64,000 nucleotides of DNA from an uncultured Gemmatimonadales bacterium (lineage in GTDB: Bacteria; Gemmatimonadota; Gemmatimonadetes; Gemmatimonadales; GWC2-71-9). This document shows positions 1 through 64,000 of the stretch, piece after piece. How positions within the stretch are numbered: position 1 is the first letter of the stretch; each line of letters begins with the position of its first letter. A model generated the notes under the pieces. It did no database searches. It had not been told where the DNA came from and was given only the letters and a program-made list of their open reading frames with translations. A program made the translations under genes and the position numbers. The stretch is taken from the NCBI GenBank assembly GCA_963821525.1, contig CAWGED010000005.1:1024001-1088000 (forward strand), read 5' to 3'.

Positions 1-445
1 CGGGCTCCATCGGGACGCCGATGCTCTTGGGCGCGCTGAAACGATCCACCTCCTGGCTCGCGCCAAGGAGGCGCTCGTAGGCGGGATAGATGAGCTGGCG
101 GCGCCCGAGGTTCACCATGCTGAGGTGGTGGATATTCTTGCGGCTCAGCTTCTGTCCGGTGGAATCGCGAAGTTCCACGTCGTAGGCGTGGAACCATCCC
201 TCGACGGGCCAGGTCACATAGACGGTCGGCGTCTCGTGCGCGGACATCTTGCTGTGATGCATCCCCGGTCCACCAGCAGGGATCGTGAACGGGCCCATGG
301 TAATGGTGACGACCCGTGCCTTGGTGTCAGTGGTAAGGGTGGCCTGAGCTTCGGTCGGTGCAGTTTGGGCGGCCAGGTGGCTCGATTGCCCGGCCCCGGA
401 CAGGCCGACGATGGTCAGGATCAGGATGGAGGTGCAGCGGGGCAT
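1..445 (-). CDS. Secreted hypothetical protein, partial (runs off window edge)
   Basis: Read manually, absent from the ORF track: MPRCTSILILTIVGLSGAGQSSHLAAQ...GMHHSKMSAHE...KNIHHLSMVN..., signal-peptide-like N-terminus, no stop before position 1. Confidence 0.75.
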   Translation of the reverse strand, partial: MPRCTSILILTIVGLSGAGQSSHLAAQTAPTEAQATLTTDTKARVVTITMGPFTIPAGGPGMHHSKMSAHETPTVYVTWPVEGWFHAYDVELRDSTGQKLSRKNIHHLSMVNLGRRQLIYPAYERLLGASQEVDRFSAPKSIGVPMEP

Positions 446-451
446 GTGAGC

Positions 452-479
452 AGTCTAGACCGTCGTAACTCTCTGTCAA
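452..479 (-). promoter_or_regulatory. Sigma70-type promoter for the leftward gene
   Basis: Minus strand TTGACA-16 nt-TAGACT, then 6 nt to the ATG at 445. Confidence 0.55.
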
Positions 480-507
480 GTAAGCAGTTTGGGTACTGTA
501 ATATAGT

Positions 508-534
508 CTGGCAGTCTCGCTTGACAACTGCTAA
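508..534 (+). promoter_or_regulatory. CIRCE-like HrcA operator overlapping the groES -35 box (TTGACA 521-526)
   Basis: CTGGCAGTC-N9-AACTGCTAA versus consensus TTAGCACTC-N9-GAGTGCTAA. Confidence 0.6.
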
Positions 535-560
535 CAGCTGACTAAGTTTCCTTCCAGTCG

Positions 561-587
561 TAAGCAGTCCGCCATGCCGAGTGCTAA
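561..587 (+). promoter_or_regulatory. CIRCE element (HrcA operator)
   Basis: TAAGCAGTC-CGCCATGCC-GAGTGCTAA upstream of groES; right half-site perfect. Confidence 0.85.
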
Positions 588-638
588 TTCATTGTGGCCT
601 CGCACCTTATCAGCACTTCAGACCCGCCGGAGGAAGTC

Positions 639-2621
<1,983 letters not shown>

Positions 2622-2629
2622 AACCGCTG

Positions 2630-2665
2630 AACTTACGGGGTCGCGCAGTTGCGACCCCGCAAGTT
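2630..2665 (+). terminator. Stem-loop after groEL
   Basis: AACTTACGGGGTCGC / GCGACCCCGCAAGTT inverted repeat just after the stop; no long U-tract. Confidence 0.6.
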
Positions 2666-2714
2666 CATTGCGGTTCTTGTACCCCGAGCACAGCGAGGGG
2701 TCTGGTCGTAGAAA

Positions 2715-2808
2715 GAGTAAGGAGTGAGGAGGGTGGTTGACTCCTCACTCCTTTTTCTTCCCGACTCCTGCTCACTCTTCACTCCTCACTCCTCACTCCT
2801 CACTCCTG
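2715..2808. repeat. Inverted heptamer tandem array (AGTGAGG)n...(CCTCACT)n
   Basis: GAGTAAGGAGTGAGGAG followed by repeated ACTCCTC units. Confidence 0.85.
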
Positions 2809-2850
2809 GTCCTTTCCTCTCGTCACTCTCCCTCTATCTTTCCCCCCACC

Positions 2851-3234
2851 ATGCGCCGAACCCTCCTCCTCGCCGCGGCACTCCTTCTCCCGGCTCCTCT
2901 CGCCGCGCAGGGGCCCTCGATCCTTGGCACCTGGCAGGCCGACCTCAAGGATGCCAAGCGCACCGATGCGCCCCGCATCGTCATCGTGCGATCCGATTCG
3001 AGCGCCAGCTACGGCACCGAAACCGTGCGGTGGCGGATTCAGCAGAAGGGTGACAGCGTTGGCCTCGCCCTGGGCGGCGAGTGGGTTATCTACGGATTCA
3101 AGGTCAAGGGAACCAAGCTGACACTTTCCGGCGGGGACCTTCAGAAGCCCATCACGCTGACCCGGGTGGGAGACCCCACTCCGCGGCCCGACTCGATTCC
3201 CGTTCCGCCCGACCCGGACACTGAACAGCAGTAA
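2851..3234 (+). CDS. Secreted hypothetical protein
   Basis: Signal peptide MRRTLLLAAALLLPAPLAAQ followed by ILGTW. Confidence 0.8.
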   Translation: MRRTLLLAAALLLPAPLAAQGPSILGTWQADLKDAKRTDAPRIVIVRSDSSASYGTETVRWRIQQKGDSVGLALGGEWVIYGFKVKGTKLTLSGGDLQKPITLTRVGDPTPRPDSIPVPPDPDTEQQ

Positions 3235-3320
3235 GAAGTGAGAAGTAAGAAGTGAGACAGGGAATCGCTCTGGTCGCTCCTCCCGCCTCACGTCTCACGT
3301 CTTACTTCTCACGCCTTACA
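3230..3320. repeat. Inverted heptamer array (AGTRAGA)x4...(TCTYACK-like)x5 between convergent genes
   Basis: AGTAAGA AGTGAGA AGTAAGA AGTGAGA ... CCTCACG TCTCACG TCTTACT TCTCACG CCTTACA. Confidence 0.85.
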
Positions 3321-4104
3321 GAAGCAGTCCCGTCCCCCGCAGCTCCAACGCCGGCAGAGCCTCGTGCTGCCTGGCCACGTGCAGGACGCAGCCGCGACGG
3401 CGGAGAACCGGTGCCACCGCGGCGCAGGCGTTCTCTCGCGTGTTGCACCGCTCGCTGAGATGCGCCAGCACTACCAGCTCCAATCCCTCATGCAGCACGT
3501 CTCCCAGCAACTCCGCAGCGGCCCGGTTGGAGAGATGGCCCCCGGACCCGGCGATCCTGGCCTGGACCGACGGCGGATAGCCGCTGGTGCGAAGCAGGAC
3601 GTCGTCGTAATTGGCTTCCAGAACGATCGCGTGCGCGTTGCGGAGGAGAAGCCGCACCGCGGTCGTGGGGCGGCCCAGATCGTAGGCGACCGCGACGCGG
3701 TATCCCGTCGCGGTCGTTATCGCGAGTGCTACGGGCTGCGCCGCGTCATGGCTGGTGGGGCACGCCTCGACCCGGAATCCCCGGTGCTCGATCGAGTGCA
3801 TCAAGCGGAGCGGGACGAAATCGACCTTCGGCATGCGCGGACGGAGCCGGTCCCAGGTCCCTATCGCTGCCAGCACGGGGATCTTGAGTTGACGTGCGAG
3901 TCGAGCGACTCCCGAGGTGTGATCTCCGTGCTCGTGGGTGATCGCGATGCCGACGAGGCGCGAGAGATCGAACCCTACCCGTTCCGCCCGCTGCGCGATC
4001 TCCCGCGCGCTGAAGCCGGCATCCACCAGCAATGCCTGCTCCTCGCATGCGATCGCGAAGGCGTTACCCGAGGAACCGGACCCCAGCACGTAAAGCGTCG
4101 TCAT
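3316..4104 (-). CDS. MBL-fold metallo-hydrolase (YycJ/WalJ/PhnP-like)
   Basis: LGSGSSGN, THEHGDH, SHDA, LEANYD, GHLSN, LAHLS motifs. Confidence 0.9.
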   Translation of the reverse strand: MTTLYVLGSGSSGNAFAIACEEQALLVDAGFSAREIAQRAERVGFDLSRLVGIAITHEHGDHTSGVARLARQLKIPVLAAIGTWDRLRPRMPKVDFVPLRLMHSIEHRGFRVEACPTSHDAAQPVALAITTATGYRVAVAYDLGRPTTAVRLLLRNAHAIVLEANYDDVLLRTSGYPPSVQARIAGSGGHLSNRAAAELLGDVLHEGLELVVLAHLSERCNTRENACAAVAPVLRRRGCVLHVARQHEALPALELRGTGLLL

Positions 4105-5273
4105 ATCCCACGGAGCTTTCGATAGGTCGCGGCGAGCGAAGCTCGACGCTCCGGTGTGAAGGCCACCTCTCTCCGAGGCATGACCCGCTCGGCCACCTTG
4201 AGAAATCCATCTTCGCTGAGCCGCTCGATACCGTGATTGCCCCAGGACATGGGAGGCACATAGCGCGGCGGCTGCGCCGGCCCGAAGAGATTCGCCCCTG
4301 CGCCGACAACGGTCCCCGTAGACAGCATGGTGCCGATCGCGGTCTTGGCGTGATCGCCGATGAGGCTGCCGAGGAACTGGCGGCCCGTGGTGAAGCGGCG
4401 TCCCTCGATTTCGAGACTCACGTCGCCGTAGGTGTTCTTCAGGTTGGAAGTCGTTGTGCCCGCCCCCAGATTGACCCAGCACCCGATGGCGCTATGACCG
4501 ATGAAGCCGTCGTGGCTCTTGTTAGAGTAGCCGAGGAACACGCTGGAGGAGATCTCTCCCTTCACGCTGCAGCGGGGGCCGAACACCGACGCCCGCAAAT
4601 GCCCACCCAGGATCCGGGTGTGATCGCCGGCGTAGAGGGGGCCTTCGAGCCTGGTACCGTTCCGCACCTCGACCTCCGGCTCCAGCACCACCGCTCCGGC
4701 TCGGGTATCAAATACCACCCCCGGTTCCACTCGCGCTCCGCGGCTCACGACCAGGTCGGCCTTTCCAATCACGATGCAGGCATCGGGAAGGGGATCGTGA
4801 TCCAGTGCCGCGAATCCGGCGCAGTCCGGCGCCAGCAATCGTTCCATTGCGGTGAGTAGATCGAAGGTGCCGCGTAGCACGATTCCTTCGATCGGCGTCG
4901 CCTGACCGTCCTCATTGGGGCCGGCCCAGCGCTCTCCCGAAGGGACCACCCATCCGACCGTGGTGTCACCAGCGGTGAGTCGTCGAGCGTCGGGACCAAT
5001 CTCGACCGGCGCTCCAGTCGGCGCGAACCACGAGGCGCCGACGATCGCCGGACCATCGATCGGATGCATCGCGCGGCAACGCGGCTCATTGCCTTCCCGG
5101 AAATGGGCGATGTTGCTGCCGAGAATTTCCGTTGTTGCGGAGTCTACGGCGGCCTCCCAACGCTCGCGCACCGACCAGATCCCCGCGCGGAGCTCCGAGA
5201 TTGGTCGCACCCCGGCGAACGGAGCCCACTCCGGTGCCGTATGTGGTTCGATCAGGTAGAGCGGAACCGTCAC
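4101..5273 (-). CDS. Putative sugar nucleotidyltransferase / GlmU-related hexapeptide-repeat protein
   Basis: RPISELRAG, NKSHDGFIGHS, WVNLGAGTTTSNLKNTYG. Confidence 0.85.
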   Translation of the reverse strand: MTVPLYLIEPHTAPEWAPFAGVRPISELRAGIWSVRERWEAAVDSATTEILGSNIAHFREGNEPRCRAMHPIDGPAIVGASWFAPTGAPVEIGPDARRLTAGDTTVGWVVPSGERWAGPNEDGQATPIEGIVLRGTFDLLTAMERLLAPDCAGFAALDHDPLPDACIVIGKADLVVSRGARVEPGVVFDTRAGAVVLEPEVEVRNGTRLEGPLYAGDHTRILGGHLRASVFGPRCSVKGEISSSVFLGYSNKSHDGFIGHSAIGCWVNLGAGTTTSNLKNTYGDVSLEIEGRRFTTGRQFLGSLIGDHAKTAIGTMLSTGTVVGAGANLFGPAQPPRYVPPMSWGNHGIERLSEDGFLKVAERVMPRREVAFTPERRASLAATYRKLRGI

Positions 5274-6298
5274 GGAAGATCCCGGATCTCTGGGGGAAGA
5301 GTGTCCAACGCCGCCTTGAGATCGGCTGCCTTCTTGCGACTCATCACCAGGATGCGGCCGTTAGCCCGGACTACGATCAGATCCCGCACGCCCGACAGCA
5401 CGATCGGCTCGCCATCGGACCACACGATCGTGTCCTCGACTTCGTGGAGGTGAACGGGGCCCTGAATGACATTGCCGCTCTTGTCGCGTGGCCGAACCCT
5501 CGCGAGTGCATCCCAGGTTCCTACGTCGTCCCAGGTAAAGTTGCCGGGGACCACGGCGACCATCGGGCTTCGCTCCAACAGGCCGATGTCGATCGACACT
5601 GGAGTCACGTCGCGGAAGAAAGCCTGGACGTCTCCCCGCTCGAGCGCCGCCAAGTGCGGCGCGATCTCCGGAGTGTGTTTCCGGATCTCGGCCAGGAGGA
5701 CGCTGGCGCTCCAGGCGAAGAGCCCGCTGTTCCACAACGCCCCGGCTGCCATCAAGTCGAGCGCGGTCGCGGCGTCGGGTTTTTCGCTGAAACGCTGGAC
5801 CGCCTTCCCGGTTTCATCGAGTGGCGATCCGGGGACGATATAGCCGAATCCGGTATCCGGTCGCGAAGGAACGATTCCCACCGTCACCAGTCGGCGATGT
5901 CGTGCCGCGGTGTCCAGTGCGGCGGCCGCGGTTCGACGGAAGGCCTCTTCTTCGCGGATCACCCAGTCGGCGTGGAGCGACAACACCTGAGCGTCCGGAT
6001 CCCGGCGCAGCGCCTCCGCGGAAGCCCAGACCAGGGCAGGTCCGGTGGAGGCAGCCCGTGGCTCGACCAGCACGTTGGCCGGATCGATGCCCAGCGCCTC
6101 GGTAAGTCTCGGCGCCAGACTCGCACCGGTCACCACCAAGAGGTGGTCTTTCGAGATCAGTCCCTCGAGCCGTGCCACTGTCTGCTCTGCCGTTGAGGAG
6201 GAACCGGCGAGCGGGAGCAGTTGCTTGGGAGAGGTCGGTGTGCTGAGAGGCCAGAAGCGGGTTCCTGAGCCTCCGGCAAGAATGACAGCCCATCTCAT
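5270..6298 (-). CDS. manC: Mannose-1-phosphate guanylyltransferase
   Basis: VILAGGSGTRFWPLS, PKQLL, TGFGYI, WNSGLF, WDDVGTW. Confidence 0.92.
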   Translation of the reverse strand: MRWAVILAGGSGTRFWPLSTPTSPKQLLPLAGSSSTAEQTVARLEGLISKDHLLVVTGASLAPRLTEALGIDPANVLVEPRAASTGPALVWASAEALRRDPDAQVLSLHADWVIREEEAFRRTAAAALDTAARHRRLVTVGIVPSRPDTGFGYIVPGSPLDETGKAVQRFSEKPDAATALDLMAAGALWNSGLFAWSASVLLAEIRKHTPEIAPHLAALERGDVQAFFRDVTPVSIDIGLLERSPMVAVVPGNFTWDDVGTWDALARVRPRDKSGNVIQGPVHLHEVEDTIVWSDGEPIVLSGVRDLIVVRANGRILVMSRKKAADLKAALDTLPPEIRDLP

Positions 6299-6317
6299 GT
6301 GGATTGCGGGCGGGAGT

Positions 6318-6671
6318 TCAGAGCAGTTGCGCGAGGGCCGGTCGGTGCCGGCGCAGATCGAAGAGCAGCTGGCCGGCGTTAGTCCCGGGGCTGGTGAGGA
6401 CGAACAACAGGTTGTCGCCGCCCACCGGGGCGACGATCGCCATGCGATCGCCGTACTCCAGGACGCCAGTGCTCAACGGCTCGCACTCGGCGGATTGCCC
6501 CAGGCGATGGGCCCCTTGGACGAACGACGCGGCGAGAGCGGCCACCGCGTCCGCATCGAAAGCTTTGCGTGAGGCGTGATCGATAGGGAGGCCGTCGGAG
6601 CTCAGGACCACCACGGCATCCACTCCATCACGGGCTGCCAGCCCCTGGACGACGTCTCGCAGCAAGGCCAT
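6318..6671 (-). CDS. Roadblock/LC7 (MglB-like) protein
   Basis: GVDAVVVLSSDGLPI, NAGQLLFDL; 117 aa. Confidence 0.85.
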   Translation of the reverse strand: MALLRDVVQGLAARDGVDAVVVLSSDGLPIDHASRKAFDADAVAALAASFVQGAHRLGQSAECEPLSTGVLEYGDRMAIVAPVGGDNLLFVLTSPGTNAGQLLFDLRRHRPALAQLL

Positions 6672-6709
6672 GAAAAGCCTCGAATTGGATGGGAGAAAAC
6701 GGCCTCGTC

Positions 6710-6781
6710 ATTCTAGGACCGGCCATCGCCGAAGTCAAGAAATGACTGCGGGTTGACCCGCTTTCACAGGGTCTCTAGCTT
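6710..6781. promoter_or_regulatory. Back-to-back sigma70-type promoters
   Basis: Minus TTGACT-17-TAGAAT (6738-6710); plus TTGACC-17-TAGCTT (6753-6781). Confidence 0.65.
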
Positions 6782-6788
6782 CCCCGCC

Positions 6789-7346
6789 ATGCTCGGTACC
6801 CGAACCACCGTCGCGCTCGCGGTTTTAATCGGAATCGCCGCCTGTGGCGACAGTAGCGGCATAGGCGATGCCACGATCCCCAACGTCATCGACACCTTCG
6901 TAGTGGCGTCGCTGGAAGGGGGGCCTCTCCAGGCGCCCGCCGCCTATTCGATCGCCGCGAATGGCCTGGTGCGGACCTACGAGACTACCGCGTTCGACTT
7001 CGCCTACACGACAGACCAGGGCAAGAATTATTTCCTCCCCCTGGCGGTGTTGGGACTCTCGCCGGGTGTGGCGCTCAAGCCGGGCCTCCTCCCGAGCGAC
7101 CTGGCGTTCGATGAGATCACCAAGGCGGCGCAAAACGACTATATCACCGAAGACACGGTTCAGGTGGATAGCGGCGACGTCTTCATGGTCCGCTCCAGCG
7201 ACATCTGTACCTCGCTCGGGGTTCCGCAGTATGCCAAACTGGAGATCCTCTCCATCGACCCCGCGGCCCATACCCTGACCTTTCAGGCGCTGGCTAACAA
7301 CAATTGCGGGTTCCGCGGGCTCAACGAGGGAATTCCGAAAGACTAG
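6789..7346 (+). CDS. Hypothetical lipoprotein
   Basis: Hydrophobic leader ending IAAC. Confidence 0.75.
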   Translation: MLGTRTTVALAVLIGIAACGDSSGIGDATIPNVIDTFVVASLEGGPLQAPAAYSIAANGLVRTYETTAFDFAYTTDQGKNYFLPLAVLGLSPGVALKPGLLPSDLAFDEITKAAQNDYITEDTVQVDSGDVFMVRSSDICTSLGVPQYAKLEILSIDPAAHTLTFQALANNNCGFRGLNEGIPKD

Positions 7347-7351
7347 TTCCG

Positions 7352-8635
7352 GTGATTGACATCCGGTTGCTTCGCCAGGACGCCGACGCGACTCGCGCGG
7401 CGCTCGCTCGGCGCTTGGATCGGACGCTCGACGCGGTGCTGGATGAGCTGCAGGGGCTCGACCAGCGCCGCCGCGAGCTCTTGACCCAGGTCGAGGCGCT
7501 CAAGGCTGCCCGCAACTCGGCAAGCGAGGAAGTCGCCCGGCGAAAGAAAGCGAAGCAGCCCGCCGACGATCTGCTGGAGCAGCTCAAGCGCTCGGGCGAA
7601 GAGGTGAAGCAGCTCGACCTTCAGGTCCGCGAGGTCGAGGCCGCACTGGATGCCCGCCTGCTCGGAATCCCCAATCTTCCGCTCCCCGAAGTTCCCGACG
7701 GCGATGCCTCGGGAAACACGGTGGTGCGCGCGTGGGGTTCCGTCCCTCAGTTCGATTTCACCCCGAAGCCGCATTGGGAGCTGGGTGCCGCTCTGGGTCT
7801 CTTCGACTTGCCGCGCGGTGCCAAGATCACCGGATCGGGATTCCCGGTCTACACCGGAATGGGCGCGAGGCTGGTGCGGGCGCTCAAGAACTTCATGCTG
7901 GACCTTCACACCCGGGATCACGGCTACCTCGAAGTCGCGACGCCTTACATCGTGAACCGCGCGACGATGACTGGAACCGGTCAGCTTCCCAAGTTCGAGG
8001 AAGAGCTCTACGTCATCGGCGCAGACGACCTCTTCCTGATTCCAACCGCGGAAGTACCGGTCACCAACCTCCATCGGGATGAGATTCTGGATGGGGCGTC
8101 ACTGCCGCTCAGTTATGTGGCGTACACCCCGTGTTTCCGTCGCGAGGCTGGAGCCCACGGCAAAGACACCCGGGGAATCATCCGGGTACATCAGTTCGAC
8201 AAGGTGGAGCTGGTCCGTTTCTGCCGGCCGGAGGATGGAGCGGACCAGCACGCGCTCCTGACCAGCCACGCTGAGAAGGTGCTTCAGCTTCTGGAGCTGC
8301 CTTACCGGGTGATGGCCCTCGCCGCCGGCGATACCGGATTTTCCAGCGCCTTCACGTATGATCTGGAGGCTTGGGCTGCGGGAGTCGGTGGCTGGCAGGA
8401 GGTTTCGAGCTCCAGCACCTTCACCGATTTCCAGGCCCGCCGGGCCAACATTCGGTTCCGCCCGGAACCAGGCGCCAAGCCCGAGTTCGTTCATACCCTG
8501 AACGCCTCGGGCCTCGCCTTCCCTCGCACGATGCTCGCCCTGCTGGAAAACAACCAGCAAGCCGATGGATCGGTGCGCATTCCGCAGGCGCTTGTCCCGT
8601 ACCTCGGCACGGACCGCCTGACGCCGCGTGGCTAG
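7352..8635 (+). CDS. serS: Seryl-tRNA synthetase
   Basis: GTGQLPKFEE, LIPTAEVP, FRREAG, RVHQFDKVE, VHTLNASGLA. Confidence 0.97.
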   Translation: MIDIRLLRQDADATRAALARRLDRTLDAVLDELQGLDQRRRELLTQVEALKAARNSASEEVARRKKAKQPADDLLEQLKRSGEEVKQLDLQVREVEAALDARLLGIPNLPLPEVPDGDASGNTVVRAWGSVPQFDFTPKPHWELGAALGLFDLPRGAKITGSGFPVYTGMGARLVRALKNFMLDLHTRDHGYLEVATPYIVNRATMTGTGQLPKFEEELYVIGADDLFLIPTAEVPVTNLHRDEILDGASLPLSYVAYTPCFRREAGAHGKDTRGIIRVHQFDKVELVRFCRPEDGADQHALLTSHAEKVLQLLELPYRVMALAAGDTGFSSAFTYDLEAWAAGVGGWQEVSSSSTFTDFQARRANIRFRPEPGAKPEFVHTLNASGLAFPRTMLALLENNQQADGSVRIPQALVPYLGTDRLTPRG

Positions 8636-9785
8636 CGCCCGGCTCCGCCAGCTGGCGCCGGCGCTGGTGGTCCTGCTGGTGGCGCTGCTCGCCGGCTTGA
8701 GCATCGGGTCCGCCTGGGTAGTGCTGCGCCACTTTCGTTCCGACGCTACCGCGATCAGCCGCCTTTACGCCGGAGTATTCGCCGGGCTCAACGATCCGCG
8801 CCCCGGTGCCGAAGCGGGCGCCTTGCTGCGCCTGGGAGAGCAGGTGAGGAAAGTTGGAATCCCGCTCGTGGTGACCGATTCGAACGGTCGGGTGACCGCG
8901 GCGGCCAATCTGCCGTTCGACGTGCCCCTCGATGATCCCCGCGTCCTCTCCTATGCCAGGCGGCTCGATCGGCAGAATCCCGCGATCGTGGATCCAAGCT
9001 TCGGCACGCTGCACTTCGGCCCGGTGCCGGCCCAGCGCCAGCTCACGGCACTCGTCGTGCTGCAGGGCCTGATCCTTCTTGGCATCGTGCTGGTGGGTGC
9101 GGTCGCGTATCGCAATGCGATGGCCTCGCAGCGGGACCGTCTCTGGGTCGGGATGGCGCGCGAAGCCGCGCACCAGATGGGCACACCGCTCATGAGCCTG
9201 GAGGGCTGGATCGAGCAGCTTCGCTCCCGGCCCACGCCTCCTCCCGGTCTGGCCGACTATCTCTCCTCCGATGCCGAGCGGCTGGAACGGGTGGCGCAGC
9301 GGTTCGAGCGGATTGGTCACGCGATTCACCCGGAGCCGATCGGCCTGGGCGCGCTGGCGGAGAAGGTCGCGGCATATTTCCGTCCCCGGCTTCCGCACCG
9401 TGCCAACCCGATCGAGCTGCGGGTCGCCGCCGCGGGGACTGGACCAGTGGTGAATGGCGACCCGATCCTGCTCGAGTGGGCGCTGGAATCGCTGGTCAAG
9501 AACAGCATCGACGCGATGAAGGGACGCTCAGGGTCGATTACGGTCGAGGTCGGTCAGGACGATCGTTCCGGCACCATTCGCGTTATCGACGATGGCCCAG
9601 GGATTTCAACCGACATCATGTCCACCCTGTTTGAACCAGGCATCACTACGAAGACCGGCGGCTGGGGCATCGGTCTCGCCTTGGCGCGCCGCGTCGTTGA
9701 AGACTCTCACGGCGGCGAATTGATCCTCGAGAATCCGCCGAATGGCGCCAGCTTTCTGATCCGTATACCGACCGATGAAGACTGA
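8628..9785 (+). CDS. Two-TM sensor histidine kinase
   Basis: H-box EAAHQMGTPL, N-box LVKNSIDA, DDGPG, GWGIGL. Confidence 0.92.
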   Translation: MASARLRQLAPALVVLLVALLAGLSIGSAWVVLRHFRSDATAISRLYAGVFAGLNDPRPGAEAGALLRLGEQVRKVGIPLVVTDSNGRVTAAANLPFDVPLDDPRVLSYARRLDRQNPAIVDPSFGTLHFGPVPAQRQLTALVVLQGLILLGIVLVGAVAYRNAMASQRDRLWVGMAREAAHQMGTPLMSLEGWIEQLRSRPTPPPGLADYLSSDAERLERVAQRFERIGHAIHPEPIGLGALAEKVAAYFRPRLPHRANPIELRVAAAGTGPVVNGDPILLEWALESLVKNSIDAMKGRSGSITVEVGQDDRSGTIRVIDDGPGISTDIMSTLFEPGITTKTGGWGIGLALARRVVEDSHGGELILENPPNGASFLIRIPTDED

Positions 9786-12060
9786 CCGGCCGGCCCTGGT
9801 TGGCCTCGACTCGCTGAACCCCGCCCAACGGCAGGCGGTCGAGCACGTCAACGGACCGCTGCTGGTCGTCGCGGGCGCCGGGTCGGGGAAGACCCGGGTG
9901 CTCACGATGCGGATCGCCCGCCTCATCGAGGAGGTCGGGGTTCCGCCGTCCCGCATTCTCGCCGTCACCTTCACCAACAAGGCGGCGGGAGAGATGAAAG
10001 AGCGGGTAGGACGACTGCTCGGTCAGGACCCGTCGGGGCTCTGGATCGGCACCTTCCATTCGCTCTGCGCCCGCCTGCTTCGTCGCGAAGCCGAGGCGCT
10101 TGGCTTCACTCGCCAATTCACCATCTACGACCAAGACGACCAGCTCAACCTGGTGAAGCGCCTGCTGGACCAGCGCGGTCATTCCTCGAAGCTCTTTCCT
10201 CCCCGTCTGATCCAGGCCATCATCTCGGCGGCGAAGAATCGGATGACCAGTCCCTCGGCACTCGCCGAGAACGCGGGATTCGACCGGGTGACCCAGGTGG
10301 CTGCGGAGATCTACGCCGCACTGGGGCCGGCACTCAAGGCGGCGAACGCGATGGACTTCGACGACTTGTTGCTTCATCCGCTCACCCTGTTCCGCGAGCG
10401 CCCGGACCGGCTGGATTACTACGCCGACCGGTTCGCGTTCGTCCTGGTAGACGAATTCCAGGATACCAACGGCGCGCAGTATCGGTTGGTCCGCCAGCTT
10501 GGTCGTCAGGGCAACGTGACGGCGGTGGGAGACGACGACCAGTCCATCTATGGCTGGCGCGGCGCCGACGTGAAGAACATGCTCGACTTCCAGCGCGACT
10601 TTCCCGGAACCCTGGTAGTCCGGCTGGAAGAGAACTACCGCTCGACCCGGCTGGTGCTCGACGCCGCCAACGCGGTGATCAAGGAAAACACCTCGCGGCT
10701 GGGGAAGACGCTGCGAACCCGTCGTCCGGGTGGTGAGTTGCTCACTCTCCTCGCCGCGGCGGATGAGCGGGACGAAGCCGAGTGGATCGTGCGCGAGTTG
10801 GCCAATCGCAGTGCCAAGGGGGATTGGGCACTGGTCGAAATGGCGATCCTCTACCGCACCAACTCCCAGTCGCGGGCGCTGGAAGAGGCCTGCCGCAGGG
10901 CGGGGGTGCCGTACCGGATCATCGGCGCGATCAGCTTCTACGATCGCCGCGAGGTGAAGGATCTGCTCGCCTATCTGCGCCTCATCACCAATCCCGCAGA
11001 CGATGAGGCCTTCCTTCGCGCCATCACCGTCCCCAAGCGCGGGATCGGGGAGAGCAGTCTCGCGATCGTAAGGGAACAGGCGGCTCGCTGGCAGCAGTCA
11101 CTGCTCGCGACGGCGCAAGCGGCAGATCGGGTGCCCGAGCTCCGGCCCAACGTCCGGGACGCACTGAGGAAATTCGCCGCGTTGGTGGACGGACTCCGCG
11201 AGCGCACCGCTTCCTGGCCCCCTGCCCAGGTCCTGGAGCAGCTGATCCAGGAACTCGACTACGAAGCGATGCTGCTGGCCGAAGGACCAGAAGGCGCCGA
11301 CCGTTGGGATAACGTCCGTGAACTGGTCGCGAGCGCGGCAGAATGGTCGGAGGTCGTAGCACCGGAAGCCGATGAAGAGGCCAGCCCGCTCGAACGCTTT
11401 CTGGCCGAGGCGGCGTTGCTCTCCGCCAATGATTCGATCTCCGGTCAGAAGGAGGGGATCACCCTCATGACACTGCATACCGCGAAGGGTCTGGAATGGC
11501 CAGTCGTAGTGCTCGCCGGCATGGAGGATGGTCTGTTCCCTCTAGCGCGCGCCGAGGAGCAAGAAGGCGGGATCGAAGAAGAGCGTAGGCTCTGTTACGT
11601 CGGGCTTACCCGGGCCAAGGACAAGTTGTATCTCACCTGGGCCCGCGCCCGGCGGCGTGGCGGCGAGCTTAAGCCGGGAAGGGGCTCGCGATTCCTCAAG
11701 GCGCTGCCTCCCGAGCTCGTTGAGGAGAAACGGACCTCTTCTCTCTGGGCTCCAAGTTGGGGCGGCTCGGCGGCTGGTCGGCTCGGCGGCACGGGTCGGG
11801 TATCCTCCACTTGGTTGGATCAGGACTACGAGCCGCCGAGCCGCCGAGCCGCCGAGCCGTCGGAGACGAACCAGGACACTCCTCGGTACGTGCGCGGGGA
11901 ACGAGTGCGCCACCGGCGGTTTGGGAGCGGAACGATCCAGGGCCTGGTAGGAACGGGAAAGGACTTGAAGGTCTCAGTGGCTTTCGATGATGCGGAAGTC
12001 GGGGTGAAACAGTTGCTCGTAGCCTACGCGGGCCTCGAACGGGATTGGGAGAGCGCATGA
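9775..12060 (+). CDS. pcrA: ATP-dependent DNA helicase PcrA/UvrD
   Basis: AGAGSGKT, VDEFQDTN, VGDDDQSIYGWRGA, TLHTAKGLE, C-terminal GERVRHRRFGSG. Confidence 0.95.
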   Translation: MKTDRPALVGLDSLNPAQRQAVEHVNGPLLVVAGAGSGKTRVLTMRIARLIEEVGVPPSRILAVTFTNKAAGEMKERVGRLLGQDPSGLWIGTFHSLCARLLRREAEALGFTRQFTIYDQDDQLNLVKRLLDQRGHSSKLFPPRLIQAIISAAKNRMTSPSALAENAGFDRVTQVAAEIYAALGPALKAANAMDFDDLLLHPLTLFRERPDRLDYYADRFAFVLVDEFQDTNGAQYRLVRQLGRQGNVTAVGDDDQSIYGWRGADVKNMLDFQRDFPGTLVVRLEENYRSTRLVLDAANAVIKENTSRLGKTLRTRRPGGELLTLLAAADERDEAEWIVRELANRSAKGDWALVEMAILYRTNSQSRALEEACRRAGVPYRIIGAISFYDRREVKDLLAYLRLITNPADDEAFLRAITVPKRGIGESSLAIVREQAARWQQSLLATAQAADRVPELRPNVRDALRKFAALVDGLRERTASWPPAQVLEQLIQELDYEAMLLAEGPEGADRWDNVRELVASAAEWSEVVAPEADEEASPLERFLAEAALLSANDSISGQKEGITLMTLHTAKGLEWPVVVLAGMEDGLFPLARAEEQEGGIEEERRLCYVGLTRAKDKLYLTWARARRRGGELKPGRGSRFLKALPPELVEEKRTSSLWAPSWGGSAAGRLGGTGRVSSTWLDQDYEPPSRRAAEPSETNQDTPRYVRGERVRHRRFGSGTIQGLVGTGKDLKVSVAFDDAEVGVKQLLVAYAGLERDWESA
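11761..11861. repeat. Inverted octamer array (GGCGGCTC)x4...(GAGCCGCC)x4 inside pcrA
   Basis: Both arms visible in the linker before the C-terminal domain. Confidence 0.85.
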
Positions 12061-12356
12061 GTATCGGCCGGGAAGACGTACTGCACGTGGCGAAGCTCGC
12101 AGAGCTCGCGGTGAGCGAGGAAGAACTGCCCAAGCTCACCGAGCAGCTCGGGCGAATTGTGGACTACGTCGCACAACTCAATGAAGTCCCGGCTGGAGAG
12201 CAGGCGCCTCCTTATCTCGCCGGCCCCGACAAAGTGACGCTGCGTCCCGATGTTGTGGCTCCGGTTCCGCTGGCACGGCCTCCGGCAGACTTCGCTCCGG
12301 AATTCTCCCAGGGTCTCTTCGTCGTCCCCCGGCTCGGCGCCATGGAGGACCAGTGA
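12057..12356 (+). CDS. gatC: Asp/Glu-tRNA amidotransferase subunit C
   Basis: DVLHVAKLAEL, LRPD, FVVPR; directly upstream of gatA. Confidence 0.93.
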   Translation: MSIGREDVLHVAKLAELAVSEEELPKLTEQLGRIVDYVAQLNEVPAGEQAPPYLAGPDKVTLRPDVVAPVPLARPPADFAPEFSQGLFVVPRLGAMEDQ

Positions 12357-13792
12357 GCGCCGTCGAATCAGCCGCGAGCGCAGTGCGCGAGGGCCGGACC
12401 ACCGCGGCAGTGGCCGCAAAGGAGGTCGCGAGCCGCCTGGAGAAGACCGCCGCGCTGAATGCCTCGCTCAACTGGTCGGCTGAGCGATTGGAAGCCGAGG
12501 CGGCGCGGGTGGATGGTGCCACTCCATCGGACCGGGCAAAGATGCCCCTCGCCGGGGTGCCGATCGCGGTCAAAGACAACATCGTCACGACCGAGCAACC
12601 GACCACCTGCGGCTCGCGGATTCTCGAAGGCTACGTGTCACCGTTCAATGCCACGGTGATCAACCGGCTTCGTGCCGCGGGAGCCATGATCGCTTGCAAG
12701 GCGAATCTCGACGAGTTCGCCATGGGCTCATCTACCGAACACTCCGCCTTCGGGCGGGTGAAGCATCCTGACGATCCGTCGTGCGTGCCGGGAGGTTCGT
12801 CCGGCGGGTCGGCCGCGTTGGTGGCCGCAGGGGCGGTGCCCGCGGCCCTCGGCTCGGAGACCGGCGGCTCGGTGCGCCAGCCGGCGAGCTTCTGCGGGAT
12901 CGTGGGGATCAAACCGAGCTATGGCCGGGTGAGCCGCTACGGCCTCGTCGCTTTCGGGTCGTCGCTCGATGCGGTGAGCACCTTCGGCCGCACGGTAGAT
13001 GATGCAGCACGGGTCCTGGCCGCAATGAGCGGACACGATCCGCTCGATGCGACAACGATCGCCCAGCCGCCACTGGTGCTGGATCCACCGCGACGTGACT
13101 TGAAGGGCCTCACCATCGGCTTACCCGCCGAATATTTCCCGCGCGATCTGCACAAAGGAGTGCGGGCAGGCCTCGACCGGGCGATCAAGGCGGTAAAGGA
13201 GCTAGGGGGGACGATCAAGGAGGTCTCGCTGCCGCATACCCGCTATGCGGTGCCGACCTACTACATCATCGCTCCGGCCGAAGCCGCCGCGAACCTCGCG
13301 CGATATGACGGAGTACGATACGGCCAGCGGCGAGTCGGACCGGCAGGCGATCTCCGCGCACTCTACCAGGCTACGCGCGGCCAGGGGTTCGGCGCCGAGG
13401 TTCGTCGCCGGATTCTGATCGGAACCTATGTGCTGAGTTCAGGCTATTACGACGCTTATTACCGGAAGGCGCAACAGGTGCGGGCTCTGCTGGCCGAGGA
13501 CTTCCGGCGCGCCTTCGACGCCGGCTGCGACATGCTGCTGACGCCGACGACGCCAACTCCCGCTTTCAAAGCGGGCGAGAAGACCGAGGATCCGGTCGCG
13601 ATGTACCTGGCGGACATCTTCGTTTGTCCGGTCAACCTGGCCGGTCTGCCCGCGGTGAGTTTCCCGGTCGGTCGATCGGAAGGTTTGCCGCTGGGCGCCC
13701 AGCTCATCGCGCCGAATTTCGCCGAAGCCAGAATGCTGAGCGCGGCGGCGGCCCTCGAAGCGGCGCTCGACGCTGCCGCGGAGGTGCGCTGA
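12353..13792 (+). CDS. gatA: Asp/Glu-tRNA amidotransferase subunit A
   Basis: Amidase signature GGSSGGSAA, GSETGGSVRQPAS, NLARYDG. Confidence 0.96.
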   Translation: MSAVESAASAVREGRTTAAVAAKEVASRLEKTAALNASLNWSAERLEAEAARVDGATPSDRAKMPLAGVPIAVKDNIVTTEQPTTCGSRILEGYVSPFNATVINRLRAAGAMIACKANLDEFAMGSSTEHSAFGRVKHPDDPSCVPGGSSGGSAALVAAGAVPAALGSETGGSVRQPASFCGIVGIKPSYGRVSRYGLVAFGSSLDAVSTFGRTVDDAARVLAAMSGHDPLDATTIAQPPLVLDPPRRDLKGLTIGLPAEYFPRDLHKGVRAGLDRAIKAVKELGGTIKEVSLPHTRYAVPTYYIIAPAEAAANLARYDGVRYGQRRVGPAGDLRALYQATRGQGFGAEVRRRILIGTYVLSSGYYDAYYRKAQQVRALLAEDFRRAFDAGCDMLLTPTTPTPAFKAGEKTEDPVAMYLADIFVCPVNLAGLPAVSFPVGRSEGLPLGAQLIAPNFAEARMLSAAAALEAALDAAAEVR

Positions 13793-15198
13793 TGACCTGG
13801 GAAACGGTGATCGGCCTCGAGGTCCACGCTCAGCTGCTGACCAAGTCGAAGATGTTCTGTGGCTGCGCCAACAAGTTCGGCGCGCCTCCCAACACGCTGG
13901 TGTGCCCGGTGTGTCTCGGTCTGCCAGGGGCGCTCCCGGTGCCTAACGAACAGGCGATCCGTCTCGCGACGCAGGCCGCGAGGGCGCTGGGATGCACGGT
14001 GCACCCGCGCAGCATCTTCGCCCGGAAGAATTACTTCTATCCCGATCTGCCCAAGGGATACCAGATCTCCCAGTTCGATCAGCCGCTGGCGACCGGCGGC
14101 ACGATCTGGTGCGAGTCGCCCGAGCGGGGACGGATCGGTATCGGGGTCACCCGGCTCCATCTCGAGGAGGATGCCGGCAAATCGCTGCACGACCGGCTCC
14201 CCGGCAAGACCGCGATTGATCTCAATCGGGCAGGAACTCCGCTGGTCGAGATCGTGAGTGAGCCCGACCTCCGCAGTCCGGCGGAGGCGCGAGCCTATCT
14301 CACGACGCTCAAGCAGATCCTGGTCTACGCCGAGGTGAGTGACTGCAACATGGAGGAAGGAAGCCTCCGGGTGGACGCGAACATCTCGATCCGCCGTCCC
14401 GGCGACTCCAAGCTCGGCACCAAGGCGGAAGTCAAGAACATGAACAGCTTCGCCAATGTCGAACGGGCGCTGATCGTCGAGCACGATCGCCAGGTGGCGC
14501 TGCTCGAGAGTGGGGCACGGGTGGAGCAGGTGACCATGCTGTTCAATGCCGCCTCTGGAACGGTGAAGCCGATGCGCTCCAAGGAGGAGAGCCACGACTA
14601 CCGGTATTTCCCCGATCCGGATCTGCCGCCCCTGGTGCTCACTCCAAAGTGGATCGAGGAGCAGCACGCAGCACTCCCCGAGCTGCCCGAGCCCAAGCGG
14701 GAGCGCTTCATGACCCGCTACGCCATCACCGCGTACGACGCCGGCGTCCTCGCCTCCGAGCGGCCGGTGGCGGATTACTTCGAGGCGGTGGTGGGAGCTG
14801 GAGCGGAAGCAAAGGCGGCCGCCAACTGGGTGATGGGTGAGGCGATGAGCGGCTACAACGAGACCGGCCGATTCGGTGTAAGTGCCGAACGGCTCTCGAA
14901 ACTGATCGGATTGGTCAAGGAAGGCGTGGTCAGTCTCCAGGCGGCCAAGCGAGTCTATCCGGAGCTGGTGGATGGAAACGAGGAGCCCCGCGCCGTTGCC
15001 GAACGGCTGGGACTGATTCAGGTCGGCGATGCCAACACGCTCGGTGCCTGGGTCGAGGAAGTCCTCGCCGCCAACCCCTCCGAGGTGGAGCGCTTCCGGG
15101 GTGGGGAAGCCAAACTCATGGGCTTCTTCGTGGGACTTGTGATGAAGAAGAGCGGGGGTAAGGCGGATCCCAAAGCTGTACAGCCGCTGCTAGACTGA
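13792..15198 (+). CDS. gatB: Asp/Glu-tRNA amidotransferase subunit B (last codons possibly frameshifted)
   Basis: IGLEVHAQL, RKNYFYPDLPKGYQISQ, LEEDAGK, YRYFPDPDL. Confidence 0.97.
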   Translation: MTWETVIGLEVHAQLLTKSKMFCGCANKFGAPPNTLVCPVCLGLPGALPVPNEQAIRLATQAARALGCTVHPRSIFARKNYFYPDLPKGYQISQFDQPLATGGTIWCESPERGRIGIGVTRLHLEEDAGKSLHDRLPGKTAIDLNRAGTPLVEIVSEPDLRSPAEARAYLTTLKQILVYAEVSDCNMEEGSLRVDANISIRRPGDSKLGTKAEVKNMNSFANVERALIVEHDRQVALLESGARVEQVTMLFNAASGTVKPMRSKEESHDYRYFPDPDLPPLVLTPKWIEEQHAALPELPEPKRERFMTRYAITAYDAGVLASERPVADYFEAVVGAGAEAKAAANWVMGEAMSGYNETGRFGVSAERLSKLIGLVKEGVVSLQAAKRVYPELVDGNEEPRAVAERLGLIQVGDANTLGAWVEEVLAANPSEVERFRGGEAKLMGFFVGLVMKKSGGKADPKAVQPLLD

Positions 15199-15215
15199 AA
15201 AGCTGCAAGTAAGAT

Positions 15216-15295
15216 AGTACCAGACCAGTACAGACGAGTAAGAAGGAATCCACTCGGTACTCGGTACTCGACTACTAGGTACTCACTATCTCACG
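15216..15295. repeat. Degenerate inverted heptamer array (GAGTACC / GGTACTC) between convergent genes
   Basis: TAGTACC..AGTAC..GAGTA then ACTCGGT ACTCGGT ACTCGACT ACTAGGT ACTCACT. Confidence 0.7.
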
Positions 15296-16157
15296 CTAGT
15301 TCCCCCAAAGCGTCAGAAACTCCGGATCGACAGTCACCGTCCCGTACCGCACAACCCAATGCAGATGCGGGCCGGTGACCCGTCCGCTCTTTCCCACCGC
15401 TCCAATGATCTGCCCCCGCTCGACCGTGTCTCCCTGGGCCACTGCGGTGCTGCTCAAGTGGAAGTAGGCTGAGACGAGCCCTTCGCCGTGGTCGAGATAC
15501 AGCACTCGACCCGCCAGATAGAAGTCCGCCACCATTGCGACCACGCCACGATTCGTAGCCCGTACCGGATCTCCCACCGCACCGGCGTAGTCAGTGCCCA
15601 GATGCCGGCTCACCGCTTTGCCGTTGAACTCCCTCCCGGTGCCGAAGATGCTGGTGATCCGGCTGTCTCGCGGCGGCAGGAAGGCATCCTGCCACTGGCG
15701 CGGGGTGCTTTGAGAGCGAACTCCGATCTCTCGTGCGCGCGCTATCTCCTTGTCGATCCGGACCTGTGCCGCGCTGTCCGGCTTCGCCATGGCCGGTGCG
15801 ACACGAAGCTTCTCCATCGTGTAGTCGGGCTGACGCACGAACACGCTCGCGGCAACGGTGTCCTGGGACCCATCGCTGTAAGAGATCCGCAGTATGACAG
15901 GGAAAGAATCGGGGCCTTCGATTGGAATTCCGGCCAGCGCTACGAAGTGTCCAGCACCCTGGGCCTCGAAATGGAGCGGCTCGCCTCCCGCGGTGCCCTC
16001 CACCCAGCTCCACGGCCGGTCGGACGTCGCCGTGTCACTGGCGACTAGTCGTACCAGGCTTCCCCGGACCGGTCGTTCCGGCTCAACGGTGAGCAGCAAG
16101 GCCGGCGGGCGCTGAAAGGTCTCCCGCAAGGAGCAGAAGTGCCGCGATCGCCAGCAT
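15296..16157 (-). CDS. M23 family metallopeptidase (frameshift near N-terminus)
   Basis: HLGTD, YFHL, GRVTGPHLHW; ATG 16157 coupled (TGATG) to the upstream stop. Confidence 0.88.
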
Positions 16158-17092
16158 CAGAGAAGATTCAGCTGTCGCGCCAGGGCGTCTTGACCCTGCG
16201 CGGATGGCCAGAAATCAGGGTTCCGCTCCGGTAATCCGAATCGCTCCTGGGCAACGCCCTGAAGCCGCTTCGGGTCCTTCCATGCTCCGGCGAGCAGGGC
16301 TTCTCTTCGCAGCCGCTTCGCCGTCCGCAACGCGTCTTCTCCCGAGGGATCCAGTTGCCGCGGCTCGGCCTCCGGCTCGGCCAGCGTTCCCATCACATAG
16401 TCGAAGGAAAGTGAGATGTGCCGCTCGATGTCGTCGGCCGCAAGCTCCCAGCGGCTGTGTTGCTGTGCCACCTGAAAGGCGCGCTGCCATCCCTGCGACT
16501 CGGTGAGGTGAACCATGCCGCGAAACAGCCGCCGGTTGGTGCGAACGCTGAAAATGGTCGGGGCGAGAATCTGATCCAGGTGGGTGTCGGCCGGAGTGTG
16601 GTCCAGCAGGATCACCTCCTTGGCCGTGCGGGCAAACTCGTCACCCAGCGGCGTCTCGAAGCGGCTCTCCCAATACGAGTGGCCGAAGCCACTCGTCGTA
16701 CTGGTCAACAAGAGCTGGCGGGGCACAAAGTAGTTATGTGCCACCGTGTCGGCCGCGAGATGACAGAGATATCCCAGGCCAAAAGCCCGCAACGCGTCGA
16801 TCTTCGCGTGATCGTAGATCTGCTGGCCAACATGCCAGGAGTGGCAGTGCCGGCCGACCGGCGCGTACTTCTTCGCGATGGAGGTGTCTGCCGCGATGTT
16901 GCCGTAGAGAAAATCAAAGGGAAAGGCCCGGAGGAGATCGGCGATTGGCGATGGGAGGATCCCCAGGTTCGCCAGGACCGACTCGCCGAGGTAGATGTGG
17001 GTGCCCGGTGTCCAGCCGTACAGGTGATTCGGGACGATCAGGGTGACGAGGCCGAAACAGACCAACAGGAGGGCGGCGCGCCGGAGAATCAA
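16157..17092 (-). CDS. Zinc-dependent phospholipase C family protein
   Basis: Signal peptide then WTPGTH, GNIAAD, GYLCHLAADTVAHN, HSYWE. Confidence 0.85.
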   Translation of the reverse strand: MILRRAALLLVCFGLVTLIVPNHLYGWTPGTHIYLGESVLANLGILPSPIADLLRAFPFDFLYGNIAADTSIAKKYAPVGRHCHSWHVGQQIYDHAKIDALRAFGLGYLCHLAADTVAHNYFVPRQLLLTSTTSGFGHSYWESRFETPLGDEFARTAKEVILLDHTPADTHLDQILAPTIFSVRTNRRLFRGMVHLTESQGWQRAFQVAQQHSRWELAADDIERHISLSFDYVMGTLAEPEAEPRQLDPSGEDALRTAKRLRREALLAGAWKDPKRLQGVAQERFGLPERNPDFWPSAQGQDALARQLNLL

Positions 17093-17550
17093 CGGTGTTT
17101 ACCCGCGCCGAGCAGGCGGCGCACCCAGCGGTACCAGGAGGCCCGCGTGCGGAAGCTGCGGAGCGTCGTGGCGACATCCAGCGCGGTTTCCTCGATCTCG
17201 CTCTCGAGTACGTCGTAGACCGCTTCGAGGTCGATCAGGCGGTCCTTCACCTTGACCCTCAGTGCGCGACTCGCCTCGACGACGTCTTCCGCCTCGTTGC
17301 CCAGTTTGGCCGCGAGTTGACGGGCCTCATCGCCGAGGTGGTGGACCGAATCCAGCGCGGGCGCCAGGTCCTTGCGCAGGTTCTCCACCGCTCGGCCCAG
17401 GTTTTCGATCTGCCCGGCGGCGGCTTTCGCGGTGGCGGCGACGACCAGAGCGATCACGGCGAAGCTGCCCGCAATGATCACCAGGGAAATCGCAACGGTG
17501 GGCCCGACCCATCCCGCAACCGTGATCACGGTATCCTGAAGCAGCAACAT
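17089..17550 (-). CDS. Single-TM coiled-coil protein (DUF948-like)
   Basis: Long TM segment followed by heptad-rich helix. Confidence 0.7.
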   Translation of the reverse strand: MLLLQDTVITVAGWVGPTVAISLVIIAGSFAVIALVVAATAKAAAGQIENLGRAVENLRKDLAPALDSVHHLGDEARQLAAKLGNEAEDVVEASRALRVKVKDRLIDLEAVYDVLESEIEETALDVATTLRSFRTRASWYRWVRRLLGAGKHR

Positions 17551-17606
17551 CTTCCCAAGATAACCGTGGCGCTTGACGATGCCACCGGCCGTCGTGACCT
17601 TTGGCC

Positions 17607-18888
17607 ATGCCTCCACGCTTCCAGGTCCGCGGCGGGCGACCCCTGCGCGGAACCGTCTTGCCCGCCGGCAACAAGAACGCGGCGCTCCCTGCGCTCACTG
17701 CCACACTCCTCGCCGACGGCCCGGTGACGCTGCAACAACGTGCCGCGAATCCGCGACGTGGAAACCATGATCGCGCTGCTCGTGGATCTCGGCGCCCAAG
17801 TCGATTGGCACGGAACCAACACGCTGCGGGTTGACGCGCGCGCGGCACGCCCGAAAGCGCTCGATCCCGCGCTCTGCGCCCGGATCCGGGCTTCCATCCT
17901 GCTGGCCGGACCGCTGCTCGCCCGATTCGGCTCGGTCACCTTGCCACCGCCGGGTGGAGACGTCATCGGCCGGCGCCGGGTGGATACCCACTTCCTCGCG
18001 CTGGAGCAGCTGGGCGCGGAGCTGACGGTCGGCGAGAGCTACAAGATCGAAGGCAAGAGGCTGACAGGCGCCGAAATCTTCCTGGACGAACCGAGCGTAA
18101 CCGGCACCGAGAACGCGCTGCTTGCCGCGGTCATGGCGCATGGCCGTACGGTCCTGCGCAACGCCGCCGCCGAGCCGCACGTGCAGGATGTAGCGCGTCT
18201 GCTCATCGCGATGGGCGCGTCGATCGAAGGAATCGGCACCAACGTCTACACCATCGAGGGCGGTCGCCCTCTTGGCGGCTGCGAATTCACCATTGGCCCC
18301 GATCACATCGAGATCGCGAGCTTCATCGGGCTCGCCGCGGTCACCGACGGAGCGATCACGATCGAAGGCGTCCGGTCCGATGATCTGCGCAGCACCCTGT
18401 TCGGCTTCGAGCGGCTCGGCGTCCGCCCGCGGGTGGACGGGCAACGGCTGGTCGTTGACTCCGGGCAAGAGCGCCGGATCCGTCCCGACCTGGGAGGCCA
18501 TGTTCCCAAGCTCGAGGATGGTCCCTGGCCTGCGTTCCCCGCGGATGCGATGTCCATCGCCGTGGTGACCGCCACCCAATGCGAAGGAATGGTGCTGATC
18601 TTCGAGAAGATGTTCGAGTCGCGGCTGTTCTTCGTGGACAAACTCATCGGGATGGGTGCCCGAATCGTCCTCTGCGACCCCCATCGCGTCGTAGTGTCCG
18701 GGCCGTCCCAGCTCCGAGGCGGCACAGTGGAGTCTCCCGACATTCGCGCCGGCATGGCCATGTTGCTCGCCGCCCTGGCCGCGGAAGGCACCAGCACCAT
18801 TCACAACGTTGGCCAGATCGAGCGGGGGTACGAGCAGATCGATTCCCGGCTCCGAGCCCTTGGGGCAGAGATTGAGCGATTTGAATAG
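17607..18888 (+). CDS. murA: UDP-N-acetylglucosamine 1-carboxyvinyltransferase (frameshift near 17735)
   Basis: [45 protein letters not shown]. Confidence 0.95.
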
Positions 18889-19675
18889 CGAGTACGGCGC
18901 ACCTGGTACCGAGTACCGAGCACGGCGGGAAGAACCGGTCGAGGGCACGGTTCCGAGGTTTACCATCCCCGATTGGCGGGAGCGATTCGGGGTCGTTGCC
19001 GGAATCACCGGGCGGGGCAGCGAGGAGGGCAGGGGATTCGACCTCGGCCTCTGGACCGATGCGCCGGTGCACGACGTGATGACCCGGTGGAGGGCGTTCA
19101 GGCGGGCGGAGCCCGGCTTCGATGCGACCGTACTGGGGAACCAGGTGCATCAGACCGCCGTCCAATTCCACGCTTCGGGCAAAGGTTGGATTCAGCTCGA
19201 GGGGCTGGACGGTCACGCGACGTCAACCAAGGGCATTCTGCTCACCGTCACCGTGGCCGACTGCATTCCTGTTTACCTCCTGGATCCCGTGAAGAAGGCC
19301 GTGGCTCTCCTGCACGCCGGTTGGCGGGGAATCGCTGGTCGTATCCTTGCCCAGGGAGTCGAGACCTTGGGTGAAGCCGTTGGATCTGATCCGGCTGATC
19401 TGGTAATGCACTGTGGTGTAGGGATTTGTGGCAACTGCTATGAAGTAGGTTCTGAAGTCATGGAGGGCTGTGGAAAAGCCGCCGAAGGCTCAGGACCCTG
19501 GCATTTGGATCTGCGCTCGGTGCTGGCTGAGCAGGCGGGACTTCTGGGGATCGGCTCCGTGTCGGTTTCCGAATGGTGCTCCGCACACGACGCCCGGTAC
19601 TTCTATAGTCACCGCCGGTCCCGGGGGTCCGACGGTCGAATGGTCGCGTATTTGGGGATGCCGAAGAGCTCCTAG
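18881..19675 (+). CDS. pgeF: YfiH/PgeF family (polyphenol oxidase-like / purine nucleoside phosphorylase); start uncertain
   Basis: QVH, VADCIPV, HAGWRG, CYEVG, FYSHRR. Confidence 0.88.
   Translation: MNSEYGAPGTEYRARREEPVEGTVPRFTIPDWRERFGVVAGITGRGSEEGRGFDLGLWTDAPVHDVMTRWRAFRRAEPGFDATVLGNQVHQTAVQFHASGKGWIQLEGLDGHATSTKGILLTVTVADCIPVYLLDPVKKAVALLHAGWRGIAGRILAQGVETLGEAVGSDPADLVMHCGVGICGNCYEVGSEVMEGCGKAAEGSGPWHLDLRSVLAEQAGLLGIGSVSVSEWCSAHDARYFYSHRRSRGSDGRMVAYLGMPKSS
18889..18923 (+). repeat. Single-arm heptamer array (CGAGTAC-like x5)
   Basis: CGAGTAC GGCGCAC CTGGTAC CGAGTAC CGAGCAC directly after the murA stop. Confidence 0.6.
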
Positions 19676-19698
19676 CTGCGGTGACGGGTTCTTAGTCA

Positions 19699-19759
19699 GG
19701 TAGTGGGGAGTAGGTGGTAGGGAGTGGGGCCCCACCACCCACCACCCCTACTCAGCACT
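19699..19759. repeat. Degenerate inverted heptamer array (GGGAGTG / CACTCCC type)
   Basis: GGTAGTG GGGAGTA GGTGGTA GGGAGTG then CCACCAC CCACCAC CCCTACT CAGCACT. Confidence 0.7.
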
Positions 19760-19783
19760 GCCGCCGCACCCCCTCATTCGCAA

Positions 19784-19813
19784 TTGACGAATCCATCCCC
19801 CCGACACTAGACT
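19784..19813 (+). promoter_or_regulatory. Sigma70-type promoter of the rimP operon
   Basis: TTGACG-18-TAGACT. Confidence 0.6.
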
Positions 19814-19855
19814 TACGCCGCTGTTCGGGGATCTCCGAGCCGGGGGTCGCAGGAC

Positions 19856-19884
19856 GAGTGGGGGAGTTCCCCCACATTTTTTTT
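19856..19884 (+). promoter_or_regulatory. rimP leader hairpin / attenuator
   Basis: GAGTGGGGGAGTTCCCCCAC plus T8, 10 nt before the rimP ATG. Confidence 0.8.
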
Positions 19885-19894
19885 CTAAGTCCTG

Positions 19895-20362
19895 ATGCCT
19901 TCCTACCCGCTGCTCGACCCGGTCCGCCGCCACGTCGCCGCCATGGGGTTCGAGTTAATCGAATTCCACATGGGTGGCCCGCCGCAGCGCCCCCTGATTC
20001 AGGTCAGGATTGATCGCCCGGATAGCACACCCGGGCACGGCGTGACCGCCGAGGATTGCGTCCAGGTTAGCCGTTCCCTGGCACGCGTGCTCGAGGCGGA
20101 GGCCCAGCCTGGCGCCCGCTATCTGGTGCAGGCTTCCTCGCCCGGGTTTGAGCGACCGGTCCGTTTCGTCGAACACTGGCGGCGTTACCTGGGCCGGGAA
20201 GTACGAGTGACGGCACGCGGGCTATCCGGGCATCCGCGCGCCACAGTAGTCGCAGTGCCCGACGATGATCATGTCCAGCTTCGCCTCGCTGACGGCGAGC
20301 CTTATTTGCTCGCGCTCGAGAATCTCAAAGAGGCGACCCTGTTGATGGACTCGGCCTCCTGA
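19895..20362 (+). CDS. rimP: Ribosome maturation factor RimP
   Basis: VRIDRP, GVTAEDCVQVSR, SSPGFERP; upstream of nusA. Confidence 0.92.
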   Translation: MPSYPLLDPVRRHVAAMGFELIEFHMGGPPQRPLIQVRIDRPDSTPGHGVTAEDCVQVSRSLARVLEAEAQPGARYLVQASSPGFERPVRFVEHWRRYLGREVRVTARGLSGHPRATVVAVPDDDHVQLRLADGEPYLLALENLKEATLLMDSAS

Positions 20363-20383
20363 GGCCGCGAGAGGGAGAAGAGG

Positions 20384-21703
20384 ATGTCCGCTTCGGCAGA
20401 AGTCCTGGCCGCAATTCGCGAGTTATCGACCACCAAACAGCTCGACCGCAACGAGCTGCTGGAGTTGCTGCGCGACGGTATTCACGCGGCGCTGGTCCGG
20501 CGTTACGGCCCCAATGTCCGCTTCGAGCTCAGCTTCGATGAGCTCAAAGGCACGATTCGCATCGTCCGCCTGAGACAGGTGGTGGAGGCGGTCGAGGATT
20601 CGAGCGCCCAGGTCTCCCTCGAGGAAGCCCAGTACGAGGATCCCGAGTTCGCGCCCGGCGACATGTTGGAAGAGGATGTTCCCTTCGCCGAGTTCGGCCG
20701 GCTCGCGGTGCAGGCGGCGAAGCAAAGGATTATCCAGCGGGTGCGCGAAGGCGAACGTACCCGGATCCGCGAAGAGTTTGCCGGCAAGGTCGGCGAGCTG
20801 CTTTCGGGAGAGGTCCAGCAGATCGAGCGCGGCAAGCTGGTCATCATGCTCAACAAGTTTCGGGAGGCGGAAGCCATCATTCCGTACCGGGAACAGAATC
20901 ACCGGGAGAAGTTCCACCAGGGCGACACCATCCGGGCGGTGCTGAAGCGGCTCGAGGAAACCCCCAAGGGCCCACGGCTCATTCTCTCTCGCGCCGACCC
21001 GCTCTTCGTGAAGGCGCTGTTCAAGCTGGAAGTCCCCGAAATTCAGCAGGGCGTGGTCGACATCCGGGCTTGGGCCCGGGAAGTCGGCAGCCGTACCAAG
21101 ATCGCGGTGATCTCCCGCGATGACGCCATCGATCCCGTCGGCGCCTGCGTGGGACTCAAGGGTTCCCGGGTGCAAGCGGTGGTGAATGAGCTGGGTGGCG
21201 AGCGCATCGACATCGTGCCGTGGTCTCCCGATCCGGAGCGCTTCGCGCGACTGGCGCTGGCTCCGGCCCGGGTGGCGAAAGTGTTCTCCGATCCGGAGAG
21301 CAAGACGATCCAGGCGGTGGTGGACGAGGATCAGCTGTCGCTGGCGATTGGCCGCAACGGGCAGAACGTGCGCCTCGCCTCTGAGCTCACCGGGTGGAAG
21401 ATCGATCTCTACTCCAGCCGCGAATGGCTGGAGCGCGGTGGAGAGGGCCCGCTGTTCGCGCCGCTCCCGCCGGAAGACGAGTCGGTCACCCAGGTGCCGC
21501 TGACGGAACTGAAGGGGCTTTCTCCCGAGCTGCTCGCCATCCTGAACGGTGCGGGGTACCAGACCCTGAACGACGTACTCGATCTCGAACGGGACGAGGT
21601 GGCACAGCTGCCCGGCATGACCCAGGAGCGGGCCGATCAGCTGATGGCGCTGCTCGCCGAGCTAACCGACGAGGACAGCGACGACGGCCGCGGCGGATCC
21701 TGA
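20384..21703 (+). CDS. nusA: Transcription termination factor NusA
   Basis: FGRLAVQAAKQ, LEVPEI, DPVGACVG, LAIGRNGQNVRLA. Confidence 0.97.
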   Translation: MSASAEVLAAIRELSTTKQLDRNELLELLRDGIHAALVRRYGPNVRFELSFDELKGTIRIVRLRQVVEAVEDSSAQVSLEEAQYEDPEFAPGDMLEEDVPFAEFGRLAVQAAKQRIIQRVREGERTRIREEFAGKVGELLSGEVQQIERGKLVIMLNKFREAEAIIPYREQNHREKFHQGDTIRAVLKRLEETPKGPRLILSRADPLFVKALFKLEVPEIQQGVVDIRAWAREVGSRTKIAVISRDDAIDPVGACVGLKGSRVQAVVNELGGERIDIVPWSPDPERFARLALAPARVAKVFSDPESKTIQAVVDEDQLSLAIGRNGQNVRLASELTGWKIDLYSSREWLERGGEGPLFAPLPPEDESVTQVPLTELKGLSPELLAILNGAGYQTLNDVLDLERDEVAQLPGMTQERADQLMALLAELTDEDSDDGRGGS

Positions 21704-22017
21704 TCGGCTCCTCCGCCTTCTCGGCCTCGGCTATCGGGGCCGTAAGGTCGTGATCGGGGTCGATCGGGTGCGGGCCGGGCTCCAGGCCGACAAGTTCGCC
21801 TGCCTTGTGGTGGCGGCGGACGCGAGCCCACGAGCGTTGGAGAAGGTGGTTCGGCTGGCGACTGCGCGTCGGGTACCGTTGTTTCGCGGTCCCGCCGCGG
21901 ATGCGATCGGCCAACGGCTTGGTGAAGCCGGGAATCATGGTGGCAGGAGTGGTAGATCGAGCGCTGGCTCGCGGACTCGCAGCCGCGAGTGGCAGCTCGT
22001 TCCAGACGGAGGGTTGA
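21699..22017 (+). CDS. L7Ae/L30e-family RNA-binding protein (YlxQ-like); frameshift near 21925, start unclear
   Basis: LLRLLGLG, VVIGVDRVR, VVAADAS, VAGVVDRALARGL between nusA and infB. Confidence 0.75.
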
Positions 22018-24797
22018 TGGTCAAGACCAGAGTGCACGACCTCGCAGCGGAGTTCGGGGTCCCGGCAGAACAAGTGATGGGGATGCTTAAGGACATGGGC
22101 ATCTTCGTGCGCAGCCACATGTCGGGACTTGAGGATGGACAGGTGTCCGCCGTGCGGGTGCGCTGGGAGCGCGAAAAGCGGAAAGCGGCCGATGAGCCGG
22201 CGCCGAAGAAGGGCCGCCGTAAGGCTGCCAAGGCGGCCGCCCCGCCCGAGCCGGTATCGGTAGAGGCCGGGAAGCCGAGCAAGCGTCGTCGCACTGCGGC
22301 GGAGGTTGCTCAGTCGGAGGCGTAGGCCGAAGCCGAACGCGCTGCCGAAGCGCTGGCAATGGACCTGATTCGTCCGATCGAGCGCCCCGTCGAGGCCGCG
22401 TTGCCCGCTTCGCTGGAAGAGCGCGCGAAGGCCCTCTTCAAGGACCTGCCTCCTGCCTCAGGAGATACTGGCGACTCGGAAGCTCCAACCGCGACCGAGC
22501 CGGTCGCGGCTTCACCGTTCCCGCCGGCCTCTCGTCCGGCTGACGCTCCGCCATTACCTCCGCGTCCGTCGGTGCCGGGTCGGACTCCAATGATTCCCAC
22601 CCGCGTTTCGCGGCCGGCCGCACCTCAAGGCGGTCGCCCCACTGGTCCGTCGCGTCCCCGTCCCGTGTTCAGCAGCAGCGCTCCGCCGGCTCCGGGTCAG
22701 CGCGGTTCCGGTCCCCCGCAGCGCGGTTCCGGTCCCCCTCAGCGCGGTGCGGGTCCGAGCGTCCCCGGTGGTCCCGCCACCGGCGAGCGGGGTCGCAATT
22801 TCGGCCCCGATGCCGAGAAGGGCGGCGGACGTAAGAAAGGGAAGAAGGGCCGTAAGTCTTCCGTGGACCAGGAAGCGGTGCAGGCGAACATCCTCAAGAC
22901 GCTGCAGGGGATGCGCGGTGGAGTGGGCCGGAAAGGCCGCGGCCGCGATATGACCGGGTACCAGGAGCAGCTCGCTCGCGCGGCCGAAGAGAAGGAACGG
23001 GAGAAGACTCGGGTCAGGGTCAACGAGTTCATCTCGGTCTCCGAGCTCGCCGACCTGATGAAAGTCCCCGCGACCCAGATCGTGCAGCTCGCGTTCAAGG
23101 AGCTGGGACTCATGGTCACGGTGAACCAGCGCCTCGACTTCGACCAGATCGAATTGATCGCGTCGGAATTCGGCTTCCAGGCGGTCAAAGAAGAGGAGTA
23201 CGCCGCCGACCTCGCGACCGAGGAGACCCAGACCGACGTAGATGAAATCACCCAGCCGCGCCCGCCGGTGGTCACCATCATGGGTCACGTGGACCACGGT
23301 AAGACCTCGCTGCTGGACTACATCCGGAAAGCGAACGTGGTGGCTGGTGAAGCAGGCGGAATCACCCAGCACATCGGCGCCTATCACGTCACGCTCGCGA
23401 GCGGCAAGCAGATCACCTTCCTCGACACGCCGGGTCACCAGGCCTTTACCGCCATGCGTGCCCGCGGCGCTCAGGTCACCGATATCGTGGTCCTGGTCGT
23501 CTCGGCCGAAGACGCGGTGATGCCCCAGACGGTGGAAGCGATCAGCCACGCCAAGAATGCCGGCGTACCGCTCATCGTCGCGATCAACAAGATCGATCTC
23601 CCTGCTGCCAACGTGCAGAAGGTGAAGCAGGACCTGTTGGCCCACAACGTCGTGCTGGAAGAGTTCGGCGGCACCGTACTGGCCACCCCGATTTCGGCCA
23701 AGAAGGGTACCGGGGTAGACAAGCTGCTCGAGCAGATCCTGCTGCAGGCGGAGATTCTCGATCTGCGTGCCAATCCCGACCGCGCCGCATCCGGCGCCGT
23801 GATCGAAGCCACCCTGGACCCGGGCAAGGGGCCGCTGGCCACCATCCTGGTGCAGCGCGGCACCCTGCGGGTGAGCGAGAACTTCATCAGCGGCAAGTTC
23901 TCCGGCCGGGTGAAGGCGCTGTTCGATGAGCGGGGCAAGAACATCAAGGAGGCGGGACCTTCGATTCCGGTGCAGATCCTCGGCTTCGAGGGCACTCCGT
24001 CGCCCGGCGACAGCTTCCTCGTCGTGGCCGACGCCGTCGAGGCGCGCGAGATCGCCCAGAAGCGGCAGCGGCTCGACCGGGAGGCGCAGAACCGCCGCAC
24101 CACGCGCGGTGGCACTCTCGAGGATCTCTCCCGCCAGCTGGCCCAGGGCCAGATCGGCGCGTTGCGACTCATCATCAAGGCCGACCAGGGCGGCCCGGCC
24201 GAGGCGCTGGCCGACGCGCTGGCCCAGCTCAGCACGGGCGAAGTACGGGTGGACATCGTCCTTCGTGGGGTCGGCTCGATCAGCGAGAGCGACGTCCTGC
24301 TGGCCAAGGCCTCCGGAGCCATCGTCATCGGCTTCCACGTGCGGCCCGACGCGGGAGCCCGCGCCGCGGCGGAACGGGAATCGGTGGACATCCGAACCTA
24401 CCGCATCATCTACGAGGCGGTGGACGATGTGCGGGCGGCGCTCGAAGGCTTGCTCAAGCCGGAATCGAAGGAAACCGTCCTGGGCGATGCGCAGGTGCTG
24501 CAGCTGTTCAAGGTGAGCAAGGTAGGCACCATTGCCGGTTGCATGGTGAGGAACGGGACGATTCAGCGCACCGGCCGGGTCCGCGTGGTCCGGGACGGAG
24601 TCCAGATCTACGACGGGACTATCTCGAGTCTCAAGCGCTTCAAGGACGACGTGAAGGAAGTGCGCGAAGGGCTCGAGTGCGGTATCGGTGTCGAGAACTT
24701 CAACGACCTCAAGGTCAGCGACATGATCGAGAGCTACCGGGTGGAGGAAGTGAAGCGGACCCTGGCCGGAAGCGCGGCGGGGTCGGGGACGGGGTGA
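22017..24797 (+). CDS. infB: Translation initiation factor IF-2 (in-frame TAG at 22323-22325)
   Basis: N-domain KTRVHDLAAEFG; MGHVDHGKTSLLD, FLDTPGH, NKID, SLKRFKDDVKEV. Confidence 0.97.
22698..22757 (+). repeat. 21-nt coding tandem repeat x3 (QRGSGPP) in the IF-2 linker
   Basis: CAGCGCGGTTCCGGTCCCCC repeated. Confidence 0.8.
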
Positions 24798-24801
24798 GAG
24801 G

Positions 24802-24885
24802 GATTGCTGATTGCTGATTGATGATTGCTGAATGACCAAAGGCAGCTTTTTTCAATCAGCAATCAGCAATCGTCAATCGTCAATT
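24802..24885. repeat. Inverted heptamer array (GATTGCT)x5...(AGCAATC-like)x5
   Basis: GATTGCT GATTGCT GATTGAT GATTGCT GAATGAC ... TCAATCA GCAATCA GCAATCG TCAATCG TCAAT. Confidence 0.9.
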
Positions 24886-25167
24886 ATGCACACCGCCGTC
24901 CAGACCTGGGTATTGCACCTCGAGGGCTGCCAGTCGCTCAAGGACAAGCGGTCGGTGCTTCAGTCCCTCAAGGCGGAACTCAGGCGGCGGCTCAATGTCT
25001 CGGTGGCGGAAGTCGGAGCACAGGACCTGTGGCAGCGCGCCGAGCTCGCCTGCGCCGCTGTGGGGTCGGACCGGCGAGTCGTGGACGAAATGCTGCGAAC
25101 AGCGGACGGCATCGTCGAGGCGGCCGATGGCGTCCGCATCATTGATACGGTGGTGACGCAGGTATGA
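24886..25167 (+). CDS. DUF503 (YlxP) protein
   Basis: SLKDKRSV, NVSVAEVG, QDLWQRA; between infB and rbfA. Confidence 0.9.
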   Translation: MHTAVQTWVLHLEGCQSLKDKRSVLQSLKAELRRRLNVSVAEVGAQDLWQRAELACAAVGSDRRVVDEMLRTADGIVEAADGVRIIDTVVTQV

Positions 25168-25523
25168 AGGGACCATCCCGGCGGCCTGAACAGATGGCCG
25201 AAACGGTGCGGCAAGTGGTGAGCGACGCGCTGCTCACCGAGGTACGCGACCCACGGATCGGCATGGTCACGGTGACTCGCGTCGTGGTCAGCAACGAGTT
25301 GTCGTGGGCCACGGTGAGCGTCAGCGTGATGGGCGAGGAAGCCGACAAGACGCGGGCGCTGGAAGGGCTCCGCAGCGCGGCGGGCTTCTTTCGGTCGAAG
25401 CTGGGAAAGGCGCTGCACACCCGCATCGTCCCGGAAGTGAAGTTCGAGCTGGATCGGGGTCTGGAGCACGCTGCCCGGATCAACGCGGTGCTGGCCGAGC
25501 TCAAGCGGGAGGACCCGGCCTGA
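25164..25523 (+). CDS. rbfA: 30S ribosome-binding factor A
   Basis: EVRDPRIGMVTVTRV, AAGFFRS, VPEVKFELD. Confidence 0.95.
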   Translation: MKGPSRRPEQMAETVRQVVSDALLTEVRDPRIGMVTVTRVVVSNELSWATVSVSVMGEEADKTRALEGLRSAAGFFRSKLGKALHTRIVPEVKFELDRGLEHAARINAVLAELKREDPA

Positions 25524-26419
25524 AGTCAGGCGCGCTGCTGGTGGACAAGCCGGTTGGACCCACTTCGCACGACGTGGTGATCCGGGTCCGGCGCGCGCTG
25601 CATATGAAGGCGGTCGGGCACACCGGGACCCTGGATCCGTTCGCGAGCGGGCTGCTGGTGATCCTGCTCGGTCGCGCGACGAGGTTGGCGCAGTTCGTGG
25701 AGCGGCACGATAAGACCTACCGGGCGACGGCGAAACTCGGCGTGCGAACCACGACCGATGACCTGACGGGTGAAATCATCAGCCTCGTTCCCCCTCTCCG
25801 CGACGCGGAGAGGGGGCCAGGGGGTGAGGTACCGAGCCGCCGAGCCGTCGAGGCAACCCTCCACGGCTTCCTCGGCCCGCAAAAGCAACGGCCGCCGGCG
25901 TTTTCGGCGCGGAAGATCGGTGGGGAACGAAGCTATCGTCTGGCCAGGCGCGGCGTGACGCTGGAGCTGCCCGAGTCGGATGTAACGGTGCACTCGTTGG
26001 AGCTGATGGAATTTCGCTTTCCGGAGCTGGTGTTCCAGACTCGGGTGAGTGCCGGGACCTACGTTCGGGCTCTCGCCCGCGATATCGGCGAGGTGTTGGG
26101 AACCGGCGCGCATCTGACTGCGCTCCGACGGGAAGCAATCGGATCACTGCGGATCGAGCAGGCCGTGTCGCTCGAGGTGCTCAGTACCGAGACCCCGATC
26201 CTGACGCCGCTTTCGGTACTGGGACATCTGCCCAGGATCGAGCTGAGCGAGGCGCAAGTGACGGACGTGGGTCATGGGCGCGCGGCCCAGATCCAGCCCG
26301 AGTTCACTTCCAGCGGATCCGTTGCCGGTGTGGGAGCGGGGGACCGTCTGATCGCCGTGGGACGAGTTGAGGACAAGCTCTTCCGTCCTGAAGTGGTGCT
26401 GGAGCCCGCGGAGAGCTGA
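25520..26419 (+). CDS. truB: tRNA pseudouridine(55) synthase (start codon uncertain)
   Basis: DKPVGPTSHDVV, GHTGTLDPFASG, PPAFSA, SAGTYVRALA. Confidence 0.95.
   Translation: MKSGALLVDKPVGPTSHDVVIRVRRALHMKAVGHTGTLDPFASGLLVILLGRATRLAQFVERHDKTYRATAKLGVRTTTDDLTGEIISLVPPLRDAERGPGGEVPSRRAVEATLHGFLGPQKQRPPAFSARKIGGERSYRLARRGVTLELPESDVTVHSLELMEFRFPELVFQTRVSAGTYVRALARDIGEVLGTGAHLTALRREAIGSLRIEQAVSLEVLSTETPILTPLSVLGHLPRIELSEAQVTDVGHGRAAQIQPEFTSSGSVAGVGAGDRLIAVGRVEDKLFRPEVVLEPAES
25790..25850 (+). repeat. Palindromic element in frame inside truB
   Basis: Perfect 12-bp stem CCCCCTCTCCGC-GAC-GCGGAGAGGGGG, tail CCAGGGGGTGAGG, then GAGCCGCCGAGCCGTC. Confidence 0.75.
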
Positions 26420-27363
26420 TGTCCGTTTTGCCCGAGTATCCGAACGGCACGACGGTGACCGTCGGCATGTTCGATGGAGTGCACCGCGGGCATCAGGCGG
26501 TTCTTCGCGAGATCGTGGATCGGGCACGCGTCGCGGGACGGAAGAGCGTGCTCGTCACCTTCGAGCCGCATCCGCTCGAGGTGGTGAACCCTCAGGCCGC
26601 GCCACCGCTTCTCACGTCGGGAGCCGAACGCCGTGAGGCGCTGGCCCAGACCGGACTGGACTACGTCGTGTTCCTCCGGTTCGACCGGGAGCTGGCGAGT
26701 TACAGCCCGGAGCGGTTCGTTCGGGAGGTGCTGATCGGCCGCTGCCGCATGCGCGAGCTGGTGATCGGTCACGATCACGGCTTCGGGCGCGGACGCAGTG
26801 GCGACGTCGAGACCCTGCGACGGCTTGGCGCCACTGATGGCTTCACGGTGGACGTGGTCGGTCCGGTGGAGCTGGGTGGCCATCCGGTCTCCAGCACCCA
26901 GATCCGTCGCGCCGTCGCCGGGGGCGACCTGGCCACCGCGCAACGGCTGCTCGGGCGACCCTATTCCGTGAGCGGCGTCGTAGAACGCGGGGCAGGACGG
27001 GGCAGAACGATCGGAGTGCCCACGATCAACCTGGGTGGAGTCCCAGCGAGGAAGTTGCTGCCGCCGGACGGGGTCTACGCCGCGACGGTGGAGTGGGCCG
27101 GAGGTAGAGTCGGAGGAATGCTCAATCAGGGGCCCAAGCCGACGTTCGGAGATCTGCGGCGAAGCGTGGAAGTGCACCTCTTCGGGGTGGACGCGAATCT
27201 CTACGGGCAGTGGGTGAAGGTCGAGTGGGTGGAGCGGCTGCGCGACGTGATGACCTTCGCGTCGCCGGAGAAACTGGTGGAACAGTTGCAGCGAGACCGG
27301 GCGGACGCAGCGGCGGCACTGAGCCGAATCAGTGCTGACCAGCGTCATGTCTCACATACCTGA
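26419..27363 (+). CDS. ribF: Riboflavin kinase / FAD synthetase
   Basis: FDGVHRGH, TFEPHP, VSSTQIR, GVPTINL, VEVHL. Confidence 0.95.
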   Translation: MSVLPEYPNGTTVTVGMFDGVHRGHQAVLREIVDRARVAGRKSVLVTFEPHPLEVVNPQAAPPLLTSGAERREALAQTGLDYVVFLRFDRELASYSPERFVREVLIGRCRMRELVIGHDHGFGRGRSGDVETLRRLGATDGFTVDVVGPVELGGHPVSSTQIRRAVAGGDLATAQRLLGRPYSVSGVVERGAGRGRTIGVPTINLGGVPARKLLPPDGVYAATVEWAGGRVGGMLNQGPKPTFGDLRRSVEVHLFGVDANLYGQWVKVEWVERLRDVMTFASPEKLVEQLQRDRADAAAALSRISADQRHVSHT

Positions 27364-27371
27364 CAAGGACG

Positions 27372-29022
27372 ATGCTCGATTCCATTCGATCGCGCGTAAT
27401 CATCATCGCGTTGCTCATCATCGGCTCCATCGTCGCGCTCATTCCGCGCAATACGACGATCCGGGAGCGCGACGTCAATACCGGCGTCATGCGCGACACG
27501 ACCGTGCGCCGGGTTCCGCTCAAGCTGGGTCTCGACCTTCAGGGTGGAATGCACCTTGGCCTCGAGCTCGACCAGTCGAGCCGCGTCTCGGCCGACCCGT
27601 CGCGGGATCTCGACCTGGCCCTCACCGTGTTGCGCAAGCGGATCGACGAGTTCGGGGTGACCGAGCCGCTGATCCAGAAGCAGGGCGATGACCGGATCAT
27701 CGTGGAACTGGCGGGCATCACCGATCCCGCCCGGGCCAAGGCCATCGTGCAGCGGAGCGCCTTCCTCGAGTTCCGCATCACCGACCGGAGCGAGGCGCTG
27801 GAAAAGGCGCTCCCCGCTCTGGACCGGGCACTGCAACGCGCGGGGGTGAAGCCGGCGGCAGGCGCCCCGACCCAGCCGAGCGCGGTCACCCAACTGCTGC
27901 AGGGCGATACCGGGAAGAAGGCCGCCGCGACCGATACCGGCGTCGTGGTTGGCGGCGTACTGAGCAGCCTGATCCAGAGTGGCGCCCAGGCGGGATACTC
28001 GCCCGTTCCGGGGGAGTACCTCGTGAAGGAGACCGCGTTCCCGCGGGTCGATAGCCTGCTGCATCTTCCCGAAGTGCAATCGGCACTGCCGCGGAACCTG
28101 GTGCTGCGCTGGGCCTCGAGCGCAACCAGCGTGGGGGCCGAGTCCTACCGGCTGCTCTATTCGCTGGAGGACCGCGCGATCGTCACCGGTCAGAACCTGG
28201 TGGATGCCAAGGAGGAGATCGATCCGCTCACCAGCGGTCCGATCGTCACCTTCGAGCTCGACCGGACCGGCGCCCGCAAATTCGGCGATGGCACCGGACG
28301 GAACATCGGCAACTACATGGCGATTCTCCTGGATGACCGGGTGCAGGGCAGGCCACCGGTGATTCAGAGCCGGATCGACCGGCGGGGGCAGATCACTCTG
28401 ACCGGCCGCACCTTCCAGGAAGCGCGGGACCTGGCCCTGACGCTGAGAGCCGGCGCGCTGCCGATTCCTCTCAAGGTGGTTGACTACCGGCAGGTCGGCG
28501 CGAGCCTGGGGCAGGACTCGATTCGAAAGGGCATCACCGCCGGCGTCGTCGGCAGCATCATCGTGATTCTGATCATGATCGGGTACTACCGGGTCGCCGG
28601 AATTCTCGCGGTCTTTGCCCTGGCGATCTACATCCTGTTCACCCTGGGCGGGCTTGCGTCGCTGGACGCGACACTCACGCTGCCCGGCCTCGCCGGTATC
28701 GTGGTCTCGATCGGCCTCGCGGTAGACGCGAACGTGCTGATCTTCGAACGCATACGGGAAGAGCTGGCGCTGGGGAAGACAATCCGTCTGGCCATTGATG
28801 AGGGCTTCAAGCGGGCGATGGAACGCGATCGTGGACTCCAACGTCTGCGCCATCGTAACCGCCTTGCTGCTCTACCAGTTCGGTACCGGTCCGGTGAAGG
28901 GCTTTGCGGTTACCCTCACCCTGGGCACCCTCGCCTCGATGGTGACGGCCATCTTCGTCACCCGCACCTTCTTCATGATCTGGCTTGAGCGCCGGCCGAA
29001 CATGACCACGCTGAGTATCTGA
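27372..29022 (+). CDS. secD: Protein translocase subunit SecD (frameshift near 28820)
   Basis: LGLDLQGG, RIDEFGVTEP, LRAGALP, AVDANVLIFERIREE, GPVKGFAVTL. Confidence 0.96.
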
Positions 29023-29025
29023 CCC

Positions 29026-29997
29026 ATGCGCCGCGTCTTCACTAACACCAAGATCGATTTCATCGGGGTACGCCGGTACGCCTACATCTTCACGGCGATC
29101 TGGTTCATCCCCGGTCTGATTCTCCTGCTGATCCGTGGGCTCAACTACAGCATCGAGTTCACCGGAGGCACCCTGGTGCAGATCGCCAGCCAGGTGCCGG
29201 TGGACGTCGAGCAAACTGCGTAGCGCTTGGATCACGAGGGCGTGCCCGGCGCAGAGATCCAGTCATTCGGCGCCGACAGCGAGTACGTGGTTCGAGCGCG
29301 GCTCAGCAAGGAGGCGCCCGACCAGGACAACACCGACGCCACGGTGAACGCTGTCCGGAAGGCGCTGGATTCAAGCCTGGGCGAGGGGAAGTACACCATC
29401 GGCCGCACCGAGGCCGTGGGGCCCAAGGTCGGCGGTGAGCTTCGCCAGAAGGCCTTGACCGCGATTCTTCTCGCGTTCGTTGCCATCCTCATCTATCTCG
29501 CGTTCCGGTTCGAGTGGCGCTTCGGCCTGTCGTCTATTCTCGCCACGGCGCACGACGTGCTCGGCACGGTCATCTTCATCAGCGTTCTGCACCTCGAGGT
29601 CAGTCTCGTGGTCGTGGGCGCGGTGCTGTCGGTGCTGGGTCTCTCGCTCAACGAGACCATCATCATCTTCGACCGGGTGAGAGAGAACGAGCGGCATCGC
29701 CGCTATCCCGATCTCCGCACCACCCTCAACCGGTCCATCAACGAGACGCTACCCCGCACCGTGCTGACCCACGGCACCGCGCTCGCCACGATGATGACGC
29801 TGGCCATCTTCGGCGGCGAGGTGATCCGCCCCTTCGCCCTCGTCATGTTCTTCGGCGTCTTCACCGGCATCTTCTCGTCGATGTTCATCGCCCCGGCCTT
29901 CCTGCTTTACATCCGTCGCCGCTGGCCGCCCGTCGGCGCCGCGGCGCCGCGGTCGACCCGCGCCCCCGCGGGCCGTGCCGCCCAGCCCGTGGGGTAA
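29026..29997 (+). CDS. secF: Protein translocase subunit SecF (apparent stop at 29221 from indels)
   Basis: IEFTGGT, VGPKVGGEL, FRFEW, IFDRVREN, SINETLPRT. Confidence 0.95.
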
Positions 29998-30787
29998 GAG
30001 GCTGATCGACACCCACTGCCACCTCGCCGATCCGGCCTTCGACCCGGATCGGGAGGGAGTGCTGGAGCGTGCGTGGGCGGCTGGTGTCGAGCATGTCGTA
30101 GTGATCGGGGAAACCCCGGCGACCGCCGAGAAGGCACTGGGGCTGGCGGCGACCGACGCTCGCCTTTCGGCGACTGCCGGCCTTCATCCCCACGAAGCGC
30201 GGCACTGGACCTCCGAGACCGAGGCCTGGCTTGCGCAGCAACTGCGGGATCCGCGGGTGGTGGCGGCCGGCGAGATGGGGCTGGACTACCACTACGACCA
30301 TTCTCCGCGCGAGGTGCAGCGGGAGGTCTTCGATCGCCAGCTCGGCCTCGCCACTGCGGCGAGTCGTCCGGCCGTGATCCACGCGCGTGAAGCGGACGAC
30401 GATGTAGCCGCCATCCTGCGCAACCACCCTCGGGCGACTGCGATCCTTCATTCGTTCAGCAGCGGGCCGGCCCTCTTGCGGGCCGGGCTGGACCTCGGTC
30501 ACTATGTGTCGTTCAGTGGGATGATCACTTTCAAGAGTTGGCGGCTCGATGCGGCGATCCTGGAGGTCCCGCTCGACCGCTTGCTGGTGGAGACCGACGC
30601 CCCGTATCTGGCGCCGGTACCTCACCGGGGCCGGCGCAACGAGCCGGCGTTTGTAGAGAGGACGGCGGCGCGTCTCGCCGAGGTGCGCGGACGGCCGCTG
30701 CAGGAAATGCTGGAATTGACCAGCGCGAACGCCGCGCGGGTATTCGGTCCGAGATTGAATCCCGGTGAGGAGCCGTCTCGCAAATGA
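29975..30787 (+). CDS. tatD: TatD family hydrolase (start uncertain)
   Basis: [30 protein letters not shown]. Confidence 0.93.
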
Positions 30788-32488
30788 CCAAGGTCCCAAC
30801 CGACATCGAAATCGCCCAGGCAGCCAAGCTCCGTCCCATCGGCGACGTTGCGGCCGAGCTCGGCCTGGGGCCCGATGAGTTCCTGCCCTACGGCCGGCAC
30901 AAGGCGAAGATCACCGCCGAGGCCATCGCCAAGCGGAAACCGTCAGGGCGACTCGTCCTGGTGACGGGCATCAGTCCGACTCCGGCAGGGGAAGGCAAAT
31001 CCACCGTCACGGTGGGAGTCGCCCAGGCCATGCGCCGGCTCGGCAAGAAGGTCGTTGTCTGCATCCGCGAGCCCTCGCTGGGGCCCGTGTTCGGCGTCAA
31101 AGGCGGCGCGGCCGGTGGTGGGTATGCGCAGGTGGTCCCGATGGACGAGATCAACCTGCATTTCACCGGCGATTTTCACGCGATCACCTCGGCGCACAAC
31201 CTGCTTTCCGCGATGCTGGACAATCACCTGCATCAAGGGAACGCTCTCGGCCTCGATCTCCGCCGGATCACGTGGCCCCGCACGATCGATATGAATGACC
31301 GGGCGCTCCGCTCGATCGTCGTGGGACTGGGGGGTCTGAACGGCGGGCCCACAAGGGAAGACCGCTTCGTCATCGTGCCGGGCAGCGAGATCATGGCGAT
31401 TCTCTGCCTCGCCACCGATCTCCAGGACCTGGAGCGCAGACTCGCGAGCATCATCGTCGGCCTGACCCGGGATCGGAAACCGGTTACGAGCCGGCGACCT
31501 CAAGGCCTCGGGCGCGATGACTCTGCTGCTCAAGGACGCCATTCTCCCCAACCTGGTGCAGACCCTGGAGGGCGGTCCGGCGCTGGTTCACGGCGGTCCC
31601 TTCGGGAACATCGCGCACGGTTGCAATTCGCTCGCCGCTACCAAGCTCGGCCTTGCGCTTGGCGAGATCGTGCTGACCGAGGCCGGTTTCGGTGCGGATT
31701 TGGGCGCCGAGAAATTCTTCGACATCAAGTGCCGCTTCGGCGGGCTCAAGCCCGAGGCGGCGGTAGTCGTCGCAACGGTGCGGGCGCTCAAGATGCACGG
31801 CGGGGTCAAGAAGGAGAATTTGGGCAATCCGGATGTTGCGGCATTGGTTCGCGGTCTCGTGAACCTCGAGGCCCATGTGAAGAACGTGCAGAAATTCGGG
31901 GTGCCAGTCATCGTCGCGCTCAATCGCTTCCTCTCGGATACCGAGGAGGAGCAGAAAGCGGTGCTGGACGCCGCTCGGAGCTGGAATTCGCGAGTGGCGC
32001 TGAGTGACGTCTGGGCTCGTGGTGGGGAAGGGGGCGAGGACGTGGCGAAGGAGATTCTGCAGACTCTGGCCGAAGGCAAGGCCAACTTCAAGCCGATCTA
32101 CGACGCATCGCTGCCCATCAAGCAGAAGATTCAGACCATCGCCATGCAGGTCTACGGCGCTGAAGGGGTCACCTTCTCGGCGACCGCGGACAAGTCGATC
32201 CAGCAATGCGAGGACATGGGGCTGGGCCAGACGCCGGTCTGCATGGCCAAGACCCAGTATTCCTTCAGCGACGATCCCACGAAACTGGGCCGGCCGACCG
32301 GCTTCAAGATCAATGTTCGCGATGTATATCCTTCGGCCGGCGCGGGCTTCGTCGTTGCGCTGGCCGGGGAGATCATGACTATGCCGGGCCTCAGCAAGAC
32401 CCCGTCGGCCGAGGCGATTCGAGTGCACGAGGACGGGCGGATCGAGGGACTCTATCTCGACCGGGGTGGGTGTAGGTGTAGGCAGTAG
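30784..32488 (+). CDS. fhs: Formate--tetrahydrofolate ligase (frameshift near 31490; true end probably near 32460)
   Basis: [52 protein letters not shown]. Confidence 0.96.
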
Positions 32489-32532
32489 GGACCCCAACCA
32501 CTCTGCACCCCCCACTCCACTTCCAACGAATC

Positions 32533-32916
32533 ATGACTCCAATCGAAGCCATCGCCACCGACAACGCACCCAAAGCCATCGGGCCTTACAGCCAGGCCAC
32601 TGTCGCTAACGGGATGGTGTACACAGCGGGCCAGATTGCGTTCGACCCGACCACCATGGAGGTCGTCACCGGAGGAATCCGGGAGCAGACCGAGCGGGTG
32701 CTCGCGAATCTTCAGGCCGTGCTTAAGGCGGCGGGATCCGATTTTTCAAAAGTCGTGAAGACCACCGTCTTCCTGGTGGACATGGCCGACTTCACTGCGA
32801 TGAACGAGGTCTACGCTACCGCCTTCGGTTCCCACAAACCTGCCCGGTCGACCGTTGCGGTCGCTGCGCTGCCGCGAGGCGTGCGGGTGGAGATCGACGT
32901 GGTGGCGACGGTGTAG
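32533..32916 (+). CDS. ridA: RidA family enamine/imine deaminase
   Basis: APKAIGPYSQA, VVKTTVFL, KPARSTVAVAALP, VEID. Confidence 0.93.
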   Translation: MTPIEAIATDNAPKAIGPYSQATVANGMVYTAGQIAFDPTTMEVVTGGIREQTERVLANLQAVLKAAGSDFSKVVKTTVFLVDMADFTAMNEVYATAFGSHKPARSTVAVAALPRGVRVEIDVVATV

Positions 32917-32969
32917 GGATTTCTGCAATTATCTTCTTCGTCACTGAGCTCTCCCTGCAATCCAACCAT

Positions 32970-33067
32970 GGGGGTGGATCGGGCCTGGTGGCCTGGCCGG
33001 TCTTCAAAACCGCGACGGAGGCGCCTCCGGCGGCTCCGGTGGGTTCGATTCCCACACGCTCCCGCCA
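32970..33067 (+). tRNA. selC: tRNA-Sec (anticodon UCA)
   Basis: Anticodon loop CTTCAAA, 6-bp D-stem CGGGCC/GGCCTG with 4-nt loop, long variable arm, GTGGG-TTCGATT-CCCAC, ends GCCA. Confidence 0.92.
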
Positions 33068-33094
33068 CCCCGCCCGGGAAAGGACTCCCGCATC

Positions 33095-33992
33095 GTGAGC
33101 ACGCTGCTCCTCGTGAACCCCGCCGCCGGCGGTGGGCGGGCAGCGCGGCTCGCGAACGAAGTCGCCGCCGCGGCGCGCGAAGCGTGGGGCGAGGTGGTGT
33201 TATCGGAAACCCGGGCGCCGGGTCACGGTACCGAGCAGGTTCGTGACGCCGTGCGGCAAGGGGTGAGGAGAGTACTCGTCCTGGGCGGCGACGGCACGAT
33301 GCATGAAGCCGCCAACGGAATTCTCTCCTCGGCGGTGCCCGACTTGCCGCCAATTGGGGTGATTCCCGGGGGCACCGGGAATGACTACGCGAAGATCGCC
33401 GGCACCGTGGGGCTTCCGGCTGCCATCGCGGTTGATCGGCTGGCTCGGGGAAGGGTCCGCTACCTCGACGTGGGAATCGCGTGGGAGGAATACTTCCTGA
33501 ACGCGATCGGGATCGGGTTCGACGCGGAAGTCGCGCGCTACATGAACTCCAACCCGCACGCAGGCGGTCTAGCCGGGTATCTCCACGCGGTCGTGCGGGT
33601 GCTGGAGAGACTACCGGCCGTTCCGAGCCGAGGTCTTGGCCGACGACGGAAACAGCTTCACCGACGGACTCATGCTCCTCGAAGTCGGCATTGGCAATGT
33701 GGTGGGTGGTGGATTTCGTCTGACTCCTGATGCTCAACCCGACGACGGATTGTTCGATGTCTGCGCCATCCGTCAGGTGTCGATTCCCGGCTTGTTGCTC
33801 CGATTGCCTCTCACCATTCCCGGCTGGCATACCCGACTGCGCGTCGTGCGAAGCTTCCGGACAGCGACCCTTACCGTGATCGGCCTGGACGGCCCCCTCG
33901 TCGCTCAGCTGGACGGAGAGGTCCGCACCCGCGAGGGCCGCATGGAAATCCGTGTCGAGCCTGCGCGGCTGCCGGTGATGGTCGTCAGGTGA
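33095..33992 (+). CDS. Diacylglycerol/lipid kinase family (YegS-like); frameshift near 33610
   Basis: NPAAGGG, GGDGTMHE, GTGNDYA, GFDAEV, QLDGE. Confidence 0.9.
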
Positions 33993-35020
33993 CCCCGTTG
34001 CGTCATTTCTCCAGCGACAACAACGCCGGAGCCCTCCCGGAAGTACTCCGGGCCATCGCCGAGGCGAATAGCGGTCACGTGCCCTCGTACGGAGGCGACC
34101 CGTACACCGCCAAGGCCGAAGCCGCGCTTAAGAAGGAATTCGGCGAAGGAACCACGGCCTTTCTGGTCTGGAATGGCACAGCGGCTAACGTGCTCGGCCT
34201 CCAGGCGGTGACTCGTCCCTACCAGGCGGTCATCTGTGCCGCGGGCGCCCACATCGACGTGGACGAGTGCGGAGCGCCGGAACGATTCAGCGGCTGTAAG
34301 CTTCTCCCCGTACCGACCGCGGACGGCAAGCTTCGGCCAGATGACCTGCCCCCGCTTCTTCTCTCCCGCGGCGACGAACACCGGGCCCAGCCACGAGTCC
34401 TCTCTATCACTCAGGCCACTGAGCTCGGAACCGTGTACAGTCCGGCGGAGTTGCGGGCGCTGACCGCAGCCGCCCATGCCAACGACTTGTTGGTTCACGT
34501 GGACGGGGCTCGGCTGTGCAATGCGGCCGCCAGCCTGGGACTGTCATTTCGGGAAATCACCAGTGACCTGGGTGTGGATCTGGTGTCCTTCGGTGGGACC
34601 AAAGCCGGACTCCTCGGTGCCGAGGCCGTCCTGTTTCTGAATGGGCTGGAAATTCCCGAGTTCAAGTATCTTCGTAAGCAGGGGACCCACCTCGCGTCGA
34701 AGATGCGGTTCCTTGCGGTGCAGTTCGAGGTTCTACTCAAGGACCAGCTTTGGCGGCGCAGCGCCTCTCACGCGAACGCGATGGCGCGTCGCCTCGCCGA
34801 GAAACTCCAGGGACTGGAACGGGTCCGCATAACCCAACCGGTCGAGGCGAACGGTGTCTTCGCGGTGATCCCGCCGGAAACGGTGGGTCCGTTACAGGCC
34901 CGACGGCGGTTTCAACTCTGGAATCCGGTCACTTCCGAGGTGAGGTGGATGACTGCGTGGGATACTACCGAAGAGGACGTGGACGCATTCGCCGCGGATA
35001 TCAGGGAGATCGTGGGATGA
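33989..35020 (+). CDS. ltaE: Low-specificity L-threonine aldolase
   Basis: FSSDN, GTAAN, DECGAPE, HVDGARL, SFGGTK. Confidence 0.9.
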   Translation: MTPLRHFSSDNNAGALPEVLRAIAEANSGHVPSYGGDPYTAKAEAALKKEFGEGTTAFLVWNGTAANVLGLQAVTRPYQAVICAAGAHIDVDECGAPERFSGCKLLPVPTADGKLRPDDLPPLLLSRGDEHRAQPRVLSITQATELGTVYSPAELRALTAAAHANDLLVHVDGARLCNAAASLGLSFREITSDLGVDLVSFGGTKAGLLGAEAVLFLNGLEIPEFKYLRKQGTHLASKMRFLAVQFEVLLKDQLWRRSASHANAMARRLAEKLQGLERVRITQPVEANGVFAVIPPETVGPLQARRRFQLWNPVTSEVRWMTAWDTTEEDVDAFAADIREIVG

Positions 35021-35556
35021 GGCGAATCCTCGTCGTGCTGGTGGCTCTACTGAGTGTGAGCGGCCGGCTGGGGGCGCAGGACTCGATTCCGGCGCCACCC
35101 GATACCTCGGCCGTCACCCCGGCTGATTCGTTGGTTCCGGGAAGTCTGGCCGGGCTCACTCCGTTGCAACGAGACAGTGCCCGGAATGCCGCGCGGCCGG
35201 TGAGTCCCCTCGGCGCGCTGGGGCGCAGCATCCTCATACCCGGTTGGGGGCAGGCCAAGCTCAATCGCAAACTGACTGGCGCCATTTTCATCACGGTCGA
35301 GGCCATCAGCCTTGGGATGGCCCTCAAGGCCGAGAATGAGCGGGAGTACCTGCGACGAACCCAGTCGAGCAGAGCCGACGCCAAGGCGAACGAGGTGGAT
35401 GATTGGCTGGTGATTCTAGGCTTCAATCACCTCATGGCAGGCCTCGAGGCGTACGTGTCGGCACACCTCTGGGACTTTCCTCCTGACCTCAAGCTTCAAC
35501 CCATCCCTGGTGGCGGAGTCGCGGGCAGCGTGAGCCTGCCGGTGCGAATACCGTGA
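35017..35556 (+). CDS. Exported/membrane hypothetical protein (DUF5683-like)
   Basis: Signal peptide, SILIPGWGQ, EAYVSAHLWDF. Confidence 0.75.
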   Translation: MRRILVVLVALLSVSGRLGAQDSIPAPPDTSAVTPADSLVPGSLAGLTPLQRDSARNAARPVSPLGALGRSILIPGWGQAKLNRKLTGAIFITVEAISLGMALKAENEREYLRRTQSSRADAKANEVDDWLVILGFNHLMAGLEAYVSAHLWDFPPDLKLQPIPGGGVAGSVSLPVRIP

Positions 35557-36351
35557 ATTCGGCTCCGATCGGCATCTTCGACTCGGGGATCGGAGGCCTC
35601 ACGGTCACCCACTCGATCTTCGAGCGGCTGCCTCACGAATCCACGATCTATTTCGGGGACACCGCCCGGGTGCCTTACGGTCCCAAGAGCCCGGACACGG
35701 TGCGGCGCTATAGCCTCGAGATTCTCCACTGGCTCGTCGGGCAAGGCGTTAAGCTGGTGGTCGTGGCCTGCAACACCAGCACCGCTCACGCGCTTCAGGC
35801 CCTGCGATCCGAGTCGCCGGTTCCGGTCATCGGAGTGATCGAGCCGGGCGCCACCGCTGCCGTCGCGGCGACTCGCGTAGGCCCGATCGGTGTGATCGGT
35901 ACCGCAGGGACCATCGCGAGCAATGCCTACGCGAAGGCGATCCACGCACTCGAACCGGGCGCGCGAGTGGAGCAGGTCGCCTGCCCGCTGTTCGTGCCTC
36001 TGGTGGAGGAGGGATGGTTCGAGCATCCCGCCGCGCAGTTGATCGCGGAGGAGTACCTCGGGTCGTTACGCGAAGCTAAGGTGGAATGCTCTCGTTCTGG
36101 GTTGCACCCATTATCCGCTCCTCAAGCCACTGCTCGGAAAGGTGATGGGTCCCCAGGTCAAGCTGATCGACAGCGCCCAGGAAACGGCGCGGGTCGTCGC
36201 ATCGGCGCTCAAGGAAAAAGGTCTCGAAGCCGCCTCCGGCGCTCCGGTCACTCATCGCTTCGTCGTGAGCGATGACGAGGCCCGCTTTCGGGTGGTGGGC
36301 TCCCGGTTCCTGGGCGAGCGGTTGGGTAAAGCTGAAGTCGTGGCGATCTAG
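35553..36351 (+). CDS. murI: Glutamate racemase (frameshift near 36085)
   Basis: FDSGIGGLTV, PYGPK, ACNT, LGCTHYP in shifted frame. Confidence 0.95.
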
Positions 36352-36356
36352 GCCAC

Positions 36357-38190
36357 CTACGAACGGCGCAGCGTCTCCTCGAGTTCCCTCTCCAATTCGT
36401 CGGCATCCCCAACCTTGCTCTTGAGCCGGAGCAAGCCCAACCGGGCATTCTCCAGTGCACTCAGCAGTTCGAGACGACGGTCGCTGGTTACCCGCTGAGC
36501 CTGTTCGAGATCTCTGATCAGTGTTTCATGTTTTACTGCGACTCCGCCGCCCGAGGTTGAAGTAGGCCCCCTCACCTGATCCAGCGTGTCGGTCAACTCG
36601 AGATCGCGCTGTACCAAGCGCTCTAACTCCCGGTCTACCTGATCAAACAGAGTACGGAATCGAGCGGACCGGTGGCGTTGTTCGCGAGGAAGGTCCTCCA
36701 GCAGAGTGCGCGGGCCTGCCGACGGCGTCGACCCGGCTGCCGTGTTGCTCTAGCCCCAGGCTGCCCAGCCAGAAGAGGAACCGGCCTACCGGTCCCGTCC
36801 ACAGGCCGTGCATCCGCCGATCCATCCGGCCGCTCCTCGCAACACCGGCGATAGTGAAAACGAGGGTCCCCATCGCCACGGCGATGCCCAGCACCAGCGC
36901 AACCGTCCCAATCGGCGTGAAGATGTGGCCAGGTGGAGGCCGTTTCTGACTCAGCGCGAAGAGCAGGAGCAACACGGCGACCAGGCCGCTGAGCGCGAGC
37001 AGCACCGCTCGCATCCGCCTTCGCTGGTTATAGTCTGGCGCGGCGCGCAGTGCGGCGGTGGCAGCCAGCCTCTCGTGGTCCATGTCCCCCAGGCCCGCGA
37101 CCAGGTCTCCAAAGTCGAGCTCCTGCCGGGCGAGATCCCGCATGCCGAGAGGTATCTGGATCCAGAGCGAGATCACCAGAACCAGAAACATCGTGCCGGA
37201 AACCAGTTGCTCGAGCTCGCTGTGGAACCGTCCTACTACCTGAGAACTGAGCAGTGTCAGGATGAGGCCGACCCGGAAGAATTGATCGCTCCTGGTGACC
37301 CACAGCCGAATCGAGGTGGGAACTTCCTTTCGGCCGGCCCGGATTCCTTCGAGTGCATCCACCAGCTCCTCGCCGCGGGAAAACCGGTCCTGCGGCTCCT
37401 TGGCGAGACAGCGATCGATCGTGTCACCAAGTGGAGCAGGGAGGTCGGGTCGCAGCTCGAGGATCGGTGGCGCCGGCCGGCTCATGTGCATGGCGAGAAT
37501 GGCCTGTGCGCTCTCCCCATCGAATGGAGCCCGTCCGGTCACCGCAAAGAACGACGCCACTCCCAGCGAGTAGAGGTCACTCCGGCCGTCGAGCTGGTCC
37601 CCGGCCGCCTGCTCCGGGCTCATGAAGTGTGGGGTACCGACGACTTCTCCCACTTGAGTCAATCCGGAGGCCGCAAACGAGCGCGCGATTCCGAAATCGG
37701 TAACCATCGCCCGTCCGGTCGCCCGTTCCAGCAGGATGTTGTCCGGCTTCACGTCCCGGTGCACCACGCCGCGGCCATGGGCGTACGACAAGGCCCAAGC
37801 CACCTCCTGTATCAACCGTGCGGCCGCGGTCGCGGTGAGCGGGCCGTGACGGCGAACGACCTGGGTCAAGGTCTCCCCATCCACGAATCCCATCACGAAG
37901 AAGAGGAGCGTGGGCGTCTCCTCGACGGCGTGCACCGGCACGATGTTGGGATGAGAAAAGGAGGCCGCGGTCCGGGTTTCCCGCAGAAACCGCTCGCGCA
38001 GTTCGGGTCTGACCGCGAGCTCGGGCAGCAAGACCTTGATCGCGACCAGCCGGTCGAGCCGGATGTCGCGCGCCAGATAGACTGTCGCCATGCCTCCCCG
38101 ACCCAGCTCTCGCTCGACGGAATACCGACCGGCCAGGGCCGCTTGAACCTCGAGCAGGATCGGATCGGTTGGGGCGAGGGTTTGAGGCAT
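36357..38190 (-). CDS. Hanks-type Ser/Thr kinase with TM helices and coiled-coil tail (frameshifted near 36640-36750)
   Basis: LGRGGMATVY, VAIK, HRDVKPDNIL, DFG, GTPHFMSPEQ. Confidence 0.9.
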
Positions 38191-38192
38191 GA

Positions 38193-38923
38193 TCAGGCGG
38201 TGAACCGGATCAGTTCGGTACGCTCGTCGCCGAGGACAGCGTAGCGGTATCCATCAAACCATGCTCCCGGATTGAGATAGTGACGCCCCGGGAGAGGCTC
38301 TGAAAGCATCGCCTTGTGAGTGTGGCCGAGGACGATCGCCCCAATACTCGAATCGCTTTCGAGGCGTGCCTCCGCCCAGCGCTGCTGCTGGCGGGCCGCG
38401 TCGGCCTGGCCGCCGGGTCCGGCTCTGAATTGCCGAGGCTGGCGCTCAGGTGATCCACGAGCCAGTGCCCTACGTCCGGATGCAGGGACCTGAATCCAGC
38501 GATGGCCAGGGGATGCCGGGTCACGCGGTGCAGCCATCGCGCGGAGGGGCGAGTCTCTGTTACGCCATCCCCGTGCAGCGCGAGAACGACGCGCCTACCT
38601 ATTCCCAAGCGGACCTCGGAGGGGCTGAACTCAATGCCGAGTTCCTTCTGCCAGAATGTCCCCCCCCACCGGTCATGGTTCCCGCCGGTCATCACCACCG
38701 GGATACGACGACGCAACTCGGCCAGACCGGCCGCCACGCGGAAGCCGGCGCGGGGTACTACCCGTTTATAGGTGAACCAGAACTCGAAAAGGTCTCCATT
38801 GATAAGGAGGCAATCGCCCAGACTCGGCGCTGCCGCCAGGAATGCCAGGAAGGCCTCCTCGGTTTCGGAGGTGCCGCGGCCCAGATGGGCATCGCTGACG
38901 ACCAGCAGGCGTTGGCCCAGCAC
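38193..38923 (-). CDS. lpxH: UDP-2,3-diacylglucosamine diphosphatase (frameshift near 38410)
   Basis: SDAHLG, GDLFEFW, GNHD, HGD, GHTH, NPGAW. Confidence 0.82.
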
Positions 38924-39063
38924 GGCGCCGAAGATGGCCGCTTCGGTAGCAGCCCGCAAGCGATTGCCCGGTTTGACTTTCCTCACAATGCCGGGCACCT
39001 TCTTTTCTCCGGCCGCCCTACGCCTCTTGTTGTGCCCTCCGCCACCTTTTCGAGCGTCTACCA

Positions 39064-39484
39064 GTGAGTCCTGCCGACAGGGAATCGGTCATCACGGTCC
39101 GGGTCAACTACTCGGAAACCGACCAAATGGGTGTGGTGTACCACGCCCGCTACGTCGTCTGGCTGGACATGGCCCGGACCGAGCATTTGCGGGAGGCGGG
39201 CTTCAGCTACAAGGAACTGGAGGACCAGGGTAGTCAGGCTCGTTGTCACCGACCTGAGAATCCGCTACGCGGGACCGGCCCGGTACGACGATCTGGTCAG
39301 GATTCGTTGCCGGGTGCGTGAAGTAGCGAGCCGGAAGGTGGTGTTCGACTACGTCATCGAGCACGCCGAGAACGGTGTTCCGATGGCCACCGCCGAAACG
39401 GCGCTGGTTTGCCTCGATCGCGACCACCGACTCTCGCGCCTTCCGGCCAATGTGGTCGCGGCGCTTCAACCAACGGGGGAGTGA
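39064..39484 (+). CDS. Acyl-CoA thioesterase, YbgC/4HBT family (frameshift near 39230)
   Basis: VNYSETDQMGVVYHARY, PARYDD. Confidence 0.9.
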
Positions 39485-41615
39485 TGGGATTGAAGGATTG
39501 GTGGATTGAGGGATTGAGGGATGGCAGGATTGAGGGATTGAGGGATTGGAGGATTGAGGGATTGAAGGAGTGGAAGGGTCGTGGGGATAGACTCTGGGTC
39601 ATCCTCCTCGTTCAATCCCTCAATCCCTCGATCCCCCAATCCCTCCACGCCCAAACCGATCTGTTGGTCGAGGCGATCGCGCCGATCATTGCCGCCGAGG
39701 ATGCGCGAAGCTTCGATGAGTCGCTTCTCCGGCGCTCAACCCTTTCGCCCGACTCACTGGTTCGGCGCATCGCTGCTCTCTCCGCCGGCCGGCTGGGTGA
39801 TCTCCGGGCGATTCCCCTGCTGCTCCCCCTCCTGGTGGATCCGGATACCATCGTTGAATCCAACGCGGCGTTCGCTCTCGGCCTGCTCGCCGACTCTTCC
39901 GTTTCCGATGACCTGATCAAGCGGTTGGAGGATCCCGAGCTCGTGCCTCCTGCTGCGGCGCTCGAGATGGTGACCGCCTTGGCCAAAACCGGTGGGGCCG
40001 AGGCTGGGCGCTGGTTTCGTTCCCTCCTGGCCGGTTCCTCGCTGACGAGCTCGGGAAGATCGCAACGATCTTGTCCGGCGCGCCGTCACCGAGGCATGGC
40101 GCCTCGGGAAGAACGCTCCGGTTGACGGCCTGCTCGGCATGGTGGGAACCGATGACGATGACCTGCGATGGAACATCTACTATTCGCTGGGCCGCCTCCG
40201 TGCTCCTGCCGCCGCCTCCCGGATGCTCGACGCCCTGGGCGATCGCTATCCCCTCACTCGCGCAGCTGCGGCCCGAACGCTGACCAAGGCCTACGCCGAC
40301 TCCTCCCGCCTGGACGGTGAAAGCGTCGCCCGGCTGTTGCTTCGTGCAACCGGCGACGTGGACCCCGGAGTCAGGGTTCAGGCCCTGCGTTCCCTGGCAA
40401 CCTTCAAACGGGGAGACCTTGGCGCCCGGGCGACCGTGTTGCTGGATGACGCAGTCCCAGGGGTTGCCGTTGAGGCAGCCACGGTAATGCGGGACATGCC
40501 TGATCCCAAAGTGGCAACCGAGCTGGTCCGAGTCGTCTCCTCCTCCAAAGGGACCTTCGCCCGACGCCGCGCCGCGCTGGTCAGCCTGGCAGCCGTGGAC
40601 TCGGCCGCATTTCTCAAGTTCGAGAGTTCGTGGACCAACAGCTCGGACTGGCGGCAACGCTCCGCCGCCGCCGAGGCTTGGGCGAAGGTGAGGCACGGGG
40701 GCCGTCGCGAATTCCTGCAGGATGCCGATGGGCGCGTGGTCGCCGCTGCCCTCGATGCCTGGGGGACTACAGCAGAGGAGCACGACAGTGCGTTCGTGGA
40801 GACCTGCCGGGGTCTGCTCAATCATCGCGACGCCGCGGTCCGGAGCCTGGCCGCCGACGGCTTGGCGAAGGACCCGGCCGAGTCGGACATCACTGCTCTC
40901 ACCAAAGCGTTCCGCTCGGCCTCGCGAGATTCCTTTCCCGAGGCCCGTCTCTCCGATCTCGCGGCGCTGAAGGCGATTGCCAAGCTGTCAGATACGGCGG
41001 CCCATCGGGTTGATCAGGAGTTTTTGAACGCGAGCACCCCGCCCGACGATTACCTGGTGCGGCGATGGGCGGAGGAAAACTGGCCTGAGGCAGCGGCCAA
41101 ATGGGGAAGTCCTTACCCGGTGCGGACCGGCCGGACGATGGAGGACTACCGTGAGGTCACCCGGACGTATCTGGTTGGCCAAAGCCCGAACGCGGTATCC
41201 GCACGTCAAGGTTGATGTAGATCAGCTGGGGGTGATTGAGCTCGAGTTGTTCGGGCCGGAAGCGCCGCTCACGGTGAATAGCTTCTTGAAATTGGTCGAT
41301 CGCGGATACTTCAATGGCCAAAGGTTCCACCGCATGGTGCCCAACTTCGTGGTTCAAACCGGTGATCCGCGGGGCGACGGATGGGGCGGTCCGGGCGGAG
41401 CCATACGGGACGAGATCAACCCGCGCCGTTATAAGACCAGCACCGTCGGCATGGCACTCTCCGGGCCCGACACCGGTGGCAGCCAGTGGTTCATCACCTT
41501 GGGGCCGCAGCCGCATCTCGATGGCATTTACACCGTTTTCGGCCAGGTCGTGGATGGCTATCCAGTGCTCAACCGGATCACCCAAGGCGATCTGATTCGT
41601 TCAATCAAGAAATGA
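39484..41615 (+). CDS. Exported HEAT-repeat protein with C-terminal cyclophilin PPIase (frameshifts near 40060 and 41190)
   Basis: Repeats VRRIAALSAGRLG, VRVQALRSLA, VRSLAADGLA; FHRMVPNFVVQTGDPRGDGWGGPG, DTGGSQWFI, HLDGIYTVFG. Confidence 0.88.
39486..39643. repeat. Inverted octamer array (GGGATTGA)x11...(TCAATCCC)x4
   Basis: Units counted directly: left arm 39486-39573, right arm 39612-39643. Confidence 0.95.
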
Positions 41616-44445
41616 TTCGCCGGCTGCTCCTGCTTCCAGTCGTTCTCCTCGCCGCGACCGCCACGCCCGGCCGAGCGCAGTTTGCCATCCTGGGCGAGAA
41701 CAAGGTCCAGTACCGCAAGTTCAACTGGGAGGTCCTGAAGGGTCCGCACATCGACCTGTACTTCTATCCCGAGGAAGCCGAGCTCGCGCCGACTGCGCTG
41801 CAATACGCCGAGGAGAGCTACGAGGTTCTTCGCCTGAAGTTCAGCCATGAGGTGACCAGCCGCATCCCCCTCATTGTTTACGCGTCGCATAGCGATTTCG
41901 AGCAGACCAACATCCTTCCATTCACCCCGCCCGAAGGCCTGCTCGGCGTCACCGATTTTCTCAAGCGCCGGGTGACGCTCCCGTTTCGCGGCAACCTTGC
42001 CGAGTTCCGCCACACGATGCGCCACGAGCTGGTGCACGCCTTTCAGATCAGTCTGGGGATCGACCGGTACAACCGGTCACCCCGGTCATCTGGAGTCGCC
42101 ATTCCGCTCTGGTGGACCGAGGGCCTCGCCGAGTACTGGTCGGCGGGCGAGGACGCGCGGGATGAAATGATTCTGCGGGACCTGGTCTTCAGCGGCCGAC
42201 TTCCCGACATCGAACAGCTAACCTACGTCAGCGGCGGGATCGTGTACCCGCTAGGCGGACGGATTCATCGTTGGCTCGGTGAGACCTACGGCGATTGGCG
42301 GGCGGCCCAGCTCTACCACGACCTCTGGCGATACCTGACGTTCGAGGATGCCATCCAGGCGATCTACGGCAGAAGTCTGGCCCAGCTCTCCGCAGAATTT
42401 CAGCTCGTCCATGCGGAGAGCGTACTATCCGGTGAGCGAGGAGTACGTGCCGCTTACCGTGGTCGCTCGGCGGGTCGCCGAACAGGCGGTCAAGCCGGCC
42501 GAAATGCCGAACAAGGACGGCACCAATGCCCTCTACGCCTCCCCCAAGAGCGGCTTCGTCACCCTCATGCACACCCCGCTGGATACGCATGGTGGCTCAC
42601 ATTCATTGGTGGTGAGCGGACGTTCAGCCGACTTTGCGTCGCTCCATGCGTTCGATTCACGGGTTGACGCGTCGCATGAAGGCATGCTGCTCTTCTCCAG
42701 CCAATTCGAAGACCGCGACGCCCTGGTAATCTTCAACATTCCCAAGTCCGAGATCATCGGCCGGTACCAGTTTCCCGCAGATAACCTCGATTCTGTCTCC
42801 GGTCTGGGCCAAGGACAGCCAAAGCGTGATCTTCTCCGGCCTGTCCCTGAGCGGGGTGTCCGACCTCTATCGCATGAGGCTGCCAGGCGGGGAGCTGGAG
42901 ACATCTCACCGACGACAAGTACCAGGACCTCGACCCGAGTGTCAGTCCCGGACGGTCGTGAGGTCGTCTTCGCCAGCGATCGCACCGCGGGTGGGCTGGA
43001 CGGGGCGGTGAACCTCTTCATCCTCGACCTCGAAACCAGGCAGATTCGGCAGATCACCGGCGGGCGATGGGTAGACGAGACCCCCACCTGGAGCACGGAT
43101 GACCGGATCTATTTCACCTCGGACCGGGACGGCGTGCTCAACACTTTCTCGGTTGACACTGCTGGGCGAGGGTCGGAGGGAAACGTCAGTGTGGACCGGG
43201 ACGTTTGACGCCGTCCCGCTTACCGACCGGCCCGGCTTCCTGGTAAGCGGGTTCCACGACCTTTCACTCGGGATCTATCTTCTCCCGCCCGACTCATCGG
43301 CTCAGACCCAGACCTTCTCACTGTCCCCGGAGCAGGGACCGATCGCCGAGTGGACATGGCCACTGGGAGACATCGGCCTCAGCGCGAGAACCAGTCCCCA
43401 GCCCTACCAAAAACACCTCACACTCGATTTCGCCGCCGGGTCCGCAACGTTCATCCCCCGGTACGGCGCAGCGCAGGGAATCACCTTCTACGCCAGCGAC
43501 CTGCTGAGCAACCATCTCGCCTATCTCACGATCGCATCGTACCAGGGGCGGGACTTCGGTGACATTTTCTCGAACATCAATGCGTTCGGGTTGTACATCA
43601 ACCAGACGAAGCGGTTGAACTGGGGGGTTGGAGGCTTTCGACTCAAGGGGAATACCTACGCGGGGGATTTTACCGCGGTCTACCACGAAAATGCCATCGG
43701 TGGAATCGGCCTTCTCCGCTATCCGCTTACCCGCTTCACCCGACTTCAAGCGACTCTCTCGATCGAGCACTCCGACCGGATGGATTTCGTGATCCCCGTT
43801 TCCACCCCGCGGCGCGTCGGATGGATCGCTTCTCATTACCTGACCTACGTGCGGGATAATACGCTCTGGATGTCCACCGGTCCGGTGGATGGCGGTTACC
43901 TCGGCATCACAGGAGGGCTCTCCAAAGACTTCAGCAATGCCCGCTTCGACTCGTTCCTTCTCGGCGTGGATATCCGTCGCTACTTCAGGCTGGCGCGGCG
44001 CAGCGCCTATGCCGTCCGAGTGATGGGATTCTATAGCGGGGGAGACCGGCCGGACCGGATCAACATCGGCGGTACCCTTGGGCTGCGAGGATACCCCATC
44101 TACGGCTACATTGTTGGCTCGCGCGCCTACATGGTCAATCAGGAGATCCGGTTCCCGATCTTCAATTACCTCGCCTTCGGCACGGCGGGATTGGGAGAAT
44201 TGCGCTTCCCGGATATTCACGGTGCCTTCTTCCTGGATGTCGGGAAAGCGTGGTACCAGGCCGAGGAGAACCGCGCCGTCCTGGGCAGTTGGGGTGTCAG
44301 CTTCCGCTGGCCCGTCGTACCCGGCGCTGTGCTGCGCCTCGACTGGGGCCGGCGTTTCACCGACGGTGGCTTCCGGGGATATGGCTTGACCCTCGAACAG
44401 AGAAAACGCTCCTTCGTTCAGTTCTTCTTCGGATATAACTATTGA
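41612..44445 (+). CDS. Omp85 (BamA/TamA-like) barrel fused to an N-terminal Zn-peptidase and PD40/TolB-like propeller (several frameshifts)
   Basis: FAILGENKVQY, HELVH, WWTEGLAEY, PDGREVVFASDR, YFTSDRDG, GGTLGLRGY, C-terminal FFFGYNY. Confidence 0.82.
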
Positions 44446-45152
44446 TGCGGCAATGGTTTCGGCTTGACCGTGCCGTTGTCGCTTCCTATCTTGGCCTCGG
44501 GGTAACGGCGTGTGCCCCGAAGGGTCCAGTGCTGGTTCCGCCCACTGCCGCGCCCGCCAGTGAGGCGGAGGTCCAGGAGTGGGTCGCGGCAACGGTGCCC
44601 ACAGGCAGTTCGCTTTACCGCTTCAAGTGGCTTTTCGAGGAAGAGCGCCGTAGCACTGGCGGTAGGGGGAGCGCACGCATCGCGGCACCCGATTCGCTGC
44701 GATTCGACGCCGCGGGACCCCTTGGAGCTGGAAAGATTCAGGCCGTTGTAGTGGGAGATTCGGCGATCTGGGTCCAGCCCGAGAAATCACTCGAAGACCT
44801 GGTTCCCAACTACCCGCTACTCTGGGCCATGCTAGGCGTCGCGCGCCTCCCCTCACCCGGGGCCACCTTTCGGGGCGCGGCCGAGCCGGATCGGGTGGCA
44901 TGGGAATACGCCATCGGTCCCGACACCGTGCAATATTTAAGGACACAGGGAAAGAGCCGGACGCTGTACGCTCGGGTGCGTCACGCCGGAAAAACGGTCG
45001 GCCAGTCGGAGACGACACTCTCCGAAGATGGGAGGCCCACCAAGGCCAAGCTCACGGTGCCGAGCGGCCCGGCGAAATTGACGTTGACCTTCTACTCGAG
45101 TGTGCCAACTGCGGCCTTTCCATCTGGGACGTGGCTTCCTCCCAAGCCTTAG
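44445..45152 (+). CDS. Hypothetical lipoprotein (possible LolB/DUF4292-like fold)
   Basis: Lipobox VTAC; GSARIAAPDSLRFDAAGPLG. Confidence 0.65.
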   Translation: MRQWFRLDRAVVASYLGLGVTACAPKGPVLVPPTAAPASEAEVQEWVAATVPTGSSLYRFKWLFEEERRSTGGRGSARIAAPDSLRFDAAGPLGAGKIQAVVVGDSAIWVQPEKSLEDLVPNYPLLWAMLGVARLPSPGATFRGAAEPDRVAWEYAIGPDTVQYLRTQGKSRTLYARVRHAGKTVGQSETTLSEDGRPTKAKLTVPSGPAKLTLTFYSSVPTAAFPSGTWLPPKP

Positions 45153-45639
45153 CGCTCTGGCGCTGACGGGCTGCCTGTACGGTTTTGCAGGAGGCGGCCT
45201 TCCTTCGGACATCAAGACGGTAGCAGTGCTGCCGTTCGACAACCTGACCCCTGAGCCCACGCTGACCCAGGAGATCTCGGACAAGGTTCGGGAAGCGGTG
45301 CAGGGCAGGCTGGGGTTGCGGCAGGCTGGCGAGGCGAGCGCGGACGCGATTGTGCGTGGCAGCATCACGCGCTACGAGCCCGATCTTCCCGTCGCATACA
45401 CCGGTACGGCGGTGGCACAGGGTCAGCCCGACAGCATCGACGTCACCAAGCGGCTGGTGCAGATCACGGTCTCGGTGGAGATCCTGGACCAACACCGGGG
45501 GAAGACTCTGTGGCAGGCGAATGGACTGACCCTTGAAGGAGATTACGCGCCGGGCAGTGAGACCGAGAAGGATGGACGGGAGAAGGCCCTCGACAAGCTG
45601 GTGACCAACATCGTGGATGGAGCACAATCCCAATGGTGA
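45100..45639 (+). CDS. lptE: LPS assembly lipoprotein LptE (start uncertain)
   Basis: LTGCLYGF, IKTVAVLPFDNLT, ADAIVRGSITRY, C-terminal QSQW. Confidence 0.8.
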   Translation: MCQLRPFHLGRGFLPSLSALALTGCLYGFAGGGLPSDIKTVAVLPFDNLTPEPTLTQEISDKVREAVQGRLGLRQAGEASADAIVRGSITRYEPDLPVAYTGTAVAQGQPDSIDVTKRLVQITVSVEILDQHRGKTLWQANGLTLEGDYAPGSETEKDGREKALDKLVTNIVDGAQSQW

Positions 45640-46004
45640 GCACGCGGCAAGGTTCACGGCGTGGAACGAGCACCGCAGGCTGCCTGTTCTCGCTGGTCCT
45701 GTTCGTGGCAGCCATCTACTACGGCATCAATATCGGCAAGCCGTGGTTCCGGTACTACCAGTTGCTCGACGAGATGCGGTCGGCGGCGCGGTTGGCTCCC
45801 ACCCTCTCCGATGCGGTCATTCGGCGGCGGCTCGACGAGAAAGTTGACGAGCTGGGTTTGCCGGCTGACGCCAATAAGTTTCAGATCACCCGCTCCGGCA
45901 AGCCACGCAAGATCATCATTACGACCACCTACAGCGAAACCGTGACCCTGCCGCTGTTCGAGCACACCTTCATCTACACGCCAAAGGCCGAAGAAGCGTT
46001 GTGA
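45633..46004 (+). CDS. Small membrane-anchored protein (DUF4845-like)
   Basis: RRG..GCL followed by one TM helix; pilin-like N-terminus. Confidence 0.7.
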   Translation: MVSTRQGSRRGTSTAGCLFSLVLFVAAIYYGINIGKPWFRYYQLLDEMRSAARLAPTLSDAVIRRRLDEKVDELGLPADANKFQITRSGKPRKIIITTTYSETVTLPLFEHTFIYTPKAEEAL

Positions 46005-47204
46005 ACCACCCGGTGGCCGCATTGCTCCTGGTTGTCGCGGCGATCCTTGTCACGGCCAAGCTGTTTGGGGAGGTCGCTGAACGGTTGGGAGTGCCTGCGG
46101 TCCTGGGGGAACTGGTCGCGGGTCTTATCCTGGGGCCCGGACTCCTCGGCGTCATCCCCGCCTCGGGGGAGCCCGGAGCAGAAGTCATCAGCTTCCTCGC
46201 CGAACTGGGCGTCATCCTCCTCCTGTTCGAAGTAGGACTCGAGACCGACCTCAAGCAGATGTTCCAGGTCGGGAGCTCGGCCGCCGCCGTCGCGCTCGTC
46301 GGCGTCACCGTGCCTTTCGTCCTCGGGTACCTCTTCTGGCTGTATGCACCCCACGCGGCCAGCACCAGCAATGCGGATCAGCATCGATCGCGATTCTGGT
46401 AGGTGCGGTGCTGACCGCGACCTCCGTTGGTATAACCGCGCGCGTCCTGTCTGACCTGGGATCTCTGCAGACTGTCGAGGCCCGAATCATTCTCGGGGCC
46501 GCAGTGATTGATGACGTACTGGGACTCGTTATTCTGGGCGCCGTTTCGAGGCTGACTGCGGGGGCGCGGTCTCGACTCTGGGACTGCTGCGCATCCTGGC
46601 CCAAGGCGTCGGGTTTCTGGTGCTCGCGGTGATTCTGGGTGGGATGATCGTACCGCGGTTGTTCCGTCTCATCGACCGGCTGAAGGTTCGCGGGGCCGTG
46701 GTGACGCTGGCGATCGGCCTCACCCTGGCGCTTGCCGCGGCGGCGGACTTGGCCGGGTCAGCGCTCATCATCGGTGCCTTTGCCGCCGGCCTGGTCATGA
46801 GAGACAGCGACCAGCTTCATACCGTCGTCAATGAGGGCGGTCCAGTCGCCGGGCTGTTGGCTCCCATCTTCTTCGTGACGGTGGGCGCCGGTGCCAATAT
46901 CCGCCTGCTGGACCCCCGAGTTCCGGGGGCGGTCCCCATCCTGAGCCTCGCCGTCGCGCTGACATTGATCGCGGTCGTCGGCAAGATTGTCGCGGGCTGG
47001 GCTGCTCCCTGGCAGCCGTTTCGGCGACTCGCTGTTGGCGTAGGGATGGTTCCCCGCGGCGAAGTAGGCCTTATCTTCGCCGATATGGGCCGCCGCACCG
47101 GTCTGCTGGATGCTGCCAGCTTCAGCGCGATACTGATCGTGGTGATGGCGACCACGTTCATCGCCCCGTTGTGGCTGAAACCGCTCCTCCGCCGCGCGCG
47201 TTGA
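46001..47204 (+). CDS. Cation:proton antiporter, CPA2 family (frameshifts)
   Basis: VLGELVAGLILGP, LLFEVGLE, ATSVGIT, AAVIDD, GMVPRGEVGL. Confidence 0.9.
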
Positions 47205-47214
47205 GTCCATCGCC

Positions 47215-47715
47215 ATGGAGTTCGAACCGACCTTCACCAAGATCCGGCCTCGCCACGAGGCGGCTCGGTGGCGCGAGGGCCTCGAGGGCACGGTCGTCTT
47301 CACCAATGGCGTCTTCGACCTGTTGCATCGTGGCCACGTCGTATTGCTCGAGGCGGCTAGAGCCGAAGGAGACCAGCTCATCGTCGGAATCAACAGCGAC
47401 GCCTCGGCTCGGCGCATCAAGGGCGATGGCCATCCCGTCGTCAATCAGGATGATCGCGCCCGGCTGATCGCCGCCTTCGCCGCGGTGGATTGTGTCGTCA
47501 TCTTCGACGAGGACACCCCGCTGCAGCTGATCACGGCCCTCGAGCCGGACGTTCTGGTCAAGGGATCCGACTACCGCCCGGAGACCACGGTTGGAGCCGA
47601 CGTCGTCAGTATCGCGGGGGGCAGGGTCAAGCACGTGGAGCTCGCGATCGACCCCCAGACCACCAGTGTCCTTTCCTCCACCTCAATAGCGGAGAGGGTT
47701 CGTGCCTCGTCCTGA
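47215..47715 (+). CDS. rfaE2: D-glycero-beta-D-manno-heptose 1-phosphate adenylyltransferase (RfaE domain II)
   Basis: FTNGVFDLLHRGH, GINSDAS, FDEDTP, LVKGSDY. Confidence 0.92.
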   Translation: MEFEPTFTKIRPRHEAARWREGLEGTVVFTNGVFDLLHRGHVVLLEAARAEGDQLIVGINSDASARRIKGDGHPVVNQDDRARLIAAFAAVDCVVIFDEDTPLQLITALEPDVLVKGSDYRPETTVGADVVSIAGGRVKHVELAIDPQTTSVLSSTSIAERVRASS

Positions 47716-48412
47716 CGGTCGTTCTGCCGACCAGCTGCGACCCGTGGTGCTGGAGCGCCGGGTTAATCCGTATGCGGAAGGCTCCTGCCTCATCCGGATG
47801 GGAGGCACCCTGGTCCACTGCACTGCGACGGTCGAGACCGGCGCTCCTGGATGGAAGAAGGGAAGTGGTGAAGGTTGGGTCACAGCGGAGTACGCCATGC
47901 TGCCAAGAGCGACGACCGAACGCACCGAGCGTGAGCGGCGGGGACCGGGTGGCCGTACGCAGGAGATTCAGCGGCTGGTGGGACGCTCACTGCGAGCGGC
48001 CATGCGGACGATGAAGTTTGGGGAGTACACCATCCGGGTGGATTGCGATGTGCTCCAGGCCGACGGGGGGACTCGGACCGCCAGCATCACCGGCGGGTGC
48101 GTGGCGCTCTATGATGCATGCGCGTGGATCGCGGAACGAACCGGTCAGCCCAGTCCGTTTGGACAACTTGTCGCGGCAGTCTCGGTTGGCGTCATCGATG
48201 GCGAGCTACTGCTCGATCTCGCCTATCTCGAGGATCGAGATGCCATAGTGGATTCCAACGTCGTGATGGTCCATCCTGACCGGTTCGTAGAGGTGCAGGG
48301 CACCGGGGAGCATGGGACCTTCTCTCGCGCCGAGCTGGAGCGACTGGTCGGCATGGCCGAATCGGGGATTCGGCAGCTCTTCCGAGCCCAGCAGGCCGCC
48401 CTGGGATCGTGA
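47702..48412 (+). CDS. rph: Ribonuclease PH
   Basis: GWVTAEYAMLP, GRTQEIQRL, DVLQADGGTRTASITG, EVQGTGE. Confidence 0.97.
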   Translation: MPRPDGRSADQLRPVVLERRVNPYAEGSCLIRMGGTLVHCTATVETGAPGWKKGSGEGWVTAEYAMLPRATTERTERERRGPGGRTQEIQRLVGRSLRAAMRTMKFGEYTIRVDCDVLQADGGTRTASITGGCVALYDACAWIAERTGQPSPFGQLVAAVSVGVIDGELLLDLAYLEDRDAIVDSNVVMVHPDRFVEVQGTGEHGTFSRAELERLVGMAESGIRQLFRAQQAALGS

Positions 48413-49017
48413 GACTGCTCGCCGCTACCCGAAGCGCGGGCAAGCAAGGGGAGATACGGCGGGTTCTGGAGGCGGCGGGGCACGAAGTGATCTTCCCGGA
48501 CCGGGCCGGGGTGCTCGAGACCCGGGAAGAAGACCGGCTCGAGTTGAGCGACAGCTTCGAGACCAACGCCCGCAGCAAGGCGGAATACTTCTCCCGAAAG
48601 ACCGGGCTCCCTACCATCGCCGACGATTCGGGTCTCGAGGTCTTGGTACTGGGCGGTGCACCCGGCGCCCGGTCCAAGCGATGGGCCGGGGCTACGGGAA
48701 GTCCCGCCGAAGTCGATGCCGCCAACAACGCCGAGCTGCTGAGGAGACTCGCGGGGGCAGAGCCGGAGCGTCGTCGGGCGCGCTACCGGTGCGTGCTTGT
48801 CCTGATCCGTCGGCCCGGTGCCGTTCCCGAGATTTTTCAGGGCGTGTGCGAGGGCTCGATCCTCGACGACCCCCGGGGGAGCGGTGGTTTTGGGTACGAC
48901 CCTCTCTTTCTCAGCGTGGAGTTGGGGAAGACCTTCGGTGAGGCCACGCCAGAGGAGAAGGACTCGGTGAGTCATCGAGGCCGGGCGCTGCAGGCGCTGA
49001 TTGCGAGAGTCGAGTAG
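48409..49017 (+). CDS. rdgB: Non-canonical purine NTP pyrophosphatase (RdgB/HAM1)
   Basis: ADDSGLEV, GGFGYDPLF, EKDSVSHRGRA; follows rph. Confidence 0.95.
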   Translation: MRLLAATRSAGKQGEIRRVLEAAGHEVIFPDRAGVLETREEDRLELSDSFETNARSKAEYFSRKTGLPTIADDSGLEVLVLGGAPGARSKRWAGATGSPAEVDAANNAELLRRLAGAEPERRRARYRCVLVLIRRPGAVPEIFQGVCEGSILDDPRGSGGFGYDPLFLSVELGKTFGEATPEEKDSVSHRGRALQALIARVE

Positions 49018-49094
49018 ACTGGCAGTGTGGGTCGCGGATCGCGCGTCACAACCGACCACCACTCCCCACAACCGTCATCTGTCGCGACTCTCCT

Positions 49095-49122
49095 CGTCTC
49101 CCGTCTTCCGTCTCCTGTCTCC
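49095..49122 (+). repeat. Heptamer array (CGTCTCC)x4 upstream of tRNA-Pro
   Basis: CGTCTCC CGTCTTC CGTCTCC TGTCTCC. Confidence 0.75.
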
Positions 49123-49149
49123 CTACCTTACTGTTCTCCCCCGCACCAA

Positions 49150-49223
49150 CGGGGTGTGGCGCAGTCCGGTAGCGCGCCTGCTTTGGGAGCAGGAGGTCCC
49201 GGGTTCGAATCCCGGCGCCCCGA
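49150..49223 (+). tRNA. tRNA-Pro (UGG)
   Basis: CGGGGTG acceptor, CCTGC-TTTGGGA-GCAGG anticodon arm, GGTTCGAATCC; CCA not encoded. Confidence 0.96.
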
Positions 49224-49287
49224 TTTTCTCGCCCTCGCCATCGGATCTCGCCGCCCAGCCGGGGGCGCGGTACATTCCCCAATCCAT

Positions 49288-51433
49288 ATGAAATCGGCCA
49301 GTGTCTGGAGATCGGCCCGGTTCGCTCCGGCGCTGGTAATCGCGGGCGTCGTAGTCATCTGGTTTGAGGCCCTCCTCGTGGATGCGTCCCACGGGATCTT
49401 CAAAGCCGAGGCATTCGCCGAACGCGCCGCGTCAAGTCTGGGCGACCCCCGCGTGTCGGGCTATGTGGCCGAAAAGCTCACCGACGCGATTATCGAGCAA
49501 CGTCCCAACCTGATCGCCCTCCGGCCACTCATCGTCGGCACCATGGGCGGCCTTGTGCAGAGCCAGCCGTTCCGTGCGGTGGCACGCCGTGCGCTCGCCA
49601 CGGCCCAGGCCTCACTCTTTTCCGAGGAAGGAACGCAGGTCCTCCTCTCGGTCCCCGACGTGGGCATCCTGCTCCGGAGTGCCTTGGCAGGTGCCAATCC
49701 TGAACTCGCGGCAAAGATTCCCGACCGGCTCGATTCCGCCGTGGGCCGTCTCGAAAAGAGCCGAGCCGGACAAATTCTTTCCCGCGCCCATACGCTGTGG
49801 GGACGAGTCAAGTGGCTCACCCGGGTCCTCCTGATCGTAGGGCCACTCCTGGTCCTGGCCGGCATCGGACTGCATCGAGATCGCCGCAGAGGATTGATAC
49901 GAGCGGGGACGGCCCTCATCGTGACCGGCCTCTTCATTGCCCTGCTTGTGCCCTTTGGCCGGCTCGTCGCGCTGTGGCTGGTGCCTCATGACATCGCGGC
50001 GCGCGCGGCTGTCTTCGGTGTGTGGCGGGCCTATTTCCTCGGTCTCTTCGTTTGGGCCACAACGCTCGCCGGGGCCGGCTTGGTGCTGGCCGCGGCGGGT
50101 ACTTCTCTCTACGAAGGTCTCGACCCCTTCATCCGAATTCGGTCCTTGACCCACACTGCTCTCCACCCTCCAGCGTCCAGGAGCGGCCGGGGACTGTGGG
50201 CTCTGGCGATGGGCCTGACTGGCACGGTCATTCTCATGTGGCCGACCGCCCTGCTCACCGCCGCGGCCGTTGTTGGTCGGACTGCTTCTGATATACGTCG
50301 GGTTGCGTGAGTTCTTCCGGCTCGTGATCGAACGGGTTCCTGAGGTCAGCGAAGAGGTCGAAGCCTCCTCTGGCAGCGGACGCCGTCTGGCCTTCATCCT
50401 CGGGCTCGCCGCGATCCTGATCGGCGCGATCCTCTACTGGCGCCGCCCGACCAATCCGGCCTTCGTCCCCGACAGCATCGTCAGCTGCAATGGCTCACCC
50501 CTTCTATGTGATCGCCGGGTGGACCAGGTCGTTTTCCCCGGCGCCCATAACGCGATGTCCAACGCCGAAGCGGCCGGGTGGATGTTCCCTCACCATCAAA
50601 AGGGCATTGCAGCGATGCTGCAGGATGGCGTGCGCGCCCTGCTCATCGACATCCACTACGGCATCCCGACCGACCAGCGGGTGAAGACCGATCTCGATGC
50701 CGAGCAGTCCAGCCTGGAGAAGATCGAAGGGGCCGTTGGACCCGAGGGAACAGCCGCCGCGATGCGCATCCGCGACCGGCTGGTGGTGGGCAAGGGCCAG
50801 GAACACGGCCTGTTCTTTTGCCACGGGTTCTGCGAGCTCGGCGCTTACCCCGTGGTGCCGGTGCTGCGCGAAGTGCGCGACTTCATGGTCGAGCATCCCG
50901 ACCAGGTGGTCATTCTCGTCATCGAAGACTATGTGTCGCCGGAGGACCTGAAAAAGGCGTTCGACGAATCGGGACTGACCGAGCTGGTGGATACTCTGGG
51001 TGTGACGCCGCCATGGCCGACGCTGCGCCAGTTGGTCGATGCCAATCAACGAGTGATCGTCTTCACCGAATCGGGCCGTCCTGGCGTCCCCTGGCTGCAC
51101 CCGACACTGGGGACCATTCAGGAGACTCCGTACACCTTCCATCAGCCGTCGGACTTTTCCTGCCGCCCAAACCGCGGTGATACGACCGGTTCGCTGTTTC
51201 AGATCAACCACTGGATCGAAACGACCCCCGCACCCAAGCCCAGCAATGCCGCGCTGGTGAATGCTTACGACGCCCTTCTGGCGCGGGCCCGCGAGTGCCA
51301 GCGGGCGCGGGGCCACCTTCCCAATGTGATCGCCGTCGACTTCTACGATATCGGCGACCTGTTCCGGGTGGCCCGCACCCTCAATGGCTTGCCCGACAGC
51401 CTCATGGCGACGAAGTCGTCTACCGTTCCTTGA
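49288..51433 (+). CDS. Multi-TM membrane protein fused to a PI-PLC X-like phosphodiesterase domain (frameshift near 50270)
   Basis: Many TM helices; GAHNAMSN, GVRALLIDIH, CHGFCELG, VILVIEDY, QINHWI, PNVIAVDFY. Confidence 0.78.
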
Positions 51434-52148
51434 CCCAGGCCGGTCGCTGCCAGCCGGACGGGTCCCACAGCTGGTCTGGCAGGGGGACGTCGCCTTTCAC
51501 GTCGGCGTAATCTTCCCGTTGTAGCGTCTTGCCGTTCACGTTGAAGATCACTTCGACTGAAATCCATCCGTTGCCGAGCGGCTGGTACTTGTTGAACTGG
51601 GTTTCGAATGTGGCACCCGAACCGTCTGGCGCCGGCTCGATCATTCGCACGAAGAGAAGCCGTTCCTGATCAATCCAGAACTGCGCGGTCGTACTGTCTC
51701 CCTGAGCCGCGCCGACGATATAGACAGGATGTCCCTGCCAGGTATCGGTCCGAAGCTTGCTCAGATCGAACCCCAGGTCCTTGAGTTTGCTGATCGTCTG
51801 GTCGGCAGGCTGGTTGTAGACGTCGAAACCGAGCACCATCAGGGGATGAACGAAGCTTTTTGAACCGGCCAGCTTGCCGCCCTTGAACTGATAGATCGAA
51901 TCGTTGCGGAACAGAATGGTGCGGCCGCTATCGATCGGTGCAACATCGATGCGCAGGGCGCCTGGGATCTTCGCCGCCTCGTACCAGGTCTCGACCTTCC
52001 CGGTCTGCGGAAAGCTGGTGGTCTGCACGAAGGTCAGCGTCTTGTACCATTTGCCGGCGTACCGTTGCTGCATGGCCTGAATGAGCTGTTCGCCGTTCGT
52101 CGGTGGAAGCATCAGCAGGGTGGAAGCGGTGAAGGCAATCAGGAGCAT
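51420..52148 (-). CDS. Exported hypothetical protein (possible LolA-like fold)
   Basis: Signal-like N-terminus; YKTLTFVQTT, WYEA, LRID, QFWID, final LPDQLWDP. Confidence 0.7.
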   Translation of the reverse strand: MLLIAFTASTLLMLPPTNGEQLIQAMQQRYAGKWYKTLTFVQTTSFPQTGKVETWYEAAKIPGALRIDVAPIDSGRTILFRNDSIYQFKGGKLAGSKSFVHPLMVLGFDVYNQPADQTISKLKDLGFDLSKLRTDTWQGHPVYIVGAAQGDSTTAQFWIDQERLLFVRMIEPAPDGSGATFETQFNKYQPLGNGWISVEVIFNVNGKTLQREDYADVKGDVPLPDQLWDPSGWQRPAWVKER

Positions 52149-52310
52149 GAGACCTCCAGGGGGGTTGTATGGTCATTCGTCACAGTAAGGGGGTGCTGCC
52201 TGTACGTTCAAAACGGGTGGTCGGTTTCCCTCGACAGCAAACACTGGTGGAGCTTATCTTTCCTGCCACTAGCGATGGGTGCTGTGCGGCCTCAACCGCT
52301 GCGGGTATAG

Positions 52311-54172
52311 ATGACTATGGTTCCTTCCTCGCCCAGCCGGGCGTGCAGGCTCTTGTTCGTCCTCTTTCTGGCCTGCGGACTCCTGGCCGGCTGCAGTGAT
52401 TCAAACCCTTCGTCAGCTTCACTTCCTCCCCCGGTCGGGAGTATCGCTGCCAGTTCCCCTACCACGCAGAGTGCTCCGGTAGGAACCGAGGTGCCGAGTC
52501 GTCCCTCGGTCACCGTCGAGGATACCAATCAGGCCCCATTGGCTGGCGTGACCGTTACCTTCGCGGTAGCCGGTGGTGGGGGCACTGTTACTGGTGCCTC
52601 TCAAGTTACTGACGCGAGTGGCAAGGCGACGGTCGGAGAGTGGGTGCTCGGTCCCAATACCGGCGACAACACGCTGACTGCTTCGGTCGCTGGCTCGGGA
52701 ATCACCGGTAACCCCGTCACCTTCACGGCGACCGGGACCGGTGGAGGGCCCGCGCCGGACACCGCCGTGGTACGGTTCGCGACCTACTGGGGTGGCAGCG
52801 AAGAGGACCAGGTGCGGGACCTCGCGACCGACGCCCAGGGCAACATCTACGCGGTGGGCGGCACGGCGAGCAACGATTTCCCGACCACCCTAGGGCGCCT
52901 TCGACCGAACCCATGACGACAGTCCGAACGGGACGGTGAAGCACTACGATGTGTTCGTCAGCAAGTTCGACTCGACCGGCAGCCTGCTCTGGTCGACCCT
53001 GCTGGGCGGACCGGGCTACGACCGGGCCTATGCCGTCGAGGTGGATGCACAAGGGTTCGTGTACATCGGAGGACGTGCGGGCGTCGGGTTCCCCGTCACG
53101 CCCGGTGCGGCTCAGACTGTCTTCCGGGGCGGTGGGGTGGCCAATTATGGCGAGGAAGATGGTTTCGTCTGCAAGCTGCAGCCGGACGGGTCGGCCCTCG
53201 TCTTCTGCACCTACTTCGGGACCAACGACTTCAACATCGTGCGGGACATCGATATCGACCCGCAGGGGAACGTCTACATCGCCTCGTCGGCCGAGCTCGA
53301 CTTCCCGGCGAGTGACACCTACTTCAACGGCAGCTACCAGCCCCAGCGGCAAGGCCGGGCTGGACTGCGTCATCGCGAAGCTGAACGCCTCGGGCTCGAG
53401 CTTCGCCTGGGCGACCTGGATCGGTGGGAGCGGAGACGACGGAACTCAGCCGAGCGTGCGGGTCGATGGGCAAGGCAATGTCTGGTACATCGCAGGGGTG
53501 GACAGTCCGAACATGCCGCTGGTGAATCCGACCCAGGCAACGATTGGCGGCGGAGTCGACGACTATCTCGCCAAGCTTTCGCCCGATGGCAAGAATCTTC
53601 TCTTCGCAACCTATCTCGGAGGCTCGGGCGCCGAGGGTTCGGAAACTCACAACCTCGCGGTGAATCGCTCTACCGGGGACATCTATGTCGGTTCGGCCAC
53701 CTCGTCCAATGACCTGCCCGTGACTGCCAATGCGATGCAGTCGGGAGCTGGGGGTGGCGGAAGGGACGGCTTGGTCGCTCGCTACAGTAATGCGGGTTCG
53801 TTGCTCTACTTGTCCTATATGGGCGGGCCCGAGACCGATCGGTTCGAAGGGATTCTGGTCGGGAGCGACGGTAACGTGTACATCTCGGGAATCGGCCAAT
53901 CCGTCTATGGCACCGTGGGTCCCTCGGGACCGCTCGGCAGCGACGATGCAGCTGGGCTGATCCTTTCGCCTGACCTTGGTCAAGTGCTGTTCGGAATCCG
54001 GCTTGGCGGGACTAATGGCGACGAGGGGCGGGCGATAGCCCCGATGCCGGGCGGCGGGTTCGTGATGGGTGGCATCGAGTCGAGCAGCGACTTCCCGAGT
54101 CATGACTCCGAGCAAGCGAATTTCGGCGGCGGAGCCACCGACGGCTGGTTCGCTCGCCTCATCCCTCGCTAA
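52311..54172 (+). CDS. Lipoprotein with one Ig-like (Big_1) domain and an SBBP-type beta-propeller (frameshifts near 52890 and 53350)
   Basis: Lipobox LAGC; GVTVTFAV...GNPVTF; FATYWGGSEEDQ, DAQGNIY, DVFVSKFD, FATYLGGSG. Confidence 0.82.
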
Positions 54173-54302
54173 GAGAGATCGGGTTACAGGTAACCCCGGG
54201 GAGATTTACGCTTCGGGCGGCATCTCGTTGCGGGTCTTGAGCCGTTGGCGGTTTCTCACGCTCTCGATCGCGCAGGGATTGTCGGATATGGGTGGGGGAC
54301 AG

Positions 54303-57300
54303 ATGAAGCGGATTCTGCTTGCGAACCGATCGAGCCGGTTCGGCCATTGGCTGATCATTACGGGCACGATCCTGGCGGGCTGCGGCTCTCCAGATGACAA
54401 GGTGTCCCCCGGGCCGACTCCTGCTACAGTCGCTGCCGCCTCACCAACCAGCCAGTCCTCCATCGTAAAGACCGCAGTCGCTGTCCCTCCCGCCATAATG
54501 GTACGGGACCAAAACAACGATCCCGTCCCGGGGATAGAAGTCACCTTCGCGGTGACGCAGGGAAGCGGCACTCTGGCCGGGGCGAACCAGACCACGGACG
54601 CAAATGGTGAGGCCAGCGCCACCTCATGGACGCTGGGTTCCACCCCGGGCTCCAACGTGGTGACGGCTTCCATCGCGGGCAGCGGGATCACTGGCAATCC
54701 GGTGACCTTCACTGCGACTGCCACCCTGCCGGGTCCCGCTTCGATCGAAGCGGTGACAGCTACGACCCAAACGGCGGAAGTCGGACAGGCGGTAGCCGCG
54801 GCTCCCTCGGTCCTTGTGCGTGACGCCAACCAGCAGCCGTCCGTCGGGGCCGTCGTGGTCTTCGCGGTGACCGCGGGTGGAGGCCTGGTAACCGGCGCTT
54901 CACAGACCACCGACGCCAACGGTCGAGCGACCGCCGATTCCTGGACTCTTGGCCTGGTGCCAGGCAGCAACACCCTCACCGCGACGGTTGCCGGCGCTGG
55001 CATCACCGGTAACCCGGTCACCTTCAGTGCCACCGCTACAGCTCCCGGGCCCGCCACAATTACGCCGGTTTCTCCGATCGTGCAGAGCGCACCGGAGGGG
55101 CTCGCCGTACCGGTTCCCCCTTCGGTCATCGTCCTCGACGACCACCGGGAGCCGGTTGCAGGAGCCAATGTGGTCTTCTCGGTCACGGCGGGCGGTGGAC
55201 AGATCGTCGACGGCACCCAGACCACCGACGCCAACGGAGCGGCGACCGTTCACTCCTGGACCCTGGGTCCGGCGACCGGCGCCAATTCCGTCGAGGCGCA
55301 AGTGACCGGCGCAGGAGTGACCGGCAATCCGGTGATCTTCCGGGCAACGGCGGTTCCTCCGAGCGACTCGAGTATCGCCGCGAATTCGCCGAACACGCAG
55401 AGCACCCTCGAGGGAACGGCGGTGGCGACGCCTCCCTCGGTGATGGTGCGGGACGAGAACGGCAACCAGCTCCCCGGAGTGACAGTCACCTTTGCCGTCA
55501 CCTCCGGGGGCGGTACGGTAACCGCCGGAACCCAGACCACCGATGCGAGTGGGATCGCCACTGCGGGCCAATGGGTTCTCGGGCCGAATCTCGGAATCAA
55601 TACGCTGACGGCCTCGGCGACAGGATCGGGTTTCGTGGGAAATCCGGTCACCTTTGTCGCGACCGGGACGGCTCCAGCCAGCGTAGCAGCCATTTCGGCT
55701 GTTAACTCAGAGCGGGACGGTGGCGGTGGCAGTGCCCTCGCCACCCTCAGTGATCGTCAAGGACGCGAGTCAGGTCGGCGTCGCCGGGGTCACGGTAACC
55801 TTCGCTGTCACCGCGGGCGGAGGTTCGGTGACCGGAGCCTCGACCACAACCGATGCGTTCGGTGTGGCGAGTGCCTCGTCCTGGGTGCTCGGAGCCTCGG
55901 CGGGTCAGAATACTCTCACGGCCACCGTGTCCGGAGCTGGCATCAGCGGAAATCCCGTCACCTTCAACGCGATAGGTACCGGATCGCCGCCGGCCAATAT
56001 CGCCGCTGCATCGGTAACCAGTCAGAGCGCGGAAGTCGGCACGGCGGTTCTGCATCCGCCGGCCGTGATCGTGTCGGATGCGCAACAGCGGCCGCTTGCG
56101 GGAGTCGTGGTAGTCTTCGCGATCACGGCGGGGGAGGGAGCCTGACGGGGGAATCGCAGACCACGGATTCCGCGGGAAAGTCACGCTTACCGAGTGGACT
56201 CTCGGGTCGGTTCCGGGAACCAACACGCTCACTGCCACGGTCGCTGGCTCGGGGGTCACCGGTAATCCGGTCACCTTCAGCGCAACTGGAACTGCCCCGG
56301 TTCCCGCCAGCATTGCGGCGAATTCTCCGACCAGCCAAAGCGCGATAGTGGGAACTGCGGTTCGGGTCCCACCTGGGTGACGGTCCTCGACCACAATAAG
56401 CAGGGTGTCGCCGGTGTCACCGTCAACTTCGCCGCCACCGCGGTGCCGGGAACGTCTCCGGGGCGACCCAGACTACGGACGCCAACGGGAGGGCTGCGGT
56501 CGGTTCCTGGGTCCTGGGCCCAGCGCCCGGGGTAAACACTTTGACCGCGACCATCACCGGCTCAGGGATCACCGGAAACCCGGTGACGTTCAGCGCGACC
56601 GGCACGGCTGTTCCCGATACTGCCGTCGTGAGGTTCGCGACGTACTGGGGTGGGACGCGAGGAGGACCAGGTTCGGGACCTCGCGACCGATGCCCAGGGC
56701 AACATTTATGTTGTCGGCGGAACGGCCAGCAACGATTTCCCGACTACGCCTGGGGCCTTCGACCGGACCCACGACGACAGCCCCAACGGGACGGTCAAGC
56801 ATTACGACGTGTTCGTGACCAAGTTCGACTCGACCGGGAAACTCATCTGGTCAACCCTGCTGGGCGGGCCGGGCTATGATCGGGCGTACGCGGTTGAGGT
56901 GGATGCGCAAGGGTTCGTGTACATCGGAGGGCGCGCGGGAACGCGGTTCCCCGGTCACGCCGGGGCGGCGCAAACCGACTTCCGCGGCGGCCGGTGCCGG
57001 TTGTACGGCGAGAAGACGGGTTCGTGTGCAAGTTGCGCCCCGACGGCTCGGCGCTGGTCTATCTGCACCTACTTCGGCACCACCGACTACAACATCGTCC
57101 GCGATATCGACATCGACCCGAGCGGAGCGGTCTATATCGCCTCATCCTCGACCGTGGAATTCCCCCCGGGCGATAACTATTTCCAGGGAACATACCAGCC
57201 CACCAAAAAGGCAGGACTCGACTGCGTCGTGGCGAAACTGAACGCCTCGGGTCGAGCATTCGCCTGGGCTACCTGGCTCGGCGGCGAACGGCGACGATGG

Positions 57301-58036
57301 CACTCAGCCGAGCGTGCGGGTCGATGGGCAAGGCAATGTCTGGTACATCGCAGGGGTAGACAGTCCGAACATGCCGCTGGTGAATCCGACCCAGGACAAC
57401 GATTCGGCGGCGGGGTCGATGACTATCTCGCCAAGCTCTCGCCCGATGGCCAGCAACTCCTGTTTGCGACCTACCTTGGTGGCGAGGGACAGGAGGGCTC
57501 CGAAACCCACAATCTCGCGGTAAACCGAGGCCAGCGGAGACATCTATGTGGGGTCGGCGACCTCGTCCACCGATCTGCCCGTCACTGCGAACGCGCTGCA
57601 GCCCGGGCCGGGTGGTGGCGGGCAGGATGGACTCATTGCGCGCTATAGCAACGCTGGTGGCCTGTTATCAGATTCCTATGTCGGCGGACCGAGGGGTCGA
57701 TAGGTTCGAGGGAATCTTGGTCGGCACCGATGGCAATGTATACGTCTCGGGAATCGGCCAGGAAATCTACGAGCACGGTGGGTCCGTCGGGTCCTCTCGG
57801 GAATGATGATGCCGCTGGGTCATGGTCCTGTCACCCACCCTGGGCCAGGTGCTGTTCGGGATCCGGCTCGGCGGCACCGCAAGCGACAACGGCCGGACGG
57901 TGGCGCCGATGCCGGTGGTGGGTTTGTAATCGGCGGCATCGAGTCGAGCACCGATTTCCCCATTCGACAGGCGCAGCAGCCGCAATACGGTGGCAGCACC
58001 AGTGATGGATGGATCGCCCGCATCATTCCCCGCTGA
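54303..58036 (+). CDS. Large lipoprotein with seven Ig-like repeats and an SBBP-type beta-propeller (many frameshifts)
   Basis: Lipobox LAGC; seven GNPV(T/I)F-ending repeats about 312 nt apart; propeller paralogous to the previous gene. Confidence 0.8.
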
Positions 58037-58085
58037 TCACGCTCGCTGCTTGCCGGCCTCACGCCGGCCATCCATCGTTCGGCGC

Positions 58086-58461
58086 GTGAGAACCCCGGCC
58101 CGACTCTTCTGGCGCGCTATCCGGCTTCGCTGCCCCAACTGTGGCGCAGGACAGCTTTTCGAATCCTGGTTCAGGATACGGCCGCGCTGCCCGCAGTGCG
58201 GGCTTGCGACCGAGCGCCGAGAGGAGGGTTATCAAGTCGGTGCTTACATGTTCAACATCGTCGCGTCCGAGCTGATCTTTGCCGCGATTTTTCTCGGAGT
58301 GCTGTGGTACACCTGGCCCGATCCACCCTGGCTGATGCTGCAGATTGTCGGAGTGAGTGTCATGATCCTCGCTCCGTTTCTGTTCTATCCCTTCTCCAAG
58401 ACACTGTTCCTGGCGTTTGACCTTGGCCTTCCGACCGGCGAGCCACGACGAGTTAGTCTAG
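58086..58461 (+). CDS. DUF983 family Zn-ribbon membrane protein (frameshift near 58425)
   Basis: RCPNCGAGQLF, RCPQCG, two TM helices, SKTLFLAFD. Confidence 0.82.
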
Positions 58462-58524
58462 ACCGGCCTCGAGTCTCCACTATCTTCCTACCACTCGCGC
58501 CGCGTAATCTTGGCGGCTTTGCCG

Positions 58525-58598
<74 letters not shown>

Positions 58599-58621
58599 TC
58601 AGTCCTTTCTCCACTCCAGCC

Positions 58622-60035
58622 TTGACCTTCATCTCCCGCATTCTCCCGCGCGCCGCCGACGTGCGAGTCCTACTCGGGCTCGGCCTGCCGGTCATTGTGG
58701 TGCAGGTGGGTATGATGGCCATGGGTGTGGTGGACACCATCATGGTGGGACACCTCAATGCCCAGGCCCTCGCCGCCGTCGCTCTGGGGAATCTCTACTT
58801 CTTCGGCGTAGCCATTTTCGGGATGGGCGTGCTCATGGCGCTCGACCCGGTCGTGGCTCAGGCGGTTGGCGCCGGCGACCACGAAGCCGCCGCGCGGGGA
58901 GTCCAGCGTGGGGTGATCCTCGCGGCGTTGCTCTGTCTGCCCGCCTCCGCGATGCTCTTTCCGGCGGAGAGCGTGTTGGGCTGGGCCAACCAGCCGCCCG
59001 AGGTCGTGCCGATCGCAGGCGCTTATTGTCGAGTGTCCATCCCCGGCACCTTCGGCTTCTTCGCCTTCATCGTATTTCGGCAAAGTCTGCAGGCCCTCGG
59101 GCGGCTTCGTTGCGATCGTCGCTGCGGTCTTGATTGCCAACCTCGTCAACGCGGGACTCAACTGGGTCCTGATCTACGGCCACCTCGGCATGCCTGGCCT
59201 CGGGGCAGTGGGCTCCGCCTGGGCCACGACGGTGAGCCGCTGGGTCATGGCGGGACTGCTTCTGGCCCTGGGCTGGCGTGAGTTGCGCCCGGTGCTCCTT
59301 CCGATTCGACCCGGCGTCGGCGATCCCCGCGCCCTCACCAGGATGTTTCTGCTCGGGGCCCCGATCGGTGTGCAGCATCAGCTGGAGTACGGCGTGTTCG
59401 GTCTCGTGGGGCTCATGATGGGCTGGCTCGGTACCACGCAGGTTGCGGCACACCAGATCGCCCTGAACCTGGCATCCGTCACCTTCATGGTGCCTCTCGG
59501 TCTCTCGAGCGCTGCCGCGGTAGTGGTGGGTCACGCGGTGGGACGCTCCGATCGCGCCGGTGCATCCGGTGCGGCGCGGGCGGCTCTGGCATGTGCCGTC
59601 AGCTTCATGGGGACTACAGCTCTCGCATTCACCTTGGCGCCTCGAACACTCGCGGGCTTGTATACTGCGGATCCTGCGGTGTTGGCGCTCGCCGTCATGC
59701 TACTTCCGTTGGCCGGAGTGTTTCAGGTTTTCGACGGGATCCAGGTCACTTCGATTGGGATTCTGCGCGGCCTAGGCGACACTCGTACTCCCATGATTGT
59801 CGGGTTGCTGGGATACTGGGTGATCGGATTGCCGGTGAGCCTCCTGCTGGGATTTCGTCTCGGGCAGGGGCCCGTCGGTCTCTGGTGGGGGCTGGTGCTC
59901 GGCCTCGTCATCGTCGCCCTGTTCCTCTTGGATCGGGTGAGACGCAGGCTGCACCTTCCCCTGCGTCGAGTGCACATTGACCACGTGCAGGCTAGCACCG
60001 GTTTTAGCCCTACCGACCTCGGCACTCAGGCGTGA
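58622..60035 (+). CDS. MATE family efflux transporter, NorM-like (frameshift near 59110)
   Basis: VVDTIMVGHL, ALAAVALG, AAHQIALN, FQVFDGIQ, LRGLGDTR. Confidence 0.92.
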
Positions 60036-60078
60036 CCGCCAGCGAGGCTTACCGACTCACGTCTCACGATCTCGACCA

Positions 60079-60729
60079 TTGACCACAGACCACCGGCGCT
60101 TCAACACCGTCATCTTCGACTGCGACTCCACCCTCACTACCATCGAAGGAATCGAGGAGCTGGCCCGCGGACAGCGCGAAGAGATCACCCGTCTCACCGA
60201 GTTGGCCATGCGAGGGTCCGTGCCGTTGGAGCAGGTGTACGGCCATCGTCTGGAGCTGATTCGTCCATCACGATCGGACATCGCCGAGGTAGGCCGGCTT
60301 TACCTGCGCAACCTCGTCCCCGGCGCCCGGGAGACCATTCGTGCCCTTCAGGCCGATGGTGTAACCGTGCAGATCCTGAGCGGCGGTTTGGCGCCGGCAG
60401 TACTCATCGTCGCGCGAGAGTTAGGGGTCCCCGATTCCCGGGTGGCGGCCGTGGATGTCCGCTTCCACGAGGACGGGAGCTACCTCGGATTCGACAGCGA
60501 TTCGCCGCTGGCCCGCGCCGGAGGGAAGCGCACCTGGATCGAGGCCTCCGGCCTCCCCCGTCCGCGCCTCCTCATCGGGGACGGCGCTACCGACCTCGAG
60601 GCACGCCCGGCGGTCGATTGTTTCGCGGCTTATGTGGGGGTAGTTGACCGTCCAGAGGTGAGCCGGGCGGCCGATGTCGTCCTTCGCGAACCTTCTCTGG
60701 AGGCGGTGCTCAAACTGGTACGAGGATAA
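60079..60729 (+). CDS. serB: HAD-IB phosphoserine phosphatase (start uncertain)
   Basis: FDCDSTL, LSGG, IGDGATDLEA; in an operon with serA. Confidence 0.85.
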   Translation: MTTDHRRFNTVIFDCDSTLTTIEGIEELARGQREEITRLTELAMRGSVPLEQVYGHRLELIRPSRSDIAEVGRLYLRNLVPGARETIRALQADGVTVQILSGGLAPAVLIVARELGVPDSRVAAVDVRFHEDGSYLGFDSDSPLARAGGKRTWIEASGLPRPRLLIGDGATDLEARPAVDCFAAYVGVVDRPEVSRAADVVLREPSLEAVLKLVRG

Positions 60730-60811
60730 AGCCCAACCTCGTCGTACCTCTGGTTATATTCGTCCCGGATTCGAACCGACAATCCTTCGACAAAAGTGGA
60801 GCGTTCTGGTA

Positions 60812-61925
60812 ATGACTGTGAGTGAAATTTCCGCAGCGCCGACGTTCGGTCGGTTCTTCCTCCCAGGTCCCACCGAAGTTCGACCCGAAATTCTTGCGGC
60901 CCAGGCTCAAGCGATGATCGGGCACCGGGGCAAAGCGATGGAGACGCTCATCGCCGAGCTGCAACCCGGACTGCGCCGGATCTTTCGAACTTCGCGTCCG
61001 GTTTACATCGCGGCCTCGTCCGCGACCGGACTCATGGAGGCTGCGATCCGGAACTGTGCCGGCCGCCGAGTCTTGTCGCTGGTGAATGGTGCCTTCAGCG
61101 AGCGTTTCTATCGCATCGCCCTGGCGCACGGAGTGGAGGCCGTGGCCCTGGAGGTACCGCTGGGCGCCGCTCATACTCCGCAAATGCTTGCCGACGCGTT
61201 GGCGAAGGGATCCTACGACGCGGTCACGGTCGTGCACTCCGAGACGTCAACCGGAGTACTGAATCCGATCCGTGAGCTCGCGGAAGTTGTACACCGCCAG
61301 CCTGGACGACTGCTCCTCGTCGATAGCGTGACCGGAGTCGCCGGCGCCCAGGTTGAAAGCGACGCCTGGCAACTCGACTTCGTGCTGACCGGTTCACAGA
61401 AGGCGCTCGCGCTTCCTCCCCGGCCTCGCGCTCGGCGTCGCGCAACCCGCTGCGCTGGAGCGGGCCCGGGCCACTCCCAATCGGGGGATCTACTTCGATC
61501 TGGTCGAGTTCGAGAGCTACGTCGTCAAGAACCAGACACCGAACACGCCGGCTCTGTCCCTCATGTACGCTCTCGCCGCTCAGGTCGAACGCATCGACGC
61601 GGAAAGCATCGAGACCCGCTGGGCCCGCCACCAGGCAATGGCGCACCGGACCTGGCACTGGACCGAATCGATGAATGGCAAAGGTATAGCGCTCGAGGTC
61701 CTGGCTCCCCGGGAATTCCGGTCGCCTACGGTGACCTGTATCAAGCTGCCGGGTGGCGTGAGCGGGAGCGCAGTGGACAAGGAGATGAAGCGTCGCGGCT
61801 ATACCATCTCGCCGGGGTACGGCGCGCTCAAGGACTCGACCATTCGCATCGGTCACATGGGCGATCACACCGTGGACGAATTGAACGAGCTGCTTCAGGT
61901 GCTCGAGGACGTGCTGCGCTCGTGA
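60812..61925 (+). CDS. Class V aminotransferase (alanine-glyoxylate family), probable phosphoserine aminotransferase (frameshift near 61420)
   Basis: LPGPTEV, IGHRG, HSETSTGV, DSVT, TGSQKALALPP, RIGHMG. Confidence 0.88.
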
Positions 61926-63527
61926 GCCGCTATCGCGTCCTGGTGGCGGACAAGATCGCTCGGGAGGGTCTCACCCCCATCGCCGACGATCCCCGCTTTA
62001 CTCTGATTGAACGTCCGGGCCTGAAGGATGATGCGCTGGCAGAAGCGCTCTCCGAGGCCGATGCGGTGATTGTCCGTAGCGCGACCCGCATCACGCGAGG
62101 AGCGCTGGGACGCACGACCAGTCTCAAGGTGATCGGCCGGGCTGGGGTCGGGGTGGACACGATTGACGTGGATGCCGCCACCGAGAAGGGCATCGCCGTC
62201 ATGAACGCGCCGGCCGGGAACACCATCTCGGCCGCGGAACTCGCATTCGCATTGCTGCTTGCCCTGGTCCGGCGAGTGCCCGCCGCCGATCGCTCCATGA
62301 AGGACGGCCAGTGGGATCGATCGAGCTTCAGCGGCACCGAGCTGTACGGCAAGACGCTCGGGCTGGTCGGCGCCGGAAGGGTAGGGGGCGAAGTCGCGCG
62401 CCGAGCCCAGGCCTTCGGGATGACTGTCGTCGGCTACGACCCCTTCCTGAGCCAGGACGCGGCCCGCAGTCTCGGCATCCGGCTGGAGTCTTTGGAAGAG
62501 GTCCTGAGAAGTGCCGATGTACTGTCGCTGCATGTGCCGTTGACCGAGAGCACCAAGGGTCTCCTCGGCGAGGCTCAACTCGCGATGATGAAACCCGAAG
62601 CCGTGATCATCAACGCCGCGCGAGGCGGCGTGCTCGATGAGGCGGCCTTGCTCCGCAGGCTGCAGGAGAAACGACTCGCCGGAGCGGCGCTGGACGTGTT
62701 CGAGAAGGAGCCGCTTCCCGCCAGACGATCCGCTCCGCAAGCTGCCAAACGTCGTGCTTACCCCTCACCTCGGCGCATCCACCGAAGAGGCCCAGCTCAA
62801 CGTCGCGCTGGAGATCGCTCAGGCGATTCGTGCGGCGCTGGTGCATGGCGATCTCTCGGGTGCGGTGAACGCTCCCTTTGTGGTGGGCGATCGGGTGCAG
62901 CGACTGCGGCCACTCCTTTCCATGGCCCAGCGACTGGGACGCCTGGCGGCGGCGCTGACGGATGGAGCGATCACCTCAGTCGAAATCCGTTTCGGCGGGG
63001 ACGAGGATTTTCTCCGTCCCCTCGCCGCCGGAGCCGTCGCGGGTCTCCTCGCGGATGTCGTGGGACCGGCGGGCGTGAACGTGGTGAATGCCCTGCATCT
63101 CGCCAAGGCCCGCGGGATCGAAGTCGATCGCACCCGGATCGACGCGAACCGGGACTATGCCGAATTCATCGAAGTGCGGGCGACCGGTAGCGGACGGTCC
63201 TCCAGGGTTGCCGGTGCGCTGCTGGCCGAGGGGCATCCTCGAGTCGTTCGCATCGGAGACTTCCGACTGGATGTCGTTCCGCGCGGTGTCCTCGTGTTGC
63301 TGCGTAACCGGGACGTGCCCGGTGTCATCGGTCGAGTCGGCTCGCTTCTGGGCGAGGCCGGAATCAACATCGCCGAGTATCATCAGGCGCGACTCTCCGC
63401 TGGCGGTGAGGCCCTCGCCGCGATCAGTGTGGACTCGCCGCTCAAACCCGAGGCACTCGCCGCACTCCGGAGTCTGCCGGAAGTACTCGACGCCCGTCAG
63501 GTGCAGTTCGATCCCGTCGGTCTGTAA
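61922..63527 (+). CDS. serA: D-3-phosphoglycerate dehydrogenase with ACT domain (frameshift near 62720)
   Basis: RAGVGVD, NTISAAE, INAARGG, TPHLGAST, DVPGVIG, GINIA. Confidence 0.95.
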
Positions 63528-63667
63528 CGCACTTGGGGCTTGCCGCCTCGGCGGGCCCGGCGGGATTCCGATCTTCGACTTCTGAACCTTCCGCGTTGAC
63601 AACTGGCACTCGGAAGGGAAGCTTTCGCGCGCTCCCAGATGCAGTTCACCCCGATCCAGACCGAAAC

Positions 63668-64000
63668 ATGATCGCTCTGAGCCTTGTTCTTGCCCTGCAA
63701 CAGCAGCCACAGACCCCTCCCACCCCGTCGGCTCCGTCTCCCATCGCGCACGTGACGATCACGCCCGAGACCAGGACGATGACCGCTGGCGATACGCTTC
63801 GCTTCAGTGCGCAGGCTGTCGACAGCTCGGGAAGCCAGGTCGCCAATGCCTTGATTCGCTTCGTGGGTTCGGGCGGACGGTTCGAGGGCCGGGTGGACAG
63901 CTCAGGCCTGGTTTCCGCCGGATCCACCGGGGTGTTGGGGGTTACGGCGATCGCGAGCGTCCCGGGTACTCGACCCGTCATGGAACGGGTGGAGATCTCG
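63668..64000 (+). CDS. Secreted protein with an Ig-like domain, partial
   Basis: Read manually: MIALSLVLALQQQ...IAHVTITP...AGDTLRFSAQAVDSSG; open to the window end. Confidence 0.75.
   Translation, partial: MIALSLVLALQQQPQTPPTPSAPSPIAHVTITPETRTMTAGDTLRFSAQAVDSSGSQVANALIRFVGSGGRFEGRVDSSGLVSAGSTGVLGVTAIASVPGTRPVMERVEIS

Follow-up and report, generated by a model that had tools for sequence, protein, structure and literature searches.

An octamer array that probably supplies the front of a signal peptide on a HEAT-repeat cyclophilin in a Gemmatimonadales genus

Short G-rich repeats are best described as heptamers, namely the GGGAATC arrays of Xanthomonas and the GGGGA(C/T)T arrays of Nostoc (Rehm et al. 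2015, PMC4692102). According to the main text of that study, these heptamers are mostly intergenic, lie near stop codons and form 70 and 75 convergent inverted pairs, respectively, with 7-11% of repeats being intragenic; that text mentions neither signal peptides nor translated repeats. Repeats within a leader are known from Neisseria opa, where a pentameric coding repeat, (CTCTT)n, lies in the leader peptide (PMC3960869, in its passages on this gene). Long signal peptides are known from type V secretion proteins carrying the ESPR (PF13018), in which a canonical C-terminal part is joined to an N-terminal extension of ~25 residues, giving ~50 or more residues in total, as outlined in sections of PMC8151025. 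In Borgs, tandem repeats within ORFs have a selected open frame, lack stop codons and are enriched in signal-peptide proteins, as the relevant parts of PMC9879509 report. Gemmatimonadota are absent from the main texts of two surveys of short bacterial repeats (PMC6749651 and PMC4060949), and in the main texts of the open-access literature we found no account of hepta- or octamer arrays serving as signal peptides, or of such arrays in Gemmatimonadota.

The window analysed here is a stretch of 64,000 nucleotides on contig C5 of the genome (G000) of an uncultured soil Gemmatimonadales bacterium, and coordinates given without a contig refer to it. On its forward strand, a gene for a YbgC/4HBT-type acyl-CoA thioesterase (39064-39484; Pfam 4HBT/4HBT_2 on both halves, TIGR00051 match under cut-off) ends in a TGA at 39482-39484 that shares one base with an ATG at 39484-39486. 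This ATG opens a gene running to 41615 on the same strand which, by its domain architecture, can be assigned to the HEAT-repeat cyclophilins (peptidyl-prolyl isomerases): N-terminal HEAT repeats (HEAT_2, PF13646) and a C-terminal cyclophilin domain (Pro_isomerase, PF00160) both pass the cut-off, in full-length orthologues as well as in the pieces from the window. Eight same-genus sequences were compared, consisting of five genomes (G000, which contains the window, to G004) and three metagenome loci (L061-L063). In the window, the thioesterase frame is broken by one surplus base near 39233, and the cyclophilin gene is split by surplus bases near 40048 and 41181. The relatives have a single HEAT-cyclophilin of ~700 amino acids (701-709 among database proteins), and in G001, G002 and G003 its frame stays unbroken for 681-689 codons, as far as the edge of the locus. 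Single-base breaks near 38408, 39233, 40048 and 41181 are missing from all four other same-genus genomes, and contigs built from DNA runs lack the surplus bases at 39233 (four of four runs) and near 40050, so that, by this comparison, the breaks are to be regarded as assembly errors. Programmed recoding was considered as their source and rejected on the same grounds. The window genome carries ~0.5 frame changes per kb relative to G001 proteins, and broken genes in the window should therefore not be taken as real. Many split ORFs are seen between 33000 and 46000. The gene following the cyclophilin (41612-44445, forward strand) is likewise split by frame breaks; the N-terminal part of its product is peptidase-MA-like (weak Pfam match), and its C-terminal region, which has no Pfam match, resembles by eye an outer-membrane barrel with an aromatic end.

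The array begins two nucleotides after the thioesterase stop. Its left, G-rich arm (39486-39573) consists of eleven degenerate octamers, encodes residues 2-30 and is followed by a spacer of 38 nt (39574-39611) that contains no gene and then by a C-rich inverted right arm of about five units (39612-39651), which can pair with the left arm and encodes QSLNPSIPQSLHA. Only units 1, 4, 7 and 10 of the left arm are exact copies (4/11), and GGG tracts are present in only some units. The octamer carries TGA at its end. In the frame of the ATG at 39484, this triplet would be read in units 2, 5, 8 and 11, which instead have TGG, GGC, TGG and TGG; units 1, 3, 4, 6, 7, 9 and 10 keep TGA. The original prediction had described eleven units starting at the overlapping ATG, with TGA missing from exactly those four and present in the other seven, and a translation of MGLKDWW-IEGLRDGR-IEGLRDWR-IEGLKEWK for the left arm together with the peptide of the inverted arm; re-counting and unit-by-unit reading reproduced each of these points. 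Treating the eleven units as independent gives a naive p = 0.003 for the stop-avoidance pattern, which is too strong, because one 24-nt unit has been amplified. Units 3, 6 and 9 also deviate at their first base, and the period of the array is therefore 24 nt, spelling an eight-residue repeat of the type IEGLRDWR. The four altered units thus reflect amplification of one 24-nt unit and not four separate events.

Comparison within the genus supports the view that the frame has been kept open. Across the eight sequences, TGA occupies none of 27 in-frame slots, as against 41 of 55 out-of-frame slots, with the reservations that the last slot of each sequence falls in a degenerate tail, that the first slot of G002, also a sense codon, is uncounted, and that the sequences are kin sharing one insertion, so that the slots are not independent. 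Seven different sense codons occupy the in-frame slot across relatives. The distance from the ATG to the mature Gln is 171 nt in G000, G003 and L062, 150 nt in L061 and 147 nt in G001 and G002, making the leader divisible by three in six of the eight sequences. The two exceptions are L063, whose 145-nt leader is off frame through two shortenings of C runs (the same leader is found in frame in the database protein P0134), and G004, discussed below. Because all relatives descend from one insertion, the independent evidence comes down to few events: roughly one frame choice, a 24-nt indel or two and a small number of slot changes. Among the outcomes that would speak against its proposal, the original prediction had named a mere expansion of a 24-nt unit with tolerated in-frame stops. 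The expansion is indeed seen, and the left arm of G001 is a near-pure 24-mer; in-frame stops are not tolerated.

Other arrays provide a further contrast. Because the octamer carries TGA, an unaltered run of three units closes every frame, and three consecutive TGA units are present in 6 of 7 other arrays of the same octamer in G000 and in 7 of 8 in G004, some of these controls being paralogous copies. Just upstream of predicted genes in G000, the three frames of 149 stop-bearing heptamer arrays contain 195, 195 and 182 stops; with so even a spread, the repeat as such does not avoid stops. The eight stop-bearing octamer arrays upstream of genes have 5, 10 and 9 stops per frame. Four stop-bearing arrays have an open frame and an upstream ATG or GTG, and among these only the window array lacks a later ATG or GTG before the coding core. 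In other orthologous arrays, length changes are divisible by three in only 5 of 13 comparisons. Arrays in the first 200 nt behind stop-overlapping starts are rare, with 4 cases among 390 such starts in G000. For all genome-wide figures, genes were placed with a codon model of our own, and the underlying assembly has ~0.5 frame changes per kb.

The frame also bears on the choice of start codon. The stop-overlapping ATG, the putative coupled start, is kept in 8/8 same-genus sequences and is the only ATG, GTG or TTG start common to all of them; in L061 it is the sole in-frame start, with no in-frame TTG or GTG after it. Three database gene calls (P0002, P0124 and P0136) begin instead at the last in-frame TTG, the codon of Leu27 (39562-39564, forward strand), which in the window has GGAGG nine bases 5' of it. 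Starting at an internal TTG, most simply this one, would leave an ordinary signal peptide of 30 residues, a normal length, with the upstream units untranslated and their 24-nt period a record of amplification, from which the period does stem. We regard this as unlikely: in place of the Leu27 codon, L061 has TTT and L063, P0127 and P0134 have TGG, this codon sits inside the most stable predicted stem, and an internal start explains neither the 3- and 24-nt length steps nor the avoidance of TGA upstream, exactly in the ATG frame, in all eight sequences. Contigs from four RNA libraries cover parts of 39604-40106, where DNA carry-over is possible, and none bridges the left arm.

Like opa, the window locus has a tandem unit that is not a multiple of three and that would encode part of a signal peptide, and this shared design raises the question of a contingency locus, in which slippage by 8 nt or within G runs would switch the exported foldase on and off. 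For this reading, G004 could represent the off state: its leader is 172 nt, one surplus base in the spacer puts the ATG off frame, and, given this base, no ATG, GTG or TTG lies in the mature frame. This surplus base, however, is located in the spacer and fits the error rate of the genome. Because the G004 assembly differs from G001 by 14 frame changes in 10,196 codons (0.46 per kb), the surplus base is plausibly an error; by our own arithmetic from this rate, the chance of an assembly error within 171 nt of G004 is ~8%. A change in unit number of the frameshifting opa type was not encountered either: the eight sequences show steps of 3 or 24 nt and none of 8 or 16 nt, and contigs from four DNA runs show a net 24-nt difference where the left arm is bridged, bearing in mind that contigs drop rare variants. 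Whereas the opa repeats, in the same passages, are perfect and vary phase by frameshifting, the window units are degenerate, which would lower slippage, belong to an inverted pair and change in in-frame steps. A contingency locus at this position is accordingly extremely improbable.

With translation probably starting at the overlapping ATG, the leader can be read as a signal peptide. The spacer codes for the n-region's basic end and for a short h-region of 7-8 residues, LWVILLV (residues 37-43) in the window, with a hydropathy maximum of 2.5-2.6 over eight residues in 6/6 in-frame orthologues. The right arm would encode the c-region, ending in L-H-A with Ala at -1, and cleavage is predicted before Gln57. 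The n-region has a net charge of only +1 in the window and of +3 to +4 in its relatives. When orthologues lacking the repeat are aligned, their signal peptides end at the position of the A-Q junction, and from this alignment we infer export of the HEAT-cyclophilin through the leader. Taken together, the leader is likely a signal peptide of 49 to 56 residues in which the left arm (residues 2-30) would form an extension of the n-region. This recalls the ESPR, which is also a long signal peptide with an N-terminal extension; as described in the sections cited above, the ESPR is a conserved sequence on autotransporters, whereas the window extension is repeat-derived, drifting and placed on a cyclophilin. 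Neither PF13018 nor any other Pfam family matched the 57-residue leader at E values up to 1. Borgs offer a similar likeness, as DNA tandem repeats have there been absorbed into protein with the frame kept open. In the parts of that report at hand, Borg units are divisible by three, whereas the 8-nt unit here would become compatible with the frame only through its 24-nt super-unit, and would form the signal peptide itself.

What is selected in the left arm can be judged from substitutions. Synonymous to non-synonymous counts there are 1:8 (G000/G003) and 0:7 (G000/L062), somewhat inflated by small compensated shifts near the end of the arm, compared with 20:3 and 20:4 for the same pairs over the initial 130 codons of the mature part; intermediate counts are seen in the right arm (3:1, 3:2, 0:2, 3:2 and 3:2). 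Of 13 possible synonymous single-base variants in the left arm, 2 distinct ones occur, and of 54 possible non-synonymous ones, 14; this is about neutral, and selection at the amino-acid level was rejected for this arm. These counts suggest that the left-arm peptide drifts about neutrally and that only its open frame is kept. The proposal that a repeat hairpin has been absorbed as the N-terminus and signal peptide of the foldase, with its frame held open, stands as the most likely reading; selection on the left-arm peptide itself found no support.

Structure-enforced translational coupling is an established mechanism, and the original prediction had raised the possibility that the hairpin gates translation of the foldase. 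The right arm would then pair with sliding registers of the left arm and hide the start, so that the foldase would be made only through coupling to translation of the thioesterase. The arms do give a strong predicted stem (z = -4.2, 0/200 shuffles), which is expected, because any inverted repeat gives one. Most stem positions are conserved, and the ATG is predicted to be paired with the end of the right arm in five of the eight sequences (p 0.74-1.0); in the other three this pairing is absent. Consensus folding of seven rows, in which L061 and L062 are present without the end of the right arm and whose closeness limits power, found compensatory changes in 0 of 34 pairs and an unfavourable covariation term (+1.14). 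Opening the 30 nt around the ATG is predicted to cost 13.1 kcal/mol (10.4-22.0 in relatives), below the median of 14.1 kcal/mol for 70 of the 390 other stop-overlapping starts, 60% of which are at least as high. In addition, coupling at this junction is older than the repeat, and transcription reaches the right arm only ~130 nt past the ATG, which would leave room for initiation to take place beforehand. The hairpin as a regulator was rejected on these grounds, gating by it is unsupported in the modelling, and a translated array with a regulatory hairpin appears very unlikely.

The history of the junction can be followed outside the genus. The thioesterase adjoins the foldase gene in 51/51 outgroup rows (50 distinct loci); 17 of the 51 have a start overlapping the thioesterase stop (-1 or -4), and the distance from stop to mature protein is 43-160 nt, compared with 146-170 nt in the window genus. 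Among the 120 homologues listed, most have, by eye, an ordinary, short signal peptide at the start, with Ala-Gln or the like at its end. Adjacency, overlapping starts and short signal peptides in outgroups together indicate that coupling and export are ancestral and that the repeat is a genus-level addition. In the closest repeat-free sisters, P0005 and P0149 (67% identity, compared as proteins), the c-region is shorter and has identical first and last residues (LLLQ...LHSQ). This is a hint that a c-region was already present, inside which the right arm expanded or whose place it took, and the sister form is possibly the ancestral state. Three other lineages carry different repeats at the thioesterase-foldase junction (L009, L071 and L112); to judge by these repeats, which appear independent of one another, the junction takes up repeats repeatedly. 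In L009, an octamer run lies in frame behind the overlapping ATG, in the n-region. In L071, a repeat hairpin straddles the ATG, its left arm preceding the ATG and its right arm spelling SLCSLCLCG; LCLCG motifs like this one are found in about a dozen homologues. In L112, heptamers lie before and within the leader.

On the sequence evidence as a whole, it is probable that the array is translated from the stop-overlapping ATG as a signal peptide, that its repeat-coded front is filler, tolerated provided that it has neither stops nor frameshifts, and that the hairpin is no regulator. At the ancestral junction, a short, plain signal peptide came directly after the thioesterase gene. An array would then have arisen in the ancestor of the genus just behind the stop codon, the usual site of such arrays, and would have fallen inside a reading frame because the next ATG overlaps that stop. 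Every third unit is altered, in the ATG frame, in all relatives. One stop-free 24-nt unit would have been fixed, with growth or shrinkage by whole 24-mers. Ribosomes finishing the thioesterase would restart at the overlapping ATG, the spacer would give the hydrophobic core and the right arm the cleavage region. Because the leader would be removed on Sec export, its sequence would matter little, and the hairpin would be a by-product of the origin of the repeat. The value of such a locus is that of a natural reporter: since a stop is built into the octamer, its frame-locked loss would reveal translation of a repeat otherwise taken for junk, and would also fix a start codon that database gene callers put in three different spots. 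It would further illustrate how non-triplet repeats can enter genes through a 24-nt super-unit, in a part of the protein that is cut off anyway. No new function or regulatory system is revealed, and the repeat class has already been published from Xanthomonas and Nostoc.

Membership in this class can be examined across the genome. G000 contains 732 hepta- and octamer arrays (616 heptamer, 116 octamer) from ~57 coexisting unit families; one contig, C5, has 180 arrays, compared with 0 in one codon-block shuffle. Only 35 of the 732 lie inside predicted coding cores, most being outside genes, unlike the window array, which would be coding. Mirror-image arrays make up 106 of 211 neighbouring pairs, with the G-rich arm first in 78, the C-rich arm first in 13 and arms equal in 15. 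By its sequence and setting, the window array can be placed in the dispersed class of the Xanthomonas/Nostoc type: as in the main text on those genera, the arrays are G-rich, mostly intergenic and behind stops, and form inverted pairs, and the window unit is of the shared GGGA-T type, one base longer than the heptamers. It differs from the arrays described there in that ~57 families are found in one genome and in that the window octamer lies wholly in frame and would spell a signal peptide. Five further hepta- or octamer arrays lie in the window (3230-3309, 11760-11859, 15252-15290, 24802-24884 and 49095-49122), several of them forming inverted pairs. Unlike most others, the octamer array at 11829-11859 does not differ in length between G003 and G004, and the array at 49095 directly precedes, by eye, a tRNA-like sequence.

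Repeat arms also bracket genes. Among genes matching PF05635, 7 of 13 have hepta- or octamer arrays on both sides, compared with 13 of 1517 small control genes, and the units are mostly mirror images. One of these array-bracketed four-helix-bundle genes is flanked by the window's own octamer, and the G004 homologue of the octamer-flanked gene matches TIGR02436. The window octamer is seen as inverted arms round a TIGR02436/PF05635 gene at C9:23-627 and C4:415160-415727 of G000 and at L038 of G004. The arms at the window locus are like those of these four-helix-bundle (23S rRNA intervening-sequence protein) genes, but no PF05635 or TIGR02436 gene lies between them, only the 38-nt spacer. A broader reading would make repeat-armed hairpins, possibly remnants of four-helix-bundle cassettes without their gene, a recurrent raw material for signal peptides in Gemmatimonadota: the junction would have taken up different arrays at least four times, both arms would be the export signal in the window genus, and the hairpin or rare slippage would tune the exported foldase. 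In this full form the idea is speculative and unlikely. A genome-wide search for octamer-derived signal peptides, which the original prediction had proposed, found no enrichment: among 400 repeat arms, those ending at an Ala-Gln cleavage site numbered 2 in frame and 4 and 4 out of frame, in a survey insensitive enough to miss the window locus itself. An unusually long, near-perfect octamer array of ~29 units is present at C19:556391-556628 of G000. Also in G000, candidate exported proteins with a repeat-spelled leader or first mature residues can be listed by their putative starts: C19:630235 (forward), C19:668568 (reverse), C19:781987 (reverse), C5:707973 (forward), C5:799648 (forward) and C7:48155 (forward).
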